From positions 1-41,222 of IMG/VR virus record IMGVR_UViG_3300048599_000905: a DNA stretch of 41,222 nt. One strand, given 5' to 3'. The notes under the pieces were generated by a model that was given only the letters and a program-made list of their open reading frames with translations, did not search any database and was not told the DNA's origin. Every line of letters starts with the position of its first letter. The first letter of the stretch is position 1. Shown in pieces: positions 1-41,222 of the stretch. Source of the DNA: a virus (Duplodnaviria > Caudoviricetes). The translations under genes and the position numbers were made by a program.

Positions 1-261
1 CTAGTCACAGGGCTGGCAGCCCTTCGAGACTTCATCGGCGATAGCGGTGGGGACGAACACCTTCTCGAGCCCCGATTCGGGATCGGGGCTGATGGTCACT
101 CGGTTCATCGGCAACCAGACCTGGCCGCAGATGCCGCACGCTTTGGCGTCCCCGCGATCGACGGCCACTGACAGCAGCAGCCGAGAACGTTGATGATCGC
201 GACGTAAGACTTCGCCGTAGAGATTTGGCATCGCAGACGCTCCTGAGTGAGACGTCTGCAA
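1..261 (-). CDS. hypothetical protein
   Basis: 86-aa ORF directly following csrA in the operon; stop TAG at window edge. Confidence 0.5.
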   Translation of the reverse strand: MQTSHSGASAMPNLYGEVLRRDHQRSRLLLSVAVDRGDAKACGICGQVWLPMNRVTISPDPESGLEKVFVPTAIADEVSKGCQPCD

Positions 262-264
262 TTC

Positions 265-468
265 TCAGGGCGTGGGGAGGGGCGTTCGGCTGTCCGGTTC
301 TGGCTCGCCTGGCGGCGATGGCGGCCGTAGTTCACTGCGCATCACCGGCATCGTACGCGGGGCTTCGATGCCGAGGCGTATTTGTCCGCCGGCGATCCGC
401 AGCACCGTGACGGTAATGTCATTGCCAATCATGATCGACTCTTGGGCCTTGCGGCTGAGAACTAGCAC
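265..468 (-). CDS. csrA: carbon storage regulator CsrA/RsmA family RNA-binding protein
   Basis: MLVLSRKAQESIMIGNDITVTVLRIAGGQIRLGIEAPRTMPVMRSEL matches the CsrA consensus; AAGGAGG SD upstream of GTG. Confidence 0.95.
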   Translation of the reverse strand: MLVLSRKAQESIMIGNDITVTVLRIAGGQIRLGIEAPRTMPVMRSELRPPSPPGEPEPDSRTPLPTP

Positions 469-496
469 GTGAGTGCCTCCTTGCTGAATGGGACTC

Positions 497-508
497 TTTC
501 CCGGGAAA
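497..508. repeat. 12-bp palindrome TTTCCCGGGAAA (copy 1 of 5)
   Basis: Exact copies at 497-508, 2932-2943 and 10378-10389; one-mismatch copies at 4671-4682 and 7389-7400. Confidence 0.75.
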
Positions 509-514
509 CGATTC

Positions 515-817
515 CTACAGGCCCAACCAGGGCCACCAAATATGGAGCCAGATGCTTAAAGCACCGGGCATGTTGTGTTGCATGGTCATCGCGGCAATCT
601 TGCCAGGGGCTTTGATGTCGAGATAACAGGTATAACTGCCGTCCAACTGCCAGACTGCCAACGTGCCGTCTGGGCCTTTAGCCTGGATCGACTTGCCGGC
701 TCGCAGAATACGTAAGGCTTCGAGCTCATCGCTGCAGACGTGGGCATTGAACCACTGCCCGGCCGGCGGCTGGAATTTCTCCAGCGGCGGCAGCTCAAGT
801 CGCTTTCGCTTTCCCAT
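515..817 (-). CDS. hypothetical phage protein
   Basis: 100-aa ORF, GAGGAG SD, in operon. Confidence 0.65.
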   Translation of the reverse strand: MGKRKRLELPPLEKFQPPAGQWFNAHVCSDELEALRILRAGKSIQAKGPDGTLAVWQLDGSYTCYLDIKAPGKIAAMTMQHNMPGALSIWLHIWWPWLGL

Positions 818-822
818 CGTTG

Positions 823-1110
823 CTACTCCTCATTCGATCGACCATCGGGCAAAGTCGTTTCGAGTGCCTCGACCCGTTCGTGTAAGTTCCACACATTGCC
901 TTGCAACTGCTGAATCACGGCCTCATTGCCGTCGTCTGAATCCAACTGTTGCCGGTGACGAAACAAGCGGTGCTCTTGACTGACCGCGTTTTCCCAGAGC
1001 CCGTTAATCGAATCGTCGTTTCGCGATAGGGCACACTCATGGCGAAACACCTCGACGAAGAGCAGCACGATCAGCGAGGCCCATACACAATCACGCAGCG
1101 TGAACTTCAT
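823..1110 (-). CDS. hypothetical protein with N-terminal TM helix and coiled coil
   Basis: Hydrophobic CVWASLIVLLFVEVF; GAGGAGG SD; heptad-like C-terminus. Confidence 0.65.
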   Translation of the reverse strand: MKFTLRDCVWASLIVLLFVEVFRHECALSRNDDSINGLWENAVSQEHRLFRHRQQLDSDDGNEAVIQQLQGNVWNLHERVEALETTLPDGRSNEE

Positions 1111-1657
1111 CGATCCTCCTCGAATTGCCAGCCGTCGTCAGTTCACGTTCGAGCTCAGCGAACTCTGAAGTTTCAGCAATCCGATCGACGATGTATTGGG
1201 CCGGGTTTGTAATGCCGAACGTAGCAAGCCCACGTTCGACGATTCGATTCTCAAGCGCGGAGCCTGGGAAGACCTCGAGAGCTCGCGCAAACAGACAGAG
1301 CTTGAGCCGCACATTGGACGGCTGACCAGTGATTCGATGATATTGCAAAGTCCGCGTCGTGACAGATAGCACAGTCGCCCGGTCGATCACTCGTACCTGC
1401 CTCAACGTCATTGGTGGAATAAGCCAGCGTTCGCCGGTTATGGGCGCATCCCATACTCCCCGCGGCGTGATTCCCTTCGCCTCGGTGGTGTAAACGTGCA
1501 CCTGGCGGCAAAACAGCCGGCCCGCAAAACAGGCAGCTATGCTCGGGGCCGCACAGAGTCGCGGTGTATTCGGTTCCTCCTCAGGTTTCACTGGCACAAT
1601 CCGCCTAACTATGAGGGTGGGGCCGTGGTCGAACTCGGAACAGTGATAGAGCGTCAT
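1091..1657 (-). CDS. phage protein, possible ADP-ribosyltransferase-like fold
   Basis: LYHCS...PRLCAAPSIAAC...VYT...VWDAPITGERW pattern. Confidence 0.55.
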   Translation of the reverse strand: MTLYHCSEFDHGPTLIVRRIVPVKPEEEPNTPRLCAAPSIAACFAGRLFCRQVHVYTTEAKGITPRGVWDAPITGERWLIPPMTLRQVRVIDRATVLSVTTRTLQYHRITGQPSNVRLKLCLFARALEVFPGSALENRIVERGLATFGITNPAQYIVDRIAETSEFAELERELTTAGNSRRIDEVHAA

Positions 1658-1669
1658 ACTAGTAGCTCG

Positions 1670-1984
1670 CTAGCCAGCGTCCTCGTCGGCCGCTTCGCGA
1701 TCCAGCCCCCGCTCCAGCCAGTTGATGGCGTGCAGCCGGCAATGATCGAGGCGTTGGCGTACATCCTCGGTGATTCGAAAGGTGATCTCATTAGCTGCCG
1801 CCTGGCTCTGCACCAGGCCGAGGTCGCGGAGCTTGTCGATCGTCGTCTGCTGAATGATCTGGTGAAAGCCGCCGGCGTCGACCACGGCCCCGATCGCGTC
1901 CCGGTCCCACCAGGCCCATTGATACTTGCGTTCCAACGCGAGCAACGCGCCGAGCACTTTCTTTTGGTGAAGCGTGAGGCTCAT
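1670..1984 (-). CDS. hypothetical protein, possible winged helix
   Basis: ATG overlaps upstream stop; TTIDKLRDLGLV...FRIT is wHTH-like. Confidence 0.6.
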   Translation of the reverse strand: MSLTLHQKKVLGALLALERKYQWAWWDRDAIGAVVDAGGFHQIIQQTTIDKLRDLGLVQSQAAANEITFRITEDVRQRLDHCRLHAINWLERGLDREAADEDAG

Positions 1985-2367
1985 AACGGATCGATTCCAA
2001 TTTCCACGCACCGACGGATCCAGGCTGCAATCTGGTCCGGAGTCTTAATCGTTTCGTGCACGGCAATATCGAGACGCAGTTGAATGAGATCAGCCGCCAA
2101 TGTTTCGTCACCTTCGGCGACCGCTCGTCTTGCAGACTCGTTCCAGCACGGTGCGCAAATCACATGCACTAGATAGTCGATCACGAATGACAAGTTTGGG
2201 TCTGTGATAGGGCGGCCATGAATGCGATTGTCGAGATACTGGTTGACTGCCCTCGGCAGGTCGCCACTCACATCGTCTTGCCAGCGAAGTGGTAGACCGA
2301 ATGGCCCAAGGTACACCATCGGGACGCGCGTCTTGCGAACAATCGTCTGTGGATGAGTTGGAATCAT
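1981..2367 (-). CDS. hypothetical phage protein
   Basis: Start MIPTHP at 2367 overlaps the ASCH stop (ATGA coupling); GGAGG SD. Confidence 0.65.
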   Translation of the reverse strand: MIPTHPQTIVRKTRVPMVYLGPFGLPLRWQDDVSGDLPRAVNQYLDNRIHGRPITDPNLSFVIDYLVHVICAPCWNESARRAVAEGDETLAADLIQLRLDIAVHETIKTPDQIAAWIRRCVEIGIDPL

Positions 2368-2822
2368 AGCGCGATTGCCTCCGCTCGATTGACCTTGTCC
2401 ATCACGTAGGGCGGCACTCGGAAGATTCGCTGGTACCCACGGCAGCGGATCGGCTGACGGAACTTGCGAACGTTGCCGAGGATCCAGCAGTACTCGCCGT
2501 GGGCGTGCCGATGAAAGGCCAGCCACGGATAGAGCTCGGCCGCGGCCGGCGGCACGCGGTTGGTGCCGTTGCTGAGTTGTTCGATCCGCACGCAGTCGAG
2601 GATCGAAACCACGCCGATGATCGCGCTGTAGACAAAGTCCAGGCCGATCTCGCTTGTCTCCGGCGTCATCATGCGCTTCGAACTGCCGGCGTGAATCAGC
2701 AGGTCGCCGCGGTGCGACGTGTTCCAGCAGCGATTCTCGACCCGCTTTTTCCACGGATCATCCTCGGGCAGAAAGATGTACGCCGGCCAAGGGTTGAGCA
2801 CGGTGAGGCAGAGATCGGTCAT
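2364..2822 (-). CDS. ASCH domain protein
   Basis: LTVLNPWP...KRVENRCWNTSHRGDLLIHAG...AIIGVV...PIRCRGYQRIF is the typical ASCH signature. Confidence 0.9.
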   Translation of the reverse strand: MTDLCLTVLNPWPAYIFLPEDDPWKKRVENRCWNTSHRGDLLIHAGSSKRMMTPETSEIGLDFVYSAIIGVVSILDCVRIEQLSNGTNRVPPAAAELYPWLAFHRHAHGEYCWILGNVRKFRQPIRCRGYQRIFRVPPYVMDKVNRAEAIAL

Positions 2823-3259
2823 CGGTCACCTCCGTATTCCAGCAGTGGCAGGTTGTGCCCTACGCGCGGGACGGCGTGGGCAATTGAACTACGAGATTCA
2901 GTTGGTGCCGCGCGCCGCGGGCCCACGGTCATTTCCCGGGAAACGGGCGGAGGCGGTTCGGGCGTGTCGTGCTGCACGGGTTTGGTGCACCAGGTCATCA
3001 CGGCCGCGACAAGCCCGCCGGGCGATGTCGCGTTGAGATCGGCGAGCTCGCGGCCGGTGAGGTCGGAATAAATCGAGACGTTGTAGCTTTGGCGGCTCGA
3101 CTTCCAGCGGCCCGACTGGCTATCGTGCCAGAAGGCGGAAATGTGGATCCGCACGCCTGGCGGCACAATGCGCAGGATCTGCTCGCGGGCGGCTTCGATC
3201 GTCTTCGCGCTGCTGGCCCGCGGAGTGATTCGCTTTTTGACAGTGGTTCGCCTGGTCAT
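2819..3259 (-). CDS. hypothetical protein
   Basis: 4-nt overlaps at both ends. Confidence 0.65.
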   Translation of the reverse strand: MTRRTTVKKRITPRASSAKTIEAAREQILRIVPPGVRIHISAFWHDSQSGRWKSSRQSYNVSIYSDLTGRELADLNATSPGGLVAAVMTWCTKPVQHDTPEPPPPVSREMTVGPRRAAPTESRSSIAHAVPRVGHNLPLLEYGGDR

Positions 3260-5013
3260 TTGCGGCCTCGCTTGCCCGTGGCTTTGGCTTCCTTCTTGGG
3301 TGGCAGCAGCGACGCGGGTACCGCCGGCGGTGTCGTTCGCGCCAGCAGCATGCGGATCATTTGCGGCTTGCCTACGTTCTCAGCGAGTTCGAGCTCGGCG
3401 ATCTCCATCGCCAGGTCGATCAGCTCCGCCTTGCGATGGAGCTCGTAGAATTCCTCCAGCCGCGGATCCTTCGTGGCATGCAGCCGCTTCCAGGCCGTCG
3501 TCAGATCGCAGCCCCATTCTTCGAACAACGATTGCAGAGTGTCGGGCCAGAGCTCGACTTCCCACGGATCATCGGCATCGCCGCCGACCAGGAACGCGCA
3601 GACCTGGGCCGCGATCTTCTGCCAGGCGAAGTGCGCGTCGCCGGTGGCCACGTCGGCAAATACCGAGTTGAGGATGGTCATCGCGTCGACCATGCCGCCA
3701 GACTTGCTCCGTCCCACGATCTGCTCCAACCGGTCCGCCAAGTCGGGCGTTGTCGACGCCATTCCATCGCACAGGTAGAACATGATCAGCTTGAGGAGCC
3801 GCACGTCGATCTGCTTGGTCGGTTTGAATTCGAGGATGGCCCGCTTCACTTCGCTCCGCAGGAAGTTCTCCTGCCAGACTTCGATCGCGCGAGCGAGTTG
3901 CCCCGCGCGATCCTGGGCCGATTGCTTGCTTGCCTCGCCGGCGGCCGTGTCGGCGCCTGCTTTCGCCGCCTTCTTTTTCGCCTTCTCTTCGTGACGTTTC
4001 TTGATCAGCGCGCACTGCAGCTCGTCGAACAGCTCGACGTTGGTCGCGACTTCGACTTCCTTGCCGTCAATCGTCGCCGTGACGATCTTGAGCTTCGCCC
4101 GGTTGGCCTCGATCTCATCCGCATGCAGCAGGCACGGATACTCGCCGCAAGCGTCGTATCCGCCCAGCTGCTTGTAGTACTGGCCCCCGTAGTGCCGCTT
4201 CGCGCCGTCGAGCCGCCGCGTGAACTGCGCGATCAGTTGCGGGATGGCTTTCTCCAGGTTCTCGCGCTTGTTGAAGATTGGGTTCCAGGGATTCTCGTCG
4301 CGTTCCTCAAAACGTTCATCGAGCTCTTCCATGACTGCCGGAATGTGGGCGACGGGGAGCAGGTACCTGGCCCACGTGGGCGCGAGCTCTTCGCTGGCCA
4401 CGCGATCGATCCAAACCTTGGGCAGCTGCAGCAGCCGGACGAAGTTCGTCGCCGCGGCCCCGCTTTCGAGGCCGACCGACCGGGCCGCCTCCTCGCGCGT
4501 CGCGCCCCGATCGCACATCGCCTTGATGTGCTGCGCCTTCTGAATCGGATTGAGATTCGCCCGCTGGCCGTTGTAGAGCCCCACGAGCCGCAAGGCCTCG
4601 TCGTCGTCGCACTCGATGATCGAGCAGCGGACCTGCGTCCAGCCCAGCGACTCCGCGGCCAGGCACCGCGTTTCCCCGGAAATGATCTGGTACCAGTCGC
4701 CGGGCATCTGCCGCACGACGACGTCCTCGAGCTGGCCGTCGGCTGCCAGGCTCTCGGCGCGGGCCTGGATGTCCTGGCTGAGCGGATGCCGGTTCTCGGG
4801 ATGGCGCGTGAGCGTCGACAGGTCGCGCATCTGGCCCGAGGCGATCGGCTTCGGCAACTCCCGCGCGGTGGGGTGCATGGCCCGCGCCAGATCTACGTTC
4901 GGATCGTGCAGAGCGATGCCGGCCGGCGTCGTGGTGCTGAGGAGGCCTGATTTGGCGCTCGCGGGAACATCTTTGAACTTCTTGCCGAGTTTGCCGGAGG
5001 TGGCGGTGGCCAT
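3256..5013 (-). CDS. ParB/RepB/Spo0J-family protein with long C-terminal extension
   Basis: HPENR...LAADGQLEDVVVR...YQIISGETRCLAA...NGQRANLNPIQKA followed by an HTH and RLLQLP. Confidence 0.9.
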   Translation of the reverse strand: MATATSGKLGKKFKDVPASAKSGLLSTTTPAGIALHDPNVDLARAMHPTARELPKPIASGQMRDLSTLTRHPENRHPLSQDIQARAESLAADGQLEDVVVRQMPGDWYQIISGETRCLAAESLGWTQVRCSIIECDDDEALRLVGLYNGQRANLNPIQKAQHIKAMCDRGATREEAARSVGLESGAAATNFVRLLQLPKVWIDRVASEELAPTWARYLLPVAHIPAVMEELDERFEERDENPWNPIFNKRENLEKAIPQLIAQFTRRLDGAKRHYGGQYYKQLGGYDACGEYPCLLHADEIEANRAKLKIVTATIDGKEVEVATNVELFDELQCALIKKRHEEKAKKKAAKAGADTAAGEASKQSAQDRAGQLARAIEVWQENFLRSEVKRAILEFKPTKQIDVRLLKLIMFYLCDGMASTTPDLADRLEQIVGRSKSGGMVDAMTILNSVFADVATGDAHFAWQKIAAQVCAFLVGGDADDPWEVELWPDTLQSLFEEWGCDLTTAWKRLHATKDPRLEEFYELHRKAELIDLAMEIAELELAENVGKPQMIRMLLARTTPPAVPASLLPPKKEAKATGKRGRK

Positions 5014-5043
5014 GGTTAGGACCTTTCGATGTGGGACACGGGA

Positions 5044-5349
5044 CTAGCCGCCGGCGACGTTGCCGGCAGCGGGGACGGGCGACGGCGGTCGCCAGGTGAG
5101 GACTTCGAATTCGCTGGGGTGCAGCGAGACGAGGCGAGGCGGGAAATCGTGGGAATGAATCGCGAGCCCCAATTCATCGGGCTCGACACCAACAACGCTG
5201 CACACATGCCCTGACAGCAAAAAGCCGTCGCCAGTGAACTTCACGGTTTGCGTCACGCGCACTAGCTCAGGCTCCCAGCCAAGCAGGTTGCGAAGATTCG
5301 GGTGGGTTCGGTGTCGTGGCATGTTGTTAACGCTGCGAGCGCCTTCCAT
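5044..5349 (-). CDS. hypothetical protein
   Basis: ORF between initiator and parB-like gene; start uncertain. Confidence 0.55.
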   Translation of the reverse strand: MEGARSVNNMPRHRTHPNLRNLLGWEPELVRVTQTVKFTGDGFLLSGHVCSVVGVEPDELGLAIHSHDFPPRLVSLHPSEFEVLTWRPPSPVPAAGNVAGG

Positions 5350-6544
5350 GGATCGAAAGACTCAGGTCAATCACCGGCTGCGCCACGGCCGAGCTGGCGA
5401 AATCGGCCGGCGTGGCTTCGAGCTGCTCGAGCGTTTCCAGCAGCCGCGATCGCACCAGGCCGGTGGGGGGCGGATCGAGCACGGCCCGGCGCACCGCTTC
5501 CGCGTGGAAGGGATCGCGCAGGCTAGGCGTCAGGTCGATCAGCTCGCGCAGTTCGTCGCGGCCGAGCGTGTCGAGGATCACGCCGTACGTCGCGTTGCGC
5601 TGCCGCATCGCCGCGGCGGCTCGCGCGCCTTCGGTTTCCTCGCGCATCCGCTTCGCCCGCTCGACGGCCAGCTTCTCAGCCTCGGCCGCGGCGGTGGCCC
5701 GGCGCTTGGCGAGGATCTGCGGCGTGATCACTCCTGACGCCGGCCAGGATCCCATGCGTAGGAACCAGGCCACTGCGCCGGCTGGCTCGAGGAACTTCCC
5801 CGCGTTCGCCGGCAGATCGACCGTGGCCCAAGCCGCACGCATCCGCTCGCGGAATTGGGCCGGCGTCATTCCTGCCCGACGGCATTCGTCGGCGAGATCG
5901 CCCGCGATCGACTGCCTGGGTCGAAATTCTTCGACCACCACCCGCCAGTCATTTTCGGCGTCTGCCGGTGGTGGGCGGTTCTTGGGCGGTTCAATGGGCG
6001 GTTTGTGCGCCAGTACTGGCGGCTTGGTCGCGCCAGTACTGGCGGTTTGGTCGGTCGGTACTGGCGGTTTGGTCGTGTCTCGTCCGCCAGTGACCAACGC
6101 GCCAGTACTGGCGGTTTGGTCGCGCTGCAGGTCGAAGCCGTCTGCCTCCGTCGGTACCAGCAGTCGCAGCTCGTTCCAGATGATCCGGTACCGGTTCGTC
6201 GTGCCGCCGCGGCCTCCCTGGGGCTTGGGGCCGCGCCGTACGTAGATCAGGTTCATCCGTTCGAGCGCCGCGATCGCCCGCTGGACTTGGCGTTTCTTAA
6301 TCCCCGTCTCCGCCACGATCGTGTCCTGGCATGGCCAGCACTCGACGTTGCGGCCCAGGCGATCGCCGATGTTAAGCACGATCAGCTTGAGCTTGTCGGC
6401 GGAAACTTCGCCGCTCGCCGCGGGGATCACACACTTCCGCAAAATCATGAGTTGCTCCCCACGTCCCAACGTTTGCTGGTCGGGATCGGGCGGCGGCGGC
6501 TTCTTGCGTTGCCCGCCTCGCGCCTTACCTTGTTCGCCGGCCAT
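5327..6544 (-). CDS. phage replication initiator with N-terminal HTH (HTH_36-like)
   Basis: CWPCQDTIVAETGIKKRQVQRAIAALERMNLIYV...TNRYRI; internal iterons. Confidence 0.8.
   Translation of the reverse strand: MAGEQGKARGGQRKKPPPPDPDQQTLGRGEQLMILRKCVIPAASGEVSADKLKLIVLNIGDRLGRNVECWPCQDTIVAETGIKKRQVQRAIAALERMNLIYVRRGPKPQGGRGGTTNRYRIIWNELRLLVPTEADGFDLQRDQTASTGALVTGGRDTTKPPVPTDQTASTGATKPPVLAHKPPIEPPKNRPPPADAENDWRVVVEEFRPRQSIAGDLADECRRAGMTPAQFRERMRAAWATVDLPANAGKFLEPAGAVAWFLRMGSWPASGVITPQILAKRRATAAAEAEKLAVERAKRMREETEGARAAAAMRQRNATYGVILDTLGRDELRELIDLTPSLRDPFHAEAVRRAVLDPPPTGLVRSRLLETLEQLEATPADFASSAVAQPVIDLSLSIHGRRSQR
6007..6122. repeat. iteron array (probable origin) inside initiator gene
   Basis: Four copies of (cgcca)GTACTGGCGG(T/C)TTGGTCG; three contain the palindrome CGCCAGTACTGGCG (6008, 6031, 6100). 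Confidence 0.8.
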
Positions 6545-6595
6545 CTGGCTTCGTGCCTTTCTAGGGTGGCTATGCGCCCGCAGTGGTTGCCTGAA

Positions 6596-6865
6596 TCATG
6601 GGCTGCCCTCTGGTGGGAACAGGAGCAGCTGACCTGGTGACGAGCGCAACACGCGCAGCGTCCGAAATCGGGGAGGCCGGAGCCCGAGTTGGATCCGGCA
6701 CTCGTCGAGCCAGACGCGATACACGTAGCCGCGGCGGCAGCGGTACGGGTACGCCTGGCGAAGGGCGGTGCGCTTGGTGCGCAGCCGTTGCTTGGGCCGA
6801 TACTGCGCGAGGGTGCGCGCGATGATCGGCCGCAAGCGATCGCGATGGGTTTCGCGGTGATTCAT
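6596..6865 (-). CDS. hypothetical basic protein
   Basis: Coupled ORF; ALRQAYP...YRVWLDECR. Confidence 0.65.
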   Translation of the reverse strand: MNHRETHRDRLRPIIARTLAQYRPKQRLRTKRTALRQAYPYRCRRGYVYRVWLDECRIQLGLRPPRFRTLRVLRSSPGQLLLFPPEGSP

Positions 6866-7068
6866 TTCGCATCGCGCCTCCGGAGGGACTTCTCGACGTG
6901 CTGGAGGGCGGAATCGTAAGCGGAGGCGAACAGCTTGCTATCAGGATCTTTGTCGTGCAGCTGGCGCAGCTTGTCGCGCAGGCCGAGGGCGACGATCGAC
7001 CAGCAGCGCCGGCACATCAGTTCATCGCCGGCGTCGTTGGGGCAGCCATCCACGGGGCACTGGCTCAT
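6862..7068 (-). CDS. small zinc-finger protein
   Basis: CPVDGC...MCRRCW; 4-nt overlaps. Confidence 0.7.
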   Translation of the reverse strand: MSQCPVDGCPNDAGDELMCRRCWSIVALGLRDKLRQLHDKDPDSKLFASAYDSALQHVEKSLRRRDAK

Positions 7069-7385
7069 GCCTTCCCCTTTCGCTTTCTGGTGGCGGTGAT
7101 TCGTGCGAGATCGCCTTCAGCCTTCGAAACTGGGTTGCGCGCGAGTTCGAGAATCGCCTCGTCCGGCGCGTTGGGCCAGTCGCCGGCGCAGAGCACTTGC
7201 GATAGTTCCCTCGAAATCACGAAGCGCACCCGGTACAGATCGCAGTAGTAGCCGTCGGCCGCGTAGGAGGCCATCGCCACTTCACCCGTGCCGCGATCGA
7301 CGAAGAATCGCGTGTACGATTTCTCGTCGTCGTCAGCGTGCTCGGCATCGAGCCGCCACAGTTCGCGTTTGGTGAGAGGCATCAC
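7065..7385 (-). CDS. hypothetical protein
   Basis: Coupled ORF. Confidence 0.6.
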   Translation of the reverse strand: MMPLTKRELWRLDAEHADDDEKSYTRFFVDRGTGEVAMASYAADGYYCDLYRVRFVISRELSQVLCAGDWPNAPDEAILELARNPVSKAEGDLARITATRKRKGKA

Positions 7386-7403
7386 GGTTTTCCGGGGAAA
7401 GTG

Positions 7404-7700
7404 CTACGAGCCGGGAAAGTCGCCTGCATGGGCTTGGCCAGGGGGCAAATGCTTGATCGTTGTCTCGCAGTCGACGAATTCGACTTCTGCCGCGCGAAGG
7501 CCATACTCGGGCATGGTTGACCGGTCACTGCTCAAGTCCGCGACGTCGAATCGCACGCGTAGCGGTCCGATCGGCACGCCAAAGTGCTCGGCGATCATCT
7601 GGCGAAGATCTTCCGGCAGCAGAGTCACCGTTACTTTCGGGTGCCTCATCGGCTGGCCGGCCTGGCGTGAGTTCGGCATGGCTTGAATCTCGTGGTTCAA
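7404..7700 (-). CDS. hypothetical protein
   Basis: ORF in operon; start uncertain. Confidence 0.55.
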   Translation of the reverse strand: MNHEIQAMPNSRQAGQPMRHPKVTVTLLPEDLRQMIAEHFGVPIGPLRVRFDVADLSSDRSTMPEYGLRAAEVEFVDCETTIKHLPPGQAHAGDFPGS

Positions 7701-8033
7701 CTAGGGGCAGCAGGACCATAGGAAACAGGGCATTCCGTCGGCGGCCTCGATCGAGGCGAGAATGGAATCGACGATGGGTTCGTCGGTGGCGCCACCAAGC
7801 TCATCCAGGAAGCACTTGCCGGCAAAATGGCTGATGTCGAACTCATCGATACTGTCGAGGTCGATGAGCGAGCCGGTGGCCCCCAGGTAGAACGTCTGGG
7901 CCTGGGGAGCCGACTCAGCGAGGACGAAGTCGACCTCGTCGACCCGGTACACTCGCCAGGTAGGCCGCTCGATCGGCGGCAGGCCCACCGCGAACGTGGC
8001 GGCAAGCAGGGATAAAAACGATCGACGCTTCAT
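7701..8033 (-). CDS. hypothetical protein with twin-arginine-like N-terminus
   Basis: MKRRSFLSLLAATFAVG; GGAG SD. Confidence 0.6.
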   Translation of the reverse strand: MKRRSFLSLLAATFAVGLPPIERPTWRVYRVDEVDFVLAESAPQAQTFYLGATGSLIDLDSIDEFDISHFAGKCFLDELGGATDEPIVDSILASIEAADGMPCFLWSCCP

Positions 8034-8076
8034 GCGTGAAACTCCGCTGGGGTTAAAAGCCGTTGGCTCCGTGGGG

Positions 8077-8562
8077 TTAGCGTTTCGCCGGCAGCATGCC
8101 GTGAATCCTCGCGAGGTACCCGCTGGATTCGAGCTCGGGGAACATCTCCCAAGCCTTCGCGAAATAGCGATCAACGCTCTCGCGTTCAAACTCGATGAGC
8201 TCGTTGATCATTTGGTTGTGCGGAGGAAGCGATTCCGCCTCGTGACAGCCTTCCTCCAGCTCGGCCGCCTTGATGGCCTGGAGGAACTTGTCGCAGTCCA
8301 AGCAGTGGCGGGTGCGGAACGTCTCGCCGAAGTCGGGCTTCTGACAAGTGCAGTGCCCCACTCCGTCATTGATGCACTCCTGGCACTCTTCGTGTTCCTG
8401 CTGATAGATCTCCCGGTACTGCTGGCCCGGTTCCAGAAAGCAGCCGCATTCGCCGCAGCGCAGAACCTGGCGGGCGTGCTCATCGTCTTCTGGTACCGCA
8501 ACCGTCAGGAGCTGCTCCACCTGAACCGAGGCGAACCAGTCATAGTCACTCGTGAAACACAT
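8077..8562 (-). CDS. Cys-rich hypothetical phage protein
   Basis: Multiple CxxC (CGEC, CQEC, CLDC); GGAG SD before ATG 8562. Confidence 0.7.
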   Translation of the reverse strand: MCFTSDYDWFASVQVEQLLTVAVPEDDEHARQVLRCGECGCFLEPGQQYREIYQQEHEECQECINDGVGHCTCQKPDFGETFRTRHCLDCDKFLQAIKAAELEEGCHEAESLPPHNQMINELIEFERESVDRYFAKAWEMFPELESSGYLARIHGMLPAKR

Positions 8563-8701
8563 CGACCAATCTCCGCGAAAAAAGGAAGGGACTCGTGAGG
8601 TAGGTGACAAAGGCGAATCGAACCTGCCATTCGGCTCGCGCGGTCCACCGCGTGCATCTGCGTGATGGGGACTCCGTTTACCCGGCCCCCGCCCCTACAT
8701 G

Positions 8702-9463
8702 TCAATAGTGCGCGTGATTCCCGTAGTACAGGTCGCAGTCTTCCGGATCGCAGTCGACGATCAGCAGCGTGTTCGCGGCCCGCATTTGGAACACGCTCCG
8801 CTCGAAACCCCGGCAGCGATCTACGAACAGCTGGTTCTCGATGCTGCCGTCAGCGAACGACAGGCTGTACATTTCCGCTATCTTCTTGTCGTCGAATTTG
8901 AAGTAGAGCCCGAGGTCGATCTGTCCATCGCGTTTGGCATACGCGCGGTCGGACTTCTTTCGCTCCTTGGCAAAAGTGAGCGTGGCGAAGCCGTTGTCCC
9001 TCATAGAGACTTCCGCGAAGGCCACCTCGTCGCCACTGCACGTGCAGCCGCCTCGCGACTCTTCGCGGAGATGCGCGACATACTGTTCGACGAGTTCGGA
9101 GAGCTTGATCGTCTCCGGGGCCGGCGTGAGCAAATGTTTCACCCGTTCGGCCACCTGGCGTTCGATGGCGGCGGTTGTTCCCTTCGCCACCTGGCGTTCG
9201 ATGATCTTGAGAATGGTGTCGTTGTATGCCGGCAAATCGAGTTCACCATGCAAGGCCAGGGCTTTGCCGATGGCCTTATCGACTTGCTTGCCGAAGTCGC
9301 TGTACTCGCGCAGCGCTCCTTTGATCTGTTCGGTGACCGTTTTGGTAACGGCCTCCTCGATCGCTTTTTCGATGAGACCAGAGCCGATGAGTCGCTGCAC
9401 GGCCGCGACGGCTGCGCCTTCGAGGTTAATGAGTCCGGTCAATTGGCTGGGGGCGTCTGACAT
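8702..9463 (-). CDS. hypothetical phage protein
   Basis: Long ORF with good codon bias; GGAG SD 7 nt before ATG 9463. Confidence 0.75.
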   Translation of the reverse strand: MSDAPSQLTGLINLEGAAVAAVQRLIGSGLIEKAIEEAVTKTVTEQIKGALREYSDFGKQVDKAIGKALALHGELDLPAYNDTILKIIERQVAKGTTAAIERQVAERVKHLLTPAPETIKLSELVEQYVAHLREESRGGCTCSGDEVAFAEVSMRDNGFATLTFAKERKKSDRAYAKRDGQIDLGLYFKFDDKKIAEMYSLSFADGSIENQLFVDRCRGFERSVFQMRAANTLLIVDCDPEDCDLYYGNHAHY

Positions 9464-9739
9464 GGTCATTCTCCGGCAGGTGGAAGGAAATAAAAGGTTG
9501 CTGCCCCGGCCGTGATCGTGGCAGCGGACTGTGACGATCCGCGTTCCAGTTGTCGCGCGTATGGCATTCGGACTCACGACTCGCAATTGCGAACTTGCTC
9601 ATGCGCCACGCGATCAACGCATGAACTCCAAACCAGCCTGCACTCGCGGACCTTGCCGGCCTCGGCGCGGGTGCTGCGGCCCCATTGGCCATCACCCAGC
9701 AAACGCCTCATCGACCGACTTCTCGGGGTTGGTATTTCG

Positions 9740-10021
9740 TTAGGCGACTTCGAGCGGCGGATGAGTCAGCTTGTCGCCGTCCCAGACTTCGTTCACGGCG
9801 ATCGCCGCGTTGGCGAACATCACCGCCTGCTGCAGGTTGGTGAGCGCCAGCGACTGCTCCCGGCTCGGGGGCGTCGTGTGGATGATCTTCACGGCGAGGG
9901 CATGGGCCTCGGCTCGCAGGCATTCGTATCGCGGAGCCTGGTCACCCTTCGGCGCGTGATACGTGAAGGTTTGATCGACCTGGTCGCGGACCTTGGTCGA
10001 GGGTTTATAAACGGTCGGCAT
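9740..10021 (-). CDS. Acb2/Tad1 hairpin-domain-like protein (putative signalling-nucleotide sponge)
   Basis: FTYHAPKGDQ..YE.LR......PPSREQSLALTNLQQAVMFANAAIA; AGGAAAGGA SD. Confidence 0.7.
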   Translation of the reverse strand: MPTVYKPSTKVRDQVDQTFTYHAPKGDQAPRYECLRAEAHALAVKIIHTTPPSREQSLALTNLQQAVMFANAAIAVNEVWDGDKLTHPPLEVA

Positions 10022-10085
10022 GGCAATCCTTTCCTGGGGCGTGAGTGGTCAAAACGAGGTGAACGGGGCAATGGGCCGAGAGGAC

Positions 10086-10367
10086 CTAGCGGGGGTCGCT
10101 CGCTCGCACCGGCGCGATGCTGGGGCCACCTTTGGCAACGGGCTCCGGTTCGGCAGGCATGGCATGCGAGACGATCGCGACTTGCTCCGCGTCGAACGTA
10201 CAGCTCTCGATCGGCCGGCCATCTTTGAGCTCTTCGGGCTGGATGGTGATCCGCTGGCAGCCGTTGAGCCAGTACGTGATGGCCACGACCACGCCAGCAA
10301 ATCCGCTGATCTTGTCCTTGGCCCGATCACCCAGCTTGAGGCCGTCCGGCCGTTTTACTTCGATCAT
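10086..10367 (-). CDS. hypothetical phage protein (SH3-like)
   Basis: LGDRAKDKISGFAGVVVAITYWLNGC...FD motif recalled from phage proteins. Confidence 0.75.
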   Translation of the reverse strand: MIEVKRPDGLKLGDRAKDKISGFAGVVVAITYWLNGCQRITIQPEELKDGRPIESCTFDAEQVAIVSHAMPAEPEPVAKGGPSIAPVRASDPR

Positions 10368-10408
10368 GCTGCTTTCCTTTCCCGGGAAATGATGTGTTAA
10401 AACTGCAA

Positions 10409-10482
10409 TTGGGGCGGCCGGATTTGAACCGGCGACCTCAGGGTTATGAGCCCCGCGAGCTGCCTGACTGCTCCACGCCCCG
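10409..10482 (-). tRNA. tRNA-Met(CAT), initiator (fMet) type
   Basis: CGGGGCG-TGGAGCAGTCAGGCAGCTC-GCGGGG-CTCATAA-CCCTG-AGGTC-GCCGG-TTCAAAT-CCGGC-CGCCCCA-A; C1:A72 mismatch and 3 G:C anticodon-stem pairs; no encoded CCA. Confidence 0.92.
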
Positions 10483-10833
10483 AGCGAAGGTGAGGACCGC
10501 CTCTTGTTCACTGTCCGGCGGTCCAGTCTCCGGTGTTGATCGTTTGGTTGTTCGTGCCTTGGCCACTCGGTCGATCGCATCGATCCGCCGCTGACATTCC
10601 GTCAAGAAAACTTCGGTGGCGGTCGAGAGTTGCCGCGGTGAGATCATGCCGGCCCGCGCATAGAGTCCGAGCCAACGCATGGCCATGATGTGCATGCCGG
10701 CGACGTAGCACATCTGATGAGCCCCAGTCCACTTCGCTGGCTCGTCCATCTCGGCCGCGAACTGGTCGAAGATGATGCGCGTGAGCGTGTCGAGTGACTC
10801 GGGCCCAGGGGGCAGGCGGTTAGTTTTGGCCAT
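10444..10833 (-). CDS. hypothetical protein (3' end runs into tRNA)
   Basis: AGGAG SD, overlaps upstream gene end; stop TAA lies in tRNA anticodon loop. Confidence 0.6.
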   Translation of the reverse strand: MAKTNRLPPGPESLDTLTRIIFDQFAAEMDEPAKWTGAHQMCYVAGMHIMAMRWLGLYARAGMISPRQLSTATEVFLTECQRRIDAIDRVAKARTTKRSTPETGPPDSEQEAVLTFARGVEQSGSSRGS

Positions 10834-11287
10834 TGGCGACCTTCTCCTGTTGGGCGGCGATCTTCTGCCGCAATCGCTTCGCAGCGGCGTAGGCGGCTTC
10901 GCCGATCTGGTTCATGGACGAGCGATGGCGATCCTGGCGTTTGGCTCGCCAGGCGTCGCGCTTCTCCGGGGGCAGCTCGTCGAGCATCGACTCGACGTCG
11001 GCTCGGTGGGCAGCATTGCCGATCAGGAAGGAATCCAAGGCATCGGCGATTTCGCTCAAGTGCGCTATGCACCAGGCGTTGTCGATTCCCTTCTCTTCCA
11101 GCCATTCCTTCCAGCCAAAAAGCACGGGGGTGCTTTCCCCTTCGCCCCTGGCCGGCGTAGCCCCGAAGCCGGACGAAAGCATCACAACAGCGACACCAGC
11201 GATCTCGATTGACGGCGCGTAGAAGGTGTACGGATCGCTGGGATTGATCAGCTCGTACAGCGTCAGCGGGGGGCTAGTTGTCGTCAT
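10820..11287 (-). CDS. hypothetical phage protein
   Basis: LYELINPSDPYTF...RSSMNQIG; GGAGG SD before ATG 11287. Confidence 0.75.
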   Translation of the reverse strand: MTTTSPPLTLYELINPSDPYTFYAPSIEIAGVAVVMLSSGFGATPARGEGESTPVLFGWKEWLEEKGIDNAWCIAHLSEIADALDSFLIGNAAHRADVESMLDELPPEKRDAWRAKRQDRHRSSMNQIGEAAYAAAKRLRQKIAAQQEKVANGQN

Positions 11288-11762
11288 CGGCATCCTCCCG
11301 CGGCTGAAGGCAGGCCGAACAAATCGTGTGATCGCCGGCGTCGACCCAGCTGCAGCCATCGGGCTGGCAAGCGCGATCGTCGACGCAGCCGCAGTAGCAG
11401 CACACGCCAATGCCGTGCATGGGTTCGGGGGTCGCGTTGAGAAACTCCAACAGCGCCGCTTGTTGAGCAGGAGGCAGCCGTTCAGCGAACTCAGCCACAT
11501 GCTTTCTCGCTGCCTCGCCAGCGGGCGACGGTTCTCCAGTCGCCAACCAACGCACGTCGACTTCGCAGAACCGCGCGATACGGAACATGCGCGGGGGCGA
11601 TGGTTCCGTAGTTCCGTTGATCCATTTGGCAACCATGTTTGCGGAGCAGTCGATCGCGTGCGCCAGGGCAGCCGTGCCGACTTTTTTGTAGGCCAGAGCC
11701 TGATTGATGCGCGTGCCCCGTGCCTTCGCCCGGGCAAACGGCGTGAGTGTTTTAGCAGCCAT
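11274..11762 (-). CDS. XRE HTH regulator with C-terminal Cys-rich zinc finger
   Basis: HTH ending RIARFCEVDVRWLATG; CCYCGC..D.AC...CSWV.....CSAC. Confidence 0.8.
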   Translation of the reverse strand: MAAKTLTPFARAKARGTRINQALAYKKVGTAALAHAIDCSANMVAKWINGTTEPSPPRMFRIARFCEVDVRWLATGEPSPAGEAARKHVAEFAERLPPAQQAALLEFLNATPEPMHGIGVCCYCGCVDDRACQPDGCSWVDAGDHTICSACLQPREDADDDN

Positions 11763-12033
11763 CGCCGCGGCCCTCCGCCTGGTCCGCGATCTGCTTGGCC
11801 TGGCAGGCTTCGCACTGGCTGATCACGATCTCGGTGATCGAGCCGGCGTGCCGCGCCAGGAAGTCCTTTGCCCAGCGATCGACGCTCGGCAGATTCGGCC
11901 GCATGTCGACCGTGAATCCCCGGTGCCGCAGGCCGCGAGCCAGTTGGCTCGACGTCACAAAATCCGCCGGCGTGGTGACTCCTGCAATACAGGTCGCTCC
12001 GGGCGCGTGTACGATGACTCGGAACAGGCTCAT
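11752..12033 (-). CDS. hypothetical protein
   Basis: AGGAG SD before ATG 12033; overlaps next gene. Confidence 0.6.
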   Translation of the reverse strand: MSLFRVIVHAPGATCIAGVTTPADFVTSSQLARGLRHRGFTVDMRPNLPSVDRWAKDFLARHAGSITEIVISQCEACQAKQIADQAEGRGDGC

Positions 12034-12046
12034 AGGGTGGCTCCTG

Positions 12047-12433
12047 CCGGGGCGCGGCGACTTGCTGACGTTAAACACGCCGCCGCGTCCCCGGTGCAAC
12101 GATGCGGGCAACGATGCGAAAAGATGGTGGCACTGGCCCCTTTGCGAGCACAACTCGCAAACGACGAAACCGATCCCTGCTTGGGCCAGTGCCACCCGCG
12201 TACGAAAAAAGGCGAGGCTCCAGCTTGCCGCCTCAGCGCTGGAACAGAGCGCTTGGCAGCCTCAGCCGGAACCTCGCCGGGGGCAGTCAGAAAACGCCCC
12301 TGGTCAGCCCTGTCCGCGTCCACCTGCCATGGCGCGGCCCTGTCTGACTCAGGGGCGAGTACAAAAACGACGCGGCCCTTGTGCAGCAACGTGCTGCAAC
12401 CGATTCGCCAGTCTACCGAGGCGGGCCGCGTCG
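12047..12433 (-). ncRNA. array of five long stem-loops, four followed by U-tracts
   Basis: Inverted repeats at 12047-12094, 12126-12196, 12211-12278, 12295-12357 and 12368-12433; G.U pairs and T-tracts favour the minus strand. Confidence 0.7.
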
Positions 12434-12451
12434 CGAGGACCGAACGCGTTG

Positions 12452-13537
12452 TTAGTCGAAGAGTTTCAGTTGACGATCGTTCTCGTCCGGAGGCAGCTCG
12501 GGAATGATCGGCTGCGGCAACTTGTCGACGTAGGGAATCACGATCGAGCGGTGAGCATAGTACTCGTTCGTGACCAGCTTGGGTTCGTGCCCCAGATGCT
12601 TGGCCGCGATCTCCATCCCGTTCTTCTGGCTGCCGGCAGCGATTTTCACGAGCTCCGTAGCACACGACTTCCGCAGGCCGTGCCATCCGACTCCCAGGCC
12701 AAGCAGCCGCGTCAGGCCCGCCCGCTCGAAGATTTCTCGGCGGCAGCGATCGAGGAACGAATGCGAATAGTCCCAGGCCATAATCTTGGGATGATCGCAA
12801 CTGCAGAGTCTCGCGACGGCTGCAGCAGCATGGTCGTTCAGATAGACCATTCGTTCCTTGCCCGTCTTGCTCACTTCCTTGCGGACTCGGAGCCAGCGAC
12901 CGTACTTGTCCTCGAACAGGTCGGCTTGCAATACCTCGATCGCTTCGTCGATCCGCAGGGCCGAGTTGTAAACGAAGATCCACGCCGAATGCCACCAGTG
13001 CGGCGCGGCAATCTTCGGGGCGCGTCGTTTTCCGCGGTTCACTGAAAGAGCCTTTCCGGTTACGGGGTTGAGCCACTTGGCCAGCTTGGCAGCAGCCAGG
13101 AATGCTCCGCTCTCCTCGATCTCGACCCAGCCGTCGACCTCGCGCCGCTGCTTGGGTGGCGCCTTCAATCGGAGCGGGGCCGGAAGGATGCCCAGCGGGC
13201 ACAAATCGGTAGGGTCTTCGGGGTCGAACGAGCCATCGTTGGGCCCGAGGAGCTTCAGAAAGCGATTCGCGTGGCGGGCCAGCTTGTTCGCTTGGTTCTG
13301 CGACATGCGACCCGACTTCACCGCGTCGTCGAGCTCGCGGCGGAACTTGCGCGTGTGCTCCCAGGTCAGCGACTCGGCTGGTACGTAGGGGTTGACCCGA
13401 TCGAACAGCCGCAAGGCTTCCAGGTCGCAGTTCCGCGTTCCCGGCTGCCGCAGGTGCATCCAGTGGTGCTGGTACGTCTCCAAAAAGGTGGGCTTGTCGG
13501 GCGGGTTGAACAGGGCGAGCGAAGGTGCAGGACTCAT
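12452..13537 (-). CDS. tyrosine recombinase (Xer/Cre-like, no obvious arm-binding domain)
   Basis: Catalytic set: LRIDE (R), SKTGK (K), HGLR, LGH, YY. Confidence 0.92.
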   Translation of the reverse strand: MSPAPSLALFNPPDKPTFLETYQHHWMHLRQPGTRNCDLEALRLFDRVNPYVPAESLTWEHTRKFRRELDDAVKSGRMSQNQANKLARHANRFLKLLGPNDGSFDPEDPTDLCPLGILPAPLRLKAPPKQRREVDGWVEIEESGAFLAAAKLAKWLNPVTGKALSVNRGKRRAPKIAAPHWWHSAWIFVYNSALRIDEAIEVLQADLFEDKYGRWLRVRKEVSKTGKERMVYLNDHAAAAVARLCSCDHPKIMAWDYSHSFLDRCRREIFERAGLTRLLGLGVGWHGLRKSCATELVKIAAGSQKNGMEIAAKHLGHEPKLVTNEYYAHRSIVIPYVDKLPQPIIPELPPDENDRQLKLFD

Positions 13538-13915
13538 GGTGGGTTCGACTCCAGGGGGTCGCCCCCGTCAGCAGAATCCCTACCACGCCGAGGACGACAA
13601 AATGCCATCCCGGCGAAGTGGGCTTCTTACCCGTGCTCCTCATCTGGTTCCCTAGCGGGGCGAGAGACGCCCCCAGTTCGCATATAGCTTGCGGTGCGGG
13701 GGACCGCTGCCACGGCCTTTGAGCCGACGTAGGCATACGGCTCACGGAGCCGTGTGCCCAGAAATCGCTCTTGATAGGCAGCCGCGTCATGCCAACCCTC
13801 GCCCGAGGCCGGCATCAACGCTGAGAGCGTCAGAACCGGCACAATCCGTTCAGCAAGGCGACATGCCTTGCCGGCTGGCCGGGCGAATAGAAGAAAGGCT
13901 CCGCGCGGTCAGCGG
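13538..13915 (-). ncRNA. long structured 5' leader of recombinase operon
   Basis: About 8 hairpins, e.g. CACGGC..GAGCCG/CGGCTC..GCCGTG, GCAAGGC/GCCTTGC, GGGGCG/CGCCCC; no convincing ORF. Confidence 0.55.
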
Positions 13916-13918
13916 AGC
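13887..13918 (-). terminator. intrinsic terminator of repressor transcript
   Basis: GCTCCGC-TGACCGC-GCGGAGC followed by CTTTCTTCTATT. Confidence 0.55.
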
Positions 13919-13921
13919 GAG

Positions 13922-13951
13922 AATGTAGCTTATTACTTACCTTGCCGTCAA
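13922..13951 (-). promoter_or_regulatory. sigma70-type early promoter with overlapping operator
   Basis: TTGACG-18-TACATT; GTAAG-N6-GCTAC at 13925-13940. Confidence 0.65.
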
Positions 13952-13965
13952 CACTGGACGTTAGA

Positions 13966-14205
13966 TCACTGTGCGGCTACAGCGTCTTCGATAACTAACA
14001 GGGTCACCGGCGGGCAGTCCAGGGCCTTGGCAAATCGCTCGACGGTTTCGAGCGACGGAATCGATTTTCCGGCCTCAACTTCAGCAATATACGGCCGCGA
14101 GACGCCTAGCTTTTCGGCCAGTTCCAACTGCGTCAAATGCAGCTCACGACGCCGCTTGCGGAGGTTCTGGCAAAAGTTTTCGTGCAGTGCCATCGGATTG
14201 GTCAT
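13966..14205 (-). CDS. XRE-family HTH repressor
   Basis: NLRKRRRELHLTQLELAEKLGVSRPYIAEVEAGKSIPSLETVERFAKAL. Confidence 0.93.
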   Translation of the reverse strand: MTNPMALHENFCQNLRKRRRELHLTQLELAEKLGVSRPYIAEVEAGKSIPSLETVERFAKALDCPPVTLLVIEDAVAAQ

Positions 14206-14212
14206 GCCCTAG

Positions 14213-14241
14213 AAGGTAGCATTCGGCTTACAAAAATCAAA
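14213..14241 (-). promoter_or_regulatory. repressor promoter (leaderless) with operator copy
   Basis: TTTGAT-17-TACCTT, ATG 7 nt later; GTAAG-N6-GCTAC at 14216-14231. Confidence 0.5.
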
Positions 14242-14253
14242 GGATCGATGGAC

Positions 14254-14478
14254 CTACTCGGCCTTTGGCTTTGGCTTGGGCAAGCTGGCACGGTCAACTA
14301 AGATCTCGACCATTTCGAGCTTCGGATCATTGGGATCGACTTGCAAAGCGACTTTTCGCTTAACAAACTTTGCGTTGAAGGCGGCCATCACCTTCTCGCG
14401 CTGCTCAGGAGTTAGATTCTCGGTGCCGGGAATCACTGACCATTCCCCTTCCGAGCTCGGTTTCGATTCGTCTGACAT
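14254..14478 (-). CDS. hypothetical protein
   Basis: GAGGTG SD before ATG 14478. Confidence 0.6.
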   Translation of the reverse strand: MSDESKPSSEGEWSVIPGTENLTPEQREKVMAAFNAKFVKRKVALQVDPNDPKLEMVEILVDRASLPKPKPKAE

Positions 14479-14536
14479 CGCAGCACCTCTCGATTCGTTA
14501 GCGATACTCGAACAGGGCACACGGATCTTCAAACAG

Positions 14537-14610
14537 TAGCGGGGAGCGGACTTGAACCGCCGACACACGGCTTATGAAGCCGTTGCTCTAACCAACTGAG
14601 CTACCCCGCC
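14537..14610 (-). tRNA. tRNA with CAT anticodon, elongator Met-like; probable attachment site
   Basis: GGCGGGG-TAGCTCAGTTGGTTAGAGC-AACGGC-TTCATAA-GCCGT-GTGTC-GGCGG-TTCAAGT-CCGCT-CCCCGCT-A; no CCA. Confidence 0.92.
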
Positions 14611-14676
14611 AAGTTGCGTTTTCAGGCTGTTTTTCGCGTTTTCTGCGACCGTCAGCCGTCCGACGCTGGATGCTTT

Positions 14677-14695
14677 ACAACCGTTTCTACAACCG
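14677..14695 (+). repeat. putative integrase arm-type sites
   Basis: TACAACCG x2 (11-bp period) between tRNA and integrase, third copy near 14859; phased T-tracts at 14619-14642. Confidence 0.55.
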
Positions 14696-14781
14696 CTAGG
14701 CTGATTCCCGGTCAAAAGCGGTGTCCGCCGACTGCAATCAGCGGGCACCCAGCCACCTCTACCGCAAAGCATAGGTGACAG

Positions 14782-16047
14782 ATGGGTAAGTCTAGCAATC
14801 CGCCCGAATCTGGGCAACTGCCCGCGCCCGCCGCGCCGGTTGTAAAAAAGCGGAAGTCTACAACCGAGAAGCCTCCCAAGCCCTACGACGAATACCCTCT
14901 GACCGCCCACGCCGTCGGGCAGTGGTGCCGGAAGATTCGGGGGAAGGTGGAATACTTCGGCCCCTGGGGCAAGCGAATACACGGGAAGCTGGTCCGGATC
15001 GAGGGGGACGGCTGGAAGGAAGCGCTGGACCGCTACAAAGAGCAGGCCGACGACCTCTACGCCGGCCGGAAGCCCCGGGAGAAGTCTGAGGGGCTGACCG
15101 TGGCCGACGCCTGCAACGCCTTCCTGATCGCCAAAGACATCCTGAGGGCCAAGGGGGCGATCACGCAGCGGACGCGCGACGAGTACAAGGAAACGACTGA
15201 CCGCATCATCGCGACCTTTGGGAAGAATCGCCGCGTCGACGACCTGGCGGCTGACGATTTCAACCAGCTGCTGATGGCCATTCCCAAGACCTGGGGGCCG
15301 TGGCGCCAGACCGGCGAGATTCAGCGCGTGCGGACCGTGTTCAAGCATTGCTATGACTCCCACCTCCTGGAACAGCCGGTCCGGTTTGGGCCTCTGTTCA
15401 AAAAGCCGAGCAAGAAGACGATGCGCGTTCACCGCGCCGGCCGCGGCTCGCGCATGATCGATGCCGCCACGTTGCGGCTGCTGGTCGAGAAAGCCAAGCC
15501 GCAGTTGAAGGCCATGATCCTGCTGGCGCTGAATTGCGGATTTGGCAACGATGACTGCGCGAGCCTACCGCTTTCGATCGTCCATGGTGACTGGCTCGAG
15601 TTCCCGCGGCCGAAAACCGGGATCGCGCGCAAGTGCCCACTCTGGCCGGAAACGATGGCCGCCCTCAAAGCTGTGATTGCCGAGAGGAAACCGCCCAAGG
15701 ATCCGGCACACGCCGACCTCGTCTTCATCACGAAGTACGGCGGGGCCTGGGCGGGCAAGTCGAGTGGCAACCCAATCACTGCCGAGTTTCGCAAACTGGC
15801 CAACGAGCTGGAGGTGTACCGCCAAGGGGTGAGCTTCTACTCGCTCCGTCATGTGTTCCGCACCGTGGCCGATAGCACGCTCGATATTCCAGCAACCAGG
15901 CTCATCATGGGCCACGTCGATGGCTCAATCGACGACACCTACCGCGAACACGTTGACGACGCGCGGCTGCGGGCGGTTGCCGAGCACGTGCGCAAGTGGC
16001 TGTTTCCGCCGACCAGGAAAACAGTAAAGTCATCAGTGAAATCGTAG
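14782..16047 (+). CDS. tyrosine integrase with N-terminal arm-binding domain
   Basis: W..KIRGKVEYFG N-domain; LNCGFGNDD, RPKTG, YSLRH, MGH, TY; next to tRNA. Confidence 0.92.
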   Translation: MGKSSNPPESGQLPAPAAPVVKKRKSTTEKPPKPYDEYPLTAHAVGQWCRKIRGKVEYFGPWGKRIHGKLVRIEGDGWKEALDRYKEQADDLYAGRKPREKSEGLTVADACNAFLIAKDILRAKGAITQRTRDEYKETTDRIIATFGKNRRVDDLAADDFNQLLMAIPKTWGPWRQTGEIQRVRTVFKHCYDSHLLEQPVRFGPLFKKPSKKTMRVHRAGRGSRMIDAATLRLLVEKAKPQLKAMILLALNCGFGNDDCASLPLSIVHGDWLEFPRPKTGIARKCPLWPETMAALKAVIAERKPPKDPAHADLVFITKYGGAWAGKSSGNPITAEFRKLANELEVYRQGVSFYSLRHVFRTVADSTLDIPATRLIMGHVDGSIDDTYREHVDDARLRAVAEHVRKWLFPPTRKTVKSSVKS

Positions 16048-16104
16048 CTAAACACTCTCTATTACTTAGTTGCGTTTCGTCGGTTTGTTGCGGAGCACTT
16101 TACG

Positions 16105-17082
16105 ATGCGGTTTCTCTTTGCCGGCCTCTACTTCGACGACATTGGAAGAAATCACGAATTAACTCAGGAAATTTACAAAGAACTATTCGGCAAAGCGACC
16201 TGCCCGAAGTCAGCCGATGGAATTGCGACAATTCACCGTCTGGTGATGACGTCCATGAACAACTTGCTATGGGCTACTACTCAGATTGTGGCGTGCTGCA
16301 CGAACTTGCACGACAGGCTTCACGGTGATGATCCTGAAGCGGAATTCGCGGACGTCGACGAAGCCTGCCTCTCCTTCGCGGAGGCGTGCAGCCACTCATT
16401 TAGATCGCATCATGCTCTGGACTATCAGCGTGAGCTTTGGTTTTCGGCAGGGTTCCTAGAAATGGGTCGGTCGATTGACCTTTCGCGAAGTTATCGTGAA
16501 GTCCTATTTCCAGACGGCCATGATGGCGTAGTCATTGCCTATCATCGCGAGGCGCTGACTTGGTGCGAGGACATTCGACGCCGCATCAGCCTAGCAGTAC
16601 CACATGACCGATTTGGAGGTCCGGAGGTCGCTGATGCGACCATTGAAACAATGCGGGATAACCTACTATCGCGGTCGGTAGATCGCGAGCGGCTAGCAAA
16701 ACTTGTAACCAACGAAACCATGTCGGCAATTGCGCAATTAGCATCGCTGATGCGAATGGAGTTCGTGCAAACCATTCGACAACTTGAGTCGCTACCAGAA
16801 CTTTCAACCGATGTTGCTGCTGCACTCTCTGAACGGCCTTCCCAAGGCTCGCCGGTAACGATCACAAATGACTTGCTAACAGAATCGCATCGAACGCTTC
16901 TCCGTTTGGTTCGAGAATCAGGACGCAGGATGACGACTGAAGAGGTTCTCCAAGCTCTGAATACCGCTGGGGTTGTGATGGGGGACAGCACGGCCAAATT
17001 TCGCTTGGCTGACCTCACACGATGGAAGTTACTAGTCAACCACCGCAGAGGAGAAAATCCCGGCTACGCACTTCCTGAGTAA
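16105..17082 (+). CDS. hypothetical protein with C-terminal winged HTH
   Basis: RRMTTEEVLQAL...STAKFRLADLTRWKLLVN...GY; lower GC. Confidence 0.7.
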   Translation: MRFLFAGLYFDDIGRNHELTQEIYKELFGKATCPKSADGIATIHRLVMTSMNNLLWATTQIVACCTNLHDRLHGDDPEAEFADVDEACLSFAEACSHSFRSHHALDYQRELWFSAGFLEMGRSIDLSRSYREVLFPDGHDGVVIAYHREALTWCEDIRRRISLAVPHDRFGGPEVADATIETMRDNLLSRSVDRERLAKLVTNETMSAIAQLASLMRMEFVQTIRQLESLPELSTDVAAALSERPSQGSPVTITNDLLTESHRTLLRLVRESGRRMTTEEVLQALNTAGVVMGDSTAKFRLADLTRWKLLVNHRRGENPGYALPE

Positions 17083-17093
17083 CGGCCTCGGTA

Positions 17094-17126
17094 GGTATAG
17101 ACCAAGTATAAACCTGGTATGTACTG
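17094..17126 (+). repeat. three imperfect 11-bp tandem repeats (regulator binding sites)
   Basis: GGTATAGACCA / AGTATAAACCT / GGTATGTACTG upstream of xis-like genes. Confidence 0.55.
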
Positions 17127-17197
17127 ACAGATTTTTTTCTTCTGCTCAAATCCCATCCGTAGTTGGTTACACACAACACGCGAATGGGGTTGCGATA

Positions 17198-17428
17198 ATG
17201 AATGCGTCAGACACGCTTTCGACCGGCGATTGTGCCATAGAAATCAGTCGCCAAGTTGGCCAAGTCATTTTGGCTTGGCGAGTAGCTCGGCTCTTCGAGC
17301 TTCGCATTGTTCCCGAGGTAAGCCGAATCGCTGGACGGCGAGCGATTCCCCGAGCACTGGTCCCTGAACTTATCGCCGCAATGCGTGAGCGTGGTTGGCT
17401 TCCTGCCGAGGAACCGGCCAATGTCTAG
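17198..17428 (+). CDS. small DNA-binding (MerR/AlpA-like) protein
   Basis: LSTGDCA...WRVARLFE...PEVSRIAGRRAIP. Confidence 0.65.
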   Translation: MNASDTLSTGDCAIEISRQVGQVILAWRVARLFELRIVPEVSRIAGRRAIPRALVPELIAAMRERGWLPAEEPANV

Positions 17429-17684
17429 CCTCACCTACTCTCCGGCAGAGATCGCCCAGCGATACCACGTCGACCACAGCAAGGTTCTGGCGTGGATCGA
17501 CCGCGGCGAACTCCGCGCGGTCAATGTGGCCAACGCCGGCACACGTCTCCCTCGCTGGCGGATCACGGCCGAGTCGCTCGATGAGTTCGAGCGCAATCGT
17601 TCCAGCGTTCAGCAACCGAAGCCAACCGCGCAGAAGTCACGACGCCGTAAGGCCGTGGCCGCGATCGAGCGGCGGTACTACTAG
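17421..17684 (+). CDS. excisionase-like HTH_17 protein
   Basis: YSPAEIAQRYHVDHSKVLAWIDRGELRAVNV...RWRITAESLDEF. Confidence 0.85.
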   Translation: MSSLTYSPAEIAQRYHVDHSKVLAWIDRGELRAVNVANAGTRLPRWRITAESLDEFERNRSSVQQPKPTAQKSRRRKAVAAIERRYY

Positions 17685-17698
17685 GCCGGAGCCTGTCT

Positions 17699-17947
17699 GT
17701 GTCACCACCTGAATTCAACGACTGGACGGAAGTCGGGGCCTCGATCATTGAGGGCCTTAAGCACCCTGTTGGGACCGCCATGCACGATGTCGCCTTTCAG
17801 CGGCTCAAGCGAATGGCGTGGATTTGCAATTACCACCTCTGCCTGGAGGATGCCGGTGCGACATGTGCCGAATCGTCGCTTATGCCAGGCCGAATAGAAC
17901 ACTTCAAATGCGCGGGTGGCGTGGCCAAACCGCAACGCGTGGGATAA
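17699..17947 (+). CDS. hypothetical protein
   Basis: GGAG SD + GTG start. Confidence 0.5.
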   Translation: MSPPEFNDWTEVGASIIEGLKHPVGTAMHDVAFQRLKRMAWICNYHLCLEDAGATCAESSLMPGRIEHFKCAGGVAKPQRVG

Positions 17948-18377
17948 GGCCACCCAAAAGCATACGGCTGCAGAACTTATGAAAACCACCATATCTATGG
18001 CAGTGGCCAACTTCGGCTTGGCGCCAGACACCCGCCAGCTACACGCCATTCGGCTGATTCAGAGAGCCGTCGACTTAGCCGCGGCCCTACTCAATCAGCG
18101 CGACGAACGCGCATTGTCCTTAATCGTTTCGACCCGCGCGCAGCTTGAGTTCCTCGGTGGAAAGCTCGTGTCACTGCCGCCGCCGGGCACCGCTGGAAAT
18201 GTGATAAACGTGGCCGAAAAGCAGCATCTTTCCCCTGGCGGGCAACACCAATCCGGGGAGGTTGAGAGAGAAGCGTTTGGCGACCTGATGGAGTATTGCA
18301 TCGCCGTCGAAACCGCTGGGAATGCGCTTCGGATCCACGAAAGCCGGAGAGAAATGGAGGCTTCACCCATTGGGTGA
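17916..18377 (+). CDS. hypothetical protein
   Basis: 153-aa ORF; start uncertain. Confidence 0.5.
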   Translation: MAWPNRNAWDKATQKHTAAELMKTTISMAVANFGLAPDTRQLHAIRLIQRAVDLAAALLNQRDERALSLIVSTRAQLEFLGGKLVSLPPPGTAGNVINVAEKQHLSPGGQHQSGEVEREAFGDLMEYCIAVETAGNALRIHESRREMEASPIG

Positions 18378-18492
18378 ACGGGTGAATTGTCCGTTTGTTT
18401 GTGAGCGAGGAACGTTCCATCGCTCGATTTTTCCGTCTGTCGTTGCGTGGTTCGGGCTGGCGACCGGCGATGAATAAGGGAGTATCGCGCTA

Positions 18493-18729
18493 ATGATTTC
18501 TGCCAGTGTGCCTGAACCATGGCGACCGCCACAACCGTCGCATAACCAGCCTGGGAGACTCGATCAACAGTTCGAGTGTCTCGGCCTATTTCTCTCGAAC
18601 CCGTTTCGGCAAATTGACCGAAACGCTGCCTGGAGCATCGCCAGGCGTCTTGTTTTGCCGCATGCGCGAGCAATTCGGCCCGCGATTGGAAAGGATGCCG
18701 CACGTGCGAGCCTACCCCAAACGCGATAG
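18493..18729 (+). CDS. hypothetical protein
   Basis: AAGGGAG SD; end overlaps start of initiator gene. Confidence 0.4.
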   Translation: MISASVPEPWRPPQPSHNQPGRLDQQFECLGLFLSNPFRQIDRNAAWSIARRLVLPHARAIRPAIGKDAARASLPQTR

Positions 18730-19642
18730 CCATTTCGCCCACCGATTTTGCCGCGTTCTGCACAAGTCGTGCGCGGCACAAGATATCGGCCGTGATGCCT
18801 GCTACCTACTTACCGTGATCGCGCACACGGAAGATGCTGCGCGGTATTCCGGAGCTGTCAGGTACTGGAACACTCAGCTTGAGCAGACGATGGGCTTCAC
18901 GTCTCCAAAGCAGCTGAACAATGCCCGACGAGTCGCCATGGAAGCTGGTTGGCTGGTGTACGAACGGGAGCATGATCGGGGAGTCGGTCACTATTTCGTG
19001 ACCATCCCAGCACGATATTTGTCGCTTTCCGACAGCCCAATTGAGGGGGAAGAAACCACTGTTTCCCTTTCCCCTGGGGGAAATGATGTTGCCAACTTCA
19101 CTTCCCCAGACGGAAAGGAAAGCGGAAAGGGAACGTCAAATTCAGCCATTTCCCTTTCCCCTGGGGGAATGGATTGCGGAAAGGATTGCGGAAAGGAAAG
19201 CGGAAAGCCTTCTATCCCTATCCCTATACCTAATACTTATTGCAACGAGCCGGCCAAGCCGGCGTCGTCGCCGACCTCCGATCCGAAGTTATCGAAGGCG
19301 AAGAAACCGAAGCGAGATTTGGAGTCGATCGAGTTTCCAAATTTCCCGGTTGTCGGTACCGGTGATCCGTTGTGGGTGCTCACCGAAAAGTACATCGGCG
19401 AACTTTCCGACCTCTACCCCGGCGTCGATGTTCGTCTTCAAGCCCGTGCTGCTCTGCGCTGGTGCAAGAACAACCCGACCAAGATCAAAACGCTTGAGGG
19501 CATGCCCAGGTTTATCAACGCCTGGATGAGGCGCGAACAGGACCGATGTTGCACGCGAGGTGCAAACTCGCCGCCACCGATTCACCAGCCGCGAGAAATC
19601 ACTAGGCCCATCAAGCGGCCATCCTCACTCACTCACACTTAG
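18695..19642 (+). CDS. putative phage replication initiator
   Basis: N-terminal wHTH-like domain, iteron-encoded linker, C-terminal domain ending PRFINAW; directly upstream of dnaB; GGAAAGG SD before ATG 18695. Confidence 0.75.
   Translation: MPHVRAYPKRDSHFAHRFCRVLHKSCAAQDIGRDACYLLTVIAHTEDAARYSGAVRYWNTQLEQTMGFTSPKQLNNARRVAMEAGWLVYEREHDRGVGHYFVTIPARYLSLSDSPIEGEETTVSLSPGGNDVANFTSPDGKESGKGTSNSAISLSPGGMDCGKDCGKESGKPSIPIPIPNTYCNEPAKPASSPTSDPKLSKAKKPKRDLESIEFPNFPVVGTGDPLWVLTEKYIGELSDLYPGVDVRLQARAALRWCKNNPTKIKTLEGMPRFINAWMRREQDRCCTRGANSPPPIHQPREITRPIKRPSSLTHT
19062..19208. repeat. iteron cluster (probable origin) in initiator gene
   Basis: TTTCCCTTTCCCCTGGGGGAA x2 and CGGAAAG x5. Confidence 0.75.
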
Positions 19643-19653
19643 GAACCTGCACA

Positions 19654-20964
19654 GTGATCGTCGACCGAAAACCACCCCATGACCCGCAAGCCGAGCTTGG
19701 CACGCTTGGTAGCTTCTTCGTTGCAACACCATCGATTGCCCGAACGGTTCTGCCCGAAGTGGCAGCGAGACTCGATGAATCAGATTTTTTTGACGACGCC
19801 AATGCCGCAATCTGGGGGCAAATCAAAACCTTCGTCGCGAACAAAAGACCGCTCGATCCAATCATGTTCGTGGAAGCGATGAAAACTGCGGGGACTTACG
19901 AAAAAGCGGGTGGTGCTGCCTACCTGTCGCAAGTGATAAACGCGGTTCCAAACTCGGCTCACGTGACGTACTACGCCGATATCGTCGCCGAGAAGTCATT
20001 CGCGCGCCGAGTCATCACCGAGGCAACCAAGCTACTCACCGCTGCCTATGACGAAACGCAGAATTCCAGCGACCTGGCGACGCACTTTGAAACCAGCCTG
20101 AATCGGTTGACCGCGAATCGTAGCGGAATCGAGTTGCCCGTAGCCATTGGCGAATCGCTTCGAAACTTGGTGGCAGAACTGCGAAGGCCACTCGCGGCAA
20201 AACAGGAATGTCGCGCGTCATTCGGGATTCAGAAGGTCGACGAGATCGTGGGTGCAATCCACGGTGGTGAAACGTGCATCATCGCCGCCCGTCCAGGCAT
20301 GGGCAAAACAGCCTTTGTCACGTCCCCGCTGAGGTTTGCAGCGCAGCACAACAGACCGTCGCTGCTGATCTCGCTGGAAATGGAGAACCGAGAGATTGCC
20401 GGTCGTGAAGCCTCTCGTGGAACCGGCATCGACAACCACTTTATTCGCAGCGGCGACTTGGATGACATCGACCTGACCGCACTGGAAAACTTCGCCGCGG
20501 CTGAAAGCAGCACGCCGTTTTACACGTGGTCAACCACCGCGACGCTAGCCCAGATCAGGGCAATGCTGATTCAGGCGAAGAATAAGCTCGGAATCACCGT
20601 TGCCGCGATCGACTACATCGGATTGATCAAAGAGCCTCCGAACTTTCGAGGCCAGAGACGCGACCATCTTGCCGAGGTTTCGCGCGGTTTGAAGCGGCTG
20701 GCAAAGGAACTTGGCATTCCCCTGTTCATTCTGGCGCAACTGAATCGGGAAAAGGAACGCCCAAACCTGACCATGCTCGCGGAATGCGGAGCGATCGAAC
20801 AGGACGCAGACAGCGTGATCATGTTGCACGCCGCCGAAACGAGCGATCCGACCCGTGAAGTCATCGTGGCGAAGTTCCGGGCGGGTCAGACCGGCAAGTT
20901 CGAAATCGGCTGGGATGGAAAGCGGTTCAACTTCACCGATCCAGACAACTCGTGGCAGCCATAG
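19654..20964 (+). CDS. dnaB: replicative DNA helicase
   Basis: PPHD..AE...LG N-domain; AARPGMGKT, SLEM, IDYIGL, LAQLNRE, GAIEQDAD, VAKFR.G.TG. Confidence 0.95.
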   Translation: MIVDRKPPHDPQAELGTLGSFFVATPSIARTVLPEVAARLDESDFFDDANAAIWGQIKTFVANKRPLDPIMFVEAMKTAGTYEKAGGAAYLSQVINAVPNSAHVTYYADIVAEKSFARRVITEATKLLTAAYDETQNSSDLATHFETSLNRLTANRSGIELPVAIGESLRNLVAELRRPLAAKQECRASFGIQKVDEIVGAIHGGETCIIAARPGMGKTAFVTSPLRFAAQHNRPSLLISLEMENREIAGREASRGTGIDNHFIRSGDLDDIDLTALENFAAAESSTPFYTWSTTATLAQIRAMLIQAKNKLGITVAAIDYIGLIKEPPNFRGQRRDHLAEVSRGLKRLAKELGIPLFILAQLNREKERPNLTMLAECGAIEQDADSVIMLHAAETSDPTREVIVAKFRAGQTGKFEIGWDGKRFNFTDPDNSWQP

Positions 20965-20974
20965 GAAGCAAAGC

Positions 20975-21241
20975 ATGGATCCGAAGGGAACATTCCGACT
21001 GCTCCTGCGAGCCCAACCACATCACAGGGACGAGAGCGGGGCGCTACGGATGAGGCACTTGCTCAAGGTGCTGCTCAGGCAGTTTGGGTTCAGGTGCCTG
21101 CGTTTCGAGGCCCTGACGCCCGAAGATCGCCGGCTGGCCGGTGATGCCCCGAAAACCAGTCCAGAAGGTGCTGGGAGCCCGCCAAAAGGTACTCCTGAGG
21201 GGGGCGAAGCCCGAGATTGTTTACCGCCAGCGAGCGGCTAA
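20975..21241 (+). CDS. hypothetical protein
   Basis: AGGA SD; LRMRHLLKVLLRQFGFRC. Confidence 0.6.
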   Translation: MDPKGTFRLLLRAQPHHRDESGALRMRHLLKVLLRQFGFRCLRFEALTPEDRRLAGDAPKTSPEGAGSPPKGTPEGGEARDCLPPASG

Positions 21242-21333
21242 TAGACAGAGTCCGTCGATTGCCAGCGACTGCGTAACACAACCTGCCTTTGGACTTTATG
21301 ACAAAGTCATAAACCTGAACGAATCGTGACCGA

Positions 21334-21552
21334 ATGAACGACAAACCAACCAAACGCGTGAAGTGGAATCTGCGGCCGGGCCGAACAACCTCGCTGCACT
21401 TGCCCAGCGGTGGGTCAATCACGTTCCACGCGGTCGACGGCGCTTTCGACCAGTTGGCCGCCGACGTGCCCCAAGATGCCGTAGTCACACACCGGACCGC
21501 GACGAAGGAAGCCAATGCCGAAGAAGTCCAGCACCAAGCAGCGAACCCCTAG
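21334..21552 (+). CDS. hypothetical protein, weakly CsrA-like
   Basis: Beta-rich pattern LRPGRT...GGSITFHAVDG...LAADVPQDAVVTHR. Confidence 0.5.
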   Translation: MNDKPTKRVKWNLRPGRTTSLHLPSGGSITFHAVDGAFDQLAADVPQDAVVTHRTATKEANAEEVQHQAANP

Positions 21553-21730
21553 ACCCCCGCGGCCGGAGATCCTCGATCGACTGCCAACCGATCCGACCCC
21601 CAGGGAAATCCGACATTACTGCGAGCAAATTCAGAAGACTTGGACGGCCAGCGAACTCAGGAAACGCTTGGGGCGAACGCAGAAATTGCCCAAGCCTGAC
21701 TCGCTAATTGGGTTGAGTGTGAACGAGTAA
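21515..21730 (+). CDS. hypothetical protein
   Basis: AAGGA SD; DPTPREIRHYCEQIQKTWT. Confidence 0.6.
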   Translation: MPKKSSTKQRTPRPPRPEILDRLPTDPTPREIRHYCEQIQKTWTASELRKRLGRTQKLPKPDSLIGLSVNE

Positions 21731-21817
21731 TGCGGCCAGTATATTGACAACAGACGATTTTGCGGATGAGAATCAAGCCGTTATTGGTACCCTTAGATCC
21801 TCACACCGAGATGAATC

Positions 21818-22180
21818 ATGCCAGCGGGAATTGTTCGCGTTGAAGGCTTGGGAAAAGGCACAAGCGAAGTATCGGGCCATATTCTAACCGGTGGCGACAA
21901 CCCACCATTTATCACCCTCAACTCGAACTCTGGTTACCCTCGTGTCCGAGACATTTATGCACGAGCCACAAAGGTAGACTCTGGCACCGGCGGTCGGCTC
22001 AAAGTGGTTGCGTTCCATATTCGCTTTGAATCAACTATTTCCAATTCGGCTCGCGCAATTGCGTTCAATGTTTTCCAAGAAGATGCGCACGAATTCACTT
22101 ATCCCTTCATAGCGGGCAAGAAGTCTGACGCTACGAAGAAGCCAGCCAAAAAGGCCGCAAAGTCAGCGAAGCCGCAGTAA
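21818..22180 (+). CDS. moron-like hypothetical protein
   Basis: Lower GC, upstream TTGACA-18-GAGAAT (21744-21773), Lys/Ala-rich tail. Confidence 0.6.
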   Translation: MPAGIVRVEGLGKGTSEVSGHILTGGDNPPFITLNSNSGYPRVRDIYARATKVDSGTGGRLKVVAFHIRFESTISNSARAIAFNVFQEDAHEFTYPFIAGKKSDATKKPAKKAAKSAKPQ

Positions 22181-22209
22181 GATCATCAAGCGTCTTATGT
22201 CTCAAGCGT

Positions 22210-22238
22210 TTGACTAATCCCTGCTGATTTCCTAAGAT
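22210..22238 (+). promoter_or_regulatory. sigma70 promoter
   Basis: TTGACT-17-TAAGAT. Confidence 0.75.
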
Positions 22239-22244
22239 CGAAGC

Positions 22245-22680
22245 AGGTGCGAGTAATCGCCCTCCCGTGGCTCGTGTATGCGTCTGCGGGTTATTTGCAA
22301 GCCCCGCTCTGCTGCTCGTGTATGCGTCAGCACAGCGAAACGATAAGCGTTTCGTCGTGCATTCTTTTCGAGCCAATCCCGTTCATTGCTGTGCAGGCCA
22401 GTTGCTTCGGCAATTGGTTGCGAGTGCGGGCCACTCGCGTGCGCGGCGTAGCCAGGTCAGTTACGCATCACGCTCTGGCGACTGTCAGGCGTGATCTGAC
22501 TTGGCACTTCCTGCGACCCGTTCGGCGCCATCGGACACCCGAAGCGCCGGCGGGCTCGCGGGCTATTTCTCGCCATCGTTGAAAGAAGCGGCCGGCCGAC
22601 AGTGAATCAGACTGCCGACCGACCTTGACCGACAACGGAGTAAGCCGTTGCCGACCCACGAAAACGTAGGTCAGGCAACA
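22245..22680 (+). ncRNA. large structured RNA / leader upstream of packaging operon
   Basis: About 10 helices, GNRA and C(UUCG)G tetraloops, many G.U pairs on the plus strand, two identical 13-nt loops. Confidence 0.75.
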
Positions 22681-22720
22681 TGCCACGCAACCCAAAACAC
22701 CACCGGCACGACCGGCACAA

Positions 22721-23395
22721 ATGCTACCAGCCCGCCGAAATACGATCCTTGCCGCGGACGTCGCACCCGAGGCCGACTTGGTCGACTTCGCGTCGCCGGC
22801 AGTACATCGTCGCCAACTCTCTGCCAATCGGCGCGAAGTGCGGGATATGCGGCGGACCAAAACGGCTGCCGAAGCGATCGGGCCGATTACCCGCGACGTC
22901 GAAATCTACGGGTTTACGAAGGGCCAATTCAGCATCATCGACATCCTGCATCACTGCCTCGACATCATCGGGCCTAGTGCTCACTTGCAGATCAGCACGT
23001 GGACCGCGGCGAACGCGGATATCTCCACCGTGCTCGAACTCTGCAACTGCGGCAAGGTGGCCAGCGCGCGATGGCTGGTCGACCTCACCTTCAATCGTCG
23101 ATCGCCAGAGCTCGCCCAACGGATCCGCGACGTCTTCGGGGACGATGCGATCCGAGTGGCGAAGAACCACGCGAAGTTCGTTTTGTTGTCGGTCGCCGAC
23201 TGGCGGCTTGTTGTTCGGACGTCGATGAATCTGAACTTCAACCCGCGCTTCGAGAACTTCCAACTTGCCCACGATCCGGAACTCTGGAGCTTTCACGACG
23301 CAATCTTGAGCGAGATTTGGAACCGTCAGAAGCGCAGCGACCAGGACTTGCTGCGACCCTATGACTTGCACCGACAGTTTGACGCCGACTTGTGA
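22721..23395 (+). CDS. phospholipase D-like (HKD nuclease-fold) protein
   Basis: KNHAKFVLL...VVRTSMNLN.NPRFE = single HxK...SxN motif. Confidence 0.7.
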   Translation: MLPARRNTILAADVAPEADLVDFASPAVHRRQLSANRREVRDMRRTKTAAEAIGPITRDVEIYGFTKGQFSIIDILHHCLDIIGPSAHLQISTWTAANADISTVLELCNCGKVASARWLVDLTFNRRSPELAQRIRDVFGDDAIRVAKNHAKFVLLSVADWRLVVRTSMNLNFNPRFENFQLAHDPELWSFHDAILSEIWNRQKRSDQDLLRPYDLHRQFDADL

Positions 23396-23747
23396 CGAAC
23401 CAGGCGGCATTCCCCCCGTTGATGAAGTGGTTGGCTGGCTCATCGAGGGACACCGAGACGCGGACATCCGCGGCGCAATCAAGGAGAAATGGCCAGAACT
23501 CGACGCAGTGACTCTGCAGAACGCGGCAGTCGAACACTTCCGCCGGGCAGCGAACTGCGAACCAGCTGTGATCGTCGGCTTCGCCCTTGAGGCGTACCGC
23601 GATCTATACCGCCGCATGATGAAGATTGGCGACTTCGCGGGGGCGACGAAAGCGGTCAAAGAGTTGGTCGCACTGACCAACCATGTTCAGCGCATCCGGA
23701 CAGGCAACCCCGGAAGGTCAACCGACTCGCCCGAACAAGAAGGTTGA
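23361..23747 (+). CDS. putative terminase small subunit
   Basis: Small helical protein directly before terL; start uncertain (GTG ~23392 possible). Confidence 0.5.
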   Translation: MTCTDSLTPTCDEPGGIPPVDEVVGWLIEGHRDADIRGAIKEKWPELDAVTLQNAAVEHFRRAANCEPAVIVGFALEAYRDLYRRMMKIGDFAGATKAVKELVALTNHVQRIRTGNPGRSTDSPEQEG

Positions 23748-25809
23748 CACGGGGAACAACGCGAAGCGGGCAAAGCGGAAGAACGACCGAATTGTCGTGA
23801 TCCCGCCCTGCGTTGATCGCGCGCGACGCCAGCAGCTCGAACAGAATGATATCGCTTGGCTCATGCACTACTTCGCGGAAGAGACCGGCGAAGTCGGTCG
23901 CTACACGTACGAGTTCACCGGGCAGCAACTCGAAATGGCTGCGGCGATCGCCCGGGCCATCGAGAATGGCGACGACCAGGCAATTGCTGCCAGCCGCGGC
24001 GAGGGCAAATCGACACTGGCCTGGCGACTCACGCTGAAGTACGTCCTGCAGGGAAGAATCAAGTTCCCTGTTCTGTTCGCTGCGACCGGCGCGGCAGCGG
24101 CCAACATGCTCGAAGAGATCAAGCTTGAGCTCGAAAACAACCCGAGGTTTCACGAGGACTATCCCGAGGTTGTCTTTCCGATCCTGGCTTTGGAGGGTGT
24201 CCCGCAGCGCGCGGGTACCATGCTCGCCAGCGGTCGCCGCCTGGACAATGACGAGATCTTCGAAGAAGTGATGATTCGCTTCAGCTGGTGCGGACAGCAG
24301 GTCTACTTGCCTGACATGCCCGGTTCGCCCTCGCGCGGTGCCATCTTTGCTACCCGGGGCCTGGATGCCGAAGTCCGTGGGCTCCGTATCAAGGGCCGCC
24401 GCGTCGACCTGGCCCTGATCGACGATCCCGATACCGAAGAAACCGCCCGCAGCGAAGAGCAGGCCGAAAAGCTCGAGAAGCGAATTGATCGAGCCATTGC
24501 CGGTCTGGGGGGCCAGAAGAAAACCGTTGCCCGGATCATGCTGACCACGATCCAGTCGACGATCAGCGTTTCCGCCAAATTCACGGATCCCCAGCAGAAG
24601 CACAGCTGGAAGGGGAAGCGGATGCGAATGCTGGTTGAGCCGCCGGCGGATCTTGATGCCTGGCAGAACTTCATCACCCTTTGGCAGCAAGATCAGATCG
24701 AAGGGACGACGAAGGCCCATGACCTCTATGCCGCCAACCGCCAGCGGATGGATGAAGGGGCCATCATCTCGAACCCCCACCGGCATACGGAAAAGCAGCT
24801 CAGCGCGCTGGAGCACTACTACACCCTCGTTGCTCGCTATGGCCAGGAAGCGGTCGACACCGAGTACAACAACGATCCGCCGAAGCCCGCGGAGACCGTC
24901 GACATCGGCATTACGCCACATCGCATTCAGCACCAGATCAGCGGGTTCGCGCGCCTGATCATTCCGCCCGGCTGCACCGTTCTCACGCAAGGTATCGACT
25001 GCAAGAAGCAATCCTTGCACTGGGTGGTGCGAGTTTGGAAGCCGGACGGGACCGGGTACACCATCGCCCACGGTATTCACGAGGTAATTGGCACGAAGTA
25101 CGGCGTCGAGGATGGCGTCGAAGAAGCCATTCGCCGGGCCGTAATCGAGCACATGGAAGTATTTCGCAACATGGAGTTCCGTTCGCCCGACGGCGAGATC
25201 CCGATCGACCCCGCCAATTGGCTCACTCTGATCGATACCAGGTACCAGGGCGATGCCGTTAAAAGTGCCTGCGTCGAGATCGGCAGCAGCATCATGCCCG
25301 TGATGGGTTTCGGCGTTTCCAAGGGCTGCGTCAAAGGTCGGCAGTTTCACCCCGCGCGAGAGGCGACAGCCGAGGTGAAGCCTGGCGATCACTACAACCT
25401 GCGCCTGACCAAGATGGGCAAGTCCAAGCTGTGGATGGTCGAGGCCGACACTGACCACTGGAAACGCTGGGAGCATGCCCGCTGGATGACGGGACCCGAC
25501 AAGCCCGGGCGCTTGCACGTGTTCGGGGAATCCGAGGAACACGGCTATCGGCCCCGCGGCCGGCAAAACCAGGATCCGAACTTCCAGTACGCCCACCACC
25601 TTTGCAACGAGAAGGAGGTGGACGAACCGTACAAGGGCCAAATGCGGCGAGTCTGGAAAGCCCGCGCTGAGAACGTTCACTGGCTCGATTCCAGCTACTA
25701 CAGCGACGTCGCCGCTTGTATCCGCGGCATTACGATTTTCAAACCCATAGAACTGGCCAGGCCGGCCGTTCGGAAACCTCGTGTAAGAGTGCAGAACCTT
25801 AATGTCTAA
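23683..25809 (+). CDS. terminase large subunit (gpA-like)
   Basis: Walker A ASRGEGKST, Walker B LALIDD, nuclease GIDC...ID..Y...HWLD. Confidence 0.9.
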   Translation: MFSASGQATPEGQPTRPNKKVDTGNNAKRAKRKNDRIVVIPPCVDRARRQQLEQNDIAWLMHYFAEETGEVGRYTYEFTGQQLEMAAAIARAIENGDDQAIAASRGEGKSTLAWRLTLKYVLQGRIKFPVLFAATGAAAANMLEEIKLELENNPRFHEDYPEVVFPILALEGVPQRAGTMLASGRRLDNDEIFEEVMIRFSWCGQQVYLPDMPGSPSRGAIFATRGLDAEVRGLRIKGRRVDLALIDDPDTEETARSEEQAEKLEKRIDRAIAGLGGQKKTVARIMLTTIQSTISVSAKFTDPQQKHSWKGKRMRMLVEPPADLDAWQNFITLWQQDQIEGTTKAHDLYAANRQRMDEGAIISNPHRHTEKQLSALEHYYTLVARYGQEAVDTEYNNDPPKPAETVDIGITPHRIQHQISGFARLIIPPGCTVLTQGIDCKKQSLHWVVRVWKPDGTGYTIAHGIHEVIGTKYGVEDGVEEAIRRAVIEHMEVFRNMEFRSPDGEIPIDPANWLTLIDTRYQGDAVKSACVEIGSSIMPVMGFGVSKGCVKGRQFHPAREATAEVKPGDHYNLRLTKMGKSKLWMVEADTDHWKRWEHARWMTGPDKPGRLHVFGESEEHGYRPRGRQNQDPNFQYAHHLCNEKEVDEPYKGQMRRVWKARAENVHWLDSSYYSDVAACIRGITIFKPIELARPAVRKPRVRVQNLNV

Positions 25810-26101
25810 ACGAACCCAAGGCCGCCCCCAAGGCGCCAAAAACGTGACCGCCGTTGCCGATCTAGAACCCACGCGCTGCCCAAAGTGCAACAGTTCGAGA
25901 CGTTCCCGCTACCGAGGAAGTCGTCAACAGAACTTCATCGGCCAGAAGTTCATTGCGATCATCTATCGCCGTTGCTCTTGCCTCGACTGCGGCCAGCATC
26001 GGGTCGACCGAGAGAAGGTTTACGAGGGGGAAACTCAGATTTCGGAAGAAAATAAGGCCATTGGCCTTATTACTTCTCCGGAAGCCGCTGCGGACTGTTG
26101 A
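25802..26101 (+). CDS. zinc-ribbon protein (Ogr/Delta-like)
   Basis: GRPQGAKN, CPKC...RCSCLDCG. Confidence 0.65.
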   Translation: MSKRTQGRPQGAKNVTAVADLEPTRCPKCNSSRRSRYRGSRQQNFIGQKFIAIIYRRCSCLDCGQHRVDREKVYEGETQISEENKAIGLITSPEAAADC

Positions 26102-26131
26102 CCAACTTGACGGAATGAAAAGCATGAGGGA

Positions 26132-26362
26132 ATGGAAACCGAACGTCCCAGCAAATTCGCCCAGATTCAGTACGCGAATAACCGCGTAAAGCAGCTTGAA
26201 CAGCTTATCGCTGACAATGCTGGCCTGCAGTCTGTGTCGGTCAACGGGACTTCCACCACCTACCTCGACTTGCTGAACCAGCGGACCTACTGGCTGGCGG
26301 AACTCGCCAGGCTTGAAGGTCGCACCGCCCGCACGAAGACGATTCGTCTGGGGGGTGGCTAA
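26132..26362 (+). CDS. head completion protein (gpW-like)
   Basis: Small gene between terL and portal; QSVSVNGTSTTY.DL pattern. Confidence 0.7.
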   Translation: METERPSKFAQIQYANNRVKQLEQLIADNAGLQSVSVNGTSTTYLDLLNQRTYWLAELARLEGRTARTKTIRLGGG

Positions 26363-27795
26363 TGGTAACAACCCTTCGCCAGCGCCTCGGTGCTGGAATC
26401 GCCAAGTTTGCGTCGTACGTGTCTGGCTATGACGCCGTCAGTCAGCAGAACCGGCGAAAAGTGCCTGCGCCGATCGTCAAGCGCGAGGATGACAACCTTC
26501 GCCCCCAGCAGCGGAAACAGCTGCAGGCCTCGACCCAGAACGTTCACCGCAATTTCGCTGTTGCCCGGTGGATGATCGCCCGCCATCTCGACTACGTGTC
26601 GACGTTTGGCTTCCAGTCCCGTTGTGGCGACAAACAGCTCGACAACTGCCTGGAATCACTCGTCACGGACTGGTCGAAGCCTTGGAACTTCGAGATCACC
26701 GGCCGTTTCAGCCGGCAGAAGTTCATCCGCCTGGCCGAGATGCAACGCACGCTCAATGGCGACATGGGCATTCTGAAGCTTCGCCGCCGCAAGCTGCAGG
26801 CCATCGAAAGCGACCTGATTCGCAATCCGACCAATGGCGGCTTCCCCGTGGGGATCGATCCGGCCGACTTTCTCCATGGCGTGCAGTGCAACCGGTACGG
26901 TAAACCGATCGCTTACAGCATCTGCCGCCGCGGCAAGTCGAACGACATCACGCCCGGCAGCTTCCGCTACGAATTTGAACGTGTTGTGCCCGCGCGCAGC
27001 ATGGTTCATTTCTCGCACTTCGATCGGTTTGACCAACTGCGTGGCATCTCTCCGCTGGCCTGCGCGGTCAATTCGCTGGTCGACGTCTACGAGGGGATCG
27101 ACTGGGCACTGGCAAAACTCAAAGTGGCCCAGCTGTTCGCTCTGGCCTTCTATCGCGACCGCTACGACGATGACGATCTGGGCGGTACGCAGGTCGGTGA
27201 AGGCGACGAACCGCGATACAGCAAGCTGAACTTCGGGAATGGTCCGCAGCAACTCGACCTCGATGCGGGCGACCGTGCGGAATTTCTCGAAAGCAAGAGC
27301 CCGTCGACCGAGTTTCAGGCATTCTGCCAGGTTGTGATCGCGCTCGCCCTGAAGGCCCTAGATATTCCGTACTCGTTCTACTCGGAAGACTTCACGACGT
27401 ATTCCGGCGCTCGCCAGGCCATGCTGCAGTACGAGCAGGCCGCGAAGATCAAACGCCAAGACATCGTCGACCTACTTGACTTGCTACTCACTTGGCGGGC
27501 CGTCGACTGGATCAATTTAGCGTGCCTGCCGGAAGGTGTCCGGCTCGAACATCTCAAGTGGCGCTGGGTTCCCAACGGCCAGCCGTGGATCGATCCCCTG
27601 AAGGAGATTCAGGCGAAATCGATCGCCCTGACGCTTGGCCTCACTTCCCGTCAACGCGAAGCCCTGGAGTCTGGCGGCGACTTCTTCGACATCGCCGACG
27701 AGTTGGCCGCGGAGTCGGAGTACCTGAAGTCCAAGGGCTTGCCTACGGACATCAACCCCGGCAATGTGACCATCAACGAGGTATCTGGCAAATGA
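26362..27795 (+). CDS. portal protein, lambda family
   Basis: RN..VAR, GD, HF...RFDQLRGISPL, YSGARQ, WIDPLKE, LTSR. Confidence 0.93.
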   Translation: MVTTLRQRLGAGIAKFASYVSGYDAVSQQNRRKVPAPIVKREDDNLRPQQRKQLQASTQNVHRNFAVARWMIARHLDYVSTFGFQSRCGDKQLDNCLESLVTDWSKPWNFEITGRFSRQKFIRLAEMQRTLNGDMGILKLRRRKLQAIESDLIRNPTNGGFPVGIDPADFLHGVQCNRYGKPIAYSICRRGKSNDITPGSFRYEFERVVPARSMVHFSHFDRFDQLRGISPLACAVNSLVDVYEGIDWALAKLKVAQLFALAFYRDRYDDDDLGGTQVGEGDEPRYSKLNFGNGPQQLDLDAGDRAEFLESKSPSTEFQAFCQVVIALALKALDIPYSFYSEDFTTYSGARQAMLQYEQAAKIKRQDIVDLLDLLLTWRAVDWINLACLPEGVRLEHLKWRWVPNGQPWIDPLKEIQAKSIALTLGLTSRQREALESGGDFFDIADELAAESEYLKSKGLPTDINPGNVTINEVSGK

Positions 27796-29192
27796 GCAAG
27801 TCTTGCTTTCGCAACACCGATGCTTCGTCGCGGGGCTCGCTGGTCGAGAACAAAGCCAAGCCGTCGCGCTTCGACGCCGCGGCAATCAAGAACGGCCGTC
27901 TGCAGGTGCCGCGCTCGGCGCTGCGATTTGCGGCCGCCGTGGAATTCGCCAGCGAACCCAGCGAAACGGAAGGCGTCATTCCGGTATCGATCACGGCCCG
28001 CAGCGGGAACGCCCTGCAACACTTTTGGTTCGGCAAGTGCATTCACGACCTGGCTGGCATGCGGCCGGCGTCGGCGAAGTTGCCATTCGACTACTGCCAC
28101 GATGATCGGGAAGTTCTCGGCTTCTCGGATCAGCAGGAAGTCGCCGCCGAAGGGTTGGTAATGCACGGAGTCCTGATTCCCCACAAGGAACAGGACCGCG
28201 TCGACGAAGTTGCTACCAAAGCCGCCGCCGGTTTCGAGTGGCAGGCCTCGATTTACTTTGACCTCGACACGCTCATTCTCGAATTCGTGCCCGAGGGTGA
28301 ATCGGTTGAAGTCAACGGCCAGGCCTTCGAGGGTCCGGGCGTGATCTTCCGCGAGTGGATGCTTCGCGGTGCTGCGATTTGCCCGTATGGCTATGACCCG
28401 GCCACGTCCGTTCAGTTTTCCAACAACCCTGGCGACGTTGTCGCCGTTTCATTCACGGAGAAGTCAGCGATGGCAACCAAGCCCAAGCCGAAACCGACCG
28501 CATTGAACAAGCCCGCCCCCAACCGTCACGCCCGCCGCCAGACTGCCGCGCTGTCGCGGACCGGTGCCGCGAACCCGAAAAACCGCTTGGCAAAGCCCAA
28601 GCCGACATCGCAACGGCCGCCGGCTGCGGGGCGAATGGCCGCCGGCTCTGAAGAGGAGGAAGAGGAGGGGCTCGAAAGCGATCCCGAAGAGCTCGAATCG
28701 GATGAGGATGCCGACCCTGACGCGGCGACCGAAACCGAGGAAGAACGGGATTGTGACTGCCCCGAAGGCGAAGAGTGCAACTGCGACGAGGAAGCCGAAA
28801 CGGATCCCGATGCCGAAGATCCCGTCGAAATGGAGGCCGAGGAAGAAGGCGACAAGCCCAAGCAATCGGCCAAGCTCTCGCAGCGGCAGCAGTTGCAGCG
28901 GTACATCAATGCGTTTGGAGCAGCCCGCGGTGCCAAGTGGTTCGCCGCCGGCCTCACGTTCGCTCAAGCCCAGTCGAAGTTCACCGCGGTGCTGACCAAG
29001 CAGAACGGCGAGCTTCGCAAGAAAGTGGGCGAACTGACCGCGCAAGTCACCGCTCTGGGTGGCGAGGAAGAACCCGTCACTTTCACCTCGACAGACGAGC
29101 GGCCGAAGCCGACCGGTAAGCCTAGCAAGCTCGCAGTGAACTTGCCTGCTGGAGCCGCCAAGTTCGCCGCAAGTCTCAAACTTCCGAAGTAG
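27792..29192 (+). CDS. prohead protease with C-terminal scaffold
   Basis: DYCHD, WQASI, AICPYGYD protease motifs; acidic disordered region plus coiled-coil C-terminus. Confidence 0.8.
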   Translation: MSKSCFRNTDASSRGSLVENKAKPSRFDAAAIKNGRLQVPRSALRFAAAVEFASEPSETEGVIPVSITARSGNALQHFWFGKCIHDLAGMRPASAKLPFDYCHDDREVLGFSDQQEVAAEGLVMHGVLIPHKEQDRVDEVATKAAAGFEWQASIYFDLDTLILEFVPEGESVEVNGQAFEGPGVIFREWMLRGAAICPYGYDPATSVQFSNNPGDVVAVSFTEKSAMATKPKPKPTALNKPAPNRHARRQTAALSRTGAANPKNRLAKPKPTSQRPPAAGRMAAGSEEEEEEGLESDPEELESDEDADPDAATETEEERDCDCPEGEECNCDEEAETDPDAEDPVEMEAEEEGDKPKQSAKLSQRQQLQRYINAFGAARGAKWFAAGLTFAQAQSKFTAVLTKQNGELRKKVGELTAQVTALGGEEEPVTFTSTDERPKPTGKPSKLAVNLPAGAAKFAASLKLPK

Positions 29193-29269
29193 TTCTTAGT
29201 TCCTAGTCCACAAAGGCCGGCGATCGTCGCCCGAGCCTTCTGCCCGTTCTTCATCAAGGATTTTGACCC

Positions 29270-30187
29270 ATGCCTTTCAATACTTTATTGGACATCTCTA
29301 AGGCCAACCACAGCGATCGCGAAGTCGGCTTGGTCGAAGAGGTGATGATCGTCACTCCCGAGATTCAGTACGCTGCCGCGCGTACGATCCCTGGCTACGA
29401 GTTCAAGTGCTTCGTGCGAACCGGCTTGCCGGACGTCGGCTTCCGTTGGGCAAATGAAGGCTCGGACCCGGTCGCCTCGACGTTCGCCGAGCGGGATGTC
29501 AAATGCTTCATCATGAATCCGCCGTGGCAATGCGACAAAGCCGTGGCCGATGCCTATGTCGATGGTCCTGAGGCATTCATCGCCATGGAAGCGCTCGGCA
29601 TGGTGAAAGGCTCGTTTGCCACTCTCGGCAAGCAGTTTTATTATGGCAACGCGGGGACTGGGCACGCTAAGGGCCATCCTGGCCTGATCCAGGCGCATGA
29701 CGCCGCAAACATGGTTGTCGATGCCGGCGGTACCACGGTTGACACTGGCTCGTCAGTCTGGGCGGTCTCCTTCGGCGTCGACAAGGTGACTTGGGTCTAC
29801 GGAAACAACGGCGAATTCGCTGTCAGTGACCCTGTCGTTCAGCAGATTACCAAGGAAGGCAAGATCCTTGATGCGTATTGCCAAAGCTTGCTCGTTCGCC
29901 CCGGCCTGCAGGTGGCCAACATCAACGCCGTGGCCCGCATCAAGAAGCTGACGGAAGACAGCGGCAAGGGGCTCGACGACGACAAGCTGGCTGACTTGTT
30001 CCACAAGTTCCCGCCGGGCATCACCCCCGACGCCATCTTCATGACTCGCCGTTCTCGCCGGCAGTTGCAGCAGAGCCGCACGGCGACAAACGCGACCGGT
30101 GCGCCAGCCCCAATTCCGATTGACTACGAAGGCGTCCCGATCCGCATCACCGACAGTATCAGCAACACGGAATCGCTGACACTGTAA
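29270..30187 (+). CDS. major capsid protein
   Basis: Position; RTGLP.VGFR.ANEG, FYYGN, GVPIRITDSI.NTE. Confidence 0.88.
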   Translation: MPFNTLLDISKANHSDREVGLVEEVMIVTPEIQYAAARTIPGYEFKCFVRTGLPDVGFRWANEGSDPVASTFAERDVKCFIMNPPWQCDKAVADAYVDGPEAFIAMEALGMVKGSFATLGKQFYYGNAGTGHAKGHPGLIQAHDAANMVVDAGGTTVDTGSSVWAVSFGVDKVTWVYGNNGEFAVSDPVVQQITKEGKILDAYCQSLLVRPGLQVANINAVARIKKLTEDSGKGLDDDKLADLFHKFPPGITPDAIFMTRRSRRQLQQSRTATNATGAPAPIPIDYEGVPIRITDSISNTESLTL

Positions 30188-30227
30188 GAGATTGCCGTAG
30201 CTAGGGGCCAGCAAATCAACCACTCCC

Positions 30228-30254
30228 AGCCAGCCCCGCAACGGGCTGGCTTTT
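30228..30254 (+). terminator. intrinsic terminator after capsid gene
   Basis: AGCCAGCCC-cgcaac-GGGCTGGCT-TTT. Confidence 0.7.
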
Positions 30255-30313
30255 GGCAGTAGAGAGCCACACTTTCCGCCGCCTTTCGTACATCAAAAAC
30301 AAGGATCTTTGCT

Positions 30314-30727
30314 ATGGGTTTCAGACTAAAAGACGCGCTCCTGAAAGTGACTCGCGCGCTGAATGCCACTGCCTCGAATACCGTCAAGAGCACCCCGATC
30401 GACCTGAAGTTGGGTGCCAAGGATGACTTCCTTGCCAAGAGCGAGTTCAAGATTACGGCCCCGGCCGTCAATGCCACAATGGCCCCCGACACGCGCACGT
30501 TCACCTACGACGTAATTCACTCCGACGAAGACGCCTTCGCGAGTTCGGTGGTGCTTTACTCCAGTGTGCTCACGCAGACCGGAGCAGGTGGCGTCGGTGC
30601 TGCGGCGGCCGATGTCAACGTCCGCCTGCCAGTCGACGTCAAGCGCTATGTCGGGTTCCAGATTCGGTCCGGAGCCTCGACTGGCGACGCGTCGTCTGTG
30701 TCGGCCACTGGCGAAATGGTGTTCTAA
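30314..30727 (+). CDS. capsid decoration/cement-like protein
   Basis: Beta-rich, RLP...KRYV motif, follows MCP. Confidence 0.65.
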   Translation: MGFRLKDALLKVTRALNATASNTVKSTPIDLKLGAKDDFLAKSEFKITAPAVNATMAPDTRTFTYDVIHSDEDAFASSVVLYSSVLTQTGAGGVGAAAADVNVRLPVDVKRYVGFQIRSGASTGDASSVSATGEMVF

Positions 30728-30730
30728 GCC

Positions 30731-31126
30731 ATGGGCAACATGCTCTCCCACGCAGTTCGCGCGCACTCTCGTACGCTTCAAAAGGCGGCTGGGGTAGACG
30801 TGGAGATCCTGCGCGGGAGACGCAGGAGCCAGACACTTAAAGCCGTGCCTGCAATGAGCACGCATACCGTTGACGGCGGCGGCGATGATGAGCGCCGCCC
30901 AGTTCCCATGAAAGTGAAGTCGTTCGACTGGATCTTCAACGTTGCCGAGCTTAAGTCCGCCTGTGCCGCGTTTCAAGGTTTTACTGAGCTGCTGGCTGGC
31001 GACATTGTCGAACGCCAAGAGGATGGCAAGCAGTTTCAAGTTCAGCCGGTGGCCGAGGGCCGGCCCGTGAACGAACCTCACGACACCTACGGCTTGATGG
31101 TTGTCACTCACACCCTGGAAGGTTGA
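30731..31126 (+). CDS. putative head-tail joining protein
   Basis: Position; DWIF...GDIV...FQV...VVTHT. Confidence 0.6.
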   Translation: MGNMLSHAVRAHSRTLQKAAGVDVEILRGRRRSQTLKAVPAMSTHTVDGGGDDERRPVPMKVKSFDWIFNVAELKSACAAFQGFTELLAGDIVERQEDGKQFQVQPVAEGRPVNEPHDTYGLMVVTHTLEG

Positions 31127-31641
31127 TCGTGGCCGACGTTACACAAGCCCGAATCATCGCCGCCGCCGATGTCGCTGCTTCGCACCTGAATGCTGGGCGC
31201 GAGGGTGGCAAGTTCGCCGGCATGGTGTTCGAGGCCAAGCGATCCTGGGCCAGCAAGGACGAAGACCTCAAGTTGCAGAGCGGCCTGCTAGTGGATTGCG
31301 TCCCCTGGCGGTACGAGAGCAGTGAGAAGACGTCTCGTGATCGCGCGGGTTACGAATGTTCTGTGCAAGTAATGTTACGCCAGAAGTTTGGAAGTGAAGA
31401 TCTTGACGAGTGCAACCGCGTTCCCAATGCCACCGTGGACCGCCTGGCAACGCTAGTGGAAGAGTTCGACGTTTTCTTCAAAGAAAACCCGATACCTGGC
31501 ATCGAACCTTATCCGGACATCAAGTGGACCGACAGCACAATCGTCGCCGCCTGCAGTCGGCCCGATCTGATGAAGTTGCTATTCGTCGGCATCGTTCGCG
31601 TTACCTATTCCGCACCCAAGGAACTGAGGGTGAACGAATGA
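31123..31641 (+). CDS. putative tail terminator
   Basis: Position and coupling; ends F.GIVRVTY. Confidence 0.55.
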   Translation: MIVADVTQARIIAAADVAASHLNAGREGGKFAGMVFEAKRSWASKDEDLKLQSGLLVDCVPWRYESSEKTSRDRAGYECSVQVMLRQKFGSEDLDECNRVPNATVDRLATLVEEFDVFFKENPIPGIEPYPDIKWTDSTIVAACSRPDLMKLLFVGIVRVTYSAPKELRVNE

Positions 31642-32027
31642 TTGCATTCCAATTTCAGTTTCTCGACACAACGAAGCTGGCCGCGACGGTCGTGAAAGAT
31701 GCTTCCTTCAAAAGTGTTGGCCACTTGGCTGCAACCATTCGCAAAGGTGCGATGGCATCGATTGATATAAGTCCCGAATCGTCCGAACCAGGAGACGCTC
31801 CCAATAGTCGCGACGGTCGGCTGGCTAGGGCGATTGTGTTTCATGTGGACAAGCAAACAGACACAGCAGTTATCGGCCCCCGCAAAAGCGTTGTAGGCGA
31901 AGCCGGGGCCGCCCATGAACACGCCGAGAAAATTGGCATCACCAAGTTTCCTGAACGTCCTTTTATGTTTCCTGAATTGGAACGCAACATTCCGCGATTC
32001 GGCGAAACTTTTGCCGCGTCTTACTAA
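31638..32027 (+). CDS. neck/tail completion protein (HK97 gp10-like)
   Basis: S.PG.AP.SRDGRL...HEH...PERPFMFP. Confidence 0.7.
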   Translation: MIAFQFQFLDTTKLAATVVKDASFKSVGHLAATIRKGAMASIDISPESSEPGDAPNSRDGRLARAIVFHVDKQTDTAVIGPRKSVVGEAGAAHEHAEKIGITKFPERPFMFPELERNIPRFGETFAASY

Positions 32028-32042
32028 CTGGAGTCTCGAACC

Positions 32043-32501
32043 ATGCCGCAAGAACAATCAATGGGCTTCGAAGGATCGTGCTACATGGGCACGCTCGGAG
32101 CCACCAATCCCAACACGTACATTCCCGAAACCCGGGATATGAGTTACGACTTCACGACGGACAAGGGCAACACCACCGTGCGCGAGGCCGATGGCAGCGG
32201 AAACCCGCTCATTCCGATCGAAACCGAAGCCAACACCGTACTGAAATGGCAGTTCAGCTTTCAAACGCTGCACGTGCCGAACAACGCCACGCTCGCGGCG
32301 CTGCTGGCCCATTCCTACGCTGGCACCCCGCTCGCCTTCCGGACCAAGGACAAGCAGGCCGGCAAGGGCTACCTGGGCGACGTGATCATCGAGCACAAAC
32401 ACACGAAAACGCTGCGGGGAGAGCAGGCCATCGACTGGACCGTTAAGCCCAGCCGCGCCGGTGGCCGCCGTCCGCAGTTCTACGTGGCCGACCCGTCCTA
32501 G
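32043..32501 (+). CDS. putative major tail tube protein
   Basis: Position, GGAG SD, ~150-aa beta-rich. Confidence 0.65.
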   Translation: MPQEQSMGFEGSCYMGTLGATNPNTYIPETRDMSYDFTTDKGNTTVREADGSGNPLIPIETEANTVLKWQFSFQTLHVPNNATLAALLAHSYAGTPLAFRTKDKQAGKGYLGDVIIEHKHTKTLRGEQAIDWTVKPSRAGGRRPQFYVADPS

Positions 32502-32515
32502 TTGTGCGCCCGGCC

Positions 32516-32553
32516 GCGGCGGATTTGTAACGCCAAGTTTACAAATCTGCCGC
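32516..32553 (+). other. long intergenic hairpin
   Basis: GCGGCGGATTTGTAA-8nt-TTACAAATCTGCCGC. Confidence 0.6.
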
Positions 32554-32599
32554 CGGCGTGCGGTTTCGGTTTCCACCACCCACTCTCGAGCCCCCAGCC

Positions 32600-33232
32600 A
32601 TGCCCAACGCTTCCTACAGCCTGATTCTCGCCGCCGGCGATGCCAAGATTGATCAAAACAGCCAGGTACTGGGCGACACGCCCAACCCCCTGACCGTCGA
32701 CATTCCCGCGGCGAAGGCCGGGACACTCACCACGCGCACCGATGACGATACGGGCGTCATCACGCTGGCCGCCAGCCATGGCATCGGCACGAGTGATACC
32801 GTTGACCTCTACTCGGCCACCACCGGCGAACTGCTGCGCAAGGACGTCGACGTCACGAGCGCCGACAGCACCACCATCGGCATCAATGCCGGCACTGGCT
32901 CCAACCTGCCGGCCGACGAATCCCCCATCATCGTCTGCAAGCAGCGGCCGTTTTTGCCCACGATCTTGCCCGCCACCATCCAGATTCTGGGCGTGCAACT
33001 CAAGATCCCCGGCGACACGGTCACCAAGGGGCGCGTGGCATTCTCGACCGCCGCGCCCGTGGTGGCCGCCGATATGTCACTGGTCGCCGGCCAGGGGCAA
33101 ATCTTCAACGTCGCCGGCGGGGAATCCAACCCGCTCGGGGCCGACGCAATCGTGTCGGGCGTGCTCAGCCACGCCAACACCACGCTGGCCGCGCAACTGC
33201 AGATCATCAGCGTGGAGGATCGTACGCCGTAA
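32600..33232 (+). CDS. virion structural protein
   Basis: Thr/Ala/Gly-rich beta protein in tail operon. Confidence 0.65.
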   Translation: MPNASYSLILAAGDAKIDQNSQVLGDTPNPLTVDIPAAKAGTLTTRTDDDTGVITLAASHGIGTSDTVDLYSATTGELLRKDVDVTSADSTTIGINAGTGSNLPADESPIIVCKQRPFLPTILPATIQILGVQLKIPGDTVTKGRVAFSTAAPVVAADMSLVAGQGQIFNVAGGESNPLGADAIVSGVLSHANTTLAAQLQIISVEDRTP

Positions 33233-33287
33233 ACCGGCGGTGCGTCCCGCTGTTTCCCGTTTCAATCCCGCGTGAAAGTCTCCCGCC

Positions 33288-33920
33288 GTGAAAAAGTTCG
33301 CCGATTCGACTGGCACCGAATGGGAAATCGACCTCCCCTTCGGTGAAATGCTCCGCGTGGCCAGCAGCTCGGAGAGGAAGTTCGATTTGCTCGAACCCAC
33401 CCTCCCCGAAGAGCGCCCCCTGCAAAAACTGCTGATGGACAACCTGCCCTTGTTCTGGGAAGTCCTTTGGCACCTGCTCGAACCTCAGGCCGCCCTCGTC
33501 ATGCCGACAGCCGACGAGCTCCGCCGGCGAGGCAATGGCCAGGCTATCCCCAGCGTCCCGGGAATCACCGCTGCGGAATTCGGCAGGCGGATGGCCGGGC
33601 GCTGCCTGGTGACCGCCCAGCGGGCATTTTTCGATGAGTGGCGCGATTTTTTCCACTCGATCGATCGCCCCGACCAAGCGGTAGCGATCGATGCCACGAT
33701 CATGATGCAAAACCAGATTCTACAGAAAGTGAGCGACCGCCTGGCGAACGAGCCGGCCCTGCAGCAGCTCCCGACGAAAACCGGGGAGGCGATCGACTCG
33801 GCTCTCTCGACTGCATTCTCGGAATTGCGGGATGCCTTGGCCGCGATCCCGACCGCTACACCTGGCGGCGACTCGACGAACTCTACCAAGGAAGTCAGCG
33901 CCACGCACGCCGCGTCTTGA
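33288..33920 (+). CDS. tail assembly chaperone (gpG-like)
   Basis: MKKFADSTGTEWEI...DFF; precedes tape measure. Confidence 0.75.
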   Translation: MKKFADSTGTEWEIDLPFGEMLRVASSSERKFDLLEPTLPEERPLQKLLMDNLPLFWEVLWHLLEPQAALVMPTADELRRRGNGQAIPSVPGITAAEFGRRMAGRCLVTAQRAFFDEWRDFFHSIDRPDQAVAIDATIMMQNQILQKVSDRLANEPALQQLPTKTGEAIDSALSTAFSELRDALAAIPTATPGGDSTNSTKEVSATHAAS

Positions 33921-34099
33921 TCGATCAAGCCGTGATGGTTTGGGCGTTCGCTGGCCGCGAGTACAGCGCCGAAGAGCTCGAACACTACGTGCTGACCGGC
34001 AGCCTGCAGGCGAGCACCCGCCCGCAAAAGAACGTGACGCCCTACAACCCGATGGCCATGGAATTGATCGGCAAGGAACTGGACAAGCGCTATGGCTAG
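33647..34099 (+). CDS. -1 frameshift extension of tail chaperone (gpGT-like)
   Basis: T TTT TTC heptamer in frame at 33647-33653; -1 frame open to 34099 with AG.LGRDPDRYTWRRL...YNPM. Confidence 0.7.
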   Translation, partial: FFPLDRSPRPSGSDRCHDHDAKPDSTESERPPGERAGPAAAPDENRGGDRLGSLDCILGIAGCLGRDPDRYTWRRLDELYQGSQRHARRVLIDQAVMVWAFAGREYSAEELEHYVLTGSLQASTRPQKNVTPYNPMAMELIGKELDKRYG

Positions 34100-36131
34100 C
34101 AAATCCGACATTGAAGCCGGCAAAGCCCACATCGTCGTTTACGTCAAGAACTCGCCGGCGCTCAAGGCTCTGCAGGCCATTCAGAAAGAGGCCCAGGCGA
34201 TTGGCACTTCGTTGATAAAAGTGGGCGGAATCATCACCGGCGTGGCGGCAGCCATCACGGGGCCCATCGGAGCGGCCGTGAATACGTTCGTCGGCCTGGG
34301 GACAGAACTATCTACCGTCTCGCGACGCACCGGGCTGGGGACGCGGGCCCTGGGGGAATTCCGCCACGCGGCCGAACAGACCGGCGCTTCGCTAGGGGAC
34401 GTCGAGGGGGCCAGCAAGAGCTTGACCAAAGCCATCGCCGACGCATCGATGGGCGGGGCCGGTTCGGTACTCGCGTTCTCGCGGCTGGGGACCACCGCCG
34501 AGGCCCTGAAAAAGCAACTCCCCGAACAGCAGCTCCAAACCATCGCCGACCGGCTGGCCGCGATCAAGGATCCTGCCCAGCAGGCCGCCCTGGCCGCCCA
34601 GGTGCTCGGTGGCACGAATTTGCTGCCCATGGTCGCCCAACTCGGTGCGCTGCGCCAGGAGGCCCGCGACTTGGGTTTGGCACCGTCAGAACAGGCCGTG
34701 GCCGACGCCGCCAACCTGGGCCGGCTGATCAAGCGGCAACTCTCCGCGGTGACCGCCGCCATCTTCGAAATCGGGGCGGCCGTGGGGCCCACGTTGTTTC
34801 CGATCGGCGAGGCCCTGCTGCGCATCACCGGCAGGGTAACCCGCTGGATCCGCGAGAATCAGCAGGTGGTGCGCACCGTGGCCCGGATCGGGGCCATCAT
34901 CGCCGCCGTGGGCGTCGCCGTTACCGGCATCGGGGTGGCCATTTTTGGCGTGGGGACCGTGTTCGGCGCGGTGGCCACCATCGCCACGACGGTCAGCGGG
35001 GCCATTGGCGGCATCATTACGGCGGTTTCCGCCCTGGGTGTGCTCATTGGTCCGCTGTTGTCTCCCCTGGGGCTGATTCTGCTGGCCGTCGGCGCCATCG
35101 GCACTGCCCTGGCGGTTTCGCTCGCGCGCTGGACGAAATTCACCGACACGGCCAAGGCCGCGCTAGGCGAGGTGGTGCGCGTGATCCAACCCTACGTTGA
35201 CGTGGTGCGCACCACGATCGGCGGCATTGTCGATGCGCTGATGTCCGGGCAGATCGGGGCTGCCGCGCGTATCGCAATTCTGGGCATGCGGGTGGCGTTC
35301 GAGATGGGCCGGCTCGCCATCGTCGGCGGCTGGCTGGACCTGCGCAACCGGGTGCTGGTGATTTGGGACGAGATCGGCGTGCGCATCGCCGGCGTGCTGG
35401 CCTACGTCGGCAAACTCTGGTCTGTGGCCCTGACGGGCATGTTGCAGACCGACATAGGCAAAGCGCTTTCCCAGGGGTGGGAGGGGTTCCAGATCGCGGC
35501 CACCACGGCCCTGAAGAATGTGATTGCCTATGCGCATGGGCTTGCAAAAGCCGTGAATATCATTCTGAAGCAAGTTCAATCAACGATACAAGTCGTCGCG
35601 GTGACTCTGCCCACGCTCGAAAAACTGGCCCTGGGAAACGCCGCCAATCAGATCAAGGACGTGGCCGGCCCCGACATTGTCGCGGCCATGAACGAAGCAG
35701 CCGCCGCGGCCGACGAGGCAATGCAGAACGCCCGGGCCGATCGTGCGGAGCGACGCCGGGAACGGGAGCAGGAGGCCGACATTTGGCGGAATGCTCAATT
35801 GGCCGTGATCAACGCCAACCGCCGCGAACTCGAAGAGCGAGCTGCCGAGGCTCGCGCCCTGCGCGACCGGCTGCGGGCCGGTGGAGCGGGAGACGTTCGG
35901 CCAGGTGACCAGCGAGCCGTCGGCGACGTCGTGAGTGGCGCGGCCCTGCGCCAGAACTTCGGTACGTTCTCCGGGCTTGCCCTCGCGCTGGGCGGGGCCG
36001 GCGAAAGTGTCACCCGTCGGCAACTGCGCGTCGCCGAGGAACAACGCAATTTGCAACGCGACCAGTTACGAGCGGCCGACCGCAACGTGCAAGCGGCCGA
36101 ACGACTCGAACAGGCGCTAAGGATGGCCTAA
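34092..36131 (+). CDS. tail tape measure protein
   Basis: AGKAHIVV start, L...SRRTG...L....AAEQTG, Ala/Gly-rich helical with hydrophobic segment. Confidence 0.9.
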   Translation: MASKSDIEAGKAHIVVYVKNSPALKALQAIQKEAQAIGTSLIKVGGIITGVAAAITGPIGAAVNTFVGLGTELSTVSRRTGLGTRALGEFRHAAEQTGASLGDVEGASKSLTKAIADASMGGAGSVLAFSRLGTTAEALKKQLPEQQLQTIADRLAAIKDPAQQAALAAQVLGGTNLLPMVAQLGALRQEARDLGLAPSEQAVADAANLGRLIKRQLSAVTAAIFEIGAAVGPTLFPIGEALLRITGRVTRWIRENQQVVRTVARIGAIIAAVGVAVTGIGVAIFGVGTVFGAVATIATTVSGAIGGIITAVSALGVLIGPLLSPLGLILLAVGAIGTALAVSLARWTKFTDTAKAALGEVVRVIQPYVDVVRTTIGGIVDALMSGQIGAAARIAILGMRVAFEMGRLAIVGGWLDLRNRVLVIWDEIGVRIAGVLAYVGKLWSVALTGMLQTDIGKALSQGWEGFQIAATTALKNVIAYAHGLAKAVNIILKQVQSTIQVVAVTLPTLEKLALGNAANQIKDVAGPDIVAAMNEAAAAADEAMQNARADRAERRREREQEADIWRNAQLAVINANRRELEERAAEARALRDRLRAGGAGDVRPGDQRAVGDVVSGAALRQNFGTFSGLALALGGAGESVTRRQLRVAEEQRNLQRDQLRAADRNVQAAERLEQALRMA

Positions 36132-36133
36132 CT

Positions 36134-36937
36134 ATGTCGTTTTCGTTCCAACTCTCGCCCCGCAGCCCCACGCAAGTCAGCTCCAACCCGCCGCTGATCG
36201 AACACGAGTACGTTGCCGAGGGGATCGACGATTCCACCGTCGTGCACGCCGCCGGCCTGCAGTACACCCCGCCAGCGATCGCGAGCGCCCAGGGAACGCT
36301 GTACCGCCAGGACGTGCGCGTCATGAAACAGGGGTTCGGCCTGTTCTATGTCGCCGTCCCCTACGCCCCGCGCGCGAAAAGCAAATTCACCTGGGATTAC
36401 GACACCCAGGGGGGCACGGTCAACGTCAAAGTGAGCCGCCAGACTATCGGCCGCTATGTCGCCGCCGGGCAAGTGGAACGGGACCACGCCGGCGCCATCG
36501 GCCGCAATCTCGACGGGTCTGTCGACGGCGTCGACATTGTCATTCCCAGCATGGTGATCAATGCCCAAATCACCCACCCTTACGGCGTGCTGACCTTTCA
36601 ATATGCCAGCATGATCATGGACCTGACGGGCTACGTGAACAGTGACCCGATCTTCGGCCGGCAGCCTGGCGAAGTGCTTTTCTTGGGTGGCCGCGGCAGC
36701 GATGGGAGCGAGTCGGAGGCCCAGGCCGGCTACAAGTTCGCCGTGTCGAAGAACCTGCAAAACCTCGTGCTGGGCGGCATTTCCGTGGCGCAGAAGGCGG
36801 GCCACGATTACGCGTGGGTGGAATTCCTAGCGACCCCCGTAGGTGGCCAGGCCGTGACACGCCCCCGGCAAGTGAACGTCGAACGTGTATACGATCGCAT
36901 CGACCTGGCCGGAATTCTTGGCCTCCCAAGGTGGTAA
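36134..36937 (+). CDS. tail tip/hub-region protein
   Basis: Follows TMP; G.VN...FG..PGEVLFLG, GHDY.WV, V..VY. Confidence 0.65.
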   Translation: MSFSFQLSPRSPTQVSSNPPLIEHEYVAEGIDDSTVVHAAGLQYTPPAIASAQGTLYRQDVRVMKQGFGLFYVAVPYAPRAKSKFTWDYDTQGGTVNVKVSRQTIGRYVAAGQVERDHAGAIGRNLDGSVDGVDIVIPSMVINAQITHPYGVLTFQYASMIMDLTGYVNSDPIFGRQPGEVLFLGGRGSDGSESEAQAGYKFAVSKNLQNLVLGGISVAQKAGHDYAWVEFLATPVGGQAVTRPRQVNVERVYDRIDLAGILGLPRW

Positions 36938-36939
36938 CT

Positions 36940-37989
36940 ATGTCCGACAAATGCAACCAAGGGGACGCCCCGACCAAAGGGCCGATGAATACGGCCGCCT
37001 GGAATCGCGTCGTCGAGTCAGCCGACGCCTACCACGCCCAGCAGGCCGGCGGAATTGCGCGCGTCCCACCGGCGCACGGCCGCAACTGGCATTCGATCGT
37101 CAACCTGCAAAACCAGACTGGTTACGACGTGCGGCAAGGGGAGGTGCTCGAATTCGACGAGTCGCCACTGGACCTGCCCAACAATCACGAGCTGTACCTG
37201 GACGGCAAAACCCCCGACAGCTTCCGCACCGGCTGGGGCGTCGCGCTCGAGCCGATGCTGCACGCCACATCGGGACCGCAGAACAGCGCGCCGTTTCTGA
37301 CGAATGGCGTTTGCATGGCGAAGGTGAAGATTCGGAGCGAAAGCCATGGCTATGCGGTGCGCATGCCCGATTCACGAGTGCTCGAATCGTCGAACTACGG
37401 GCCGATCCTCATTCACCACAAGATCCCCGTCGACCCCGAGGAGGAATCGCCATCCCTGCCCGAAGAGCGCGATTGTCTTGTGGAACTCGTCAAGCAATCG
37501 CGGTGGTTCCTCGCGCTCGCCAGTTCATTGAACCCCGGCCTCTACACGCCGGGTTCCAGCGGTTCCAGCCAGTTTCACGGCTTTCAGTATCTCTCCCCGT
37601 CATCGAACGTCCCGTTCGAACTGGACGGCGACGGTTACCTTGTCGTCAAAGAGCTTCTGTGGCCCTGTTTCATCAACACAGCCATTTCCATCAGTGTGCC
37701 TTACGTGCGGAACAACTGGTCGCAGGTCACCGTGTATCTGCAGCGGGAGACGTCGCCGGGATCCGGCACGTGGACGCAGGTGGGCAACTATGGCACGTTG
37801 TTCTCGGCCTGGCCCGACTTGCCCATTCTGTCGGGCGGTGGTGGGGGGAACGCCACGGTTTGCAATTTGACCACTGGCATCGGCGTGGGGAAGGATGCGA
37901 AATTCCGCATTCGATCCGACGTGAGCTACAGCGGAACGGCCCCGCAGGTGAACGTCAGTTGCCCGGCGTGCACGTTCTTTTATCGCTAG
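36940..37989 (+). CDS. tail tip / putative receptor-binding protein
   Basis: Last late gene; AAWN, V.LQNQTG.D...EVL, GVALEP; beta-rich C-domain. Confidence 0.6.
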   Translation: MSDKCNQGDAPTKGPMNTAAWNRVVESADAYHAQQAGGIARVPPAHGRNWHSIVNLQNQTGYDVRQGEVLEFDESPLDLPNNHELYLDGKTPDSFRTGWGVALEPMLHATSGPQNSAPFLTNGVCMAKVKIRSESHGYAVRMPDSRVLESSNYGPILIHHKIPVDPEEESPSLPEERDCLVELVKQSRWFLALASSLNPGLYTPGSSGSSQFHGFQYLSPSSNVPFELDGDGYLVVKELLWPCFINTAISISVPYVRNNWSQVTVYLQRETSPGSGTWTQVGNYGTLFSAWPDLPILSGGGGGNATVCNLTTGIGVGKDAKFRIRSDVSYSGTAPQVNVSCPACTFFYR

Positions 37990-38360
37990 TCTTGTTTGTC
38001 AGAGTGCACCGGGATCGGCCCGCTGTTGCGCAGGCCGTTAGCGATTACTTCAAAGTCCGCCTGGTCCTCGGGGCTCAAAGCCGCGTAAGCTGCAATTGTG
38101 TCGTCGACACTCTTTCCTTTCATCGCGCGCACAATAGCCGCTTCCGTTGTCGCTTCTGTTGAGGACGGCCCGACGGATAGCAACCCACTGCGCCAAACCA
38201 AGCATTCTGCGGCCAGGCGAAACTTTGCGGCCTTATCCGCTGGCAGCGGCTTTGCCATGCGCTCGACTTCCTCTGCGATGGTCGGGCCATTACAGCGGAA
38301 GCGATCAACCGGAGCGCCGCCGCAGCCTGAGAGTCCCAGCGTTATCGCGAGCAACAGCAC
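37986..38360 (-). CDS. lipoprotein (DUF6694-like)
   Basis: Lipobox LLAITLGLSG-C; KGKSVDDTIA. Confidence 0.6.
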   Translation of the reverse strand: MLLLAITLGLSGCGGAPVDRFRCNGPTIAEEVERMAKPLPADKAAKFRLAAECLVWRSGLLSVGPSSTEATTEAAIVRAMKGKSVDDTIAAYAALSPEDQADFEVIANGLRNSGPIPVHSDKQD

Positions 38361-38397
38361 GTTCGCACGAATCAAAGTTGCTCCCCTTATGTTGCGG

Positions 38398-38694
38398 TTA
38401 CCATACAAATGCCAACCCAACCCCCACACACCCGGCAATAGCTATCATTCCCATTAGCCAGATCAGGACACATCCGCACCCAGACCGCGATTGCCGCGCT
38501 GGGAGTTCGTCCAATGGCAAACCTGCTTGAACGCGAAAGAGTCGATCCTGGGCAGCAGCCGGCGGCAATCCAGCCTTCAGCGCGTCAATCAACAATGACG
38601 CTTCACCCTTAGTTTTCGGCCTGGCCAACCGGTAGCCCAGCTGGTTCAAGAACTCAAGCTGCCGATCCGTGGCAGGATCCTTTTGCCAGCTCAT
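38398..38694 (-). CDS. membrane-anchored hypothetical protein
   Basis: PATDRQLEFL..LG...TKGEASLLI domain plus C-terminal TM helix. Confidence 0.7.
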   Translation of the reverse strand: MSWQKDPATDRQLEFLNQLGYRLARPKTKGEASLLIDALKAGLPPAAAQDRLFRVQAGLPLDELPARQSRSGCGCVLIWLMGMIAIAGCVGVGLAFVW

Positions 38695-38697
38695 GGT

Positions 38698-38943
38698 TTA
38701 CTTGGGCCCCGGCTTTTTCTTAGGCTTTCGCCCGGGTTTCCGCTCGCGAACTTTCACGGCGGGGAAGGGAATTGACGGATTGCCGAGGAACACGAAAAGT
38801 TTGTCGAGTGTGCTGCTGTGGGCCTCGCCACCATCCATAAACTTCGCGATCACCGCTCTGGTGACCCCGGTTTCCTCATGGAGTGCGTTCTGCGAGAGGC
38901 CTAGAGCCTTTAGTCGTGCCCGAATCTGATCCGTCAGTGTCAT
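38698..38943 (-). CDS. Cro/CI-type HTH repressor
   Basis: LTDQIRARLKALGLSQNALHEETGVTRAVIAKFMDG...TLDKL. Confidence 0.85.
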   Translation of the reverse strand: MTLTDQIRARLKALGLSQNALHEETGVTRAVIAKFMDGGEAHSSTLDKLFVFLGNPSIPFPAVKVRERKPGRKPKKKPGPK

Positions 38944-39008
38944 AGGCAGAGAGTCTAGTTTTGCTGATCCATGCGAAACATTGGCACAAACGAAACGGTG
39001 CCACGTTC

Positions 39009-39037
39009 TTGACAACGTTCCTTGCAGGAAGGATATT
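39009..39037 (+). promoter_or_regulatory. sigma70 promoter with palindromic operator
   Basis: TTGACA-17-GATATT; TTCCT-tgc-AGGAA (39018-39030) in spacer. Confidence 0.7.
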
Positions 39038-39078
39038 GCCGCAATCGCCCGTGCCGCTGCAGGAGCAGCGAGGCCATG

Positions 39079-39150
39079 AAAAAAGCCCGGTCGGTGCTGT
39101 AACACCTTCCGAGCTGGCGAATGGAACCCAGCTAAAGGATTCTTCGCATG
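39079..39150 (-). ncRNA. cis-antisense sRNA (SymR/sar-like architecture)
   Basis: Minus-strand TTGCCG-17-TAGAAT (39185-39157); terminator hairpin AGCTCGG..GGTG/CACC..CCGGGCT plus T-tract. Confidence 0.7.
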
Positions 39151-39249
39151 GACAGGATTCTAACCGCCGCGCGGAAACGCGGCAATCTTCGGTTGGCGGT
39201 AGTGTGCCAAAGCTGTCGCACTTCTTTCGCCGCATGCTCCCGAGGCTAG
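39148..39249 (+). CDS. 33-aa leader peptide MDRILTAARKRGNLRLAVVCQSCRTSFAACSRG
   Basis: AAAGGA SD; stop 4 nt before next ATG. Confidence 0.5.
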   Translation: MDRILTAARKRGNLRLAVVCQSCRTSFAACSRG

Positions 39250-39253
39250 CACC

Positions 39254-39526
39254 ATGATCGCCCCTGCCCGCTTCGATGCTTCCCAAGCCGTCGACCGCGT
39301 TTTGCTGACCTGCGAGGTGCTGCAACGCGTCACGGGACCGGTTTCAGCCGGGGCGCTCGCTATGACCCTGGAAGAACGGGCTCAGCGACCTTGGAGCAAG
39401 CGGACGGTGCTACGTGACCTGCAGGCGCTGGAACGCTGCGGATACGTCACGAGCCTGGGCAGTGGGAAACGTGGCGCCACGCTTCTCTGGCAGTGGACTG
39501 GAAGCCCTGGGCTTCGCTCTGCCTAA
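39254..39526 (+). CDS. winged-HTH protein
   Basis: SAGALA..LE.....WSKRTVLRDLQALERCGYV. Confidence 0.75.
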   Translation: MIAPARFDASQAVDRVLLTCEVLQRVTGPVSAGALAMTLEERAQRPWSKRTVLRDLQALERCGYVTSLGSGKRGATLLWQWTGSPGLRSA

Positions 39527-39737
39527 TCGAACCAGCCGGCGGCCTTTGAGCTTGCTGGCCAGAATCGAGCGCCGTGCCACTGATTCGCGGCACCTCGATT
39601 GATTCTGCGCCGCCGAAACGGCGTTTTTGGACGCTAACCGCGTTGCTATTGCTCCGCGCGCACCCGCCCTCAACTGTTCACCGTGGACAGTTCGCTGGCC
39701 TACGGTGCGCTTCGATCCAACCGAAAGCACAAAACCG

Positions 39738-39977
39738 ATGATTGTTTCCCGTTTTTCACTCTCGCGACGGTCCGGGCTGACCTGGATGGCTCGCATCAAT
39801 GTCCTCGTCCGGTCCAGCGCCGCCGATCCGGATTCCCCGGCTTACGCCAATGGCTTCCGCGCGAGGCTCGCCAACTGCTACCGGGCCCTGGCTTGCCCCG
39901 AGAATGACCAAGAGCTGGTGAACTGGCTCGCTGGCTGGGATGCCGCCGACGCGTCCCTGAAAGGCGGTGCCGTATGA
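39738..39977 (+). CDS. Rmf/CrpP-fold-like small protein
   Basis: AYANGFRA...CP.....NWLAGWDAA. Confidence 0.55.
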   Translation: MIVSRFSLSRRSGLTWMARINVLVRSSAADPDSPAYANGFRARLANCYRALACPENDQELVNWLAGWDAADASLKGGAV

Positions 39978-40489
39978 ACGGACTAACCCACAGTTCGACC
40001 CCCGATGATTCCTTGCCCTACGAAGTCTGGCTGGTCTATGACGACGGCCGGCCGGATGAGTTCATCAACGCGTGCCGCTATCGCTCTGGGGCGCAGGCCT
40101 TCCTTGACGAGTGGACGCACGATGACCGTTACGAGTATGAAACGCTCGGCGTGAAACCCGTGATTCGCGAGCGCATCATTTCGGCCACTGGTCTTGCCGA
40201 CGAGACGATCCGCCAGCGGGTGGCACTCCGCGACGAGCTGCAGGCGACCCTTGGTGAGCAATTCGCCGTCGACTATCACCCCAGCGCGACCGCCGGCGAC
40301 GATGAAACAGGGGCGACGCGCGGCCACATGGTCGAAGTGACGTTCTACAGCGAGCTCGAACCGGTGACCGGCATCGATGCACGGGAAGCGGATCCCGCCG
40401 GCCAGGTGGCGGCATGGCTTCGCCGGAAGGCCGAAGAACTGACCGCGATTGCCGCCAGGATCGATGCGGCGAAAGGAGGTGCCACTTGA
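39974..40489 (+). CDS. hypothetical protein
   Basis: ATGA coupling, acidic 171 aa. Confidence 0.7.
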   Translation: MNGLTHSSTPDDSLPYEVWLVYDDGRPDEFINACRYRSGAQAFLDEWTHDDRYEYETLGVKPVIRERIISATGLADETIRQRVALRDELQATLGEQFAVDYHPSATAGDDETGATRGHMVEVTFYSELEPVTGIDAREADPAGQVAAWLRRKAEELTAIAARIDAAKGGAT

Positions 40490-40686
40490 TCGCGCAAACA
40501 CCCATCCCCACGGAAACCACGCGCGGCCTGCAACTCGCCCGCGTGATTCACCTGGCCCAGCTGCTCCGCGGCCGCCGGTACCCGCTCCCCCTGGCCGACA
40601 TCGCGTACGAGCTGCGGGAGGCAACCGGCGATGATTGGAACGAGCGGAAAGCACATTCACCGATTGTGTATCGCGGCGGGCTGTAA
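40486..40686 (+). pseudogene. probably truncated winged-HTH, paralog of 39254-39526
   Basis: AGGAGG SD + TTG; LARVIHLAQLL...LADIAYELRE...WNER then similarity is lost. Confidence 0.45.
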
Positions 40687-40718
40687 GGGCCGAAGTGCAC
40701 TGCAGTCCTGTCGACGTG

Positions 40719-41222
40719 TCATTCTTTGACTGAGGTGCGGCACCAATCGTAAAAACGCCTGCAGTAAGTAGCAGCCTTATCAATTAGGTGGTCCAAAAAA
40801 TCTGTAAAATCGCGTCGCCAGTTCGGCTGCTTCCCCTCCACATAGCCTGGCAGGATCAGTTTGGCTTCATGCAGTTTCAATTCACGCGATAGGCGGCGCT
40901 CTTCGTCTTCGTACCATTGCACATTCCAATACCACATATTGCCGCTGATCAATGCGACCGCAAACCCGACCGCCGCGCTGCACCCAAGAAAGAAGATGAA
41001 AGTGGTGATGTTGCTCCGCTCAACTTCGACCTGCTTAGTCCAGAAATGCTGCAGATCTTTGGAGGCTCCATCTGAAGTCATCGCCTTTACAGCGAATTCT
41101 CGAATCATTCCAACTCGGGCGGTGTACTGCGCAGCAATTCCCACGAAAGAAGCAATGAAAAGCAAGGACGAAATTGTTGTCGTCCACTGGTATAGATGCC
41201 CGTTCGGCAAATTGGGAAACAT
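40719..41222 (-). CDS. membrane protein (two TM segments), low GC; start may be at or beyond window edge
   Basis: Two hydrophobic stretches; AT-richer than prophage. Confidence 0.6.
   Translation of the reverse strand: MFPNLPNGHLYQWTTTISSLLFIASFVGIAAQYTARVGMIREFAVKAMTSDGASKDLQHFWTKQVEVERSNITTFIFFLGCSAAVGFAVALISGNMWYWNVQWYEDEERRLSRELKLHEAKLILPGYVEGKQPNWRRDFTDFLDHLIDKAATYCRRFYDWCRTSVKE

Follow-up and report, generated by a model that had tools for sequence, protein, structure and literature searches.

What lies between the consensus promoter at position 22210 and the packaging genes that begin at 22721 of this provirus, and does it work as RNA? The window, by which we mean the whole stretch of 41,222 nt that was analysed, derives from a provirus record that is 63% complete. 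Rightward from 14782 it carries genes for an integrase, an HTH_17 protein, a likely replication protein and DnaB, small ORFs, and then a PLD/NucT-like nuclease (22721–23395, +; phrog_16945, with relatives annotated NucT-like), the first gene of the packaging operon. This is followed by a likely terminase small subunit (terS; 23361–23747, +), which has no family match and is so called for its position, behind the PLD gene as in many relatives; by a GpA-type large subunit (terL; 23683–25809, +; PF20454, phrog_38); and by a lambda-type portal and capsid and tail genes. Planctomycete phages and actinobacterial phages alike have this nuclease between terS and a cos-like site, and it is gene 1 in those Gordonia phages whose genome ends are defined; in BetterKatz (NC_031247) it spans 139–792. 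Other phages have HNH genes next to cos, and the nuclease probably takes the role of the HNH packaging cofactor. Because the closest named relatives of the PLD gene belong to Planctomycetota, the host is likely a planctomycete.

Two tRNA-Met genes on the minus strand (10408–10483 and 14536–14610) and two divergent tyrosine integrases (12452–13537, −; 14782–16047, +) indicate that the record is likely made of two adjacent integrated elements joined together. The left-hand one contains a true CsrA gene (265–468, −; PF02599, 76.9 bits), and an anti-defence protein with the Acb2/Tad1 hairpin domain is encoded at 9740–10021 (−; E 1.7e-15). Close direct repeats of 15–25 nt, iteron-like in character, occur at 6007–6122 and 19062–19207, inside both likely replication-initiator genes.

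The first-pass annotation described a single structured plus-strand RNA of about 450 nt, whereas we find two elements on opposite strands: module A (+), a non-coding element of ~325 nt at ~22245–22570, and module B (−), to which the last ~115 nt belong. The promoter assigned to the RNA does exist: a sigma70-like TTGACT-17-TAAGAT lies at 22210–22238 (+), one of eight in the 41 kb with both strands counted, and from its consensus transcription would start near 22245. Promoter-like sites were found in 14 of 68 regions upstream of PLD relatives, against 9.7 expected, an enrichment that is not clear. The 5′ hairpin with a GUAA (GNRA) loop (22245–22263, +) appears in some predicted folds but is displaced in that of 22245–22575. 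Downstream the fold is far more definite, as the annotation had it: a three-way junction with a C(UUCG)G arm (22388–22447, +), a long hairpin with a 6-nt bulge at 22461–22466 (22451–22505, +; z −6.8) and the paired part (22513–22559) of a long irregular hairpin have nearly all their pair probabilities at 0.8–1.0. The last of these (22510–22570, +; −38.5 kcal/mol) carries a U-rich tail and is the likely 3′ end, with a terminator score of −30 (rank 59 of 320).

Folding z-scores were −6.1 for 22386–22508 and −4.8 for 22509–22565, and 22240–22720 as one piece reached −4.4, a value equalled by none of 100 shuffles. When both strands were scanned as far as 40620 (678 windows, each of 120 nt), six of the 18 lowest z-scores fell within 22261–22740, and among 48 upstream regions compared, that of module A was the most structured on the plus strand (z −5.8, the next being −3.7). 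The lowest z-score of the scan, −8.0, belongs to 28921–29040 (+), near the end of the protease gene and upstream of the capsid gene. The G·U pairs once taken to fix the plus strand throughout do favour it over 22243–22566 (16 in the plus-strand folds, 2 in the minus-strand folds), but not beyond 22575. By coding score none of the ORFs in the region resembles a gene (−0.24 to −0.40, where control genes have 0.07–0.36), ARAGORN reported nothing in 22210–22720, and no Rfam family reached its gathering score, the four hits with E up to 10 being chance ones. Thus the central proposal of an undescribed, structured, non-coding plus-strand element behind a promoter is supported by the strong fold, the non-coding ORFs and the blank Rfam search, and module A is a real, apparently undescribed structured element, shorter than first claimed. 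A near-identical sequence covers 22371–22598 (228 nt) in run X1, with two differences, of which one breaks a pair in the UUCG arm and the other is unpaired (a single contig, depth 5.6). It is not independent support, since it may be related to the source sample. A contig of X1 departs from the window sequence at 22556 with a 90-nt loose end. A search for RNA sequencing runs that contain the stretch gave none.

The stems beyond 22575, formerly drawn as plus-strand structure, fold better on the other strand: over 22575–22690 the z-score is −7.3 on the minus strand against −2.7 on the plus, with seven G·U pairs against none. Module B (22578–22690, −) is a separate element of three hairpins (22671–22654, 22653–22630 and a terminator-like 22624–22590), and it is conserved in one relative, L068, with 78% identity over 69 nt. 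That relative comes from a set of 112 loci with PLD relatives (22 + 14 + 76), many of them redundant, which yield 68 distinct upstream regions of at least 100 nt. The L068 homolog also folds preferentially on the minus strand (z −6.6 versus −2.9), and all 14 pairs of the terminator-like stem are kept, four with changes on both sides and two with a change on one side, in a comparison of two sequences registered by hand on their conserved flanks; automatic alignment misregistered this stem and left only two pairs of this kind among 26. The homolog itself lies at 2790–2905 (−) of L068, where its terminator score is better, at 0.4. By eye alone, the minus strand may have an extended −10 site at the PLD start (22729–22721). 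Patterns and HMMs found no module B beyond L068, and a covariance model of it (R3) returned three weak matches, all generic hairpins, from 151 genomes. Where the PLD gene begins, module B, the older of the two elements, probably either terminates antisense transcription or gives rise to it.

Comparison with L068 also shows where module A sits. A cos-like packaging site is predicted at 21184–21260 (+), outside the RNA, by a two-element weight matrix built from 13 PLD relatives; its top site in the window, at 21188, scores 14.0 bits (next 7.7) and aligns with the L068 site. Leave-one-out testing ranked the true site first in 13 of 13 cases, on training sites picked by our own pattern, a subset beyond which the matrix does not reach. 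The label “cos” is a prediction from position and from likeness to an element at the lambda right end, which we take to be cosQ. As a candidate cos, 22503–22560 was rejected, since 22503 scores −2.6 bits and a profile HMM from the 13 relatives is blank there. In L068 the order is cos, about 100 nt, module B and PLD, whereas the window has ~1.3 kb extra between cos and module B. This insert, with the cos-like site as its left border, holds ORFs 21334 and 21515, a predicted sigma70-like promoter with 10 of 12 matches (21744–21773, +) for ORF 21818, that ORF, the second promoter and module A. ORF 21818 (21818–22180, +) encodes 120 aa, has a low GC3 (0.50) and looks like cargo; searches for relatives gave only its self-match and none in IMG/VR. 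With the cos-like site at 21188, 1 kb upstream, module A lies inside an insert that has no counterpart in L068, and so is neither a cos site nor a fixed partner of the PLD gene. Since L068 keeps the cos-like site and module B without module A, the operon can work without it.

A fixed link of the RNA to the PLD protein and terminase, as the first-pass annotation had suggested, accordingly fails among the relatives compared: none of the 68 distinct upstream regions contains a comparable twin-loop element or a model match. These loci are at most about 60% identical in their PLD proteins, so absence there says little about close kin, and proteins 68–88% identical to PLD do exist (P0002–P0007). Wider searches were likewise blank. 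In IMG/VR the twin repeat gave no match as a pattern, the single 15-mer gave 24, none of which extends or is twinned, and a relaxed twin pattern gave seven, all unrelated repeats; relatives sought there via terL, ORF 21818 and the portal numbered zero, zero and one locus, the last without a PLD match. Blastn found no module A homolog in phage and plasmid collections, and in 401 Planctomycetota genomes only two short matches, the twin-loop one in unrelated sequence. Single-sequence covariance models, which are weak for distant homologs, were empty or at chance on 93–95 loci (R1, R2); on 151 genomes each, R1 had no match and R2 six weak ones with broken pairs, and R2 found no module A homolog in 34 related records. 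A twin repeat in another locus (L062) was set aside, lying inside a small ORF with a fold not above chance. Among 301 planctomycete genomes the exact loop occurs as 16 single copies in 14 of them, similar to a control, and these chance copies have 0–1 flanking pairs, against 7 and 5 here. One exact 13-nt loop copy, in shared context and without a flanking stem, belongs to a repeated element at four loci (L204, L205, L217 and L218) of two planctomycete genomes (G468 and G681). No description of module A was found in the literature searched, and the twin loop does not occur in six supplement files of PMC10690425, a 10,000-candidate catalogue. As no homolog was found, there is no covariation between genomes, and the case rests on one.

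Two hairpins on different stems had been seen to present an identical loop, and the exact 15-nt direct repeat (at 22270 and 22314) with its differing flanking stems is indeed there, although the hairpins are not the equilibrium fold. P1 (22264–22290, +) has a 7-bp stem and its loop at 22271–22283; P2 (22305–22337, +) has 5 bp, with 4 bp more past a 1×1 mismatch, and the identical loop at 22315–22327. No other repeat in the window has both copies closed as hairpin loops, an arrangement that arises by chance 0.03 times per shuffled window for repeats of at least 9 nt and in none of 30 shuffles for at least 13 nt. Between P1 and P2 the loop is unchanged, while three of the five loop-proximal pairs differ yet stay paired, two of them with both sides changed; identical loops combined with compensatory stem differences point to selection on a hairpin that presents that loop. 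Elsewhere in the window a loop copy with at most two mismatches occurs only at 25778–25790 (+), just upstream of the ATG at 25802, where about one such match is expected by chance (an estimate).

The compensated stems also bear on whether an RNA switch exists at all. Downstream of the promoter the two repeat copies, spaced by 44 bp, could be DNA operators, with the hairpins as terminators or decayed palindromes. In favour of this are the degenerate palindrome in the loop core and a spacing close to four turns of the helix; the other close repeats of 15–25 nt in the window, which lie in replication genes, resemble DNA iterons, and 22245–22335 on its own folds like its shuffles (z 0.14). The operator reading seems unlikely to us, for the stems that enclose the two copies show compensatory differences, the G·U pairs favour one strand by 16 to 2, and the region has GNRA and UUCG loops and a z of about −6 over 180 nt.

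In the 22245–22575 transcript the stems of the twin hairpins have a probability of only 0.02–0.03. Folding at growing lengths, by which we mean an equilibrium fold at each length and not a kinetic simulation, gave another view: at nascent lengths of 22338–22350 P1 (0.85–0.97) and P2 (0.94–0.99) are the dominant folds. By 22362, when hairpin T is complete at 22330–22360, the probability of P2 has fallen to 0.00, because the 3′ strand of P2 (22330–22337) is the 5′ arm of T. Hairpin T (22330–22368, +; −15.7 kcal/mol), mutually exclusive with P2, runs into AUUCUUUU, with 6 U in 8 nt, and is terminator-like but weak: its terminator score of −31 ranks 71st of 320, and a standard terminator scan of the window does not list it. 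Since no more than three sites anywhere in the window reach a positive value, this scoring may be ill suited to the host. U-rich tails like that of T also follow P1 (rank 69) and the 22510 hairpin (rank 59), and U-rich linkers may therefore merely separate the domains of one RNA. Beyond 22375 a long-range helix removes P1 too, as CGAGCCA (22369–22375, +) pairs with 22268–22274 at a probability of 0.98–1.0. The complementarity of CGAGCC (22369–22374) to the 5′ side of the twin loop, remarked on first pass, thus holds for the first repeat (0.98), but makes a long-range helix that removes P1 and no kiss.

We tentatively favour, as possible rather than probable, a protein-sensing dual-hairpin attenuator leader that gates read-through towards the PLD-terminase operon. 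The leader would be transcribed from 22245–22570 behind the promoter and by default may terminate near 22368, leaving an RNA of ~124 nt. A dimeric protein, for which ORF 21334 and ORF 21515 are the nearest candidates, would grip both identical-loop hairpins; bound P2 would then keep the overlapping, weak terminator-like T from forming, and transcription could run on towards the nuclease and terminase genes. After read-through, pairing of 22369–22375 with P1 would free the ligand and fix the RNA in its long form. An attenuation switch before the packaging genes had been suggested on the model of P4 CI/P1 C4; the idea gains support by another route, in that P2 excludes T, and not by the antisense one. 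The attenuator reading draws together the promoter consensus, the twin repeat, the compensated stems, the exclusivity of P2 and T, the U-rich tract, the non-coding character and the position between the cos-like site and the packaging operon, all of which are present in the window. Against it stand the weakness of T as a terminator, the lack of module A in L068 and of any homolog, the unclear enrichment of promoter-like sites upstream of PLD relatives, and the broken UUCG-arm pair in X1; no ANTAR match turned up in the record, and the CsrA likeness of ORF 21334 is marginal. Moreover, the fold is strongest 3′ of T, in sequence for which a simple attenuator has no use.

That last point favours a close rival, nearly as likely as the attenuator although itself doubtful: a stand-alone cargo RNA of the lysogen, of ~124 or ~325 nt, which ends before module B, exerts no control over the packaging genes and uses its twin loops to titrate a dimeric protein in trans, for instance as a CsrB/RsmZ-like sponge, or which serves as an RNA antitoxin for the orphan ORF 21818. 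It would account for the ~1.3-kb insert absent from L068, with its two consensus promoters and orphan low-GC3 ORF, and for the most stable domains lying 3′ of T, where an end hairpin with a U-rich tail faces the module B terminator. Repeated identical loops on different stems are the layout of a sponge, a true CsrA is encoded in the record at 265–468, and CsrA was present in 41 of 41 planctomycete genomes searched. The loops, however, have no GGA, the twin hairpins are disfavoured in the finished RNA (0.02–0.03), and, in contrast to type III antitoxin arrays, the repeats come after the orphan ORF and take up only 18 nt of a period of 44 nt.

The attenuator reading calls for a ligand, and the insert offers two candidates. 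ORF 21334 (21334–21552, +), the first gene after cos, encodes a 72-aa, all-beta orphan protein with coding-like codon use, for which no relative was found. Its strand pattern is CsrA-like by eye, and its Atlas model has TM scores of 0.63 and 0.60 to CsrA-bearing clusters, below the bar for naming (feature score 0.77). Against a profile of 32 CsrA sequences it scored 1.2 bits, with 53 of 2000 shuffles as good; the hhalign probability for CsrA was 0.05%, Pfam PF02599 gave no match, and two PDB searches with a low-confidence single-sequence monomer (pLDDT 65, pTM 0.36) returned no CsrA (best Z 5.0). As a CsrA-like ligand ORF 21334 is therefore a marginal lead only. ORF 21515 (21515–21730, +), the second candidate, would by its translation be a basic protein of 71 aa with an Arg/Pro-rich N-terminus, and it matched no significant family. 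An ANTAR domain (PF03861) was not matched in the record, which is 63% complete. The fuller proposal, in which ORF 21334 is a CsrA-fold antiterminator that binds two identical loops lacking GGA and so permits expression of the packaging operon, with the conserved antisense module B acting against it, strikes us as improbable; if true, it would be a new RNA-level late-gene switch in planctomycete phages.

Other readings depend on a partner for the loop. The annotation had proposed that the loop kisses ACGCATCACG, but this duplex (−12.6 kcal/mol) is at chance, the mean best of shuffled loops being −12.9, and only six of the partner bases (22460–22475) lie inside the bulge. A better partner at 22435–22447 pairs over 11 nt (−16.7 kcal/mol; as good in 23 of 500 shuffled loops and 5 of 500 random segments) but is buried in a stem of probability 0.99. 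A switch like P4 CI/P1 C4, in which a processed piece (the bulged hairpin or 3′ domain) pairs with the nascent twin loops and forces termination, would suit a layout with repeated targets upstream of a structured domain and could use this 11-nt pairing; with the bulge partner at chance, the better partner buried and no C4-type match in Rfam, we hold it to be quite unlikely. Less probable still is a multimerising or prohead RNA, a phi29 pRNA-like or ROOL/GOLLD-like cage built through loop-bulge or loop-loop kissing. Its appeal is that the element adjoins packaging genes and has long irregular helices, and that wobble pairs would let two copies of the loop anneal (−10.6 kcal/mol); kissing loops are also how some large prophage RNAs assemble into multimers (PMC12286853). 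Such self-pairing was matched by 107 of 1000 shuffles, however, the kissing partner is at chance, relatives with the same PLD/terS cassette have no such RNA, Rfam gave no match, and the terminase is of GpA type, not phi29 type, beside a lambda-type portal. None of the kissing, pRNA-like or CI/C4-like readings has positive support. Three further sites in the window to which the loop might bind in antisense (21956, 18659 and 15456) were also rejected, the best of the 15-mer being matched by 15 of 60 shuffles; the best target of the 20-nt P1 arm (1 of 60 shuffles) is the non-coding strand of the integrase gene.

If the attenuator reading is true, module A would add to the dual-hairpin antitermination elements one that has a new loop sequence and works through some protein partner, in a phage group, likely of Planctomycetota hosts, whose gene control is little studied; the cargo reading would make it a new prophage non-coding RNA. 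Under either it is a single case so far, which limits its weight.

Known systems resemble module A in different parts. P4 CI/P1 C4 RNA combines, as module A would, a phage leader, repeated motifs and premature termination, but module A has no Rfam match and no significant exposed complementary partner. The lambda pR′-tR′ leader and HK022 put offer the parallel of a consensus promoter and a short terminated RNA with the late genes behind, and put has two hairpins; here, in contrast, the promoter lies between the cos-like site and the packaging genes, and both loops have one sequence. Lambda Q acts through DNA at the promoter, and HK022 put needs no protein. Like the CsrB/RsmZ sponges, the locus has repeated identical loops on unlike stems and a terminator-like end, would give an RNA of about 120 nt, and has CsrA in the record, but its loops contain no GGA, number only two and have no Csr/Rsm match in Rfam. 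ROOL, GOLLD and OLE are likewise large structured RNAs, in prophage (PMC12286853); at ~325 nt module A is smaller, is known from one genome, and has neither an Rfam match nor pseudoknots supported by covariation. The RAT of BglG/LicT is, according to PMC12591593, a protein-stabilised stem-loop that partly overlaps a terminator, as P2 may be, but is a single hairpin of ~30 nt, and the ORFs scanned here encode no CAT/PRD protein. Closest are the leaders read by the ANTAR proteins EutV, AmiR and NasR, in which, according to PMC3369931, a dimer binds two stem-loops, the second overlapping a terminator, with hexanucleotide loops that begin with A and have G as their fourth base. In place of such hexaloops, module A has identical loops of 13 nt (4 nt if an inner stem of 3 bp is counted), its linker is 14 nt with the extended P2 (22291–22304) or ~20 nt with the core stem, against 5–12 in that account, and it stands before a phage packaging operon, with a large structured 3′ domain following and no ANTAR match in the record. 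What it has in common with the leaders so described is their predicted arrangement: two tandem stem-loops with a shared loop, near the 5′ end of an operon transcript, the second of which overlaps the 5′ arm of T, a weak terminator-like hairpin.
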